Positions 1 through 64,000 of a stretch of DNA of 64,000 nt are shown one piece after another (positions within the stretch are counted from its first letter, which is position 1; every line of letters begins with the position of its first letter). The notes beneath the pieces are model-generated. The model ran no database searches, was not told where the DNA came from, and saw only the letters and a program-made list of their open reading frames with translations. The stretch covers positions 142,166,001-142,230,000 of the forward strand of contig NC_043000.1 of NCBI RefSeq assembly GCF_006345805.1, given 5' to 3'. Both the position numbers and the translations under genes were made by a program. The stretch comes from Octopus sinensis (taxonomy: Eukaryota).

Positions 1-107
1 TATATATATATATATATACACACACACATATATATATATACATACATACACACACACACACGCACACGCACACACACATACACTCACACACACATACATA
101 TATATAA
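1..107. repeat. compound (TA)n/(CA)n microsatellite
   Basis: Directly visible dinucleotide repeats. Confidence 0.95.
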
Positions 108-210
108 TTAATCCCCAAAAATGAAGATAGGGTAAACAACAACGCAAGGACGTGGTAATGCAAAGTATTAAAAGACGCGCAGGGAAGGAAAGAAAGGGTG
201 TTTTACATGT
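108..210 (-). repeat. short interspersed repeat fragment abutting (TA)n; paralog of 35061-35158
   Basis: Shares ACAACAACGC(A/G)AGGACGTGG...AGTATTA...GACGC.CAGG.A.GAA with 35061-35158; both begin next to a (TA)n tract. Confidence 0.65.
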
Positions 211-247
211 GCGTATGAGTGCGTGTGTCAGTATGTATGTATGTATG

Positions 248-281
<34 letters not shown>

Positions 282-1469
282 TGTATGTATGTATGTTGAT
301 AAACGCGAGTGTATTCGTATGTATACTAACCCTATCGTTTCTTAATAACTATAGGATTAACAAATGCATACGTTAATTCAAATCGACATTGAGTTTATGC
401 ACTTCCAGTAAGATATGCTGTTACAATGTTTTATGTAAATATATTTCATTTTCTGCTTCTGTCATTCTATCTGACTCAATATGTTTATTTGTATATGTAC
501 ACATGTATATGCATGTATATGCATACAATCACAGCATATATGGAGAGAGAGCCCTCAACCATTCACGTAAATATAGATGAAGATATGTATGTATGGGTCT
601 GTGTATCTCATGATACTTATACATATACATATGTGAATATATATAACTTTCTGAGTATGCATAAATATACATGCATATATATGTACATATAAGTGTGTGC
701 GTGTGCGTCTGTGTGTATTTTTTATATGGGTTTGTGTGTGTGAATGTATATACATATACAAATATATACAAATATAGAATTCCATATATACATCTTACTT
801 AACGTATATAAAGTATAGGAAATCATATTGCTGCAATATTCACCTCAAGAGGTTTTCATGTATAGACGTATAGTGCTGAAAAGCAAACAAAAACGTATTG
901 GTAGCAGACGAAAAGTGTCTAGTAACGATGGTTGAATCGCCAGATTATGATATATTTTCTTTATGTGCTTCAAAGCCAAGAGTTTAAATTATCGACCATT
1001 GCTTCTCACTGAGGAAAGTCTTTGCGTTTTAACACTATACGTTTATGCAATGAGCTGCCTCAAGAAGAATACATCAGTTTATTATCTTTTGTAAAACACA
1101 CGTTAAGGGGGATATAGAGAATGCTTTATTGGGCCAATATGTATTCGGTCGCTAAAGACGAATTTTTACCTATACTGTGAGTTATTTGCAATGCTAGTGC
1201 TTTGTTAATCACAATTTTGCAATATCAGTAGAAGGAAAGCATAAGATTGATTGTAGATACTTGCTACTGATGACATGCAAAGGAATAGAAATTCTGATTT
1301 AATAATTTCCCCAACGCTGGTGAAGAAGTTTTGTTTGATACTGACACATTTTTCTGAATTTTAGTTCTTACGTCTACATGCGATGCTCACCAAAGACAAA
1401 TTCAGTTTTAGTGGTTTTCTGTATTATATATACGTTACGTAACGTATACACAATAGTTTGTTGTGAAAC

Positions 1470-1780
1470 ACTTATTTCTACTGCATTGAATGTGTTTTAC
1501 ATAGGATGTGTGCGGTGTCTAGTAGTACTATTTTCAGTATGTTATATACACTTGTAACTGCTGGTATATTTGTTATGTTTTTGTCTGAACAGCATTTTGT
1601 CATACCTAATGTGCCTGCTATGATAGGAATTGTTTCTGTTTTTAGACTCCACATTCAAGTTACCTCCATTTCCAGATCTTTGTATTTTAAAGTGTCTCCG
1701 TTTCTTTTAGTGTTGGCATAGTTTCTAGTGTATATAGATCCCAACTCTCACGAGTCCTTCTTAGCCAGGACTGTGCAGCA
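1470..1780 (-). mobile_element. Dong/R4-like RLE LINE, 3' end fragment (decayed)
   Basis: Minus strand reads KYKDLEMEVT*MWSLKTETIPIIAGTLGM...ILKIVLLDTAHIL and CTVLAKK, the C-terminal restriction-like endonuclease region of R4/Dong ORFs. Confidence 0.8.
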
Positions 1781-2150
1781 ACAAATATTCTGCTCGATAC
1801 CACAGATTTGCTTGTCCCTTGTTTAACCATAACCAGTTGAGCATGTCTCTTAGTGGTTGACGATATGTGCATCTCTGATCACGAGCAGAAGTGGTAGGGA
1901 AGCATTATAACCATGTGTTGAGAGGAATATTTTGACAAACTATCCAGAGACCTTTTGAGTGGAATAGGCTACTCGACCTGAAGAAAATTCTAACTGGGCC
2001 TCATCTTCAAGATCATGTGCTGTTTATCTTGATATGAGATCACCATGTCGCGCACATATCGTTGTGATGCATGTGCCTAGTGTACCCTTATCAGACGGGT
2101 AGTCATGATAGGTATACTGGGCTTTGATGACATGCACTGCTCTCTCACTC
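1778..2150 (+). mobile_element. partial copy of the 555-bp (AAT)n-associated non-coding element
   Basis: Reverse complement of much of 16486-17040 with internal deletions; ends ...CTCTCTCACTC followed by (AAT)n. Confidence 0.85.
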
Positions 2151-2166
2151 AATAATAATAATAATG

Positions 2167-2228
<62 letters not shown>

Positions 2229-2229
2229 T

Positions 2230-2260
<31 letters not shown>

Positions 2261-2265
2261 TAATA
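2151..2265. repeat. (AAT)n microsatellite
   Basis: Directly visible. Confidence 0.95.
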
Positions 2266-2269
2266 ACAA

Positions 2270-3495
2270 ACGCTTAAACTCATTAGCAATGACGTCGGGA
2301 TGGAGTTTGGCCTCGATAAGTGTGCTAAAGCAACGTTTCTAAGAGACAATCACAGACTTCCATTAAATTAGACACCGACACTACCATCAAGGAGCTTGAC
2401 CAACATGAAAGTTACAAATACCTGGGGATAAATGAAAGAGTGAGTATACAACATGCTACTATAAAGGGAAAAAGTAACAAAGGTGTACTATAAGAGAATA
2501 AGACTTATATTTAAAACTGAACACAATTCCAAAATTAGCATCGAGGCCACTAACATCCTAGCACTTCCAATAGTCCAATGCAGTATTAACATCATTCACT
2601 GGAATCCTACGGAGCGCCAACGCCAGGATAGGAAGACAAGAAAACTGCTATCATCTAAACGTAGATTCAGTGAAACATTTGACGAAATAATAAACCATCT
2701 CAATTCGAGATGCCCTGTGCCGACAACAAACGAATACAGAAACCGCCGCGATAGGGTAGAACAGTATTTACATTGGAAAATGTGGAAACAGTACAAAATC
2801 AGCACTCCTGCTTACAGGTATGAACATCATCCTGAGACAGTCGTTGAAGGCAAAAATGTTACAATCCTCTTGGATTTTCCAGTCAATACCGACATAATGA
2901 TGAAGGCTAATCGACCAGACTCTATCAATAAGGACAGGGAAGAAAATACTTGTAGATGTATAGGTGTAAATATATCTGTAAAGAACTTGAGAAATTAAAT
3001 AAATATAAGTACCTGGAAATTGAAATGTAAAATATGTGGCATCTTAAAGCGAGAAATGTTACTGTTATTGTGGTTGCCCAATATATGATATAAAAGGGAT
3101 GTCAGAAACATCTAAATAAAATACCAGGAGAACCATTTCTCAGAGAAAGAACTGTTCCTGTTATTGTGGGTGCCCTAAATTTGATATTAAAAAATGGATT
3201 TCAGAACCATATAGGCAAAAGCTCAAGAGAAGCATGCCTCAGAAAAATCCAAATGATTGTTCTGAGACGTACTGTCCACATCCTTAAAACAATCCTATCA
3301 ATTTAAATGTCTATATTGTATTACATGAAAATATTTCGTTACTGCTCCTGCCACTTCCCCTCCTCAATCTTTGAGTCATACTTTAACAGTTCTTATCCTT
3401 TACTCACACTAGGACGCTGGATGTATCCTGGCAAGTGATTGCAATAAACATGCAGATTAAAAATAACCAACAAACACAACAATCATAATAATAGG
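2270..3495 (+). mobile_element. Dong/R4-like non-LTR retrotransposon, 5'-truncated pseudogene (RT end, RHD region, PD-(D/E)xK endonuclease, 3' UTR)
   Basis: Motifs ISNDVGMEFGLDKCAK, SYKYLGINE, DRKTRKLL, RRDRVEQYLHWK, ILLDFPVNTD..KANRPD, KYKYLEIE with frameshifts and stops; AAT-like tail. Confidence 0.85.
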
Positions 3496-3559
3496 AATAT
3501 TAATTATAGTAAGATTATAGTAGTCTAACGCTATGTTTAACGAAAGTTAAATATCTAGT

Positions 3560-3960
3560 TCGAAGCGGGAAAGCATGTGTATATCATGTGTATCATATTG
3601 CAGGAGAAATTGCTTGCTTAGCACTTAATATTGACAGTAGAAGAAACAACGTGTCCCCTGACGAGAAATCTCTTTATTATAATCTTAACCGTTTCTGAAA
3701 CTGTCAAAAATCTTCAAAAACGCTTCACTAGATGAAAACTTATTTAGAAAAATCTTTTCTTTCAAACATAGGAAATGAAAACACCACTTCTGAAAATAAA
3801 TTTTTCTGGGAGCCCGAAACCAGGAATATTAGAGGCGGTATTAAATGGTGTATAATAAGAAGTACATTGCCATATAATGGGAGGAGACTAAAATACAAGG
3901 ACATTGCATATCCTTAGATCCAAATCTATCATATTAAAGAAAAGGAAAGAATTAATATAA
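3560..3960 (+). mobile_element. Penelope-like element GIY-YIG endonuclease remnant (Naiad-like)
   Basis: IFKKRF-like (frameshifted) followed by ENTTSENKFFWE...IKWCIIRSTLPYNG, resembling the PLE endonuclease C-terminal pattern TxLSKYIWELK...IKWxIL...PYN. Confidence 0.5.
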
Positions 3961-5221
3961 CTTAGAATTTTAAAACCTTCTCGAATAAACGGAGGATTTA
4001 TTAGTGTTCCCTTATATAAATTCTAGTGTCTGCTTTCCTTCTTCAAGTATAGTTAGTATATTAGTTAACCAGTATTAACTAGTAGTTATACAAATATTTG
4101 TTTTATCTAAGTATGTTATTTGATTATTTTATCTCGTTATTTATCAATTTTATCTGCTTATTTCTTCTAATCGTTTTATTAATGATTTTAGTTAAATTTC
4201 TAAATACTATTATTGTTAATTATTCTCATTACATTCTATTTGAGTTGAGGTTATTGTTATTCTTAAGTAATTTTAAAGTTAATTGTAATTAGATTCTTTA
4301 ATTGTTATTTTTGTAATTATGTTTAATTACTCTTTTATTCTTAATTGCCTTTAAATTTATTTTATAATTTATTGATTTATTTTTACCTTAGTTTTTAACT
4401 GAACTTGAATCTTAACCTCATTACAAGTATTTTAATTTCTCATTTTTATTCCTTTAAGGAAAATAATTCTTTTGGAATATAATACCTTCCCATGTAAATA
4501 ATATTGCAGTTATTTTCTGTTAGTTCTTACAGTAACTATTCTCTTGTTTTCTACTTATAGTTTATTTGCTAGATTTAATACTGATCGAATGACATCTCGT
4601 TTGGAACCTAAATTATTACATACTGATTAACTTGGTTCTACTTTCCTACCCTCTCTATTTGCGATGGTCATCAATAATTTAAATAGGATAATAATTTTTG
4701 TCATGAACACTCTTTAAGTTGTCGTGTGGAACTTAGGATATTAAATATGTAACACTTGTAGAATTATCTAATAAACACTGTTCTCAAGTAGGTCTGTAGA
4801 TATACCTCCCATACGTTTTACGCTGGTGAAATACCAAAAGAGATGTGATATACCTTTGATAAAGCTAGGGTGGTGTTAATTTTCTCTATCGCTATAGAAT
4901 CATCATCCATTAAATATGGTGATCGATTAATATGCAAGATTACTACATCGCAGAATTTTTTTAAATGCCAACGATTGTGAAACGTGCGTAAGCAAATTAA
5001 AGTGTGCACGTTTTTCCATCCTTTGTGCATTTCTTCTGTATTTTGTGAATTATACTAATTTATTTACTAATTTATTATACTAATTTATTTAAAAGTTTCT
5101 TTCGTTTTGCTGAATTAAGCCCGTATATGTTCTGTCAAAAACTGAGAAGTCCATCTTAGATATACTGAAAGAACGAAGCAAACTCTGACTTTCTTCGTAT
5201 ACCCACCCAGCCCAACCCCAC

Positions 5222-5377
5222 ATATGCATACATACATATACATACACACACATATATATGTATGTATATATATACATATACACATAATATATATATAGAT
5301 AGATAGATAGATAATACATATATATATATATATACATAATACATACATACATATATTTATGTGTATATATATAAATA

Positions 5378-5437
<60 letters not shown>
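5222..5437. repeat. compound (TA)n/(CA)n/(GATA)n microsatellite
   Basis: Directly visible. Confidence 0.95.
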
Positions 5438-5438
<1 letters not shown>

Positions 5439-5780
5439 TACAGTGTACATTTAAACAAATAAGGAATCCACTAATAGAAATCAACATGCTAGAAAGAACA
5501 GCTAGGTTCAATAACCACAAAATTAGGGATAAAATCTCGACATGAAAAAGTAAACACTTTTACCATCTAGTTTCCTGGACCAATTGACTTCTGATTTCAG
5601 CTTAAAAACTAAAATCAGAAACCAATTGGTCCAGGAAACTGGATGGTAAAAGTGCTTATTTTGTCAATTCTTTCCTGTCGGGATTTTATCCCTAATTTTA
5701 TGGTTATTGAACCTAGGTGTTATTTCTAGCCTGTTGAATTCCACGAGTGGATTCCTTATGTGTTTAAATGTACACTGTAT
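5438..5780. repeat. about 340-bp imperfect palindrome (arms about 165 bp, tiny loop near 5603)
   Basis: ATACAGTGTACATTTAAACA...TTCCTGGACCAATTG..TTCTGATTT mirrors AAATCAGAAACCAATTGGTCCAGGAA...TGTTTAAATGTACACTGTAT. Confidence 0.9.
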
Positions 5781-5911
5781 TTTGTGAGTGATATATAATA
5801 TTTGGACTAAATTTTTATATGCTAGACCACTGGAAGTAAAAATTTCTATTACTTACCATTTCCATTCGGTATGATTAAGTATATATATATACATATATAT
5901 ATACTTACATA

Positions 5912-6667
5912 CGTGGGGTATCCAAAAGAAACCGGAATTGTGCAAGAGTATCTTATTCACTGAGTTTTGCATGTTTACATTTTTATCGCCTTCAACGTAT
6001 TCTCCATTTGAAGCAATGCATTGGTCCAGATGCAATTCCCATTGGTCAAAGCACTGCTGGAACTCATGCAAAGCGATGGTTTTTTACGCCTTTGTCGTTT
6101 TTTTACTTCACCTCTTCCTCATCTGCAAATTCTATTGCACCAACTTTCGTCCCCTGTGATAACCTCCGAAGAAAGTTTCGCATCAATTTCCGAGCAAGCG
6201 AGACATACATGTTGCTGCAAATCTTTTCTGTCGCAATTCTCCGCTAAAAATTCATTGGCTGGAGCTCCAGGACATACCAGTCATATCAACAAGTTCATCC
6301 ATTTTTTGGTGATTGTCCTCCCACATCAGTCCAAGAATTTTCAGGTTTTCATTCGTTCAGAAGGTCGACTGACACCCTGAACGTTGTTGGTTTCAATCGA
6401 CAAGTGACCATTCTTGGAACATGAAAATCACTCGTAAGCATATGTTTCCCCAACAGAAAACAGGATTTCACGGAAACACACTGTTCCTTCGTTTGAGCAG
6501 TCGTAAAAATCTTCGAACATTGCAAATCAAAGACACATCAAGAGGATGCCGGTCAGCAGACTGATGCCTGAGGGTTGCATCAAGTGGTTTCTAGCAGCGG
6601 AAGCCTGAGCTACAACGGGCTTATCCCACAGAGAACGTTTCCGGTTACTTTTGGGTGCCCTCTTCTG
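5912..6667 (-). mobile_element. internally deleted mariner-like DNA transposon
   Basis: TIRs GGGGTATCCAAAAGAAACCGGAA and TTCCGGTTACTTTTGGGTGCCC, TA flanks; minus strand FQQCFDQW..LDQCIASNGEYVEGD (mariner C-terminus) and an HTH-like segment DELVDMTGMSWSS. Confidence 0.85.
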
Positions 6668-9470
6668 TATACATTTATATATGTGTATGTACATATGCAT
6701 GAATGAATGTATGCATCTATGTGTGTGTATCTATGCATGTATGTATGCATGCATGTCTGTACGTATGAGTGTATGTATGCGTGCGTGTGCGTGTATGTGT
6801 GTATGTGTGTGTGTGTGCGTGTGTTTATGCGTGTTATTTGCAAAGAGCAGAGACAGCGGAAAGTAATTTGATAGACGATGGAGTTTACAATTGCTTTTAC
6901 ATTTATTCCTAATTACCTAACATCGTATGATAAAACTTTGATTAGCAGTCGTTATTAGGAAACACTAAGGAAAGAATGATTTTAAAGATCAAATAAAATA
7001 ATTAAAAATGACGACAGAACTAGAGGCAAAAGCAAGAAATTTAAAATATTATCGTATAATTCCCTTTATATCTTAGAATTAAGCGCATCCCTCGCCAGGA
7101 AAATTATAAACACTAAGCGCACTTATCTAATAATCACAATATTAATAAAGAAATAATATTGACTGAAGTCAAGAATTCCATCATTTCCAATTATTCACCG
7201 ACACTCTTTTAGTATCAAAAAAGCAACTCTCTCAGTACTAATGGATACCTGACACTCCACCCTGGAATGTAATAAACGAACTTCATTCTAATGTCAGCTT
7301 TCACCACAGATACATAACCCGCTGAGAAGTTACCAATATGTCAGTGAAAATTGAACATTATTTTGCTTTAAGCTATCTTATTTTCAATAAATAGATTACC
7401 ATATAGATGCTACAGAAACGACCAAACCACTCATACCAAATTCGTGTTTAAAAGACAAACATGGGCATCTTAAGATTCTTTGGAAATTTGGAAAAATAAT
7501 TACCAACTTTCGAAAATCTGGAGCTTAAGCTTTACTGTATAGCCAGAGATTTTGTTCCATACCATGGACATTTTATGCCATGTTTTAAAGTCGACTATTT
7601 TCTGTAAACACAAAAGTTGAGAATGATTGAAATATACTAAAAACATAAAAGAGCCACAAAAATTATTTTCTTAGACGCAATGATATTTTGTTCATCACAC
7701 TGACCATCTCTCGAAGTAAATTGAACCCGAAGATCACTCTGCTTGACCCACAAGTATTGTTTCACCTTGTGTATGATTATGCTTTCCACAACACTGTTAT
7801 ATTCATATCATCGCCTCGCACCGTTTAACTGATTATATTGCAGAATATTTGAATATACATTATACCTACTTGATAAACAAATATTATCATATGATTTTTA
7901 GATAGGTGATTACGATTTTAAATTCTTTCAGTGTTAATTCCACGGAGTTTACGTCAGTCGTCACATCTAGGTATTTTATCTACATATACCCGTTTCCTTT
8001 TGTACATCCGTTATATGGTCGTTATTCCTTTGCTCTCATTTTTCAAAATCATAAATATGAGAGATTGCAAAAATATCAAAAATATTCAAATTGAGATATG
8101 ATATATTGATTGTTGATCCAATATTGACTATTTCGGATATCTACATTTCTGACACTTTGAAGCTTCCTGGCAGCATAGCCACGCATGACTCTCTGCACAT
8201 AAGTAAATGGCCTTTCATCTAAAGTTCTGTCGCAGGAACGCCAAAAACAACCCTCTGTCTGTGTATCCTTGGTCATCATCCAGGGAATACTATCAGAGAT
8301 ATTCTATTCCAACCTCCATCATTATATTTGTCTCATGAATTTTTGTTTGATCCATGGAAGCATTTCGACATTTTGTGGTTAATAGATGCTGCAGAGGAAC
8401 ATTGATGCAACATTCAAATCCCACTTAAGTGTTTGTTAAATCTGTATGTCTTTCGTTACGCATCAGGAAGGGGGATGTTATGTAACTGTTGAAGTGAAAA
8501 TTTATTTTTCTGGTGAATAGCTTTCGTGTTTTAACATCAGCAATCTAGATTACATATAGCACCCAGTCGAATTTCCAAAATATGGATATCAGTACTAATG
8601 CAGTACATTCGTAATGGACTATTCATTCAGTACATGCAGAGACATTACGATAACATATTGTTTTCTGAAATTCACTGGCTATATTTTCCATGCTCCAAAT
8701 TTCATCATAATATATATTCTTATGTTTCCTAAGTATCAGGGGCATTCCATATCAATTATCAGAGAAACAGACAACTGACAGTGATATTGGCAGAAATAAT
8801 TATCATGGTCCAAACCAAACCAATCTCAGTAAACTTTATTAAAATTCTAACTTGTTCAGGTTGCATCTTCATACTATTGATAATTTTTGCACCCAATTTC
8901 AGGTTCCCATGACAAAGCGGTTTCCTAAGATTTTGCCATTTCAATTAGCCAATCATACACATCAGATTTCCTCTCAAAACATGAAAATAAGTTTGTCTTA
9001 TACTGAAATTATTAACAGCAATATAATTCACTGACACCCTCAGATTTACACCTCTGGTAATTTATCTGAAAAGGAAAGCTAAAATCATTTCCATTATGCA
9101 TGTTCAAGGTGGTTGATCATGGCAAAATCACAGTTCCGTAGACAAGGTAATTATTTTTTAAACTTTAGCAAATTCTAGGGCATTTGGCATTCAAAAATAA
9201 GAAACAGGAGCCTATACCTTCTTGTAATCAAACGATAAGATTATCTGGTTCTACCTAAGGGAATCAGAGTTACTAAAAGTCATACACCATAGCCCGCACA
9301 AAGTCTCGATCCAAAAGCTTGCTTGTTAAGCTTTGCTGATATGGTGTTAATATACTAACAATAGGTTCAGGAACGCTGCGTACATGTTATACATTTTAAT
9401 ATAGTATGCCATTAGACGTCATTTGTTAAGGCACGATCTTCTTTTGTAACATCTGTTTCTGTCAAAACAA

Positions 9471-9612
9471 TATGTATGTATGTATGCATGTATGTATATA
9501 TGTATGTATGTATGTATGTACGTATGTATGTATGTATGTATGTATGTATATATGTATGTATGTATGTATGTATATATCTATGTATGTATGTATCTATGTA
9601 TGTATGTATGCA
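9471..9612. repeat. (TATG)n microsatellite
   Basis: Directly visible. Confidence 0.95.
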
Positions 9613-10431
9613 TTTATGGATGCATGCAGGTATCTATGTGAATTCAGAGGTTGCGCATAAATCTTAATAGGATATTTTCGATAGAAATTGTATTTTTGTA
9701 GCAATATCTGACAATTGACTATTCTCTTGACTCTTTATTTTTCTGAAGTTTTTCTATAATAAACATGAGAATACCAAGGTTAAAAAGGGATGTTATCAGT
9801 CTAATAGAGAGATAACGATCGTTTCGAAATATTTTGCATCATTATTAATTTTTTTGTGCATCATTATTAAACCTCTTTTTCTAACTTCACAATTTTTCCT
9901 TCAAATGAATCCAACATGAAATTGTTGTCCAAATGTCTGTACGTAAATTACTGATTAGGTTCAACTGAATTTTTTTCTTGCTTAGTTTTCTGTCAGCTGT
10001 TTTCTACTGGTGCCAGGTTTATGCATTGGCAAGTTGTTTAAGAGTGATCAATTCATACTGCAGTAGTCTCCTTTTTTATTTCCCAACATTTCCTACGTTT
10101 TGCAGTTCCATATTTTAGTTAGAAGTGAAGTTCTTTACTGTGATTGCATATGATTAGCAATCCCAGAAGCATTATAGTTCGCTATAGATCAATCATTATT
10201 TCTTTCGTTCTCCAAATCCTTGGTTATACATATGCATACGTGTTCAGAGAGAGAAAGAGAAATATATACAGAGAGAGAGAGAGAGAGTGTGTGTGTGAGA
10301 GAGAATTTGTTGCATTTTGAAGTGTATCTAAAATAGTCTCTTTAGTTTTAATTCGCCATGGCGAAAGGAGAAATTATTTACATTCCTTACGATTTCGTTA
10401 CTCGTTATCAATAGTGTGTTTCTTATTACAG

Positions 10432-10544
10432 GTCAAATGCTGATCAGGAAATGCAGTTGAAAACACAAAAATGACCCAGGATTTAAGGACCACATGGAAA
10501 TGCTGTTTTACGGGGAGAGAAAGAAGGAATTACTGATCTACAGG
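10432..10544 (+). other. candidate spliced exon (probably non-coding or UTR)
   Basis: Acceptor TTTCTTATTACAG|G and donor AGG|GTGAGT; 113 nt; stop codons in all three frames. Confidence 0.3.
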
Positions 10545-10659
10545 GTGAGTTATATTACGGGTTATATTATGAGATATATTATGAGTTATACCATGGCAAC
10601 CAAATGGCCCCGGGTCCAGTGTACAATAGTCTTATGCTAACAAAAGCTCTCTTTGTGTA

Positions 10660-10915
10660 TTTGGCAAATGGAGACTGTAAGACACTTTCTGTATATGTAT
10701 GTGTGTGTATGTATGTGTGTATCTGTGCGTTTTATTATGTTTGTCCGCCACCATTGCTTGACAACCGGGGTTTCTTTGTTTGCATCCGTGTTTCGGAAAA
10801 GAGGGTGATATAATAAATACCTGACTTAAGAAATAAACATTGGGGCGATTTGCTACAATAAAACGTGCACGGCTGCGTCCAATGACTGAAACAGAAAAAT
10901 ATAAAGGATAAAGTT
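10660..10915 (+). mobile_element. degenerate SINE family A copy
   Basis: TTTGTCC...CATTGCTTGACAACCG...GATTTGCT...AATGACTGAAACA match the intact copy at 11992-12406. Confidence 0.7.
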
Positions 10916-11054
10916 ATACAAAGTAGATATAGGCATACACAGAGAAAACAGGAGCACACGCATGCCCCCCCCCCACACACACACAGTTATGTATGTGCTT
11001 ATGTATGTGTATATTTGGCAATTCAGCGCGTGTGTATATGTTGCACTTACTATA

Positions 11055-11598
11055 ATTTTAAAATTATATTTATAAAATGATATACTTCGTATTAATTTCT
11101 ACCTTAATTGGTTTTTCACTCTGGCTACTTGATAAAACCTTATATAGATAAAATATTATATATATACTTGAGTTTTATTGATAAATATTAAACTAGAATT
11201 CATTCAGTGCATTATTGTGGTTATTCACAAGTGGCTGAGATGAACAAACTAGATTTCTCACTTGTATATAAGAGCATATACTAATATGATATTTGTACAT
11301 CCTCTGTGGATAAGCTGTATTCGTATAGTATATATAAATGTTTATATTCATGTATTTGTGATTATGTCATACTGATGATACGAGAGTGTATTACTTCACT
11401 AACCTTGAAATCGTTCGATACATGACTAAACATTTTCAAACAGTCTTCTGTTCATTCTCTTAATTTCAGCGTGTGTGTGTATGTGATAAATTAGTTTAGA
11501 GCCATTTGACGTCTTCTTCCAGTGTGTGGCATTACCTCTCGTAATTGTCCCTATTAAAATTTTATAATTATAGTTATAAAATTATATACTTCGTATTA
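11055..11598 (+). mobile_element. hammerhead-bearing non-coding element with 40-bp terminal direct repeat (retrozyme-like or PLE pLTR-like)
   Basis: Direct repeats 11055-11094 and 11559-11598 (37/40 identical, period 504); internal hammerhead at 11366-11426; homologous to 25921-26380. Confidence 0.6.
11366..11426 (+). ncRNA. type I hammerhead ribozyme motif (partly decayed)
   Basis: GTCATA-CTGATGA-[28-nt stem II with AGTG/CACT]-GAAA-TCG TT CGA-TA-CATGAC; complete core, stem I GTCAT/ATGAC with one mismatch at its base. Confidence 0.6.
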
Positions 11599-11664
11599 TA
11601 TAAATATTTATTTATATTTGTATCTCTCTCTCTCCCTCTCTCTCTCTATATATATGTGTGTATG

Positions 11665-11703
<39 letters not shown>

Positions 11704-11991
11704 TGTGTTAGTGTGTGTGTGAGTATGCATGAATGTTTGTACATATATACACGGGTTTGACAAAATAATGGAAACATTATCTTGCATCGCAAGTGTAGAA
11801 TGCGCCACATCTGGTGCCTTTTTAAACAGTCCCTTATCATACAATGGCATTTCACTCCATTTCACAAGGTATAGCTCGATACATGTAGCATTCTGGTATT
11901 TTGTAGACAGAACTAATCATAGAATCATTTAGAGATAAATTACACTTACAATCACAAAAATAAATTACAACGACAAAATAATATATAGAAT

Positions 11992-12406
11992 CAGGAGTGG
12001 CTGTGTGGTAAGTAGCTTCTTTACCAGCCACATGGTTCCGAGTTCAGTCCCACTGCGTGACACCTTGGACAAGTGTCTTCTACTATAGCCTAGGGTCGAC
12101 CAAAGCCTTGTGAGTGGATTTGGTAGACGGAAACTGAGAGAAGCCCGTCGTATATATGTATATATATATATAAATATATATGCGTGTGTGTGTTTGTGTA
12201 TCTGTGTTTGTCCCCCTAGCATTGCTTGACAACCGATGCTGGTGTGTTTACGTCCCCGTCACTTAGCGTTTCGGCAAAAGATCCCGATAGAATAAGTACT
12301 GGGCTTACAAAGAATAAGTCCCGGGGTCGATTTGCTCGACTAAAAGGCGGTGCTCCAGCATGGCCGCAGTCAAGTGACTGAAACGAGTAAAAGAGTAAAA
12401 GAGTAA
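11992..12406 (+). mobile_element. tRNA-derived SINE family A, full length
   Basis: A-box-like TGGCTGTGTGGTAAG, B-box-like GTTCAGTCCC, MIR/CORE-like ACCTTGG.CAAGT, internal (TA)/(TG) tract, (AAAAGAGT)n tail; several paralogs in the window. Confidence 0.9.
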
Positions 12407-12859
12407 ATAAATGACACATAGATAAATCATATACCCATAAAATCAGAAGTAAAGACAAATGATAATACAAAAATAGTAATAGGGATCGTTTGGCTATAAA
12501 CTTCTAATATAAGGATTACAACAAAGAAAGAATTAGGCAAACAAGGATAGAAAATTAGAAAGAAAAAGGAGGAGAATAGTTAGACTATAATAAGTTGATA
12601 AATAGAATGCATTTAGTATGTCAACCATCTCTAAACCTATGTAGTATGAATTATGGATGTGTCACTATCTATGGGTTACATTTACATTTAGTATTTTTAT
12701 TACATTTGTTTTTCACTTCTAATTCGTTTATTCTCTGTTTTCGTTCTTTCATAGTTTGAGTTGTCCATCTCTGTCATTTACATGTTTTCAACTTCGTTTA
12801 CTAATGTAAGCTTAAGTTCTATTAGTATTGTGCCTATGTAGATGAATTTAGGTTATCAC

Positions 12860-13470
12860 CAGCAATATATTCGATTATTTTTTCTTTATGACCAGCCCTA
12901 GGTAATGCTCCGTTTTAATAGTGTGCATGTGAGTTAAATACCGTTTCATTAGCTGGAAATCTTGATATTCTGTTCTTTACTCCCCCTTTTATTATAGAGG
13001 GTGGGAGATTAGATTTTACATTTATATACCTCAGTTCTCGTTTGACTTATGTTATGGTTACAATAATACCCGTATCCCTTCTATATTTCACATCAAACAA
13101 AATTTCTTTCGGTAATTATTTTCCGTAGTAACAGACAATCCTAAATTATTGATTAATTTGAATAATTACTATCTATATCTCTCCATTACTGCCTTACCTG
13201 ACCTATCTAGTATGAAGATGGCGAAGCCTTTATAGAAAGCACACTGCACCCAGCCCCCATTACCATCCGGGAAAGCCAAGATTCGATCTGTAACAGGATA
13301 TGTATTCCGACTAGATCCGCGACTTGAGCTGAGATACTAAATCCCATTCCTATATCGAAATCTATCTGGATCCATTGTGCGGCTAGTATAATATCCGCCT
13401 CTGGTTCAGAAAAAATCCTAATTACGCGTAGCAAAAGTTAAAGCCCTCTTTAGGAGAACCGAATTAATAA
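12860..13470 (-). mobile_element. Penelope-like element reverse transcriptase remnant (Naiad-like)
   Basis: FDIGMGFSISAQVADLVGIHIL resembles FDVTMGSxDGAEVCELVG; downstream RYINVKSNLPPSIIK...NRISR..ANETVFN is PLE thumb-like. Confidence 0.7.
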
Positions 13471-13488
13471 AAAATAAATTATTAGTTA

Positions 13489-14190
13489 CACTGAACCGCA
13501 GAAGAAACGCGAGACGTGTGTGGGTGGGTGTGAAATATGCTTTCATTATGTCAGAGATGAATTTTGATAAATTTAATAAAAATCAATTTCTTAGATGCTC
13601 TTTGACCACAGCCTATGGGTCGTTTTTATCTGGTAATGGGGGTATCCAACACATCGAGATTGTAAGGCATGACATATTCAATACCAAGTATGCCCTCCGT
13701 GCATGTTCAAAACCACCATATACCATCAGTACACTGAGTGCATGAGGCGGTCTACAAAAGCTATTGGCACCTGTGCCCACACCTTGAAGAAAACTACCTC
13801 CTGTTCCACATGAGTTGTCGGACTTGGGACCATCTGGTTCAGCCGTCTCTGGATTTCATCCCACATGTTTCCATTCGGGTTCAAATCTGGGCTGAGAGCC
13901 CGCCATGGCATGGGTCTTATGTTGTTCTGATGCAAGAAGTCCATGGTGAACCTGGCCGTGTGAGAGGGAACATTATCCTGCTGGAACACGTGGCTATGGT
14001 GACGCATGAAGAAAGGCATGATGTGAGGTCTTAGGACCGGGTGAACGTAAACCTGGGCTATGATGTCATTCCCTCTACCTGCATCAACATTTTGGAACAT
14101 ATGGGCCCAATTCTCTGATTTAGGCCTATAACACCCCAAATCATGATGCTTTGGCCACTCCACATGTCTCTCTCCATGACACATGCGTCT
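13489..14190 (-). mobile_element. Tc1-like transposon 3' portion with decayed DDE transposase
   Basis: VFQQDNVPSHT...WRALSPDLNPNGNMWDEIQRRL (catalytic E lost); terminus TA-CACTGAACCGCAGAAGAAACG. Confidence 0.85.
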
Positions 14191-16350
14191 CTGTATCGTA
14201 TATCAGCCGAAACGTTGTGTCAACAAATTAGATGAGGACAGATATCCATCAAATGTAAATAATATACATTATGTACATAATACCTCATATCTTAAATATA
14301 GAACCTCATTAAATATGAGTAACGGTGTATTTAATTATTTATATTTCATTATCTATGTTATACCGCACTTAACTCTATGTTGCGTATGCAGATCTCTCTC
14401 TAGAAAACCCACGGAAAATATTTCTAGTTTTCAAAAATATGGGAAAATTGACATTGAATATATGAAAAAGGAATGCTACGCTTTAGAATGTATTCTTATC
14501 ACTAAATAATATAGAATAACATCTTGGGATACATTTTCAGTTATTTGAATAACAAATTAAATCAGACGCACAAACAGAGGTATTTTACATATTTTTTTAA
14601 TATTCTGCTACTACATTTTCTATGATAATGTATTTCACCTTAACTGTGATTACGTTATTTAAAAAAAAATTCGTTTTTGAAATATTTATTTTCTTCTTTG
14701 ATATCCTGATAAAACCTTCATGAACTCTCAGACAGTTATAATGATATTTAGATTTAATATAGTTAACAAAGATTCACACACACGCTGTTGATGATATCTC
14801 TCTATTAGTTATTCAAACGTGTTCTAGCAACAAAATTTCAAAAAAATATTTTATTCATTTTCATTTCTTCCAAGTATATTGGAACATACTGTTTTATTCA
14901 CATCTACATATTGCTAGTATCCAGATATATCATTAATTTCCAATAACATTCTTTATACGCTTGATATTTTTTTCACCAGAAGCTAATTTTTTCTAAGAAG
15001 TGATATAGATAAATTAGCTGGTTGCAAGATAATTAGTGGTGCTTTTCGAAAATCATAGAGATTTTATTTATGTTTTTGTATCATGAGAATGGAAATTATT
15101 TTGAAAAATGTGCTAAAAAGAGTGAATGATGAGTCGTTATTTTCGTTTATTATTCTCTGCTAATGTTGCTTCAAACCTTATTAGATTCCCATAGTTGAGA
15201 AACTGTTCCTAATATAATAATGATTGATATAACAAAGGTCATTTAAATGCCAGACGAGATGCTTAGTGTCTCCAACTAGGATAAAAGCACTTCTTAAAAG
15301 GCGCCATAAACAATAGTGCATTTTGTTTTTCCGGAAATGTGAGAGAGACTATTAGCTTTATCCTATAAAGTGTTAGTCAGTGAGTAGAAGGAATATCGGT
15401 GTAACTATTTTTTCCTTCTTGGATTAGAAAATATGGAGGTCAACAAAAAAAAACAGAAAATAAGACCAAATATATTTCCATAAAAATGTAATTTTGTATA
15501 ACACATTTGCATACTATATTTTTGACAATATTCTGTAAAATAGGTTGAAGTAATAATGACAGACATGCTGTTTCCTCATGATATATTAAATGATCGTTGG
15601 CAGGAGATACTGCTACCATCTAAGGAGAAAAATACGTGAATGGCAAGTTGGTTCAGTTATCAACGTTTTAGTCACGAAATATGAATGTTAGAGTGTGTAG
15701 CATTCTTATAAGTTACCTTTAGGCGATGCAGTATAATTCATAGAATATGAGACTGTTTGCTGCAAGATTTTAGTTCCCCTCGGTCTGAAATCATTCGAAA
15801 GGAGTTCCACGGGTATAAATATAAACATACAATATAATATACAATAACATACATTTACCATTTACATGGTGAAATGTATACTTGTGCACTTTATTTAAAT
15901 AATCTGCTACCTAAGAAATACTCTTAATAGAGATCGGACAAATACAGTTGGGTTTTAATAATGACATCTAATGTGGACACGCCAGCAACTGTGTAAAGCT
16001 ATCGATTCAGCTGATACCATCGCTGCCAGTATTAAACTGATAAGTTCTGTTTGTTTTCTCGACTTCGAAAGGACGAATGGCAAAGCTAACCTCGATAGGT
16101 TTTCAACTCACAATGTAAAGAGCTGGAACCACTATCATAAACTCTATTCCGGTGCTGTAACTATTTTACAATGAAGAGATCGTAGGTGATCGCACTGGAT
16201 CATTACATCCCAGAGGATTTTGCAGTTATAATTTTCTGTAATTCGTTCTGGGTTTTGATCATACCACGGTTTTCCTCTGGGGTTTGTTCACACCACGTCC
16301 TTGTTCTTGGGGTTTATTCATACTACGTTTTACCCTCAGAACACGTCTTT

Positions 16351-16381
16351 GTTATTATTATTACTATTATTATTATTATTA

Positions 16382-16466
<85 letters not shown>

Positions 16467-16485
16467 CATTATTATTATTATTATT
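16351..16485. repeat. (ATT)n microsatellite
   Basis: Directly visible. Confidence 0.95.
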
Positions 16486-17040
16486 GAGTGAGAGAGCAGT
16501 GCATGCCATCAAAGTGACACTGGGGTAAAATATACGAAGCCCAATATACCCATCATGACTACCCGTCTGATAAAGGTACACCAGGCACATGCATCACAAC
16601 CATATGTGCGCGACATGGTGATCTCATATCAAGATAAACAGCACATGACCTAGCAGGTGGGGCCCAGTTAGAATTTTCTTCAGGTTGAGTAGCCCATCCC
16701 GCTCAAAAGGTCTCTGAATAAGGGTTGTTTAAGGATGTTGAAAGAACCACCCATGTTTCCAGAGGTGAATTATTCAAACCCCAAAGAATCCCCCCAAACA
16801 CATGGCCATGATGCTCCCCCATTACTTCTGCTCGTGATCAGAGATGCACATATCGTCAGCCACCAAGGGACATGCTCAACTGGTTAAGGTCAAACAACTG
16901 ACAAGCAAATCTGTGGTATTGAGCAGAATATTTGCTGTAGCCCATCTTTTATACCAAGACAAAACAATGTACATGATAACACTTCCAATCAGTTAAGATC
17001 AGAAGCCATGAGAGCCACTCCCTGGTACTGCATCAGGGCT
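16486..17040 (-). mobile_element. 555-bp non-coding element inserted in (AAT)n
   Basis: Pure (ATT)n on both sides; partial copies at 1778-2150 and 25253-25440; no ORF or tRNA head recognised. Confidence 0.8.
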
Positions 17041-17205
<165 letters not shown>

Positions 17206-17855
17206 TATGGTTATCTTTCATTATACCTTTATTTCAGTTACCTTATTACCGAGCATCCTCCGGAGGCCAAGAGTAGCAAGGGGAAATTTGTTTTGTTATG
17301 CATGCTAAAATTATCACTAGATTTATTTCCATTTTAGATGGAGAGTGCTTTCCATATTATATGGGATTTATCCAAGCAGGTTATCTTTTAACATTCACGG
17401 AAATTGGAGTTACCAGGGAGTTGCTTAATATACTTCTGGAGTCCCAACGCACCAATCACTACTGGTATTATCGTAGTCCTAAGCTTCCACTGTTTTGTGA
17501 TTTCAAATTGCAGACCTTTATAGTGAGAAAACTTTTCGTGTTCCTTTCTTGAGACATTTCCATTTTGTGAGACAGCAATATCTATTAACCGACAAGTTCC
17601 TCTGTTGTATAGTCCACGATCACAATGTCTGGTCGATTGGAGTCAAGTTTTCTCTCTGCTTGTATTGAGAAGCTCCAAAGGATGGTGACGCCTTTGTCAT
17701 TTACTACATCCTCTCTTTGATTCCTGTACCACTTATCATGGTATTTAATGTTGTAGTTTTACAAGCATTCCAGTGGATGTACTGCCCTAGTATGTCGTGT
17801 CTTATGAGGTACTCCTTTTCAACGAGGACTGGGCAGCCAGATACAACATGGTCAA

Positions 17856-17856
<1 letters not shown>
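17206..17856 (-). mobile_element. Dong/R4-like RLE LINE 3' fragment
   Basis: IDHVVSGCPVLVEKEYLIRHDILGQYIHW, SNRPDIVI, IPVVIGALG on the minus strand; flanked by (AAT)n at both ends. Confidence 0.85.
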
Positions 17857-17944
<88 letters not shown>

Positions 17945-17969
17945 TATTATTACTATCATTATTATTACT

Positions 17970-18028
<59 letters not shown>

Positions 18029-18110
18029 CATTATTATTATTATTATTATCATTATTATTATTATTATTATTATTATATTATTATTATCATTATTATTATT
18101 ATTTTTATTA

Positions 18111-18150
<40 letters not shown>

Positions 18151-18160
18151 CATCATTATT

Positions 18161-18216
<56 letters not shown>

Positions 18217-18232
18217 TATTATTATTATTATT
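17857..18232. repeat. compound (ATT)n/(CAT)n microsatellite
   Basis: Directly visible. Confidence 0.95.
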
Positions 18233-18448
18233 AAGGCAGCGAGAGCTGACAGAATCTTTAGTGTGCCAGGCGAAATGCATTACAGTATTTCGTACGTCTT
18301 CACGTTCTGAGTTCAAATTACGCCAAGGTCGACATTACCCTTCAGCTTTTCGGGGGTCAATAAAATAAGTGCCAGTTGAGTACTGAAGTCCATGCAATAG
18401 ACTTACCCCCACACAAAAGTACTGGCGTTGTGCCAGAATTTGAAATCA
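18233..18448 (+). mobile_element. SINE family B, diverged copy
   Basis: AAGGC.GCGAG..CTG.CAGAAT...GAGTTCAAAT...GGTCGAC...TTTCGGGG...AAATAAGT.CCAGT as at 29823. Confidence 0.8.
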
Positions 18449-18974
18449 GAAATATTTCTATTATTATGTAATTTTCACTTCGATCAGGAAATTCTTGCCA
18501 AAATAGAACATCAGTCTTAAGTCCCTGCAGACATGTTCCATAACGATTTGGTACGTAGACGATCGTACAATGTTCAGAAATATTTGGGATATTAATATCA
18601 GCAAGGTTTCACCATAAAACTGGATGGGTCTAAAATATCTAAACATATATATTAAATGCAAGCTGCAAAGGACATTTAAGTATTTAGCTATCACTTTTTA
18701 TACCATTCGGTGTAAGATGATTTATTTCCATATTTCTAAAATATATTTTGTATCCACATGCGACTCTAATGGATCTTATGACTCATACACAGGAATAATC
18801 CTCTTTTGGAAACCATTTCTCGGATTATAAGTTAATGTATTTCTTCCTGAATGAACATAAAGTAGTGCTTTACAAAATGTTCGACATTAAATTGAGATTA
18901 CTGGTGTTTATATATTTCATCTTTTTCCGATGTATGTCTCAATCTATGAATGTTCACGCGCGTGCAGACACACA

Positions 18975-18997
18975 TACATATACATAAATATACATAC

Positions 18998-19032
<35 letters not shown>

Positions 19033-19162
19033 TATATACATGTGTGTGTTTCTGTGTGTATGTGTATATGGCTTTATAAGTTGAGGGAGACGAGTACATA
19101 TGTATGTGCCGTTCTGCATATGGATATGTACGTGTGTGTATGTATGTATGTATATATATATG

Positions 19163-19257
<95 letters not shown>

Positions 19258-19355
19258 TGTGTGTGTGTGGTGTGTGTGTGTGTTGTGTGTGTGTGTGTGT
19301 GTATATAGTTATATTTATATATATAATTTTTCGAATATATATATATATATATACA
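18975..19355. repeat. compound (TA)n/(TG)n microsatellite region
   Basis: Directly visible. Confidence 0.9.
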
Positions 19356-19619
19356 TATGTTTACTGCACTTCTAGCATTATATATTGAAAAGTTTCTTCT
19401 TGAATTTTCGTTACATTAAAGAAACGTGAAATTTGTTTTCATGACAGCGTTTATAACAACATACTAGGTATCTTATTATGTAGCGTATTAGGTAGCTTCT
19501 GGAAATAAATTTAATCTATCATAGATTGTATATTTGTTACAAAATTACCGGTCACAGCTCAAGAAAACTATCCAATCTTTTTCTCCTACCAGTATTTCGG
19601 GAAGGCTCGTGTGTAAGCT

Positions 19620-20005
19620 TCCTCAGACAACGGCTTCAGAGAGTCCCATCAGAATCAATCGTCATTACTGTTGCTGGCTTTATTCCCAAGCTGACCAACC
19701 AAGACTGGATACTATCCAACTGTCTCATTCATGCTCAATGCCTATGTCTCTTCCTGGCTGTCTGAGCTTGAATAATCCGTCTTGCGATATGTCCAGTGAC
19801 ACCTGTCCGTCGTACCGCAACTGTGGCCTTTCAATGCGGAAAAACAGCAACTCTGTCTCAAGATATTCCTTTGTTGCTGTGTTATACTACCTTTCGCATT
19901 TTGTAATTCTAGAAATCCTTCGAAGGAACTTCACTTTGGTAGCGTGTATTCGATATCGTAGTTCTCTGGTCACGAACACATCCGCATAGAAACCGAATTG
20001 AAGAA
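19620..20005 (-). mobile_element. RTE-like LINE C-terminal remnant
   Basis: Minus strand RELRYRIHATKVKFLRRISRIT...NTATKEYL...RIERPQLRYDGQV resembles the RTE C-terminal pattern xIQAxEMKFLRRI...QLRWxGHV. Confidence 0.6.
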
Positions 20006-20701
20006 AGAATATCTCCACTTCTGTAGATTCAAAACTGAAATCATTGATCTACTGTATCAGAACTCGCAATTCTAGCAACCTGCAATAACGTTACGAAATA
20101 CTCCACGTTCTCAGTGAAGATCTCACAACATGCAGTTGGCATTGGGAAAACTCTATTAAGAATAACAATGAGTTAGTTTTAGCCATATTTATTCTTATCT
20201 CAGCCTTGTAGCAGCCAGCGACGAACCCGTTCAGTGTATGCTTCAGTTCACACCTCCTGATGTACTGACTTGCACAATGTTGGCTTCTGAACAATCTAAC
20301 ACGCATTAGTTCTGATATCACTTCTACAACGGATTTGCATGTCAATCCATTTCACAAAAATAAACAAGATGCGACGTGACAATACACACCCATCTCGCAG
20401 TCCATCATTGAAGGTAGAGAGGTTTCGACATACCACTATTTACTCGAATACAAATAGCTGAGCATTCGTAAGAAGACTTCATAGCAGTCAGAAGTTAAAC
20501 ATTATTCTCAAAATTTTGAAAAAGCCCTCCACACGATGTCCCCCGGCACGTTACCTTATAACTCTTCGAGTTCTATATGTACACTTAAGTGTACACTTAA
20601 AAATGCTTTGATTGGAAATATATCTCCCGCTTGGCTCATGTAGTACACTGAGGCACGAAGGGCCGCAGTAGTAAAAATATCCAAGGTTAAGTCATGAGAG
20701 G

Positions 20702-20996
20702 TAGAGGCCAATGGCCCAGTAGTTAGGGCAGCGGACTCGCAGTCGGAGGATCGCAGTTTCGATTCTCAGACCGGGCGTTGTGTGTTTATTGAGCGAAAGC
20801 ACCTAAAAGCTCCACGAGGTTCCGGCAGGGGGGGGGGGCGACTCCTGTTGTACTCTTTCGCCACAACTTGTTCTCACTCTCTCTTCCTGTTTCTGGAGTA
20901 ACGCTGCGATTGACTGGCGTCCCGTCCAGCTGGGGGGAACACGTACCGGGAAAAATGGGCCCATGAGCCTGGCTAAGCTTGAAAAGGGCGGAAAAG
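20702..20996 (+). mobile_element. tRNA(Arg)-like-headed SINE family C
   Basis: Head TGGCCCAGTAGTTAGGG...GACTCGC...GTTTCGATTC with A/B boxes; body GACTGGCGTCCCGTCCAG; probable decayed TSD AGTCATGAGAGG / AGTCATATGAGG. Confidence 0.8.
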
Positions 20997-22807
20997 AGTC
21001 ATATGAGGGCATTGGAATTAATTTGGATTCATTTTGACTTTTAGTCGGCCGATAAATTACTCTGGCAGACCATCTGTCGACTTCAAAACAAGAATCCCTT
21101 TTTACCACACATGTACTTAAGAACTCAGCTTGTGCTCGCTCTACAAGACGTGCATCCTTTGTGTGGCGGAGAATATTATTTGCAGATCTCCGAAATCTAG
21201 TCACAGCAAAATATTCTGATGGACGCAAGAGGTATCTTCGGGTTAAAAAGACATAGGTGAAATTTAAGCTGCTTAAATATGACAAGGCCTTTGAGAATGA
21301 TGAAGCTCAGCCTATGTTAAATGCTTTAAAATGAGAAAGTATTGCAGGATCGCTTTGTTGAACCACTCCTAAGAAATCTACGCAAAGTGACTGTCAAATA
21401 GATGGCGAGAAATCTCTGAGACGGAGCCAGATGAATAACAGTGTTGGATTATATCTGGGCAGCACAACTAGTCAGCTATTTTCTCTACGGCCGGTCTTCG
21501 AGAAAATAGTTTATCATGGCATCCAAAAATATTATTTGCCCCAATATACAGATCATGCACCCGCTACAAACCCTTTCGCTAGTGAAACATCAATGTAAAA
21601 TTTAACTCCGAAAAACAATTACCATCTATAAGGCTACGTTTAATGTTTTCTGCCTCACATACAATGTTATTATCGAAACAAGTAATAGAGCCAATATTTA
21701 CCAAAATGTTAATGAAATGAAAAATTGTTTATTCCTTTAAAAATTCAGCTAGTAATAAATATATTTTGTAGCCGTATATTATTGTTTGTGCTATCGTAAA
21801 GACAGTAATATGACCAAAAGAGTAAATACGTGGTATTTTTATCGATGACTGAATAATATGAGCTATTTTCATAACTAATCTCTCAGAGTAATCGTGTTGC
21901 TATTTAACTGTATGTATAATCATATTTGTATTTCATTTTGTGCATCATATATCTGAGTGCCTTTCTCATATATCCTTTCTGAATTTTGCTTGTAATTTAG
22001 TGTATTTATAAACCGTAGTTTATAAACATTCTATGTTTCGTTTCCCATTCATTGATAACCAAACTAACTGTCTTAGATTTGTATTTTCAGAGATAATAAT
22101 GGCTATAGAGAAGCAACCAATCAAGAAAAGAAACTCGACAGAACATTAGCACCTAATTTCCTCTACATTAGATATGCTGGATGAAAAGAATGTAGAACAC
22201 AGTACCTACCATTACATTTCAAAACCTATTAGCGCTTCCTTATCGGAGTTACCTTAGAATGTTGGTTAAAAGATGTTTATAGATCAGCAGAATTTTAAAT
22301 TCACCGTATATAGAAAATTGAATGTGATACTTGATAAAGCATTTATATATTACAAGGAATATAGAATTTAAAAGTTTATGAGCGCAAAGGACAAGTTCCA
22401 TTTCCATATATGGATCGATAAAATAAAAGCCAATTATTTACCGCTATAAACATACACGGCTAGACCCTTTCTCTGCTGAGTTACGCATGTAAATTTTCCT
22501 AGAAAATTAATATTCTAAAACGTTGTTTGATCTCAGATTTTAGCTTGCGTGAAACACTGTTTGATTAAAGATAAGTTATGATTATAGAGAGTAAACGTAT
22601 CCTCGGCTAACTGTTTGTAATGATCAGCTACACAATGCTATATATCAATCTATGCATGTCGTACGAAATCAAAAACAGCAAAGGTTTCTGGAAGATTCCC
22701 CATAATTTGATGTATGAATATCTTTTGAAGTATATTTTGCATTTCTTTCAAGCCGACATCAATTTCATTACTTTGTAAGTAACAATGTGTCATGTCTTCA
22801 ACTGATC

Positions 22808-22841
<34 letters not shown>

Positions 22842-23039
22842 AATCGTGTTCAGTCTTTTAATTATATACATTTTCAAGTGAGTGTAAGCATAACAATCCT
22901 TAAACTATTTTGTCCTAATAAATAAATACAACGTGCTATTAAGATTCAAAGAAAGCAAACACATTTTCCATGCAAGTGCATCCTTAACTTTGATTAGAAA
23001 CATTTGGGGATTACTTGATATATGTGGTTTCTATTAGTT

Positions 23040-24512
23040 CTCTTATTCGATAGGGTCGGCTATCGCTACTTGGAAGCTGTCCTGAAAGCTAGTAGTTTCG
23101 GACCCATTTTCAGGGGCTGGATCGCTCTAATGCACAGAGGCACCTGTTCAGTGGTCGAAGTAAACGGCCACCTATCGGAGCCGTTTGGCATTGCATGCTC
23201 GGTCCGTCAGGGCTGCCCGTATTGGTACTCGAGCCAGTGCTGCGGAAGATGGAACAGCTAAGAAGCATCCCATAGCAACTGAGACAAAGAAGGGTAGTGC
23301 CAGCATGTGCAGACAACGTCACTGACATAGTGTCAGATACTCCGAAGTGGAGATGTTCGGCACCATCATAAAAGAATATGAATCGGCGGCAGGGGCTAAA
23401 ATCAATGCCGACAAATCAGTTGGTTTGCGGTTGGGCTTCAGGAGAGGGATGAAGATGCCATCGGATTGCGTCGTCGGACGCTGGACCGACGGGCCAGTTA
23501 CAGTGCTTGGGATCTGGTTTGGTCCCGACCTTCACATTGATAAGAACTGGGAGGAGGTGACGAACAGGGTGGCCAGTTTTACCCAGAAATGGGCTGAAAG
23601 AAAACTGCCTCCGTTGTTGTTTATGGCCTGAACATCGTGCCTTGTCCCGGTTACTACTTTTCCAAATTGGAGTGTCTCTTATTTAAATTCTTCTTATTTA
23701 AAGGGACGCGTTTTAATGGTCAAGCGGTAAGTCTGTTGTCAGCATCTCTGAGTGGTGGATTAGGTATGCTGTGGCTCCTAATGCGCAGACACACCCTTAG
23801 GTTAAGCTACCTACAACGATTTCTGGACGGTGAGCGTGCGTGGGATCCTTTTGTGAGACTCGTCTTTCTGAAGCTCTTCTCCTTGATAGATCTGCAGTTC
23901 TGGGTGAAGAGAAGTCTGAAACTACGCGCCTGGCACCTAGAATATCGTCATGCATTCACAACCCTCTACCAGCCGGGCAATGGAATCTGTAGATGTTCTG
24001 CTTTGGAAATTTATAGAGGATTAGTGGCGGGACGTGCAACGGCGTGCTCGGGGAGACTCTGTGCGCCGACAAGAACGAACCGGGTAATCTGTTCCGGATG
24101 ACTTTCCCGTCGGGATCTATCATGGATGATTTCCAGATGTCCTTGGCCTGGCCGTGCTACCGTGGGCACTGCCAGTTTGAGATAAACTCTGTATGCATGG
24201 ATGTTCTGTCCGACTGGCTTGTCCGACGTGCCTGCAGAGTAAGGAAACTGTTCTGCACGCCCTCGTTCAGTGTCCGGGCATTGCTGACTTGAGGGGTTAT
24301 GCTGAACAGCAGCTGTCACGTGTGGTACGGAATTCGTCTGTCAGCCAAGTCTGTAGTGATGATCGCACCACGGCCCTCCTTCAATCGGGCAGGTAAGGCA
24401 CTTTTCCTTTGCCTGGTAGCTGCGGTGAAAGAGGTTCTTTGTTGGACAGTGCTGAAAGGCACAGGGACAGATACATTCCTCTTTGGTACAGCTCTCATTG
24501 ACTTTATAAGGG
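23040..24512 (+). mobile_element. L1/Tx1-like LINE ORF2 pseudogene (RT and C-terminal region)
   Basis: FDRV...FGPIFRGWI...VNGHLSEPF..SVRQGCP, CADNVT (YADD-like), GAKINADKS, LGIWFG, GGLGM, CPTC...ETVLHALVQCP; GC-rich island with many frameshifts. Confidence 0.85.
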
Positions 24513-24514
24513 TC

Positions 24515-25252
24515 TAATCTGTGCTGCCCAAGAGCAAGCACCAAGAACAAACTACATAGAATACAGAATAAATAGCACATTAGAAAGTGATAATTACAGA
24601 ATCTGTGGACAAAACGGTGCAACCGCATGGCATATTACCAGCCAATGTACGTCACTAGACCAGAAGGAATATCAGAGACGTCACGGCATTATAGCCAGGC
24701 ATTTTTATTGGACACTTTGCAACAAGTATGGACTTGACAGAGCAAAAATTTGGTAAGACTACAAACCTAAAAGCATTTTTGAAAATAGAAATGCAAAGAT
24801 CCTATGGGATTTTATGATTCAGTGCGATTATGAGATAGAGAATAGGAAGCCGGACATAGTCTTAATTGAGAAAGAAAACTATGCTGGATCATAGATATAG
24901 TATACCCAGCTGACAACAAGGTATGCTATAAGGAAGAAATGTCGAGAGATGTGACAGGTTAGCTTGGGAAGTTATGTAGTTGAGGTCAAGGAAGAGGGTA
25001 GCAGTAGTACCAATAATTCTCAGAGACCTGGGAACAGTGAGCAGCAATCTCGAGAAGTACGTGGAACAAATAGGGGCTGCAATAAGTGTCGAGCACTTGC
25101 AGAAAACAGCACTGCTTCGAACCGCTCAAATACTCAGGAAGGTGCTGGAAAAATAAGAGGTGTTACCTTAGTTCACTTGTTGGGAACAGCTGACACTGTT
25201 GTACATCTCCAGCGTTAGCAGCTGCGTAAATGTAAGAATAATAATAATAATA
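24515..25252 (+). mobile_element. Dong/R4-like RLE LINE 3' fragment with (AAT)n tail
   Basis: AQEQAPRTNY, RICGQNG, EYQRRH, KILWDFMIQCD..IENRKPDIVLIEK. Confidence 0.85.
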
Positions 25253-25440
25253 AATGCTGTACCAGTCAGAGGCTCTCATAGCTTCTCATCTTAACTTATT
25301 GGAGGTGTTATCATGTACATTGTATTTTTTTAGTATAAAAAATGGGCTACAGCAAATATTTTGCTTGACAGTTGTTTCACATTAACTAGTTGAGCATGTA
25401 CCTTAATATATGCTTTGTGCATCTCAGTTCACTAGCAGAA
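25253..25440 (+). mobile_element. 5' fragment of the 555-bp (AAT)n-associated element
   Basis: ATGC.GTACCAG...GGCTCTCAT.GCTTCT.ATCTTAACT...GTGTTATCATGTACATTG matches the reverse complement of 16940-17035. Confidence 0.8.
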
Positions 25441-25920
25441 GATATACCGAAGCGCTCAAGAACATTGGGCTATCGGAGGGATACGAAAAATAATGAGAAG
25501 CAAAAAACGGGTTATCAATACTTATATAATAAGATATATTCCGTTGTAAATATATTACGTGCACAAAATCGTACAATAAAAATATATAGATATATAAATA
25601 TTTCAAAACTACATTAAAAATATATAACTATATATTAATACAAATACACTGAAATTGTTAAAAGATTAATATTTCAATTAAATCTTGTAAAAGCTTGGAT
25701 TACACTTTCTTCTCTAACACTTCACTTCTAATATTATTGATAGCATCATATTAATACTACTCTATAAGAAAAAATACATAACACACGCGTCCGTTAATGT
25801 TAAGTGTAGCTCTTTATAAAGTCTATCAATTAGGAATTCTACCACATTCGCATAACATATGTAAACCTATCAGTTGCTAACTTCCCCGAAGAAGGAGGCG
25901 ATGGTTTTTATTCCGAGGAA

Positions 25921-26380
25921 ACAAGTTATACTGAGATGCAATTCGTAAAAGCCCGGAATTTACATAGATGTATAAAAGGTGAACATTTATGTATGCTACG
26001 TCAGATACATTGGTTGTTCGTCTGGTATGTTGATTTTTGGTCATTCATTATAAATCTTGAATTATGCGTGCACTGACGATTAAGAAGTGCATTTCTGCAC
26101 TAATTATGAAATCATGTGATTTGCAGCTGAATTCTGTTTTTAAGCGGCCAGCTTCGAGAGTTCTATTCCCTCGCTTTCGGTACGATGTGTTTATTTATTT
26201 TGGTAGTTTTGACTTTAAGAGTCCCTCCTAGCGTGTGGTATTTATATATAGTAATGCCCTCTATATGATATAAATAAATATATTTAAGAGAAAAATTGTT
26301 GGATTTTTCTCTTATGAGGTTTTTCACGCAAACTACTTGATAAATTCATATAAAGATTTTATCCTATTTTTAAGTTGTAA
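25921..26380 (+). mobile_element. second, circularly permuted copy of the hammerhead-bearing element
   Basis: Shares ACAAGT..CTGAGATG, a TATA-like box, the hammerhead, AG.GTGTGG.ATT...GTAAT and GGTTTTTCAC....CTACTTGATAAA with 11055-11598; ends at (TA)n. Confidence 0.6.
26059..26134 (+). ncRNA. type I hammerhead ribozyme motif
   Basis: TGCA-CTGACGA-[TTAAGA AGTGCA TTTC TGCACT AATTAT]-GAAA-TCA TG TGA-TT-TGCA; stem I extends via GC/GC and GAATT/AATTC. Confidence 0.65.
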
Positions 26381-26412
26381 ATATATATATATTATGTATA
26401 TATTATATATAT

Positions 26413-26462
<50 letters not shown>

Positions 26463-28335
26463 ATGTATTTATATATATATATACATATGTACATATATTC
26501 ATGCATCTTGACCATTTGATCTAGTGTTTTTTTGCGCAAAATATGCATTTTTTAAAAGAAAGTAAAAAAATCTGATATATAATCATGTAGACTTTTAGCC
26601 TCATTTCTTTGAACGCATGATGTTGTGGAGAAAATAAAATTGAAGAAAAAGGTTTCAGAGGTTTAAAAATCGGAAAAACTGGGTATTTTTAGCCAAGAAC
26701 GAGACAGAAATTTTCTGCGTTTAGCGGAGCAGTGCCAACTTTAAGACTGTACCCTGTGAAATTTATAGTTTAGCGTCTGACCTGTGCCTTGTAGTTTTCG
26801 AAATACCTAATATAATCAACATGTATCATCTTACTGTTTCTTTTATATTAATGTATTTTTCTGCATGTGTTTACTTTATGAGTACTTTAGTATCATGTAT
26901 ATCTACCATGTATTTATGTACATCATTAATATATACGTGCGTGTGTGTGTGTGTATGAAAATGGGGCGTTTGTCTTCCAAATTCCAAAGTTGAGCAACGA
27001 TTTCATGATTGCATTTGTAAACTACGATAAGAATAACACTGGTGAACAAAGAATGTGTCCCAAGAAAAAGAATACATGTATCTTATTTGTTTTTGCATGT
27101 AGAATTCAAAGAAAACGTCAAATTATCTGTATCACCCACAGTTTCTCTGTTCCATGATATTCCTCTCAGTTCCTGTTGCATGGCCTAAATCTCAGTTAAG
27201 CTGTTGAAATGTGAAGCTATCAGTTTAAGAAATACTCCTAATTTAAATTTATATGAATAAAATTAACTTAGTGAAATCATAAATATAATCATCTGAATCA
27301 ATGAGTCCTAAAAATATATGAAAAGAAAACTATATAAAAACAATAACGCACAGAAAAATATGTAATAGACTATAATACTCAGAAAAATTTAAATAAAATT
27401 TAAGCAAATCACGCGGTTGAAATCAACATAGACAACAGTGAAACACAACACAGCGTGCGGTTGTCATGAAAACAAGCTGCTCATGCTACGCTGTCTGTTG
27501 ATTGGCTAAAATTACCCAAATTTAATTCCAAATGACATCAGGTTCTTTAATTTACGAGGTAAAGTAATTGGGTGATCGTAATCAAAATTCTGAGTTGTAT
27601 CGATACACCAAAATTGGAAGCAACCTGAACAAAATTAAAGGGGACTAAATTTGCAAATGAGAAAAAGTAGATTCCGATCAATTCCTTACTCACCACTATC
27701 GGGGTCGTGATTGCTGTCCGTTAGTGCGAGCCCCATATTTCAGAGTGGCTGTTCCAGTGCATCATCCTCGTCTTCCACCGAGGCAACACCTTTCCACTTT
27801 TGTTACTGAAATGATGTGGCTGTCTGGATTACAAAAATCATGAGGATATAAGAATTTCGTAGTCTTATGTCAGATTTTCGTAGCTTAATTCACTTCAAAC
27901 ATTGTAGCAAATTAAAAGCTACTACGACCACCACCACCACGACATGCATACAAACACTAACACACAACCACCTGCGTTGCCTACCTAACTACTTCTCGGC
28001 CCTGCTGACTATACGCTCCGCCGTTACCAGCCTGACTTTCTGTTCTGTCACTGGTGCTTATAATACGTCAGATAATTAGGCTTTTGGTTTATATTGAGAT
28101 TTCTTCCTTCCTTTCTTCTCTAAGTGGGGACTCTTGTAGCATAGGATAATCTGAAATTAAGCCTCAATTAAGATAATCTATCTTCCATGACCGCAGAGAA
28201 TAAACAATATCGAAAAGGTTTAGCACAAACTGTGTGAGGAGTGAATGGTAGTAGAATGAACAGCGACAGTAGCAGCGTCGACAGCATAACTGGTATATGT
28301 AGCAGTAACAAATATAATACCTCCAATAGTTTAGC

Positions 28336-28970
28336 CAGGGGTTCTCAACCATTTTTCATCTATGGATTCCTTTGATTACTAACTTATTCTGGTGGATCCC
28401 CATAGCCATTTGATGTGTATGAACTAGTTTTATATATAATTCTTATATAATTCTCATTTTGTTTTCCGCACATTAACTTGTGTAGGTTGAACTATGTATA
28501 ATGTTCGAGAAAGAAAACGAGCTATTTCTGTGGTGTATGCGGGGGATATGAAATAAAGACCCCTACCTTCTCTTCGTCGACGCAGACCTCTCCGGCGATA
28601 ACACACCATTCCACGTGACCCGACCCGAACGCTAAAAATAGCAGCTTCTGTTCCCTTACCTTGACAAAGCGCTCACATGTCCAGCTCTCTCGGATAACCC
28701 TGATCGAAAACGCCCAATGCTCCCCTGCCTACGCGTGCGTCACTCCTGCCTCTCCTCTTCCGGTCAGCCTCAAGTTGTGGTCAGCTCCCCAGCTGCTGAC
28801 GTCGTCCCACAATTTCTTACAATACAATCCAATACATACATTTGAAGCAAAACTTTTTCAGGGCACTTCAAATGTTATTGTTGTTTCCTACTTTACATTT
28901 TTGTTGCGTGGAACCCCGAAAATCTTATCTGGATCCTTAGAGGTCATAGGATCCTGGTTGAGAACCACTG
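28336..28970. mobile_element. hAT-type MITE interrupted by a solo LTR
   Basis: TIRs CAGGGGTTCTCAACC and GGTTGAGAACCACTG; TSD only partly preserved. Confidence 0.8.
28529..28811. mobile_element. solo LTR, 283 bp
   Basis: TGTGG...CCACA termini, perfect 5-bp TSD ATTTC on both sides, GC-rich relative to flanks. Confidence 0.8.
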
Positions 28971-29428
28971 CTTCAGCCGAATGACGAAAATCATAATGGC
29001 GAAAGATTTTTTGTTTTCGTAATGGATTTCAATTCCCCCAAAATTTCTTAATCGGTTATCTTTTTATCCAACCATTATTTCCTCAACTATTTTGATACTA
29101 ATGCCGTTAAGCAGTTTGTAAGATGAGCTAGCGATTCTGCAATCTTACCGCTTTAATAATGGTAATATTAAATATCAAATATTGTAATGTGTAAATGATT
29201 CATTAGATGTTAAATATTTGACATGTTTATAATGTAAAGTTTTCTCACGTTAATAAAAACTGATTTCCACCACATTTATATAACCTGTGCAAATATATTT
29301 TTTTCTTTAATTTTAAATGTGAAAATAAATTTTATTTGAATTGAAGTTTCATATTTGTAGAAAGTCAATTAGGAATGACAAAAATTTTGAAATACTTCTT
29401 GTGTTTATGTGCAAATACACACACACAC

Positions 29429-29545
<117 letters not shown>

Positions 29546-29822
29546 TGTATATATATGTATGTACTTGTAATTGGACGCTTATAAATTTGTACGTCTTCTG
29601 AATTCTGAGGTGAAAGATAATTTAGAAAGTCTTGAAATGTGTTAATGGAACTGAGACGCATATACGCTTAGACAAGGATATCGGTGCCTGCTATTTTCCT
29701 TGATAGAAGAAAAAGCTAAAGGCCCGGGAATCAGTACACCATGTGAACACTGGTATACAACTCAACTACTTTCCACTCCTGGATCGGTCAGTAGTCTATG
29801 AAACGCAATATACATGCATAGT

Positions 29823-30406
29823 AAGGCGGCGAGCTGGCAGAATTGTTAGCACACCGGGCGAAATACTTAGCGGTATTTCGTCTGCTGCTACGCTCTGAGT
29901 TCAAATTCCGCCGAGGTCGACTTTGCCTTTCATCATTTCGGGGTCGATTAAATAAGTACCAGTTACGCACTGGGGTCGATATAATCGACTTAATCCATTT
30001 GTCTGTCCTTGTTTGTCATCTCTGTGTTTAGCCCCTTATGAGTAGTAAAGATATAGGTATTTCGTCTGTCGCTACGTTCTGAGCTCAAATTCCGCCGAGG
30101 TCGACTTTGCATTTCATCCTTTCGGGGTCGATTAAATAAGTACCAGTTATACACTGGGGTCGATGTAATCGACTTCATCCGTTTGTCTGTCCTTGTTCGT
30201 CCTCTCTGTGTTTAGCCCCTTGTGGGTAGTAAAGAAATAGGTATTTCGTCTGTCTTTATGTTCTGAGATCAAATTCCGCCGAGGTCGACTTTGCCTTTCA
30301 TCGTTTCAGGGTCGATGAATTAAGTACCAGTTGCGTACTGGGGTCGATCTAATACAATGGTCTCCTCCCAAAAACTTTCGGGCCTTGTGCCTAGTGTAGA
30401 AAAAAA
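29823..30406 (+). mobile_element. SINE family B with triplicated 184-bp body
   Basis: One head, then GGTATTTCGTCTG units at 29872, 30056 and 30240; B-box GAGTTCAAATTCC in each unit. Confidence 0.9.
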
Positions 30407-31679
30407 TATACACGCATAATTTCGTATTTACATGAATTAACATATGTACGAAGTCGTGTGCCATGTATGTAACGAAGGAAAATTACGAGTAATATCTCTA
30501 TACCGACAAATATAGAGCTGATAAACCAGCAAATACGTTTAAGCCTTTTGTTTTCTGAACTCAATTACTAATAGTTTTTAAAGAATTATTTAGTGAGAAA
30601 TTGTGTATGTGTCCGTGAGTCTACAGAGCCTTAGTGACAAGAGGGAGGAAGGGGATGAGGTATTATGAAACCGAAGAATTGAACCGCCTGCTTGCAATTG
30701 ATTATAGTCAGAACCTGGTTATATTCTAAGTGCCAAAGTACAAACTGCCGTGTACATTTGATCCATGGTTGCACCTTGATTAAAGAGATCTTTCGCGAAA
30801 GTATATTAAAGCAACAACATAATTTCCCTGCCTTTACCGTAGTTGCGAAATATCTGCAGATGTATCAGCCTCAGTGCTTGCCAGCGCACCGTTTGTAACA
30901 TGTTTGGAATGGCTCAATCACTGGCTTAATGATAAAGTGAATATTTGAAGCACAATACAAAATAAATATTTCGTAGATGCTTCGTGCGTAAAGCCCTGGT
31001 TTTCCAGTCTTAGCTGATATGTATATCATAGATTTCCTTCATAGATACAAACAAAGTATACACAGACACATTTTCATACATTCGGTATATGAAAGGATGC
31101 TGCAATGACTGCTATCTCCCAAACTGCCTATACCATAGACTTGTGTACGGATGTACTCGAATCTATGGTATGATATACCTGACAATAACGCTGCCTAGTG
31201 TGATCAAACTCAGAAGCATAAGGTTGCAAAGCGTGCTTCTTAACCAAAGAATCAATAATTGATTGATAAAGATTTTGCAAGATAGGAATGGAGATAACAT
31301 CTTTGAATTGATACTGGTTCTCTATTCTAATCATTTCTTCAAAGGCAAACGCCACGTATTTCTAACCCAACCTCTTTTACAAAAGGAGACGAGAGTGTTA
31401 CATTTATTATGTTCTAAAATTGCAAGCACATCGCTGCAAGTGATTGCAACTGTATGACTGATACAAACAGACCGACAATCTTCCTTGAAATATATGTATG
31501 TGTATAGAATCGTTCCGCTTTTAGGAACTAGTGTGATGTGCTTAACAGTTACTTTATCTCACTCGCTAACAGAGTCACCATTATTAATACATCCACTTTC
31601 AATAATTTATCACCGAGACCAACAGCCATAATAAATATTACTACTGCTGCAAAAACAAAGAAAACAGTTAGAGACGCAG

Positions 31680-31763
31680 CGATGATGGTGATGATGATGA
31701 TGATGATGATGACGACGACGACGACGACGACAACGACGAAGATGATGATGATGATGATGATGA
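31680..31763. repeat. (GAT)n/(GAC)n compound microsatellite
   Basis: Directly visible. Confidence 0.95.
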
Positions 31764-33499
31764 TAGAGCGATGAAGAGAAGGAAATGTTTGAACGAAAAC
31801 CGTGTGTCGACATCAAAAGAATGCTTGTAATATATCTTGTAGTCAAAACCAGAACTTGGAAGCGCGTAACGAATCGATCGTTTTAGATCGTTTTAGATCA
31901 GCAAACTGTTAGAGCAATTGCAAGATGACATGCAATTGTGATCGATCCATTTTTTTTTTCATGATATTCACAAATAAACTCCCTTTTCCTAATTAATTTT
32001 ATTACTACAAACCTTCGTTTGAGCTTTAATTTGAATAAGCATTTTAAGGTGTATAATTAGTTCTATGAATTGTTAAATTTTACTTCATGAAGTATGCACA
32101 ACTGAGACGCTTGCTATTATTAATTCGAGTTTTATTAATACCGATCTTCTCTTCCACTTATTTCTCCATCTGCAGTAGTATATCAGCTAAAGGAAATTTT
32201 AATAGCTATACTTAAATTACTTGCGATGTCAGAAATGCGAAAGGATTATACGTGATCCTTTACCGTAATATAATAGCTATTGATATACTGGAATTTCTTA
32301 CATCCATGTATTAACAGGCCCATTTAGATTGTATTCTAATACATAACAGATATTTAATCAATAGACTCCAAATGTATAAAATTTAATGGCAAAATTGTTC
32401 GCTGAAGGATCTATTGACTTCTGAGCAAATCAAAACGTTGTTCTTTTCACGCGATTAAGGTTTTTGTCACGTTTTCAATTACTTCCAAATGTAAAGTAGA
32501 CTTAAGAGTAATCTTATGCTGTATGAAAGTGGTTAAAAGGTCGACAGTGTCGAACAAACGAGTTTGAACGTAGTACCTTGTTATGCTAGAAATAGCGGTC
32601 AACTCCCCCTCAATTTTATGATATAGTCTTAAATAGCGAAAAAATCCTTTAAATAGTGTTAGACTACCATAAAATGTTGAGGTCATAGTTGAAACACCAT
32701 TAATGAATTATCTGTTCTATCATGGTAGATCACTGGCTAAAGGTATAAATAATAGCAGTGTAGAACAAATACTTTGTCATAAGTATGCTGCTTATAACAG
32801 CAAATTTTGTTACCTTGAGCTGGTATAGATGAGATGATTACCTCTATATCAAGCGTAGATAAATCGTAGCACTGACGAAAATGTCTGAAATAGTAAGATA
32901 TTCATTGACCATGCAGTAGAAAAGGAATTTAGTACTTCATGATCTCTGTTCAGACGCAGAAACGCAACTCGATTTGTCCTTTTTTTCATGCTCCATATTG
33001 GCTTCGAGGGAAACATTTCATTACTATTCACAGAAAAAAAATCCAATAAAAAATAGTCTTCCTAGAGTCGAATGAGCGATTCTATTTCGCAAGTTCAAGT
33101 GAGTTATGACATCAATTGAATAATTTATTGTTTGAGATATCAGTATTGATTTGATCCATATGTTTTCCATTTTGTTGAGCTTTTCATCGTGAAGGCCAGC
33201 TTCTTTTAACCGGAAAAAAGTCCTTGATGTTTACATACATGTATTTACAACAGCTTTATGACGAGCACTTATCCCTCTCAAAGAATTAAAAGAGGAGAAA
33301 GCCGTTGTCGATTCAATACAAAGTGGTAGTGAGGGTGGATTTGTAGGAGAAAAAAATATATATAAGACTAAGGGGATGACAAGAGTTGGGTAAGGTTGTA
33401 ATTATTTGTATCTTGAGAATAGATTTAGTGCCTGGTGTTTGTAGGTGAATGTTATAGCAGTCTTTGAGCGCAAAAATGAAAAATAACTACATCATTTTT

Positions 33500-34106
33500 C
33501 AAGGAGAACGTACAAAAACGTAACAACAGAGATTTTACGCACGACTTATTGAAATACACGGAAGTCGGTTTGTAGACAGAACTTACAAACCCCATTTGAG
33601 CGTATACAGCTCAAAAAGAAAATAGCTTGAGTGAAAAAAAAAAACTTGTGCTGCTTTAGGATAGCGTGGTGGAAATCTCATTGGTTAGTGATAAAGACTT
33701 ATCGGTTGTAAATGGCCCATAGCGGTCATACATATGCATACACAACCGCACGCCACAACGTTTTTCGATAGAGGGGGAAATGTAAATAGTGTATTTTAAT
33801 AGACGGCGTGCAAACATTTTAAAATAAGTAAAGTAATGATGTACGGAGAACGTACAAATATCGTAAAGACAAAGATTTTTATGCACAACAAAACTGAAAT
33901 ACACTGCAGTGAATATTTAGGCAGATGTGGCAAACTGAATTTAAATATACTGGGTGAATAGAACTTAAAAATAACTCAATTATTTTCAGGGAGAAAGTAG
34001 AAATGTAACAACAGAAATTTTTACGCACAATGAATTTAAATACACAGAAGCCAATTTATAGACAGAAGTGAGGAAGGGTGTAAGTGTGTTAAAGAGAAAA
34101 GAGAGA

Positions 34107-34148
<42 letters not shown>

Positions 34149-34466
34149 AACAGGAATAGACTAAAAGAGAGCAACTATTACAAAGTGTGAGAGAGAATAT
34201 GTGCAAGCAAGAGAAAAAAGACTGAAGAGAGAAATATACAGAGAGAGAAAAGTAAGAGAATCGTTTGCAAACTGCAGAGGTTTTTAGAGAAAAAAACCCG
34301 TGTAAAACACCGTTTCTCGCTTCACGTGGAAGATCTGGGCAAAATTTTATAGTGTATGACCATCCATGGACATAAATAATGTGTGCGTGAAGTTGGGTGA
34401 AAATAGGTTGAAATCTGTAGAAATGCATACATACACACACAAAGGCATCCTTTGTTTTATATATAG

Positions 34467-34467
<1 letters not shown>
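33500..34467 (-). mobile_element. probable non-autonomous Helitron 5' portion
   Basis: Minus strand starts A|TCTATATATAAAA like the Helitrons at 37644 and 50932; internal degenerate 65-70 bp repeats; 3' CTAG end not found, so the left boundary is uncertain. Confidence 0.4.
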
Positions 34468-34498
<31 letters not shown>

Positions 34499-34647
34499 TG
34501 GCCTGCTCACTTAGCCAGCGGTGGCGTCATTTGAAGGCTAAAACAATGCGAAGCGCATTGTGACCAGCGATGTGTAGCAACATCTGATAGCCTGGTCGGT
34601 CACGGTGATCACGGTGATATATATATATATAATATATATATATATAT

Positions 34648-34710
<63 letters not shown>

Positions 34711-34996
34711 AGACACACATACACATATATAATATATATAGAGAGAGAGAGTGACACTCGTACACACATACGTATATAAATACATACATATGTGTATTAC
34801 GTGTGTTTTTGTGTTTGCCTCACCCACTCGTTGACATTGTTTCTTTCTAGTGTGTTCCTGTATCTTTGCAGGTCGGCCTAAGTGTCAATAGACTAAATTC
34901 CAAACTTAATAGTAAGTAAAATGCTTAATACGCCTGGCTAACTACATCAAAGCAGTGCTCCAACATGACTGCAGTCCAATGAGTGAAGTAAAGGAT

Positions 34997-35060
<64 letters not shown>

Positions 35061-35158
35061 GTTAATCCAAACATGAAAACACAAAGACAAAACACAACAA
35101 CGCGAGGACGTGGAACAAGTATAGTATTATTTGACGCTCAGGAAAGAAGGAAAGAAGA
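35061..35158 (-). repeat. paralog of 108-210, truncated by a SINE
   Basis: ACAACAACGCGAGGACGTGG...GACGCTCAGGAAAG next to (TA)n. Confidence 0.65.
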
Positions 35159-35511
35159 GGCGTAGGCGTGGCTGTGTGGTAAGTAGCTTGCTTACGAACC
35201 ACATGGTTCCCTGTTCAGTCCCACCTTGGGCAGGTGTCTTCTACTATAGCCTCGGGCCGACCAAAGCCTTGTGAGTGGATTTGGTTGATGGAAACTGAAA
35301 GAAGCCCATCGTTTATATGTATATACATATGTATGTGTGTGTACATGTTTGTCCCCCCAACATCGCTTGACATCAGATGCTGGTGTGTTTACATCCCCGT
35401 AATTTAGTGGTACGAAGAATAAGTCTTGGGGCTGATTTGCTCGACTAAAAGTCGGTGCTCCAGCATGGTCACAGTCACATGACTGAAACAAGTAAAAGAG
35501 TAAAAGAGTAA
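35159..35511 (+). mobile_element. SINE family A with small internal deletions
   Basis: Aligns with 11992-12406. Confidence 0.9.
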
Positions 35512-37643
35512 TGAGGGAATATGCATATATACGTGTGTAGTACGTAGATACGTACGTACGTACATACATACATGCACACATACATATATACATACATACA
35601 TGCATACATACATACATGCATACATACATACATACATACATACAGACAGACAGACAGACGCTGCAATGGTTTCAGATATACATTACGGAATCTACTTCAG
35701 AATGGCAAACATTTCATGAAATCGGTCGTAAGGTGTTAGCCTGTTGACTTCGGTTTCTATTTCTGAAGCGCTCACCGTTTGACGTCAATTTAATTTAGGT
35801 TTTATTGAAAACCTTGAACTAACACACTACACTGCAATCACTTATTCCATTTAGAAGCAAATCTTATTCATTGTCTCAGTGATTGATTAGCTGATTGATT
35901 TTTATTGTTACGGCCTCTGATTGGTTGCTGATCTTTCCTTAATTGCTGGTTTCTTTAATTGTTCGTTTCGGTTGGGTGATAAGAATTTCGCTTCTTCAGA
36001 ACAAACTATTTTTAATTATAAATCTTTGAAGTAGTTTCTCATTGTATACGTTTCCAAACCAGATTGATTATACGTGGTGGGGCTTAACGTTTATAGTACC
36101 GTTTATTCTCGAAGATAGCACTCATTTGGCTTGTTTTTAGTTTTATTGCTGTTCCTCTTTTATATTTCCTTACTATGAGCATGGTTATTCCGCACGGTTA
36201 CATATGCTCGTTTAACTGGCGTGGCAAATGTCTCAAAGTCATTATTCAATTTCCCTTTTAAAATTATCGATTCAATAAGCTTCCATTCCATGTCGATTCC
36301 ACAGTAAACAATGAAAGACGTGCGCAATTTATCGCCTTGTAAGTAATAATAATCATAAGAAGACATATTCTTGCAGTCTTGATGGGGAAATGGTAAGTAA
36401 TCAAAGAAGCGTTGAAGTTAATTACTATTCGTTGCAGGTGATGACACCTATGAATAGTCGATGGAACAATTTAGCTATTCAAAATTTGAGCAGATTAATG
36501 CCATCGATTTGTTCACAAGAGAAATTAGAATTTGCCGTCTAAATTCTATTGTTTGAAATTTTAAAAGACAAAACAGAGAAGTAATATGTTATGCTGATGT
36601 TCCTAAGTAGAAATACTTGTGCTTCCTGACAAACGTAGTAAATTTTGCATTCGAGTGGCGCAAAATATGTCAGGCAGTTACGTAGTACTATGGACAAACG
36701 GTATCAAATACAGTACAAATTCGTTTATATACTTCTACTGTGTTTCTCACAAGAGGGCAGTCGTGGTGGAGATTAGGCTTCATGTATTTCTGTCAAACAT
36801 ATTAGTTAGGTCAGGCTGGCACTTATCTTATATAACATTATGTAAGGGAACGGTAAGAATACTTTTGTCAAAACATGGTTTTATATAAATTTTAATAGGA
36901 ATGAACGTAGAGTTGAGATGCGCACAAACGTATTATGTCTTTGTATATATGTATAAGTGGGCATGCTTGAATGTGTATGTGAAGACAGAGCGTTGTAATC
37001 TGCTTGAAGCTTTGTCATATGGTAAAATAAAATAAAGTTGATTGGTTTTTAGACTACGAGAAAGAGAGAGAGAATTAAGAATTTATATATATCTAATATC
37101 TCGAGAGAGGCATTATAAATTATTAATACTCCTTTTCGCAAAGTAAGCACCAGGCCACCTTATTTACGTGTGCGTGCACGCACATTTTCAGAAATGCGTG
37201 CGCGTCTGTGTGTGCGCGTGCGTCTGTAGTTTAATATATAGATTCATAGAACTGAGTGGCTTTCATAGAAAGCTCCTCTAACGGATTCGGCTAATAGACC
37301 ACACAGTACTTAAACACAGAAGAGTGTTTTATCAAACCCCATTCAATAAAATTCAGAAAATCCGATAGATGAAATAATTTCACGAGGTGTGTATAAGTCA
37401 TAAAATATAAGGAGGTATGAGAGATAAATATCTTTATTTGACCACATGATATAATTAGAATAATGACCGTTTTACTGATTTCTCATATGCTTATATGCCT
37501 GCATTAAGAGGCATGCTACACGTTATACAATTATAAAATAAAATTCTATAATCACAAATCAACGCAGATGAAGAAAATTAACTCACCAGATAACCAGAAC
37601 ACCATGGTTACATCAACGATTCGCATCTAAGTATATATATAAA

Positions 37644-38143
37644 TCTTTTTATATATAATAGCAGAAAGACCGCCTTCCTGGCTGTTTTCTATTAGCCTTT
37701 TCAAAATATTTTCACATTTAATTCCCAGTTCTAATAATTTTTATATCTTACGTCTAATTATTTCATTGTATAATATAATAGTGTTCACTTGCTTAGTAAA
37801 TATTGCTTTCATTATTTTATCACAGCCATAATCTTTCTTTTTTTTAAAGAAACATAACGGTAGTCAAACAACAGAAGGAGAAGCAGTTTGTCAAGTTTTA
37901 CTTTCCCCTCAAAGCAACATAGAAATTTCAATTCAGCTGCCCATCTGCAACCATTGCAATGTGTGTGTTTGTGTGTGTGTGTGAGAGAGAGAGGGAGAGA
38001 GAGAGAGAGAGAGAGAGAGGACATTGTAAACAAGGAATGAAATAAACTTTTAATGGAAAAATCGTATAAATAAAACGGCATCAATACATATCTATACGCG
38101 CCTGAATGTGTTGCTTGATAACATCCAGGAAAATAGATACTAG
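37644..38143 (+). mobile_element. non-autonomous Helitron
   Basis: A|TC 5' end (TCTTTTTATATATAATAG); subterminal hairpin CCTGAATGT...ACATCCAGG ten nt before CTAG|T. Confidence 0.65.
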
Positions 38144-39194
38144 TTAACAAAATTTTGTGCAAATACCGCTTAGATGTTGTGGATTCAGAGTATACAGGGA
38201 TTTATGAGAACGACTTTTCGCGAGGGGTTGGAGAGAGGAGTGTTACAAAATTCACTCGATATGACTTTTTCCCCCTTATAACTTTTAGGAAGATGGGTAT
38301 CTTTTAATGAAAATATATACACATCCCTTTCAAACGGCATAGATTATAATTATAAATAAACTTATGGGGAAAATTTTTTGAGGGATTTTCCCCATTTTTT
38401 AAACCATTGTCTTCGAAATGATGAGGTGTGGTGGGATCTTTGTATGAAAAAAGTTCTGAAAACATTTTTTTTACACCCCCCTCACTCATCATCCCACTCC
38501 GGACATATTTTGGCCGATTGTTTTCTTTTTTTTTTTTCTCTTGCACTTCAAAACCACGGAAAGAGCATTTTCGGTAAAAAAAAAAAACCAGATTTTTTAT
38601 CGTTAATATTTTCCGAGTGGAAAGTGATTTAAGGGTGATTTGGTTGTTGTTTCTAGCACATCCAAAGAGAACCCTCTTCCTTTGTTTATCACTCTCGCAT
38701 GTATTGATGTTTTTCTATATCTTTTTCCCCTAAATACATTTATATGCTATAAAAAAGAAAATCTGAGAAATTATTAATATTTTGCAACCCCTGTCTCTGC
38801 CCCCTGAGATGGTCATAACTGGCATTTATCCGGTGATTTAAAAACAAAATACGGAGATATACTTGTATATCAAGTGACTTCATCTTGGATCGTGTGCTAA
38901 AACAAAAACAATTGCAGTGCGGAAGATGTTTGTAAACCATTCAAGAACTCACAAATACCGTTAGTTTCACTTCAACTTTAAAACTTCATTTGTGTCCAAA
39001 TATTTTCGTCGTTTGAAACCGCGACCTGTTCACTGATAAAACTTCCCAAAAGTGATGCAGCAAGAAGTTTTGTCAGTGAACAGCACACGCACGCACGCAC
39101 GCATGCGCGCGCGCACACACACACACACACACATTGCCTTTCATTTGTGTCTATTTGTATCCATGTGTGTGCACGAATATGTATTGGTGTGTGT

Positions 39195-39226
<32 letters not shown>

Positions 39227-39227
39227 T

Positions 39228-39560
39228 TCGGCAGACGATCCAGAAGTACCCTGCATAAAACCTTTCCTACGACAGAAAGCAATGATATTCCCTTATAGTT
39301 ACCGCAATCATTCCTGTTGCCCTTTCCCTTATATAAGACCAACATTACCATATCTCTCCAGTCCTCGGGTACAGATTTACTAGCCCATATCCTACCTAAC
39401 AAGGAGTGGGGAAGTTGCTGCAGAAGTTTCTCACCACCCTGCTGTTACAACTCCGCATATATGCCATCCATACACAGAGACCTCCCCTTACTCACCCTTG
39501 AGACAGCCACATCTTCCAACTTCGTTGGTTCTACGAGAGCCGCCTTCACTGTGAGACGAT
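39228..39560 (-). mobile_element. RTE-clade LINE RT N-terminal fragment
   Basis: VPEDWRD..LVLYKGKGNRNDCGNYKGISLLSVVGKVLCRVLLDRL. Confidence 0.85.
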
Positions 39561-40519
39561 TCCTCAGCAGGAAACCCAGAAAATAGTTTTGGGGATGTCA
39601 TAAAACGCAAGCCATATGTTCTGGAGTTCGATATGTAAATTTGGAAGAAATTGACTGCATGTTCCACACCATGGAGAGAGACATTCCTCTACAGGTTTGA
39701 CGTCTTCGAACAAAAGAAAATGAAACGTACTTATTTGAAGATTTCGCTGCGTAAGTGGGACTCAGATGCAGTGATTCCAGGAACCCAGCGGAACTGAGGC
39801 GGGTGGATGTTTTTGCCGATCAAGGGCTGTGTTAGTCAGCCATCCAATTTAAAGTGGGCCAGACAGAAACCGAGCTGCTTGAGAGAAGAATCGACCGTTA
39901 CATGCGTGCTAATAAAGAATATTAAATATCATCCCTGTTACGTTCCTGCAACACAAAATCTTGTCCGTAAAACCACTTGCGTGCACATGATCGTGCAATG
40001 TTCAATTTAGAGATGACACTCTGGTGACAAGAAGTAGCAATCAACGCATAAACACGCACACACACACACACATACACACACACTCGCATGCACACACACA
40101 CATACACCACGCATATATAACTCACACACATACATAACTATACGGTTTTGTAAAACTTTATAATTACAATATTTAGAAAAGGATTTTTTAAAAGTTATTA
40201 ACTATTTTAAAAACTCCTTTTGTTTAACAGAATATTCTTACAATTTGTGGAAAATCATTAGTGTGCATTTTGTGTGTAAGCGCTTTCATTTTTCAACTTA
40301 GCAAACACACACGCTCCGGGGTGATGCATGAAAGCGAAGTTGCTTTTTATATTAATGTTATGTGTGTTTTATTTTCGGATATAGAATTTTTGTTTAGTGT
40401 TCTTTTCCGTTGTAGTTGATCACTTTAATCTTTTATTCTGTAATGGGGGAATACCTTAAACTGTTGTTTGCACAAATCTCTAAATTTTTACTACAGGAAA
40501 CATTCCTGAGAGATGAGTA

Positions 40520-41530
40520 TTTAATTTGCATTATGCGCACGTTTGCAATTCATGTTTGTATTCCTTTTCAATTTCTTCCCATTCTTGAATCTTTTGTCTG
40601 TTATTTGCTCAATTATTTCACGTCTCACAACAAAGGTCTCCACAATTTGCCACTTGTATCATTTCCTTCTCCCGTGTGAATCTCGCCTTTGTTAGAATAC
40701 TCTTGTGTTTTGGTAGCTGTCATCGAATATCAAGGATTTGTGGTCTTTTTAATTATGTGACGGAGATTTCATGATTGATATGAAACTGGGAAGTGTCGTT
40801 TGGTCGAATGGAGGATAATGTGGTTCCTAGGATGTTCCTAACAGTCATTAAAACGGAATATTTATATTTGGATTTTCATTTTCACCCTTAACATGAGTTT
40901 TCTCTGTAAGATATAGATCGGGATTTCCTTTCCCTTACCTATGTTATGAGCTCCTTGTTTTTGGTTTAGTGACGGGGTTATATATGTTTTTGAATGAACA
41001 CATTTAGTTCTACCGGTCTTTTCTCTCCTTTATTGATATCTAGGTATTGAGCGTATACATCCTGTCATACCGAATGATAAGTTTCTTTTTGTATAGATTG
41101 TGTTGCAACATCTAAAATCTAAATATCGGTGCGTGTCTTTGTCTTTGAAATAGATATCTGTTGTAACGGCCTCAGTTCGTTTGATTATTGAAAAGTCCAC
41201 AAAAGGAAGGTCCCTTTCATTATTCCCATGGGATTTTTGATCGACTGATAAATACTGTTTACCTCAGATACCATGTAATGTCCTCGTCAATTTTGTTCCA
41301 AAATATAAAGTAGTCATCCAAAAATATATTGCAGTTTTCAATTAAATAGGTTTGGAAATAAATAGTAAAATATAGTTAGACGGGTATAAACTTTTCTTGC
41401 AGGCACCCCGAGACTAGTTGCACAAACGTTGGTGCAACTTTGTCCCCATTGCTGTGCATTATATCTGTAGATTATATAGGATTGGTTGTCAAAAAATTTG
41501 TTTTCCAGTAATACCATTACCATTAAGCAT
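40520..41530 (-). mobile_element. Penelope-like element RT, thumb and Cys-linker remnant (Neptune/Poseidon-type)
   Basis: TAMGTKVAPTF, FLDDYFIF, LPFVD, TDIYFKDKDTHRYLDF, ILTKARF and a Cys-rich linker (NCGDLCCET) on the minus strand. Confidence 0.75.
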
Positions 41531-41859
41531 GTTTCAATCAAATGTAGAACCATCAACACAAACAACGTCTTTAAATTGTTAGACAGGAGTATTATTCAAA
41601 AAAATTCGATGATGAAGATGAATAGCTACGATTCTTAAATGTTGTACATTTTGAATACATTTTGCTTACCCTAAAGCCAGGATTAAGGGAATAGATCAAG
41701 ACTCAAATGTGTTGTACCATTGGTGATATAATCATATTACTAGGCTAGTATCTCTAGAACTATATAGCAAGGTGTGATACGACGAAACGTTAACAGTAAT
41801 TTTTTACAAATCACTCAACTTCGTAGAATCACATTTGTAAGAAATCTAGGTGGGAGACA

Positions 41860-42027
41860 ATATTTTGTGTTTATATTCAACTGAGATGGTTCTCCTTCTG
41901 AGCTCTTTGCGAAGTTTCGGGGACGTAAACACACCAGTATCGGTTGTCAAGCGATGTTTGGGGGGGGGTGACAAAAACTGAAAGAAACAAACACACAAAC
42001 ACACACAGACACACACACACACACACA

Positions 42028-42090
<63 letters not shown>

Positions 42091-42099
42091 ATATATATA

Positions 42100-42144
<45 letters not shown>

Positions 42145-42175
42145 TAAATATACATGTATACGTCGGGCTTCTTTC
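41860..42175 (-). mobile_element. SINE family A, partial, with expanded internal microsatellite
   Basis: CGGGGACGTAAACACACCAG.ATCGGTTGTCAAGCGATG and CGGGCTTCTTTCA are reverse complements of family A segments. Confidence 0.8.
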
Positions 42176-42879
42176 ACTTGTATACGTATATATATATGAA
42201 ACGTCCACAATGGATTAAATATACACTTAAACTATTTGAAGAAACATAGATTCCCAGGTTCAGTAATTATACTAGTAATGATAATGTGATAATTAATGAT
42301 ATTTTGGCAAATAATACGAAACCAATTTTAGTCATAATAACAATAATAATATTAGTTGAGGGTTTAACCCCAAACATATGTGAATTCCCTCTAAACGAAG
42401 AAAGTATTGCACATAGTAAAATGTGGACAAAAATGCTACAATTGATTGTGATATAAATTAGCCTTTTATAACCCACGATTTAACTGTAATAACAGTGGTG
42501 GTTATTGTTAGAGAAGAATTCAATTTGATTTTTAAAAGTAACGCAATAATATTCAACTAAGTACCAACGTAGGAAGTTTGTTTGAATTATTTCCCTTTCA
42601 AAACATCGTAAGTGATTGACAGCTGATGTAATTGCAGCGACTAGGGTGCATAATTGCATATAGTTTTTGCTGCAATTGAAACATATGTTGGTCGTTGTTA
42701 TATATATGCTGTAAAAATATTTTTAATAAAAAGTGTTGGATGTGAATAAATCTTCACTCTCCTTTTCGAACAAATGTTTATGTTAAAATGAAGAGAGAGA
42801 TCAAAGGACAAGATGAGAAAGGAAGAAAGAAAGAAAGGGGAAGAGAAAACAAAAACAAGATGAGAAAATGAAAAACAAA

Positions 42880-43110
42880 TGTAAGAAAGGGAAAAAAGGA
42901 GTGTTAGTTGGTGGTCAAAATATTATGGGGGTGAATGGGAGAAGAGTAGAGGATGGGTAGGAAGAGATTGAAATGTAAGTAATGAATATGTGTGAGGTGG
43001 GTGCAGTGGGGTGATATGTTAGAATGTCATTAAGGAATGGGTACAGCAAAAGGCATTGGAGGGGGTTTTCTAATGTGAGTAGTAAACCAGAAAACGGAAG
43101 CCAAGAATAC
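42880..43110 (-). mobile_element. possible very old PLE linker remnant
   Basis: Minus strand ILTYHPT resembles the PLE post-thumb motif LxLTYHP; little else is recognisable. Confidence 0.25.
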
Positions 43111-43452
43111 TACTAAGAATGGTCAAGTTTCTATAAATAGACATATGTGTTTGTTCTACTGGATAATGTGATAGTGTTGGTAGAGGAATCAGAAAGAAAG
43201 AAGTGTATATCAATATCCGTACTCACACATGTACATATATGTATGTGTGCATGCATTATTATAGAGTCCTGCGTACTTGTGTATTTAAACCCGTACGCAT
43301 GCTTGAATACACACACACGTATATACAGACACATATACGCATACCCATAAATACATGCTTATAAGCATACAACTGCGCACACATACACGCATACATGCAT
43401 GCCTATACACACATACACACACGCACGCACACACACATATATATACATATAT

Positions 43453-43640
43453 ATTTCTTTACTACCCACAAGGAGCTAAACATAGAGGGGACAAACAGGG
43501 ACAGACAAAAGGATTAAGTCGATTACATCGACTGCAGTGCGAAATTGGTACTTTTTTTATCGGCCCCGAAAGGATGAATGGCAAAGTTGACCTCGGCGGA
43601 ATTTGAACTCAGAACGTAACGACAGACGAAATACCGTATT
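43453..43640 (-). mobile_element. SINE family B, body without head
   Basis: Reverse complement of the 184-bp unit at 30056-30239. Confidence 0.9.
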
Positions 43641-46600
43641 ACACATGGTTGAAAGCTACACTGATGTCTCGGGAAACAGATTTGTTGTTACCAATTTTCT
43701 CTGGAGCCATGAGTGACATATAAATGTAAGTTGCCAGTGTATTTGTCTCTGCAATATTCGCAATAGAATCCATAGAATACATTACATACTTCGGTTCAAT
43801 TCAATTTTGCAAACTTCATCATTAAGGTAATTCATCAACAAGTCAAGCCATAAGAATTAAGAGATTGCGTTTCGTCCCACATCAAACTTGTGTGCTCTTT
43901 ATCTCAGTTACATAGGTTTTCCATGAATACTTTACTGTTATTCTGAAAGCAGTCCCCTTCACCATAAAGCAATAATTGGGACATAATATGAACTTTTTTC
44001 CAAAAAATATAGACACCAATGATATTAAGCAAACATCTATTTTCTTGGTTTCCGAATGTATGATTTAATTCAATGTGCTTAGAAGTCGTCGAGAATAAGT
44101 TATATATTAAAACGTGTTACATTCTCAGTCTATAAATATACAGCTTTTACGAATATACCACTTTCACATATTCTGCACCACAGAAAACCTCCTAATGCAG
44201 GTCCTTTCGAGCGAACAATCATGTAGCTGTCATTCCTTATTTACTTAAGAATATGGGTAAATTGACTTTAGCTGTTCCGAACTCTGCAAACCATTTACAC
44301 TTACAGTGATATATAATACACTACATCTAACGATGACCGGCACCCATCCCCACATTAGCATTACCTATTTGATAGAATTTTCGTGCCTTAATAATATTCA
44401 CCTTATTTTTTTCGAGAGGATATATATGATGATCTTCTGTCAGGTATTAAGATAAGTCAAATATTCCCCTAGATCTCTCTCTATGTAAGGAATTTTTATT
44501 TCATCTCTTGCGACAATTACTAGTTATTGTGTTTTTTTTTTAACACTCACTTCTTATTGTCATCGGTTTTGCTGTGTATGTATTTCATTTTATATTTCAT
44601 AATATGAACATGTGTTGCCAGCGGCAGAACTTTAGATGTAAAAGAATGCTTTCAAATCGATTCGCAAAGTTATCGCTTCGGTACATCTCCATTTAACCGC
44701 TACATTCTAGATTCACAACATCAAACATCGATGTCACAATGTTCTAATCAGGCGACAAACATATGTTATAGTGATTCTGTTCAGGGAATTAATTTTAAAT
44801 TAAAATTACCGATACGCTATTTATCTATTTCATTTTCCTTTCATGTTTTCCTAATGTTTTTGTGCATTATTTATTTTTTGCTCGATGTTTTCTCCTTTGT
44901 AGAATGGCATTGGTTTCTATTGACTTGTTGTGGACTTTATTACCTTTTACGACGGGTATTAGCAGTGAAAGTTGAATGTATAGTTTCAGTTAAGAATCAA
45001 TATCATAGAGGTTTGATACAATGGGAGAATATAATATTTCTCTAGATTTGCATCTGAAATTTGCTAAGGATATTTAGCGAACATTTTGTAAAATAATTAA
45101 CAACAATTATAATGCATATCGCAAATTGGTGTTGAATTCTCAGAATACTTATAAAACAGATTCTTATGATTACCAATTACAGCCGATTCATTTTATTATT
45201 TTTAATTATTTTCCCTGCATAAATTAGTGACAGATATTTCAAATTCTCACTTTATTAAAAAAATTTCTGGAACTAATGTTGAAAATATATAATCTCGATG
45301 TATTCTATAATTGTGTAATCACACTGTAGTCGTAGCAGACTTGATTATGAACGTAACTTCTCTGCTTCGCTAAATATCATATATATTCTTTTACAGTTAA
45401 TTTTTTACTATGAAAGATATTTCTGGTTTTGTCAAATGTTGATAAAAAATTTCAAGTGTTGAATGAAATTCCTTTCAAAAGTATTGCCCCTTTTGATATC
45501 AGTGATTGCATGTGCTTAAGGGAGGTTTTACACGCAGTTTCCACCTGTTTTTGAAGAGGTGCTGTGGCTGTGATCTAAGTGACAGAAAGGCAATTAGATG
45601 GTTTTGATGTTCCCTAATTACATTCTGGATCAATTTACTTTGAGCACGGAACAGAAGCACTTGAAATCCTTTTCATAAAATTACAATATACTGCAAAATA
45701 AATAAAGACTGAATCCAATGTCAATGGGATAAAGCAGGTTTAAATTCAAATACAGGCATAGATGCTGAGTCGGTGATATATACCTTTCTCAGTTTCTACT
45801 AAAGCCATCAGGCATTCTCTGAAAACGTACAAGACTCCTTGTTCAGTAGTCATTCTCTTATTATTTGCCGGGCTGTTCGAGTACTTTTACTTAAGTCATG
45901 CGCGTATGTAAAGCATTCATTTAAAATTAAGTATGCACTTCTTTCCATAACAATGTTTTCTGAGTTTTACCTTCTCTTCTTACTACAAACACTGAAATAA
46001 ATGCAATCAATATTTAGTATTCTCAATTATATTTCTATCCAGCATTTTAGAAGAAACATTGTATCTTTGTATCTAGTTCTGATTTTAACTCTTATATGTT
46101 GTTTGATTTGAAATATTAAAGAGAAGCTATACATTTATATTTTGTCCAATTTTGTTCTTGTCAGTTAATTCTGTTCTTCACTATATAATTAGCTTTCATT
46201 ATACATAAAAGGTACATCATGTCAAACATCTTTCCTCTTCAGACACAGTGATACAGTTATCATTCATATTAAATACGTGCAAAAAATAATGCATTTATAT
46301 TTCTTGCATTACTAGAGGAACTTGGAGTGAAAAGAAACTAATCTAATCGCTTCAGTCATCTGCTCAGGATAAATTAACCCAAAACATATGGACCGAATTA
46401 CAATATAAGAAGAATACAAGACATGTACAATTTGAGAAGTGAAATTAATTCATCCTGGTTACTATTATTCTATAGTGCAATCTGGTTACTATTATACTAG
46501 AGTGCATTCTTATGTTGAATTAAATACAGCACTAAGGATTGTTTGCAGTAAATTACGCTGACTTAATAATATTAGAGACACTACTTACATGGCCTCCCAA

Positions 46601-47663
46601 AAGGAGTTGATTCTTGCTTTATATGAATGCAAACCTACAGGATTAAAAAATAATATGTTTATTGCATTGTTTCGTTTGCGTTAATTTGAAATTCTTTCAA
46701 TGAATAATAATCTCTCGTTATTAATGGCAGCGCGAGTGGAGAATTGTTTCAATTCTCAAGGCAGTAAATGTTTGATCAAGTTCACTAGAATGCAAATTAT
46801 TAGGAGAATCGCGAAATGTGACAATATATTGTGAGATTAAAGATTCAAAAGGATTATAGGGACTCTTCCGATCATGATCTATATTTCGACAATATCTGAG
46901 CGTCTTCAGAAAACACAAAAGAATTAAAATTGTTGTAATCATTATATAGATCCGATAGCACAGTTTTTCAAACAGTTCATATAGGAAAAGTGGAAAACCA
47001 TTTCACTTTTTCCTGGCAGAATTATTGATGTAAGTGAACTAAAGTAAACAGCCAAGAAACATTGATAAGATCGTATGCTTGTAACACGCCAAGTACTGTA
47101 GGGCTAATGAAAATAAAGGCAGATGTGAATATTTCACGATAGCATATCATAAACAATTTTGAAACCGACAAAAAATAAAACATTACGAAAATAATCAAGC
47201 AGCTAAATGGTCAAAATAAATTATTTATTCCTAAAATTTCCTGTTAAATTCGACTGTACTTCACACTGTTTTAAATTCTCTAACCCTGTATGAAGCGAAC
47301 AGACGTTATTTATCAAAGTAAGAGGCGTTTATTTAGTAAGCGTCTCTTACTTTGATTGTTAACACCCTAAAACTGCAAACGGTAGACAAATAGTAGCATG
47401 CCGTTTCCTCTTTGACAGTTTCGCCTCTAAACCTGATATATAACATTGTAATTTGACTTAGCAATTTGAATATAACAAGTTTGGGTCAATAACTTTAAAC
47501 AGTTTCGCCACATTATGTTAACAGCAGTCATTATTTCATTCTGATATTATTTAGTAATAGCTGAAGCCACCCAGTTTGAACAAATGCAAAACAATGTGTG
47601 CATTCATAAGCGCGCGAACACACACACACTCCTCTCTCTTTCTCTCTTCAAGTACAGACAGAC

Positions 47664-47664
<1 letters not shown>

Positions 47665-47750
<86 letters not shown>

Positions 47751-47792
47751 CATACATACATACATACATACATACACACATACACACATATA
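47665..47792. repeat. (GATA)n/(CATA)n microsatellite
   Basis: Directly visible. Confidence 0.95.
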
Positions 47793-48192
47793 TACTACAA
47801 ATGTAGACGCTTATCGAAGGTCATGCTTACTAAGAACTTACCACTAAGTGCTCGCCTAGTAAATAGTTTTACCTTCTCACTGTGGCTGCGTCTAGTATAT
47901 ATCATATTTTGACCAAGAAATGTTGATTAATTCGGAATTGGTCGACCCAGTTTGAGCTCAGTAAAAAATATGCAGACATTACACAAATATCTAAAATGAA
48001 ATTTGCTAACATCTAATTATAACATTTAATATGTTTTCAAAATCTATCATAATTTACATGATTATTCTCAATTAGTTAATCCGTTGTTCTATTTAATATT
48101 CTAGATATTTCTAATAATGTGCTTATCCTGTTATATATTCTGCAGCTTCCATGAAGGCATGTAACTTTTTCAAAATTTTCACCTATCTAGAT

Positions 48193-48196
<4 letters not shown>

Positions 48197-48282
<86 letters not shown>

Positions 48283-48353
48283 TGTATATATACATATACA
48301 TATACACACACACATACATGTATACATATATATATATGCATATATATATACGT

Positions 48354-48429
<76 letters not shown>
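48197..48429. repeat. (TA)n-dominated microsatellite
   Basis: Directly visible. Confidence 0.95.
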
Positions 48430-48432
<3 letters not shown>

Positions 48433-49101
48433 AAGGATGAGGAAGTTAGGCAGGTCGATATAACTTGCTTATCCTTACATATACTCCCCTACCAGCTTAT
48501 GTTTAGACCTCTTGAGCACTACTGTGTTCTATACGACAATATCTGTTTCTCATTAAGAACTATACACACACGCGCGCATATATTAGCGGTTTTTCCTAGT
48601 TAACCTAATGTAATTATTAATTTTCATCCTGTTAAACGGTCAGTAAAATTACAATAATATAGCAGAGTCTGATTCTTACGTTTGCTCTGATTAAGAACCT
48701 ACATATTGTAACAATCTAACTTTCAATATCACAAAAATGAACCCTTTCAGATTGTTTTTGCAATCAACAAATGAAAGCAATCAAGCAGGTATATTCGAAT
48801 ATTGCTGCTTTTTCTTACGCTGCGAAGTAGGATTCGAGTAGCAATTTCAGAATTTTTCACATATATTTATCTAGAAACACAAATAGAAGAAAAACAATTC
48901 AATGATCTTAAATACTTTTAGATGTCAGCATGTACAAGAAGCACAAGTGTAACTGATTTTGTACAATACCTAATTACCCTCCAAGTCAATATTTCATTAT
49001 AATGTACAGCTGAACTTTTAATTCACTAAATCAAATACATACATGCGGTCATGTATACATACATACATACATATATATATACATTCCATATCTATCTTTA
49101 A

Positions 49102-49172
<71 letters not shown>

Positions 49173-49173
<1 letters not shown>

Positions 49174-49372
49174 CAACTAATAAGAGGAATGCCCGCTAAA
49201 GTGGAATCCTATACGTTAGAAATAGACGTCAAATCGCCTTAACACAAAGAGTGTGTTTTCACGAAAAATAATACTCAGCAAACGCCAAAATGTAAAAAAA
49301 ACTAAGCAAGGCAAATGAGAATTTACAAAATTAAACGATTACCTAAGTATCATGATTTCATTATTAACACTT
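49173..49372 (-). mobile_element. 5'-truncated relative of the hammerhead element family
   Basis: Minus strand AATAAT-GAAA-TCATGA-TA, then about 110 nt later GATTTGACGTCTATTTCTAAC plus hairpin, then (TA)n. Confidence 0.45.
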
Positions 49373-50536
49373 GCAAAATGAAAAATGCATGATGAGTGGC
49401 GCAGAAGTGAGAAACTAAGGATTTCAACTTGAACTTTGAGAAAGGTTATTTATTATTTTTATTTCATTTTTTTCTTTTATTCTAGATTTTACATTGATAA
49501 ACCCTTAGCGCATTAACAATTCAGCCATGCTTGTTCGAACAATAATTGCTATTCGCCCACTACGCAAGAGGCATATTCAGACATTTGCAATTATAGATGT
49601 TAGAAAATATAATGTCGTTCCCCCTCGATGGCATTTTATTAGGTTTACTCGAGATAGCAAGCAATCATGCTTGCCCATTCTTTTGATCTCACTTTTTATG
49701 CCAATGATTTAAATTACTATCACTTGCTTAAACGAACAAAATGAACGACGATACCTTGTTTTTAATTTTGAAAAGTATATGAAGGAAAATTACCCTACCA
49801 GAATTTAATCTATTAATTTAGTCATCAATGTACCTCAGATATGTAGCAGCTTATTAAAGAGTCAAAAGGCATCTGGATATCACGTGCATAATTGCTTTCA
49901 TCGGGTTTAGTAAATCAAAGCTGCAAGATGCGTTGATGAGCTGAATTCCCGATAGCTATTTACTTCCGGATTGAAGTTGATTCTTTTTGTTTACCAGTTG
50001 ATGTGTTACAGTGATTAATGGAAAACACAGCTCCAGGCTGTCTTTTATCGAGGTGAATGAAAAACTAACCAGGTTCTGGAGAAAATGAAAATATGTTAGA
50101 AAAATTAAATGCAGAATCTGTGATTTTATACACTTATAATCACTGAATGTGAAAATATATTCCCTTACTTGTCGATAAATTTATTAGCTGTGACAAGTCT
50201 GATCGACAAGTGGTAATTTACATATAAAGTGGGCTTCAAATTCCATATAAAGAATATATAAAAAATAGTAAATTACCACTGATTGCAGAAACAAACACGT
50301 TTCACATTGTTTTATTTAGAAGCATAAGCATGCATCTATGTGTCAGTATATAAGTACATACACAGAAGCACACATGCATACGTACACACAACGCATGCAT
50401 ACAAACATATACAAACATAAATACATACGCGCGTGTGTGTGTGTGTCTGTGTGTGTGTGTGTGTAAAGACACACGTCGTCAAACGAGGAACATTGTGATG
50501 TAAGGTGGTATTAAACAAATAAAGTATTATAATATA

Positions 50537-50932
50537 CTAGCAGTATCGCCCGGCGTTGCTCGGGTTTGTAAGGGAAATAACTATATAAGCATTTGTAGAG
50601 AGTTATAGCCAAAAAAATAGCAATAAAATGCATTAAAAATGGAAAAAAATGATAGTAATTTTTTTTAAATCGTTGACTCATCGTAGACATTTTTAGAGAG
50701 TTACTTCCCCTATATAATAGCGAAAAAATGCATTAAAATGGAAAAAAATGATGGTAATTTTTCAAAAAATTCGTAGACTCATCGTAGACGCGCGCCAATA
50801 CCCAGAAGGGCTCGATATGAATCACGACTATAAGATACCCGGTTTTGGTTAAACTGCACCGCAAAATGTGGGAGTAGTTAGGAATCTAAATCGTAGGAGA
50901 CAGACACACAACTTCACTTTTATATATAAAGA
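50537..50932 (-). mobile_element. non-autonomous Helitron, complete
   Basis: Minus strand A|TCTTTATATATAAAAG ... hairpin CCCGAGCAACGCCGGG ... CTAG|T; internal tandem duplication; no TSD. Confidence 0.9.
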
Positions 50933-52944
50933 TGAAGTTAGACATTTGAAACGCTCAGTAGAAAATGGAACAACAGTACGACTATGTTTGGAAGGAAAGT
51001 GAGTCGACTGACAAAAGGAAGGGAACAGGATCTAACACATAATGACATGTGTTTTTTTTTTATTTCAGGTTTAGCGTAAAAATATTTCGACATTGTGAAT
51101 AAAGTAGGGACACAATCTATGTCGTTAAGATGTGTGGAGAGAAAGACCGTAAAATGGTACGAAAAAATGAGGGAAAACAACACGAATGAAAAAGGTGAAA
51201 ATGCAGCGATAGAGAAGGTAGCGAAAAAGAGGAATGGGGAAGAAATTGAGGGGAATGCTGGTAACCTAAAAACATTGGTGAATATGTAGGTGTTGAGATG
51301 TGTATTTCAATTGTTTACATTTATGTAGGTGTTAAGTTGCATCTAATTTGTGTCAAATAACATAAAGTCTTGTATCTATATAGGTAACACTCATTTTTGC
51401 AATATAATGCGTCGAGCTAAGAATACATATTATTATACGTATGAACAGACATATTCACACACACACACACACATGCGTGTACTAAAATAAAGCATACATA
51501 TGCATTCAACGAAGCACTCACATACATAAACAAGTATCAAGTGTGTATTTGTGTGTATACTTGTATGTTCGTATGTATGCTTAGACATACGAGAAACAAG
51601 CGAATCGACAGTAGTATCTACGTATAAATGTGTCAACGAATATACAAATTTACTTTCCAGATACATGTTTTAAATGAGCGCTAGGCTGGAGAGTAAATTT
51701 GAATGGTTCCTCTGTAATTTTCTGACAATGAATGCTGTTGGCTGTCGCTATATTTTGAATTATGTCAATGTCAAACATTTCGCTATACTGGCAAACTGAT
51801 TAGCTATAAAGAAATTCGTATCAACCTTGAACTAGGCTGCTGCTCTGTATGACAGCCTCAGAGCTGCTGATAGAAGCAGCTTTATCACAGTAGTTGTGTT
51901 CCCTGTTTAACTTCTCTACCTTCTGAGGCACTCCTATTGCTTCAACAACTCTAGAGTAGATAAGGATAATTTTATTATGTCAGCTGTTTTTTGTTCTGTC
52001 AACGAATAAGTGTGATAGTTTATTGATGTACAAAGATAACTGAACCTTATAAATCAAGTATGTGTGCGCGAGTTCACATTGTTGTTACGTCCCAAATAGA
52101 CTTCCGATATCCTGAGGGATTCGCAACAAAAGGCAAGAATCCAATTAATATGAGAATGCCTCCTTTTATTGTAAAATATATATTAACTCTTATAAATTAT
52201 TTTGGTTTGATTTCCTTCTTGATGTTAGATTAACATTTTCGTATCATTTTAATATTGCATTAAAATTAATCTAAATTTGTCTGAGAAATAATCGCTGCTT
52301 GCCAAAATAATATTCACAACAAAATTTACAGTTACCAAGAGAATTCTACAATATAGTTGACTTTTCCGTGCAATTAGTAACGATACTAAACCTGATGCTC
52401 ATAAATTACATAATCTTTCTTATTTCTATATGAGACATAAGGAACACAGTCCAATAAACCATGTAATGACTGTCGCTTCCGTTTTCTCATTAGTAATAAA
52501 ATAACCATCAATTATATTAGAATCTTGCAATATTAACATAATTGTTGCTTTTGTTGTTATTGCTGTCGTTGTTTAGACAGAGACCAGTCGTACCATTTAG
52601 TCTTTCTAATTTCTTGGACTGCATTTTCTAATATACCCTTATCCTTAAGATAGGAAGTTGCAGATTAGCTGATATTTTTATTGCGTTTGTGGAAAAAACA
52701 AAGGTAATTATTAGCCTGAAGTGTATCAGTTGTTGAATGCCTGGTTGAAACTATTGAGCACGTATTACACTGTGATTTATTGTTTAGTTTCGTTCCTTCA
52801 TGATCTTAGTTAAAATGATATTGGAACTGAATATGCTTTAATTCTGTTATGTAAGATAAAGCCGACGCTTGTGTTGTAGAAGATCGATTCAGTCGACTAA
52901 TTCCATTTTTAAAATTCGCACCATTAGTCGAAGTTAGAATTAAT

Positions 52945-53120
52945 AAGTTTGACAACCGATGCTGGTGCTTTACGTCCCCGTAATGTAGCGCTTCGGCAGA
53001 AAAGACCTATAGAATAAGTACCAGGCTTACAAAGAATAAGTCCTGGGGTAGATATACTCGAATAAAGGCGGTGCTCCAGCATGGCCACAGTCAAATGACT
53101 GAAACAAGTAAAAGAGTGAA
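52945..53120 (+). mobile_element. SINE family A, 3' half
   Basis: TTGACAACCGATGCTGGTG...GGCGGTGCTCCAGCATGGCC...AAAAGAGT. Confidence 0.9.
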
Positions 53121-53572
53121 GTTAAACGTTACGAAGATTGTATCTTAAAGTAACGATGATGATGAAGTAACTTTAAAAAAATTTGCTTCGCTTAGTTTGC
53201 CACGATTCTGTCACAATTATAGCAACACATACAATTATCAGAGTGAATTTTGACATTAGGTATTGTAAAAACATATCAGCAAAATGAAAGTTCCTCTTTG
53301 GTAGAGAAGATCGACACAGTAAATGTACCTTTTGGATGCTTGCAAGTAAATAGTAGCCAGAAAATCGTGAGTGAAATGATGTGTGGAATTTGAGAGACAG
53401 AACATGGTTAACGAGTGAAGTGATAAATAAATAATATAGGCTGCACGAAAACACTGCACGAAAACACCTACTTCCGAAGAACAGGAACTGAACTTCTGTA
53501 GCATCGGTGGGAAAGGTAGTGTAAAAACTTAGCCCAAGGTTGAAATGTATTGTTGAGCGTTTTCTAGTCAAT

Positions 53573-53944
53573 AGGAGTGGCTGTGTGGTAAGTAGCTTGC
53601 TAACCAACCACATGGTTCTGAGTTCAGTCCCACTGCATGGCATCTTGGGAAAGTGTCTTCTGCTATAGCCCCGGGCCGACCAATGCCTTGTGAGTGGATT
53701 TCGTAGACGGAAACTGAAAGAAGCCTGTTGTACATATGTATATATATATATATGTGTATGTGTGTGTGTTTGTCCCCCTAGCATTGCTTGACAACCGATG
53801 CGGTTCGGCAAAAGAGACCGATAGAATAAGTACTGGGCTTACAAAGAATAAGTCCTTGGTCGATTTGCGCGACTAAAGGCGGTGCTCCAGCATGGCCGCA
53901 GTCAAATGACTGAAACAAGTAAAAGAGTAAAAGAGAGAGAGTAA
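53573..53944 (+). mobile_element. SINE family A, near full length
   Basis: Aligns with 11992-12406 with one internal deletion. Confidence 0.9.
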
Positions 53945-56776
53945 TCGATCAAGTGGAAGTCTTTTCTTTTGGAGGGATCTTCACTTTGTTTCTCTACATT
54001 TTTCTTTACTTTTGCTTAATATCTGAATTTTTGAAGCTTTAAACAGATGAAAATATGCCAGGTAGAACGAGAATATTTAAGAATCATTGAAAATACTTGC
54101 TTAAAATTCAAATATAAAGGGGAGATTCAAATAAGCTCTTTGTTAATAGAGTTGGATTCCTAGTAGAGAAAGGCATTTACAAAAGTCTCTACGATTATGT
54201 ATAATCACATATATAATTATGCAAGGGTGATTATTTATGAGAACCTATTGGACAATATACCATGCACAAATATGCAAAGCGATCGTAAGTTCAATGAAAA
54301 CAATTGCATTTCCAGCAGACTTTGAATTCAATATTTTCAGTTCGCTAATGGTTATTCAGGTTTGTTAATAGCACACACTAAACAGGAAATCATTCTGTTA
54401 CTTGATGCCCGCTGACCTGTCACCAGCTGCAAACAGCGTTTTGATTCAAATATAAACGTTCAGCAATACTTCCTTTTAATAATGAATCGTTTTATATGAT
54501 TCTAACAGATGCATTAGCATCTTCTTGGCCTTTATTAAAGTTTCATTGACAATATGTTTAGGAATAAATAGATAAATATATAGTATGGAGATGATGCGAT
54601 CGTTGAAAATATTTATGTGTAGAACGGCAAATGTGTGCATAACCTTCATAATATTTTAATATCCAATGTTATAATACAACGAGCGTATATTAGCCTGCCT
54701 TATAAACTTTTATATATGCGTCGCTTAACTTTGAACAAGGTCATACATTATTAGGTACTTTATATGTGTTATTCCGTTTTAGAAATCCCAAGCTTTGATA
54801 GACAAAGCACTTCAGTTTTTGTATTTTATATTGATATATGAATAAGAAAAGTTACGCTAGGATGCTGGTCTGCAATGGGAATCTACTATGAGTCATGGTG
54901 TAGCATGAATTATATCTTGCAAAACTTCCCTAATTTAGAGATCGAAGGTAACAATCATATGACACACGATCTCGTAGTCAAGTAATGATTTCATATTTTG
55001 TCACAAACCAAGATCTGGGTGTCTGATATTAATATATGGTTTCTTATATTACGTACTGAGAGTGACTGAGAATCATAGCAGATTCGATAGTTTTTAATAG
55101 GGAAGTTCAATGATATAAAGTGTTAAGTCTTGTGGTTGTGTAAGTTGTATTATTTTAGCTGTTCCTTATTGCTTTACTACGTATAGGACACATTTTTCAA
55201 CTTTATTAGTTTGGAAAAAAATGCATTTTTTTCTATTTTGGTGTTATCTTTTCTACTTAGCATGAAATAAAATTATTTTAATTGATCATTCAATTATCCT
55301 ACGAGATTTTAACAATATATAAATATAAATATAAAAAAAGCATTAATGTGTAAGTGAAGCATGTGTAATCAAGTCTTAATTTCAGCATTCTTTCAGTATA
55401 TACAGTATAGTTCATAATCTCGAAAGGTATCAAAACATATCTTTGGTCCTGGAAAAGAGTGAAATTTTATATTAACATACCCTACGAATTAACCTCCCGG
55501 GAGTTCTTTGATTGGAAAAAATCACCCATACGTCTCAAGACAAGCTATGCTAATGGCGTTAGTCTACAGCTATAACAATAGCAATTGATCCCTTTAAGAA
55601 AAGCCAAAATGGTTAGCCAAAATGTAGCGCGCATGTGGAGAGAAGATGGTGTAAAATCTTTGATGCGATATACGATAAAAATAAAGCCAGAGGGGTAATC
55701 TGGGGGCGATTTTTTAGGGTAGCATAAACATAAATATATAATTCTATATGTGCAACATGCGCAAAGATAATGAAGCGTCAGTCACCAAACAATTTCATGC
55801 AAATGATATCATGCTGAGATGAGAAAGGTAGAAAAACAACTAAAAATATCAAGTAACCGGAAGCCCAATATATTACACAACTGCCGTCAACGTCCCCAAA
55901 AATATTTTGTACATATTTTATACCCTTGGAAAGCCCACCGATAATATAAACACGATCAACTGTTGCCAGAACCGTTATTGGAAAGCAGTCACTTGACGAA
56001 AATTACACGTCAGAATTGGATGACCTCATTTACTATGTAGCAATCTGGCCAGCATTAACAAAATAATCTGTCTGCCATATGTTCAAGCTCAAGACTAAAC
56101 ACTCAATAATGCAGTTATATAATTTAATTAAAATATACACAATCACGCATATTAACGTACACACATACATATAAAGAAACATGCGTGCAGAAGTCGTCTG
56201 TATCTATTTAAACTTATGTATGGATTACTTGCACTTCATGGTTTAATGTATAGGTGGTGTTGTATTCATCAGGCAATTTTAAAATAATTATATACTATAA
56301 ATGCCCTCACTAATACAAAACAAAATTTTTGTCATTTCTTTAAATTTCTTTGGAACCATTACATATTATCCCCTAAATACACCATAAATGTTTCCGAGCG
56401 AAATCTTAATTTTATTTTTATTTCATATTTTATTACATAAAGAAATTCTAGCATATGAGCGTTATCCAGCCAACGAGATTTGAAATGTTCGGAAACCAGG
56501 GAGAATCAAATTCAGTAAATTTTATTCACGTCAATAGTCCTGCATTTTATAAATTTCTTCAGCGTTACAATTCTGATTGCTTTCTAGAGAAATAATCTTG
56601 ATAAATAAAATGAAGCTGGAGTATTCTGAATTACTTTCCACATCATGTCTGAAATCACACACACACGCAAACATGCACACACGCACACGCACATTCATGC
56701 ATGCACCAAATACACAAAAGTATAAATATACATATAAACACTCACATATATGTGTGCATATAATACATACATCACA

Positions 56777-56810
<34 letters not shown>

Positions 56811-57047
56811 GAAATATGTTACGAAAAGAAAATATAAAATACACGTGGAAATGTAAGGGTAAAATATGAAAAATCAACGAAAATGCATATTGCAAATAGA
56901 AAAAGGCTCTTTATGACAGGTAGTGACAAATATATACATTTAGATTGACTGAGGTAGTAATACGAGTCATAAAAGTCATTATTATGAGATGATTATAAGA
57001 TGATAATAAAGTAAGAGAACAAAACGAACCAGTGGTTTACGCGAAGG

Positions 57048-57097
<50 letters not shown>

Positions 57098-57287
57098 ATA
57101 TATATATATCATTATAATAATAAGGGTTTATGGCAACTAGTTGCTTAAACCACATACCGAAAATATTAGAAATAGCACTCAAAGGGCTACTATTTCTTTT
57201 ACTACAAAAATAAATCTCCACAAACAAGAGTATTTGTAACTCACATATGGTAAAAGAAGAAGAAAAACAACGAAACCACACAGTCTC

Positions 57288-57365
<78 letters not shown>

Positions 57366-57380
57366 GTGTGTGTGTGTGTG
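57048..57380. repeat. two (TA)n tracts bracketing a 180-bp insert
   Basis: Directly visible; the insert carries the GCTATTTCTA motif on the minus strand. Confidence 0.85.
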
Positions 57381-60300
57381 TATTTGTGATATACCTAAGA
57401 TTTCGCATGCATTTATATCTATGTGTGTTTGTGAGTGTTTACGTGAGTGTGTGTGCATCAAGCACCAACTTACTCTATCACCAACTATAATACTTTTTAC
57501 CCCAAGCTGACAATCATAGCCACTGCAGACAATTAGAATTATGTTATCTATATAATTCGCATGTAACCCTACACCTAATGACAATCATCGAAACATGTTT
57601 CCTACACTTCAGACATATTTCTCCATTTTTTTTTACAAAATACTTAGTATCAACAATAAAAATAAATTTACTCATAATGAAAATGATTAAATCAAAACTT
57701 TCCAAGTTACTATTAATGAAATGATAAAAAGAGAATAAAAAGAAGCACAACTATTATACATCAAATACCCTAGAAAAGCTTCTGTCACACTTCAACACAT
57801 TTCACATACCGTTTGTTATAGAAGTTAATCAATATAAACTTTACACACCGCTATACAATACACACACGCAATCACACACAATCACACACACAAACTCACA
57901 CGCACATGCACACATATGTATGTATGTATATATATACACATAAAGCATATCATTCCATATAATTAATGATATCCTATATTAATTATTCTATAACACCATA
58001 TGTATTAGATATGTCGTCAACCATTGGTTTTTATATATTTTCCATTTTAAAACAGGAACTTACATCTTATAACCAATATTTCCTTACGATCTTCCGTATA
58101 CAGATATAAAGTCGTAAATGTTTAACCGAATGACTTGCATCCATTTATCCTATTTACACTAAAGATTACATAACCAGTTTTGCTCAAACTGATCGTAGGA
58201 TTCAGTAAAGAGCAATCTACGCACGCTTAATTAGCTATGCCCACACCGTATATATTTAAGCATCTAATAGCTATTTGGACCTTCAGTTATATTACTATTG
58301 TCATCAAAGACAAGTTGATACAATATTCAGCAACAATCACTTGATATTGTTATAGATTTATTATTGTCTAGAACATTCTAACCAACAGTGAGCTTTGAGT
58401 TTCAATAGATGCTTTTCCATGTCCGTATCATTGCATGGATTTACGTTATAGTAATATCATTCTTATGTCGTGACTCACCCGTTTGAAGAATATAGTTCAG
58501 TATTTGGTTCTGTTTGACCAACTGTAGCACAAGAGGACTGTGTTCATATACCCGTTAAGTCCATTTGAACGACACTAGTAATGCAAAAGAAACAAAAGTT
58601 ACTAAGAATATAGGTCAGATGGTAATGAGTTAAGTGGATGACTCTAGCTATCTTCCACAACTTCATGGACACTTTAATTTAATCTGTGACTGGTTTCTCT
58701 ACTCGAGCATTTAAATGCACACTGTCTTTGTGTCATACTACTTGCCATAAGATTTAGATTTAGGAGAAATATGAACTGGTTAGGAAATTGAATTACTGTC
58801 CTACGAAATACTAAGGTTAATGCAAATATAGCAGAAACGTCAGTGGAATAATCATTTTCAAACTCTGTTCGACTTGAAAACAATATTTAGGAATAATCAT
58901 GCATAAAACGTTTTGTGAAATATGCCAAATGATTTTCCCAATGTTTTCCCCCTCAAATTTGGATGTGATGCTTGCGTTATGTAACCATATATAGTATAAA
59001 CTGCAGTAGATGCAGGACTGTAATTCTAAAATCTATTGACTAACATTGTGCCACCATTATAGTTTGTACTGAAAACGTCTGACATGGTGCAATCCGTCAT
59101 AGTTTACAATGAAGTGCATAAGACGGTGAGGTCCATAAATCAAAATCTACAATTTGCACGCAATTGGCTGACATACTGTATACAAATTTTATCATAATAT
59201 GCAGCATTTGATTCCTAGTCAGTGGACTCTGGGCATCTTGTGAGACATCTATCAAACAAAAGTGAACTATACACCCACTGATAGGAGCTGCACCACTGTT
59301 CTAATGCTTTCCTGCCGAACGTGTTGTAAATTACATGGTAGATACATATTTGCATGCATATATGCATATTCATACATGTATACATTCGTACATACTTGCA
59401 TATATACTTTCATATATACATACATTCACATAGACATACATCTTCATACGTATGTACATACTTAAAATAATTCATCGTCTCATAAGTATATGCTGCCTTG
59501 CATTCTATAAAAAAAGCATATGTTTCGCAATCTAGATGTCTTTCCCTTATGTTCTATCCTTTAACACTGCCGTAACTTCCAAACAGCAAAGTGAATGTTA
59601 ATCGTTGAAGTTATACTCAATGTATCGAACGTTGTTTTAGACTGATTTATACGTCTCCTTAAAATAATTTTTTCTGTTCTCTTTTGCCCTACATCTAAAA
59701 AAATTATATTACAATACTTGCTTTAAAAGAAATACGTAAATATCTTCGCGTCAAGACATCTCTTGTGTGAAACATGTTTCTTCAGGTCCACCATTGATGA
59801 ATGAAATTGCTATAAATATTTTCTCCTTTCTCCGATAAAATTACCTCCTGTGTTTTTCATTTCAAAATATGACATTCGTAAATTAGATTGCGACAGATGT
59901 CGTGTTGATATATTTATTTCCCGAAGGAGCTTCTTTGTAATTCACTTTACTTTTACTTGCAACAAATAGCAACCGCCTTCATATCCTAGCCGACTGTCTT
60001 TCAAAAATATTACATTGAGTGTAAAGAATAATGTAATCGTAGCCGTTGTACGAAAAGAAATATGCATAGTTTTGCTGGAACGTGGTTCATCCTAGCATCA
60101 CCAATCCAGAACTGACACAACAACAAAACAGCATTTTTTGTTAATAGCTTTGAGATATTTATAAACGTTTTAACTTGTGAGTCATTCATATATATATCGA
60201 GAATCTTTCGGAATTACATATTTCAAAGATTATTTCCAATCATCAAACACAGTACAAAGACATCATATTCACGTCGCTTTGAATCATTCTATGACAAGGA

Positions 60301-61639
60301 TTGATTTCAAAATTTCAAATACCATCGCATCAAATGCACCACTGACGTCATTAAGAATATTGCTATTTATATTATTATTCTTTATTTTTCTTTTAAAAAT
60401 GTCCAATGTTCTACGACGATGCGACACATTGGTTTGTTTCATATTTTGTTTCAACAATACATCATAAAGATGCTTTCATACACACTAACATAGATTTAGA
60501 TCCTTTCCAGACAGATACACATAAAGAGGAAGGGAATAAGGAAAAATTGAGAACATACCTAAATATACAACGCCATTTTCACACGTTGTATGTAACCATT
60601 AAACATGGTAATCTTGATTCTTATTTCTTAAGCTATTTATTTGATACTGTTGTGTTTTCCTATTATGTATGCCATATCCATATACAGAATAAAATCACAT
60701 ATGAAAATGATTGCAAACTAAAGCACATACACATAAAAGAACTTACTTTCTCATACGACTTTCAAACTTGCTGACTCATGAAGAATCACACAAACACTCA
60801 AACATGTATCCATATGCATGCATTCACGAGACTGAACTTATGAAAGCACATATAAGAAATCCGTCTTGATATATTTTAAGCTATTTGTTTGCCATTACCG
60901 TTCATTTTAAATACTCTGTATGAAAACCCGTCGTGATGTTTCAGCTTTGTTAAACAATGTTTATTTGCTCATACAACCAATATTACAATTTACTTTGCAT
61001 CCCAAATATTTATTGGCTTCCAGCATACTCGTTCCGTATTTGTGTATTCTGGCGCCATATCGCTTTCCATTAATCCTAAAGATTATCATTGACAATAAGG
61101 AAAACTAGCAATATTGTATTACAAACGCAGCGAGTTATAAGACAGGGAAGGCGCCAAATGTAATGCCATGCAGTGTTTACTTTTCTCCTTTTAGGTTGAT
61201 TGTTCAATCCAGTGGGGGATCTTCTTTGTCATTCATCCTTTCAGTGACGATCAGATAATTACCAATTACCAGTAATATTCTACAGTGAATCAAATAATTA
61301 TACACACACTTATAAATATTACGCCTGTACTTAGCTAATAGAAATATATATTACGTTATTTCTGTCTAACTTGAAAGAAATTAAGAGAGCATCGGATGGA
61401 ATTCTTTGTGTACGGTTTCATAGATTCAAACAGTAATGTCATATTTCAAAATTTACAGAAATTTATCATTGACATTTATATAATCCTCCAGGATGAGGAT
61501 TAAGAAAATCATGAACATAAAATTCATGTATAAATTCTGCTTTTTCGTTCGTTCCTATGTTACGCTTTATGCTGATAGACAGAAGGGGAGGCGAAATGAG
61601 AGTGACAGAAATGAAGGTTCGACAGAAAGTGACCGATAT

Positions 61640-61876
61640 AAGGCGGCGATCTGGCAGAAACGTTAGCACGACGGGCGGGATGCTTAGCGATATTTCTTCG
61701 TCTGCCTACTTTCTGAGTTCAAATTCCGCCGAGGTCGACTTTGCCTTTCATCATTTCGGGGTCGATAAATTAAGTACCAGTTACGCACTAGGGTCGATGT
61801 AATCGACATAATCCCTTTGTCTGTCCTAGTTTACCACTCTATGTTTAGCCTCTTGTGGGCAATAAAGAAATAAGAA
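61640..61876 (+). mobile_element. SINE family B, monomer
   Basis: Aligns with 29823-30055. Confidence 0.9.
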
Positions 61877-61877
61877 A

Positions 61878-62008
61878 GTGACCGATAGAAAAGGTACTAA
61901 GCGTCACTAAGTGTAAGTGTTTGGGTTGACTCATTCAGTTAAAAGTTCTGGAAAACTGTGGTACAGCATGGCTGCAGTCAAATGACTGAAGCAAATAAGA
62001 GATAAAGG
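61878..62008 (+). mobile_element. degenerate SINE family A 3' end
   Basis: GACCGATAGAA...CAGCATGGCTGCAGTCAAATGACTGAA. Confidence 0.7.
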
Positions 62009-62283
62009 ATGAATTCAAGTGCTTAGATGAAGTTAAATCACTAAAAATTACATATCACTTAAGTTATAATATAAGGAATTTACCATTGCAGTCAAATAGT
62101 TGACCGAATAGCCCGACAGAATGGCTCATCTAGAAAAAGATTAATAGGTCTCTGCAGACTCAAAGATGTTCTCTGGTGAATGAAAACCGTCCCATGTTTC
62201 AATGTGATAATTTTCAACATTCAAAGAAATATATAAATGTGTAGGAGTGATTATATACAATTATTTAAATAGGAGGTATACAT

Positions 62284-62712
62284 AGGCGTAGGAGTGGCTG
62301 TGTGGTAAGTAGCTTGCTTACGAACCACATGGTTCCGGGTTCAGTCCCACTGCGTGACACCTTGGGAAAGTGTCTTCTACTATAGCCTTGGGCCGACGAA
62401 AGCCTTGTGACTGGATTTGGTAGACGGAAACTGAAAGAAGCCCGTCGTATATATATATATATATACATACATATATATATGTATGTTTATATGTTTGTGT
62501 GTCTGTGTTTGTCCCCCCCCCAACATCGCTTGACAATCGATGCAGGTGTGTTTACGTCCCCGTAACTTAGCGGTTCGGCAAAAGAGACCGATAGAATAAG
62601 TACTAGGCTTACAAAGAATAAGTCCTGGGGTCGATTTGCTCGACTAAAAAGGTGGTGCTCCAGCATGGCCACAGTCAAATGACTGAAAGAAGTAAAAGAG
62701 TTAAAGAGTAAA
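62284..62712 (+). mobile_element. SINE family A, full length
   Basis: Aligns with 11992-12406. Confidence 0.9.
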
Positions 62713-63785
62713 CAGATATAAACAAAAAATAATACTTAATTGTAAAGGAAATACGTAACTTTATATTTTAACATTAAAGAAGATACAACTGATTTCAGAT
62801 GGCCATTATGAATATCCGAGAAAAACGAAAGAAAGATTGTTTTCAAACAGCTAAATTTTCTGATGAGCTTAGTGGTACATTGGTAGTTTAATAAATAGGC
62901 AGCTTGAACACACATTTTCAGCAAAAGAATTTTCATTTCAGAATATTGCAACGAATGAATTTTATAAACGCATTTATTTTAAAACAGAGTTAGAATAAGC
63001 GAACCATTCATAGTAGACATATACTGAAGCTTATTTACCATCAGCAACTTTTAAAAATCATTTGGAGCACACATCGATCTCAGGAAAGAATATTTAATAG
63101 CGGGATGTGTAGGGAACCAAGCGTCATTGTTCCTCTCTTCAACTCCCCTACTTACCTCTGAAAAGGCTATAACAAGTACATTCTAGACAGTGAATATATT
63201 AGCATGATGTTCTCTGTTCACACTGTATCAAATTAAGCGGCAGTTTCATCCAAGATCACGAAAATGGATTGGACAGGCTCCAAGCATTCAAAACATTTAT
63301 TAAAAGCTTATTGCTATTATATTTACTTGAAGATCAATTTATTTTTTAAATCTGAAAAGAAAGCAATTTTTATTGCGCTGGTTCAAATAAACTATTTTAT
63401 GAAAATATTTTTTTACATTTTAATTTAACAAATTTAAATATTATTAGAAAATACAGTATTTTCTTGAATAATTTCCTATCCACTTTTCGTTATGATTAAA
63501 GAAATATAATTGAATTTGCTCAAAAAATTTAATACAATAAAACTCTTGAATTGAACATATTTTTATGAAATCATGCGCACGCACACACGGACACACACAC
63601 ACACACTTAGGTATGTACATGCGTATAAAAATGCCATACATATACACGTACATTCATGTGTATGTGCAGTTGTTTTCAATATCTTCCGTACATATCTGCA
63701 TATTCAATCCAAATAAAGTATTTGACAAGTGCACGTCCGTTTACGTGAAAATGGGACGAGGAAGCTTGTGGAGGAATAATCATAT

Positions 63786-64000
63786 ACTCTTTACTCTTTT
63801 ACTCTTTTACTTGTTTCAGTCATTTGACTGTGGCCATGCTGGAGCACCGCCTTTAGTCGGGTAAATAGACCCCAGGACTTATCCTTTGTAAGCCTAGTAC
63901 TTATTCTATCGGTCTCTTTTGCCGAACCGCTAAGTTACAGGGACGTAAACACACCAGCATCGGTTGTCAAGCGATGTGGGGGGGGGGGCAAACATAGACA
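63786..64000 (-). mobile_element. SINE family A 3' half, runs off the window
   Basis: Reverse complement of about 62500-62710. Confidence 0.9.

Follow-up and report, generated by a model that had tools for sequence, protein, structure and literature searches.

A multi-copy, non-coding 504-bp hammerhead ribozyme unit in Octopus sinensis, probably a non-autonomous derivative of a Penelope-like element

A 64,000-nt stretch of Octopus sinensis DNA (hereafter the window) contains a copy, designated A, of a non-coding 504-bp unit carrying one hammerhead ribozyme. Established directly are the existence of the unit and its repeated occurrence in the genome, the conserved structure of its ribozyme, the permuted order of its parts in relatives and the nature of its 54-bp terminal redundancy as element sequence. 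We consider it rather probable that copy A is a decayed member of a multi-copy family of non-autonomous derivatives of an endonuclease-bearing (EN+) Penelope-like element (PLE), mobilised in trans by a PLE reverse transcriptase (RT) via tandem RNA.

The unit is bounded by a direct repeat, positions 11055–11094 and 11559–11598 being identical at 37 of 40 letters at a spacing of 504 bp. This repeat, reported in a preliminary description of the locus, was borne out and extends to 11041–11094 and 11545–11598 (46/54). Over 44 nt the best match is 40, whereas 200 dinucleotide shuffles average 25.9 and never exceed 29. Both redundancy copies lie on the forward strand; the 5′ copy contains an 18-bp palindrome (11051–11068), and the 3′ copy contains an 11-bp AT hairpin (11559–11584) and is followed by TA-rich and microsatellite DNA. 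A second 11-bp AT-rich hairpin, different in sequence, is found at 26287–26312 in a relative within the window (copy B), both hairpins being placed between the 3′ hairpin block and the 11110-type block described below. Directly left of the element, positions 11021–11040 resemble the internal segment 11464–11483 by eye (17/20), a TG-rich likeness that is probably due to chance.

Paralog contigs from sequencing runs read through the repeat, so the redundancy is element sequence and no target-site duplication (TSD); it is internal both in copy B and in these contigs. The arrangement is thus a partial-tandem direct repeat of element sequence, and the 54-bp redundancy is likely a very short pseudo-LTR (pLTR). 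Another reading takes the 40–54-bp repeat for a long TSD, or for an AT-rich chance match, on either side of a hammerhead fragment that was inserted. It draws on the very high AT content of the repeat and on the long TSDs that are possible in non-LTR retrozymes according to the sections of PMC7229834 cited here. However, shuffles give at most 29/44 as compared to the 40/44 observed, and paralog contigs continue across the segment at periods of 488–504. The hairpin and the conserved block are moreover 73 nt apart round copy A and 67 nt apart in copy B, where about 19 nt would be expected with a 54-bp TSD. This reading is largely refuted, and we regard it as highly improbable. A search for TSDs gave nothing beyond 5 bp of TA-type letters.

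Copy B (25985–26394, forward strand) is a diverged, permuted relative, which matches 11291–11583 at 196 of 286 positions and 11095–11190 at 65 of 92. The first of these alignments scores 84, with shuffles reaching a mean of 28.6 and a maximum of 43.5; weak similarity upstream of copy B may reach approximately 25908. Since copy B runs from the equivalent of 11291–11583 on into that of 11095–11190, the order of parts is circularly permuted between the two copies. It reads in copy B as a TATA-like box (~25970), the hammerhead (26062–26130), the hairpin block, the 11110-type block and (TA)n. Comparison of the DNA upstream of copy B with the first 160 nt of the unit (11041–11200) showed no continuation, the score being 29 versus a shuffle mean of 29.7.

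Several further parts of the unit, all on the forward strand, can be delimited. A stem-loop at 11195–11245 (fold z −2.7; 3 of 200 shuffles equally good) lies 5′ of a TATA-like box at 11265–11272, where TATATAAG starts at 11265. The box, noted in the preliminary description, is present as sequence and represents a putative promoter; it aligns with TGTATAAAAGG in copy B and with the loose-end letters of paralog contigs. The block most widely common in the family, 11110–11149, is 32/40 identical to 26318–26357, the next best site in the window reaching 24/40. It has the highest summed depth, position 11120 being covered by 45, 35 and 25 contigs in three DNA runs, and it directly precedes the common 3′ departure point described below, making it a candidate "tail" or recognition site. 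At the other end, a conserved 3′ block (11485–11550) aligns with 26200–26262. The motif with a hairpin proposed here earlier held up as a conserved block, but its small hairpin (11528–11550) is weak when taken alone (z −1.9; 12 of 200 shuffles equally good). The 504-nt unit as a whole folds somewhat better than its shuffles (z −2.4; 1/100).

The type I hammerhead motif of copy A, which is decayed, spans 11362–11429 on the forward strand, with a predicted cut after 11420. Its core is complete, in agreement with the preliminary description: CTGATGA at 11372–11378, GAAA at 11407–11410 and the cleavage triplet AUA ending at 11420. Helix I is formed by 11362–11371 and 11421–11429, helix II by 11380–11405 and helix III by 11410–11419. 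Both copies possess the CUGANGA/GAAA/NUH core and helices I–III, with helix I open-ended, as in type I hammerheads. A hammerhead descriptor applied to both strands of the window (128 kb) returned two sites, 11372 and 26073; the strict version yields 0.005 sites per shuffled window, and two sites occurred in 0 of 200 shuffles. A looser candidate at 1267, the third in the window, did not pass the stricter descriptor and was discarded, and a minimal-hammerhead scan of the window produced no site. The Rfam search reported no hammerhead at 11372 or 26073, neither at the gathering score nor at E ≤ 10.

No gap interrupts the alignment of the two hammerheads across the core, and 7 of 22 pairs are changed on both sides while still pairing, four of them in helix I, two in helix II and one in helix III. 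In total, 41 of the 44 pairing cells of the two copies are paired, with 20–43% in slid-partner controls; core and stem pairing are therefore kept between relatives, which the preliminary description had named as a point on which its reading depended. Because the comparison involves two sequences and a structure named by the analyst, with two bulges, it leans in favour of selection on the hammerhead structure and no more. All three unpaired cells belong to copy A: an A·C at 2.1–1.1, and a C·C and a U·U in helix II. Among the 40 of 108 variant rows listed, paralog contigs carry G at 11381, pairing with C11404, in 8, 6 and 4 contigs of the three DNA runs (492 of 582 depth in run X1, hence not all), so a pair broken in copy A is restored there.

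A hammerhead model built from copies A and B (R1) found no site in the window beyond its two training copies, and gave 18.7 bits (rough E 0.011) against a Hydra-type PLE hammerhead. A family-style hammerhead pattern retrieved 132 loci, 12 of them viral and 120 from metagenomes; by blastn, not one aligned to the unit. As relatives these loci were rejected: of 100 scored with R1, the best reached 23.8 bits with broken helices, and they were taken as chance matches.

The predicted energy of the hammerhead fold in copy A is +0.3 kcal/mol, versus −13.2 for the minimum free energy (MFE) structure. Copy B, with −11.0 versus −18.2 kcal/mol, is nearer to the active fold. The helix III arm is palindromic and forms no hairpin alone, the self-duplex being predicted at −7.2 (A) and −8.6 (B) kcal/mol, which makes the hammerhead of copy A appear suited to dimer folding. 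Small dimeric variants of PLE hammerheads have reportedly been studied by Luense and co-workers. A dimer-type design of helix III is described in PMC4209133. Copy A is predicted to be inactive, given its one hammerhead, its three broken pairs and an own-promoter transcript that would cover only about 300 nt of the unit; it is probably a fossil.

Repetition of the unit was assessed from contigs aligned to 10760–11620 at ≥80% likeness, using 4 of 24 runs (three DNA and one guessed to be RNA). Three DNA runs of three organisms contain 413, 397 and 156 matching contigs, counts that include flank repeats and microsatellites; most are less than 95% alike. In X1, the depth is 139–4617 in every bin of the unit, compared with 51 for single-copy DNA, a depth that is not a copy number. 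The unit is thus covered in its whole length by a multi-copy, diverged family. The left flank (10789–10962) is itself moderately repeated, several of its bins reaching about 10 times the depth of single-copy DNA, with no joint to the unit. A SINE-like repeat, which we take to resemble octopus SINEs, is located at about 11990–12250, with a partial copy of its tail at 10690–10790; this repeat and the microsatellite load would fit an octopus host. The run guessed to be RNA provided 7 short, partial contigs, which miss the hammerhead core and show no joint, and gives no evidence either way.

Contig joints connect the 3′ part of the unit with its 5′ part. Among the 15 of 25 joints listed, at least 8 distinct ones lead from 11517–11588 back to 11046–11120, with net periods of 488–504; at least 7 closing joints occur in X1 and at least 5 in X3, at least 4 being common to both. 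Contig 26 of run X8 contains 11177–11440, then 105 nt, then 11041–11127, and one paralog contig covers 11041–11255. The unit is in this way closed into a circle by junctions across different paralog contigs. As for a tandem dimer, no contig covers any unit position twice, the contigs being short and the window holding one unit. At least two joints are with the opposite strand (11046|11363 and 11064|11495).

At 11149, among the loose ends listed, 12, 11 and 4 contigs of the three DNA runs leave the reference and continue into TA-rich letters. Their first 9 letters are identical among them, 8 of these being common to copy B, which points to a shared 3′ end some 20 nt beyond 11149; the departure could partly reflect copy A's own divergence instead of true ends. 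The 3′ end of copy A (11598) is 60–75 nt away from this common end. The preliminary description expected copies with permuted start and end points. Order is indeed permuted relative to copy B, but the ends look partly fixed, with 11–12 contigs per deep run leaving at 11149.

The locus itself is present in organism B, in contigs with 0–1 differences across both boundaries, and a contig of organism D crosses the left boundary; the insertion is therefore common to these organisms. An empty insertion site was not seen in the contigs of either.

No coding capacity was found in the unit, as the preliminary description had stated: there is no ORF, and a Pfam search of 12 frames around copies A and B gave no meaningful hit. 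Protein-homolog searches with read-through translations of both regions were empty or returned noise. The segment 11062–11175 was considered as a protein remnant and rejected, its single match being a low-complexity repeat protein. An autonomous EN+ PLE is expected to have an ORF with RT and GIY-YIG domains, and neither such an ORF nor a remnant of one was found in copy A or beside copy B. A Hydra-type endonuclease profile, prepared from seven PLE ORF ends (L133–L139), and tblastn detected nothing in copy A or upstream of and at copy B. The contigs L133–L139 come from two bacterial MAGs and carry Hydra-type PLE ends, hammerheads and (TA)n; they are evidently animal host DNA.

At 3728–3957 on the forward strand, the profile and tblastn did detect a remnant of a Hydra-type PLE, a C-terminal GIY-YIG segment that is decayed and frameshifted (best tblastn E 4e-4 within the window). 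This remnant is not followed by a hammerhead and does not resemble unit A or B. Two Hydra-type coding patterns had no match in viral contigs. Other mobile-element traces in the window include a non-LTR-retrotransposon-like ORF remnant at 2465–2998, a Tc1-type transposase-like segment at 13726–14202 and an L1/Tx1-type LINE-like segment at 23326–24101, assigned by eye. On the forward strand at 25916–25948, 125 nt before the hammerhead of copy B, ten codons and a stop resemble one Hydra-type ORF end. This 10-residue likeness ranks tied second of 127,936 windows, with the motif having been chosen post hoc. The DNA before copy B was rejected as a Hydra-type ORF end, two homolog searches, the profile and tblastn all being empty.

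These results bear on the possibility that the unit is a by-product, the repeated parts being pLTR fragments of an autonomous PLE and the unit a rare internal-deletion ("gutted") copy that hardly spreads itself. Summed depth is uneven (139 to 4617 in X1) with 11150–11190 thinly covered, copy B does not continue upstream into A 11041–11200 (29 versus 29.7), and the post-hoc ORF-end likeness would fit a coding region before the hammerhead of B. The sections of 10.64898/2026.07.22.740005 cited here likewise describe PLE insertions as mostly 5′-truncated single repeats. However, one paralog, found in two organisms (contigs 3 and 17) with 27–28 differences from copy A, bridges the junction between the 11149 block and the promoter region, from which it follows that the ORF-less unit exists beyond this locus. 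At 11170–11172, where cover is lower than elsewhere in the unit (only 2 paralog contigs in X1 and 1–2 in X3), a second contig adds to this ORF-less junction at one or more other loci. The seven-sequence endonuclease profile and tblastn are moreover empty at copy A and upstream of copy B, yet they detect 3728–3957. We consider the by-product reading quite unlikely.

We favour a mechanism in which the unit is copied by a PLE enzyme from longer-than-unit RNA. Such RNA would be transcribed at a source locus of tandem units, starting from the TATA promoter inside a unit; in these transcripts, the hammerhead with its palindromic helix III would cut mainly as a dimer. The PLE enzyme would nick TA-rich DNA and start reverse transcription at a set site within the RNA, and the RT would then traverse a complete unit and run 54 nt into the one preceding it. 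Its stop at that point would account for the very short pseudo-LTR. Because the cut site is intact in copy A, its template would have been either uncleaved tandem RNA, which we prefer, or a re-ligated circle; copy A alone cannot separate the two. The preliminary description explained the locus as a retrozyme-like monomer plus overlap. Reverse transcription over more than one unit proved the right class of explanation, while the footprint is that of ordinary PLE pseudo-LTR and tail anatomy.

Published accounts of PLEs, in the sections cited here, agree with several points. Insertions are described as forming partial tandems, with pLTRs and inversions, to which a tail of 30–40 bp may be added (10.1101/2021.04.23.441226). 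For a purified PLE, in vitro work shows two internal start sites of reverse transcription, a preference for AT-rich targets and independence from hammerhead cleavage (PMC11167929). By analogy, the inverted joints, the common departure point at 11149 and the (TA)n end of copy B look like PLE traits, and Penelope-style fixed 3′ ends appear to fit the departures at 11149 better than free permutation. The signs that we counted for a PLE origin are the U·U at the base of helix II, the 18.7-bit score of R1 on a Hydra-type hammerhead and the endonuclease remnant elsewhere in the window; counted against it are the AUH triplet and the 60–75-nt offset of the 3′ end of copy A, as compared to the published 30–40-bp tail. 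No autonomous partner sharing the terminal sequence of the unit was found, so the PLE link comes from anatomy, not from homology.

The circular variant assumes that paired hammerheads cut tandem transcripts into 504-nt monomers, which are ligated, and that a borrowed RT goes once round and 54 nt further. Copy A spans an intact cut site with one unit plus overlap, its order is permuted relative to copy B and the paralog contigs, the helix III arm self-duplexes (−7.2 and −8.6 kcal/mol) while having no fold alone, and the unit folds somewhat better than shuffles (z −2.4; 1/100), all of which would be compatible with a circle. RNA circles are also known for mussel, coral and axolotl retrozymes (PMC7229834). 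However, the same footprint can be left by uncleaved tandem RNA, the dominant substrate of a purified PLE in the cited part of PMC11167929, and the common departure at 11149 before TA-rich DNA suggests set ends. Furthermore, 504 nt exceeds the 150–450 bp typical in PMC7229834, and 8 of 9 frog retrozyme dimers assayed did not cleave (10.64898/2026.07.22.740005). We therefore hold the circular variant to be possible, though unlikely.

A more elaborate version can be built on two speculative sites flanking the hammerhead on the forward strand. A splice-donor-like site at 11328–11333 is mutated in copy A and visible in relatives: in X1, 13 paralog contigs have G at 11327 and 15 have it at 11332, and copy B reads G|GTATGT at 26025. 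The acceptor-like counterpart is a pyrimidine tract ending in TTTCAG at 11450–11469, the AG of which is absent from copy B. In this version, the family is an active cephalopod retrozyme whose 500-nt circle is reverse-transcribed past its origin, and the hammerhead lies inside a 142-nt spliceosomal intron (11328–11469), so that splicing would compete with self-cleavage, one outcome being a transcript free of the ribozyme and the other a circle. We consider this very unlikely.

Returning to uncleaved tandem RNA as the preferred template, the unit can be compared with three published groups, in each case with the sections of the sources cited here. Non-LTR retrozymes, which produce circular RNA in coral, mussel and axolotl, consist of short units that contain type I hammerheads (PMC7229834). 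Like its metazoan counterparts, the octopus unit is short, non-coding, AT-rich and repeated, and has one type I hammerhead with a dimer-type helix III; dispersed monomers are common among them, and a mollusc host (mussel) is known (PMC7229834). Consensus lengths of 51–972 bp with many monomers are given for retrozymes in 10.64898/2026.07.22.740005, with cleavage in 1 of 9 dimers assayed. Unlike the typical non-LTR retrozyme, the octopus unit is 504 bp long (versus 150–450 bp) and decayed, and has a longer helix II with an internal loop. Its U·U at the base of helix II is shared with the axolotl retrozyme HHR_Amex2 (PMC7229834), so this feature is not diagnostic.

Among Hydra-clade PLEs, that U·U (10.1–11.1) occurs in 14 of 25 families by our own count from File S2 of PMC8557442. 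The octopus unit resembles this clade in its sense-strand hammerhead with a full helix III near the 3′ end, an upstream TATA-like box, TA-rich flanks and inverted joints; all 25 families have a 3–4-bp helix III, and most are located in (TA)n (PMC8557442). The octopus unit differs in having no RT/GIY-YIG ORF and in its AUH triplet, all 25 families having GUH. The distance from motif start to 3′ end is about 250–330 nt in the octopus unit, versus about 90–210 nt in nearly all listed Hydra-clade families, and the published octopus element Hydra-1_Obim has a hammerhead and 3′ end unlike those of the unit by eye (PMC8557442).

The pLTRs of Penelope/Poseidon elements share with the unit a partial-tandem repeat with two possible 3′ ends, a repeat that likewise carries a TATA box and a hammerhead (PMC11167929, PMC3846280, PMC4209133). 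The palindrome at the 5′ end of the repeat measures 18 bp in the octopus unit, and 18 and 38 bp in rotifer Penelopes. In contrast to the octopus unit, Penelope/Poseidon hammerheads are mostly minimal, with little or no helix III, and their pLTRs flank an ORF; their tails are 30–40 bp long, whereas the two 3′ ends of the octopus unit are about 60–75 nt apart. The best reading is that the unit works like a non-autonomous PLE or retrozyme monomer, known here from sequence and short contigs, the strict non-LTR retrozyme being defined by tandem copies and circular RNA.

The preliminary description knew of no account of this family. We found none either in the literature on octopus and cephalopod hammerheads, retrozymes and Penelope elements, a scope that leaves Repbase and Dfam aside. 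The family may be catalogued in Repbase, in Dfam, in the library of PMC13282606 or in the supplements of PMC7229834 or 10.64898/2026.07.22.740005. The octopus repeat paper PMC13282606 reports 31 recently active Penelope-like families, with ribozymes unmentioned in its main text. Animal retrozymes as non-autonomous PLEs derived from PLE pLTRs are already in print, in the cited part of 10.64898/2026.07.22.740005; this kind of element is already published, and no new class is opened.

Two copies in one window provide a clean covariation case for a hammerhead that is missed by Rfam models. If the best reading is true, the family would form a compact test set for distinguishing RNA circles from uncleaved tandem RNA with internal priming, and a cephalopod-like host would join the lineages that carry PLE-derived retrozyme monomers.

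What the first reader, a model, noticed from the sequence alone, without database searches (positions are those of the whole stretch)
25921..26380. Second hammerhead element: covariation and circular permutation relative to 11055-11598
Seen: primary sequence is strongly diverged, yet the core, domain lengths and pairing are kept with different bases (stem I TGCA/TGCA vs GTCAT/ATGAC; stem III TCA/TGA vs TCG/CGA). The TATA-like box is 102 nt upstream of the core here and 107 nt in the first copy. The block GGTTTTTCAC....CTACTTGATAAA lies downstream of the ribozyme here (about 26318-26345) but upstream of it in the first copy (about 11110-11137). Inference: selection on RNA structure, and copies derived from a circular or tandem template entered at different points.
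Basis: partly seen in the sequence, partly recalled or inferred. Interest (0 to 1): 0.8.

Follow-up and report, generated by a model that had tools for sequence, protein, structure and literature searches.

The report
Permuted hammerhead retrozyme in octopus-like DNA
Two diverged copies of a roughly 500-base non-coding repeat, each carrying a hammerhead (self-cutting RNA) motif whose base pairs are kept by matched changes, start at different points of the same unit; they belong to a many-copy family that is likely a retrozyme, a small parasitic element predicted to spread through circular or tandem RNA copied by Penelope-type retrotransposons, a kind already known from other animals.

Summary
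Copy 2 (about 25901/25929-26380) and copy 1 (11048-11598) are permutations of one ~500-nt non-coding unit: copy 2 aligns end to end to a dimer of copy 1 (score 149; 0 of 200 shuffles above 76), and copy 1 is 1.09 units with a 47-bp terminal repeat. Each holds a complete type I hammerhead core; 7 of 24 modelled pairs change on both sides (1 of 500 shuffles). The ribozyme is atypical: U.U at the base of stem II, loop 2 an internal loop capped by a second hairpin (28-nt spacer), near-palindromic stem III suited to dimer cleavage; Rfam misses it. Public contigs show a high-copy dispersed family, with ends running into (TA)n and inverted junctions. Best reading: a non-LTR retrozyme, i.e. a non-autonomous Penelope-like element. 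Cleavage, circles and the driving element are untested; a linear tandem template explains the permutation as well as a circle. The TATA box is weakly supported. Known kind, apparently unreported host group and ribozyme shape; interest 0.4.

The parts
25929..26380 (+). Copy 2 of the ~500-nt unit (about 0.9-0.98 unit; alignment to copy 1 can be traced from 25901 to 26394)
   Evidence: Alignment to copy-1 dimer; depth of related contigs rises from 168 to 4067 at 25929 and falls after 26372
26059..26134 (+). Type I hammerhead of copy 2: distal stem I 26059-63/26130-34, internal loop 1 (AU/UG), stem I 26066-72/26122-27 with bulge 26068, core 26073-79 and 26108-11, predicted cut after 26121
   Evidence: model fold -16.4 vs MFE -18.2 kcal/mol
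26080..26107 (+). Bipartite stem II: U.U, 3 bp, 2x2 purine internal loop, 6-bp cap, tetraloop
   Evidence: 2 compensatory pairs in the basal stem, 5 of 6 cap pairs invariant; cap pair probability 0.6-1.0 in three contexts
26111..26120 (+). Stem III, near-palindrome of 10 nt
   Evidence: Hairpin +1.1 kcal/mol, self-duplex -8.6; 92% of related depth reads A at 26116, which makes the palindrome perfect
25971..25978 (+). TATA-like word 102 nt before the core (function unshown)
   Evidence: weak
26285..26314 (+). 12-bp AT-rich hairpin just before the conserved block
26318..26344 (+). Conserved block GGTTTTTCAC-N5-CTACTTGATAAA, the longest exact words shared by the two copies
   Evidence: highest related depth
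26381..26498 (.). (AT)n microsatellite abutting the 3' end of copy 2
11048..11598 (+). Copy 1: one 504-nt unit plus 47-nt terminal redundancy (1.09 units), flanked by microsatellites
11048..11094 (+). Left copy of the terminal repeat (42 of 47 identical to 11552-11598)
11552..11598 (+). Right copy of the terminal repeat
11110..11136 (+). Conserved block, upstream of the ribozyme in this copy
11362..11430 (+). Type I hammerhead of copy 1: core 11372-78 and 11407-10, predicted cut after 11420; three pairs near the core broken (2.1-1.1, one in each part of stem II)
   Evidence: model fold +3.8 vs MFE -13.2 kcal/mol, so probably decayed

Best explanation
The two stretches are permuted copies of one many-copy, ~500-nt non-coding repeat with a type I hammerhead motif, and are likely insertions of a non-LTR retrozyme, a non-autonomous Penelope-like element whose RNA would be cut by the ribozyme and copied back into DNA from a circular or tandem template. 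Shown: the unit, its permutation, the terminal redundancy of copy 1, the conserved core with compensatory pairs, many related copies, TA-repeat neighbours. Inferred: (1) source loci with two or more units are transcribed through; (2) two ribozymes pair through the palindromic stem III and cut after H17, releasing a ~500-nt monomer; the purine internal loop of stem II probably docks on the internal loop of stem I as loops 1 and 2 do in ordinary hammerheads; (3) a host RtcB-type ligase closes the monomer, restoring the cut site, as shown in vitro for axolotl and mussel retrozymes (PMC7229834); (4) the reverse transcriptase/GIY-YIG protein of an autonomous Penelope-like element nicks (TA)n DNA and copies the RNA for about one round from a variable start, giving 0.9-unit (copy 2) or 1.09-unit (copy 1) insertions. 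These two loci hold one ribozyme each and are probably end products, not sources.
For: Permutation and redundancy. Core and covariation; a descriptor with at least 2 basal stem II pairs gives 3 hits in the window, and 0 of 300 shuffles give 2 or more (one of the 3, at 1267, has no stem II hairpin). Dimer-type stem III: as described for animal type I hammerheads (PMC4209133; PMC7229834). Family: 4672 contigs of run X1 laid on 25300-26380; summed depth about 100x the single-copy level (37-40) at 25929-26002, 290-780x at 26003-26187, 4,000-12,000x at 26188-26372 (an order-of-magnitude sign only, not a copy number). Other copies run into TA repeats at 26260 (25 contigs) and 26379 (8), and 5 of 15 joints shown change strand, 1 goes back 274 nt (11 more not shown); inverted and partial-tandem insertions and (TA)n preference are PLE traits (PMC8557442). 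Hydra-clade PLE hammerheads often read ctgatgat...tgaa with a 4-bp stem III and 1-2-nt loop (File S2 of PMC8557442), like these. The three shown majority differences inside 26066-26127 (26068, 26084, 26116) all fall on unpaired positions of the model (40 of 146 rows shown). No coding sign: the 80-codon frame that ends at the core has no Pfam match; GC 29-31%.
Against: Neither locus has two ribozymes, so neither meets the 'active retrozyme' criterion of Li et al. 2026. No autonomous partner was found: the block words do not occur in the PLE consensus files of PMC8557442 and the octopus Hydra-1 ribozyme is different. The strong 3' bias of depth fits 5'-truncated copies of a linear template at least as well as a circle. 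The units do not fold better than shuffles as circles (z -1.3 and -1.1), whereas described retrozyme circles are called highly self-paired. In 200-450-nt contexts stem I of both copies has pairing probability 0; copy 1's model fold is 17 kcal/mol above its MFE; with U at 17, copy 2 can extend stem III into the core (cofold). No target-site duplication found. No Rfam hammerhead match. Covariation rests on two sequences.
Confidence: 0.7

Rival explanations
1. The copies are solo pseudo-LTR / 3' UTR pieces of an autonomous Penelope-like element. Permutation comes from the usual partial-tandem, 5'-truncated insertion of a linear RNA; no independent small element or circle is needed.
For: Depth is 10-20 times higher over the last 190 nt than over the ribozyme, as with 5' truncation from a fixed 3' end. 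PLE hammerheads lie in the pLTR and most occur as single motifs of truncated copies (PMC4209133). A few contigs continue 25781-25928 upstream (depth 88-211). Strand-changing joints are a PLE trait.
Against: In copy 1 the sequence after the 3' block runs straight into the sequence before the ribozyme and closes after 504 nt with no ORF. Ends differ: +178 (copy 1), about +259 (copy 2), TA-joined ends at +139 in other copies. No PLE ORF in the window.
Confidence: 0.2
2. The unit spreads at the DNA level (satellite arrays, unequal crossing over, excised DNA circles, or rolling-circle DNA transposition); the ribozyme is an inherited passenger from an old PLE end.
For: DNA circles or array fragments also give permuted, terminally redundant copies; Li et al. 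2026 discuss array growth by unequal crossover and found cleavage in only 1 of 9 tested Xenopus dimers. The best-conserved part is the 3' block, not the ribozyme.
Against: Seven compensatory pairs with an invariant core at 61% identity mean that the RNA fold was under selection while the subfamilies diverged. The copies are dispersed single units.
Confidence: 0.07
3. Host-domesticated ribozymes regulating local transcripts, or a chance resemblance in AT-rich DNA.
For: Copy 2 shows no broken pair in the model; the locus including its left edge is nearly identical in runs under two organism labels (X1, X5).
Against: Chance is excluded. The surroundings are microsatellites and transposon remnants; copy 1 has broken pairs and terminal repeats that differ at 5 of 47 positions; copy 2 differs from the family majority at 17 or more positions.
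Confidence: 0.03

Closest known systems
Metazoan non-LTR retrozymes (Cervera and de la Pena 2020, PMC7229834; parts 2-4 of 6 of the text read, supplement unreadable)
   Same: Non-coding, AT-rich unit with one type I hammerhead, short stem III with palindromic loop, many genomic copies; axolotl HHR_Amex2 also has U.U at the base of stem II; mollusc (mussel) example exists; PLEs proposed as drivers.
   Different: Unit about 500 nt vs 170-400 nt in invertebrates; seen here as permuted single units, not arrays; stem II bipartite with a 28-nt spacer; circle fold not better than shuffles; expression, cleavage and circles not shown.
Retrozymes as non-autonomous PLE derivatives (Li, Clavereau and Pollet 2026, 10.64898/2026.07.22.740005; parts 1-3 of 5 read)
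   Same: Families of 51-972 bp with dispersed monomers; origin from pLTRs.
   Different: No mollusc sampled; their pipeline needs two tandem units; no pLTR partner identified here.
Hydra-clade Penelope-like elements (Craig et al. 2021, PMC8557442; passages and supplement parts 2, 24, 25, 52 plus searches read)
   Same: Type I hammerhead often with U before and after stem II, 4-bp stem III with 1-2-nt loop, H17 = A/U/C, (TA)n preference, tandem and inverted insertions; present in Octopus.
   Different: Those are autonomous, with simple stem II hairpins; Hydra-1_Obim's ribozyme and 3' end do not resemble this unit by eye, and the block words are absent from the files.
PLE pLTR hammerheads (Cervera and de la Pena 2014, PMC4209133; parts 1-2 of 4 read)
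   Same: Long stem II, palindromic positions 15.2-16.2, dimer cleavage, proposal that circles template more-than-unit reverse transcription.
   Different: Their minimal motifs have G10.1-C11.1, 7-8-bp simple stem II, short stem I without loop 1; this one has a 6-bp stem I with an internal loop.

Membership tests
Type I hammerhead ribozyme | Core CUGANGA, GAA, A15.1-U16.1, H17 | tested here: met
   Both copies
Type I hammerhead ribozyme | Three stems around the core, stem I open | tested here: met
   7 compensatory pairs of 24, 1 of 500 shuffles; copy 1 has 3 broken pairs near the core
Type I hammerhead ribozyme | 10.1-11.1 base pair (usually G-C) | tested here: not met
   U.U in both; a described, tolerated natural variant (PMC3088659 passage; PMC7229834)
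Type I hammerhead ribozyme | Loop 1-loop 2 tertiary contact | tested here: inconclusive
   Loop 1 starts U(G/A) 6 pairs from the cut and ends AU in both; loop 2 sits 4 positions from the core and ends in A; the consensus compared against is recalled
Type I hammerhead ribozyme | Match to an Rfam hammerhead model | tested here: not met
   None at E<=1 in the window or E<=10 in 25950-26250
Type I hammerhead ribozyme | Self-cleavage | not testable with these tools
   Needs an assay
Metazoan non-LTR retrozyme | Small non-coding unit, GC under 50%, one type I hammerhead per unit | tested here: met
   504 nt, GC 29-31%, no Pfam match in the longest frame at copy 2
Metazoan non-LTR retrozyme | Many genomic copies | tested here: met
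   Thousands of related contigs in runs X1 and X5
Metazoan non-LTR retrozyme | Head-to-tail tandem units with two or more ribozymes | tested here: inconclusive
   1.09 and about 0.9 units here; one go-back joint in another copy; no genome held
Metazoan non-LTR retrozyme | Highly self-paired monomer | tested here: inconclusive
   62% paired, z -1.3 and -1.1 vs 60 shuffles; copies are decayed
Metazoan non-LTR retrozyme | Expressed as linear and circular RNA | not testable with these tools
   Only contigs available; they cannot show ends, strand or circles
Penelope-like element (autonomous) | ORF with RT and GIY-YIG endonuclease | tested here: not met
   No such ORF among 43 frames of 100 aa or more by inspection; 5 frames scanned in Pfam, none PLE
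Penelope-like element (autonomous) | Partial-tandem/inverted insertions, microsatellite targets | tested here: met
   Terminal redundancy, (AT)n flank, 5 strand-changing joints of 15 shown and TA loose ends
Penelope-like element (autonomous) | Sequence homology to a described pLTR | tested here: inconclusive
   Block words 0 hits in the files of PMC8557442 (line breaks can hide hits); Repbase/Dfam not available

The most novel reading that the evidence does not exclude
A cephalopod retrozyme family with thousands of permuted copies uses a hammerhead of a shape that motif searches miss (internal loop 2 capped by an extra hairpin, docking on internal loop 1), and the same long-spacer hammerhead is what lies behind the 'half cores' of Naiad Penelope-like elements, which are thought to lack ribozymes: the squid Naiad_Esco consensus has CTGATGA, a 45-nt spacer, then GAAATCATGCAGTGATTGCAGGTGA, close to GAAATCATGTGATTTGCAGCTGA here (compared by eye; its stems I and II are not evident). 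The start and end points of the copies would then be a genomic record of rolling-circle reverse transcription and would make the untested circle-template model of retrozyme and PLE mobility directly testable.
Probability: 0.15. Interest if true: 0.68.

Novelty: new variant of a known kind. Interest (0 to 1): 0.4.

Why it matters
The kind is described and the circle-template model is in print, so the core finding is expected. What it adds: an apparently unreported host group (no cephalopod retrozyme in the searches), a hammerhead shape outside Rfam and outside the 7-17-nt spacer used for PLE core searches, and single-unit permuted insertions with a short terminal overlap, which are the footprint that more-than-one-round copying predicts. 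A family this large in an assembled genome would allow a statistical test of circle versus linear tandem template, a step that the retrozyme papers infer but do not show.

Tried and rejected
Own-genome search: no genome held, so no alignment of genomic copies and no R-scape-like test. More copies in the window: none by nhmmer, covariance model R1 (next best E 1.5) or block search. Block pattern in metagenome and genome collections: 1 hit each; L001 is the pattern alone in what reads as a bacterial gene, L002 is a bacterial genome and was not examined beyond the descriptor scan; both treated as chance. Core pattern in viral contigs: 101 hits, 8 of 103 loci pass the descriptor, best R1 E 0.057 over 80 of the 101 loci; no relative of the unit. 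Expression: no RNA holder listed; runs X12 and X17, only guessed to be RNA, hold related contigs across the ribozyme, which shows neither transcription nor circles; the deepest X17 contig there has a changed core and gaps in stem III. Target-site duplications: none of 7 nt or more other than microsatellite words. Terminal redundancy or an inverted 5' piece in copy 2: best scores 39-51, within the shuffled range. Bacterial promoter scan: irrelevant to this host. Host identity by a repeat motif in papers: 0 hits; 'octopus-like' rests on recall of the 184-bp repeat and the microsatellite load. Earlier findings: none for this genome or sequence (one search gave one unrelated 3-word match). The supplement of PMC7229834 could not be read and bioRxiv supplements are closed; either may already show a similar ribozyme or a cephalopod example.

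Full report
Setting. The window is AT-rich (27-40% GC), holds 63 tandem-repeat rows and several transposon remnants; no genome is held for it. I read it as octopus-like DNA from recall of its 184-bp repeat and microsatellite load; a paper search for that motif gave nothing, so the host is not established by a call.

The observation. A descriptor scan gives three hits on the + strand (1267, 11372, 26073) and none on the - strand; the first has no stem II hairpin. In 300 shuffles the mean is 0.17 hits, 2 shuffles reach two hits, and none does when two basal stem II pairs are required. A sequence-only alignment gives the structural register directly, with its one gap at the stem I bulge. Of 24 modelled pairs 7 change on both sides (4 in stem I, 2 in basal stem II, 1 in stem III), 11 are invariant and 6 are unpaired in copy 1 (3 in distal stem I, 3 near the core); 1 of 500 shuffles is as high and slid controls give 0-2. 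A rough binomial with the background mismatch rate gives 4e-7 to 8e-4 for rates of 0.25-0.45. The test has two sequences and a structure drawn from them.

Permutation. Copy 1 is a 504-nt unit with a 47-nt terminal repeat, 42 of 47 identical. Copy 2 aligns collinearly over about 495 nt to a dimer of that unit (score 149, 321 of 527 columns) but only to score 93 against the linear copy; 0 of 200 shuffles reach either, and the best of 84 real window pieces scores 81. Relative to the predicted cut, copy 1 spans -373 to +178 and copy 2 about -221/-193 to +259/+273. Both carry the cut site intact in their middle, so the template was not a cut linear monomer: it was a re-joined circle or an uncut tandem RNA (or DNA). 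The TATA-like words are at the stated distances but are common here and not in exact register.

The ribozyme. Stem I has 6 pairs, then an internal loop (AU/UG in copy 2, AU/UA in copy 1), then up to 5 more pairs in copy 2. Stem II opens with U.U, has 3 pairs, a 2x2 purine loop and a 6-pair cap. Both internal loops sit where loops 1 and 2 of ordinary hammerheads sit (consensus recalled), so I infer a loop-loop contact with an extra cap. Stem III is unstable as a hairpin (+1.1 kcal/mol) and stable as a self-duplex (-8.6 and -7.2), the mark of dimer cleavage (PMC4209133; PMC3088659 passages). U.U at 10.1-11.1 is a described variant. Against activity of these particular copies: stem I has probability 0 in wider contexts, copy 1's model fold is far above its MFE, and U17 in copy 2 allows stem III to extend into the core. 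Rfam finds no hammerhead.

The family. Twenty of 24 listed runs, under four organism labels, hold part of copy 2. Laying four runs at 80% likeness shows single-copy depth of 37-40 on the left flank in X1 and summed depth about 100-fold higher from 25929, 290-780-fold over 26003-26187 and 4,000-12,000-fold over 26188-26372 (ratios). The tool warns that this is no copy number; it mixes abundance with conservation. At 17 of the 40 rows shown (146 in all) about 90% or more of related depth differs from the window; the three inside 26066-26127 are the bulge, the stem II internal loop and loop 3, and the last makes stem III a perfect palindrome. None of the shown rows hits the core. Other copies run into TA repeats at 26260 (25 contigs) and 26379 (8); the first could also be expansion of an internal TA patch. 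Of 15 joints shown (11 more hidden) 5 change strand, 9 skip and 1 goes back 274 nt, each in one or two contigs at about single-copy depth. Contigs crossing the left edge with 0 and 2 differences occur in X1 and X5.

Mechanism and rivals. The anatomy matches animal non-LTR retrozymes (PMC7229834), now argued to be non-autonomous PLE derivatives (10.64898/2026.07.22.740005), and the insertion traits match PLEs (PMC8557442). I put 0.7 on a retrozyme moved by a PLE from a circular or tandem RNA; steps 1-4 of the best explanation are inferred from those papers, none is shown here. The 3' depth bias keeps the solo-pLTR reading alive (0.2). DNA-level spread (0.07) does not explain the covariation; domestication or chance (0.03) fits poorly. 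The driver is unknown. Hydra-clade ribozymes share the flanking U residues and stem III shape, but Hydra-1_Obim itself differs. The Naiad_Esco consensus has a stem III and 3' strand much like copy 2's, 45 nt after a CTGATGA, a by-eye lead only.

Novelty. Searches for 'hammerhead ribozyme'+'octopus' (5 papers), +'cephalopod' (4) and 'retrozyme'+'octopus' (3) listed no description of such a family; a 2026 repeat annotation of Octopus vulgaris mentions no ribozyme in its main text (PMC13282606, find only). The library lacks most subscription papers, Repbase and Dfam, and the supplement of PMC7229834 was unreadable. For other papers named in those listings I saw the listing only. Verdict: real, correctly observed, a new variant of a known kind; interest 0.4.

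Noticed in passing
window 25300-25400: A separate, very high-copy repeat fragment (summed depth 350,000-560,000 in X1), unrelated to the unit.
   Followed up: no
window 25781-25928: Low plateau of related contigs (depth 88-211 vs 40) directly upstream of copy 2; could be a longer form of the unit or another low-copy repeat. An 80-codon frame 25834-26073 runs from it into the ribozyme core; no Pfam match.
   Followed up: partly
window 11022-11041 vs 11465-11484: A 20-nt match (17 of 20; 1 of 1967 random pieces as good) suggests that the 5' piece of copy 1 began earlier in the unit and lost about 60 nt; the words are GT-rich, so it may be microsatellite noise.
   Followed up: partly
window 26285-26314 and 11073-11094: A hairpin just before the conserved block in both copies, perfect in copy 2 and weak in copy 1, with unrelated sequence; possible 3' recognition signal.
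   Followed up: partly
window 24500-25254: Broken frames that read like the 3' end of a LINE with a restriction-like endonuclease (…KPDIVLIEK…), ending in an (AAT)n run; family R4/Dong by recall.
   Followed up: no
window 23300-24500: GC-richer remnant that reads like a LINE reverse-transcriptase C-terminal part (Tx1/L1 by recall); two frames gave no Pfam match.
   Followed up: partly
window 13726-14202 (-): DDE transposase remnant (PF13358, E 6e-4, below the curated cut-off).
   Followed up: partly
window 29872-30353 and about 61734: 2.6 tandem copies of a 184-bp unit and a further copy elsewhere; recalled as a common octopus short interspersed repeat.
   Followed up: partly
window 5541-5668: Long, nearly perfect inverted repeat of about 128 nt; Rfam MIR3440 score far below its gathering threshold; probably a MITE-like element.
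   Followed up: no
L046 and L062, about 498-553 (-): Two near-identical viral contigs with a hammerhead-like core, a 31-nt spacer folding at -12.6 kcal/mol, U.U closing and 4 of 5 stem I pairs; no Rfam match, R1 E 0.99. Found by a pattern that fixes the core, so possibly chance.
   Followed up: partly
PMC8557442 File S, Naiad_Esco 3' end: CTGATGA, 45 nt, then a GAAA-stem III-3' strand much like copy 2's; Naiad_Ovul is flagged HHR_half_core. Long-spacer hammerheads may be hidden in Naiads.
   Followed up: partly
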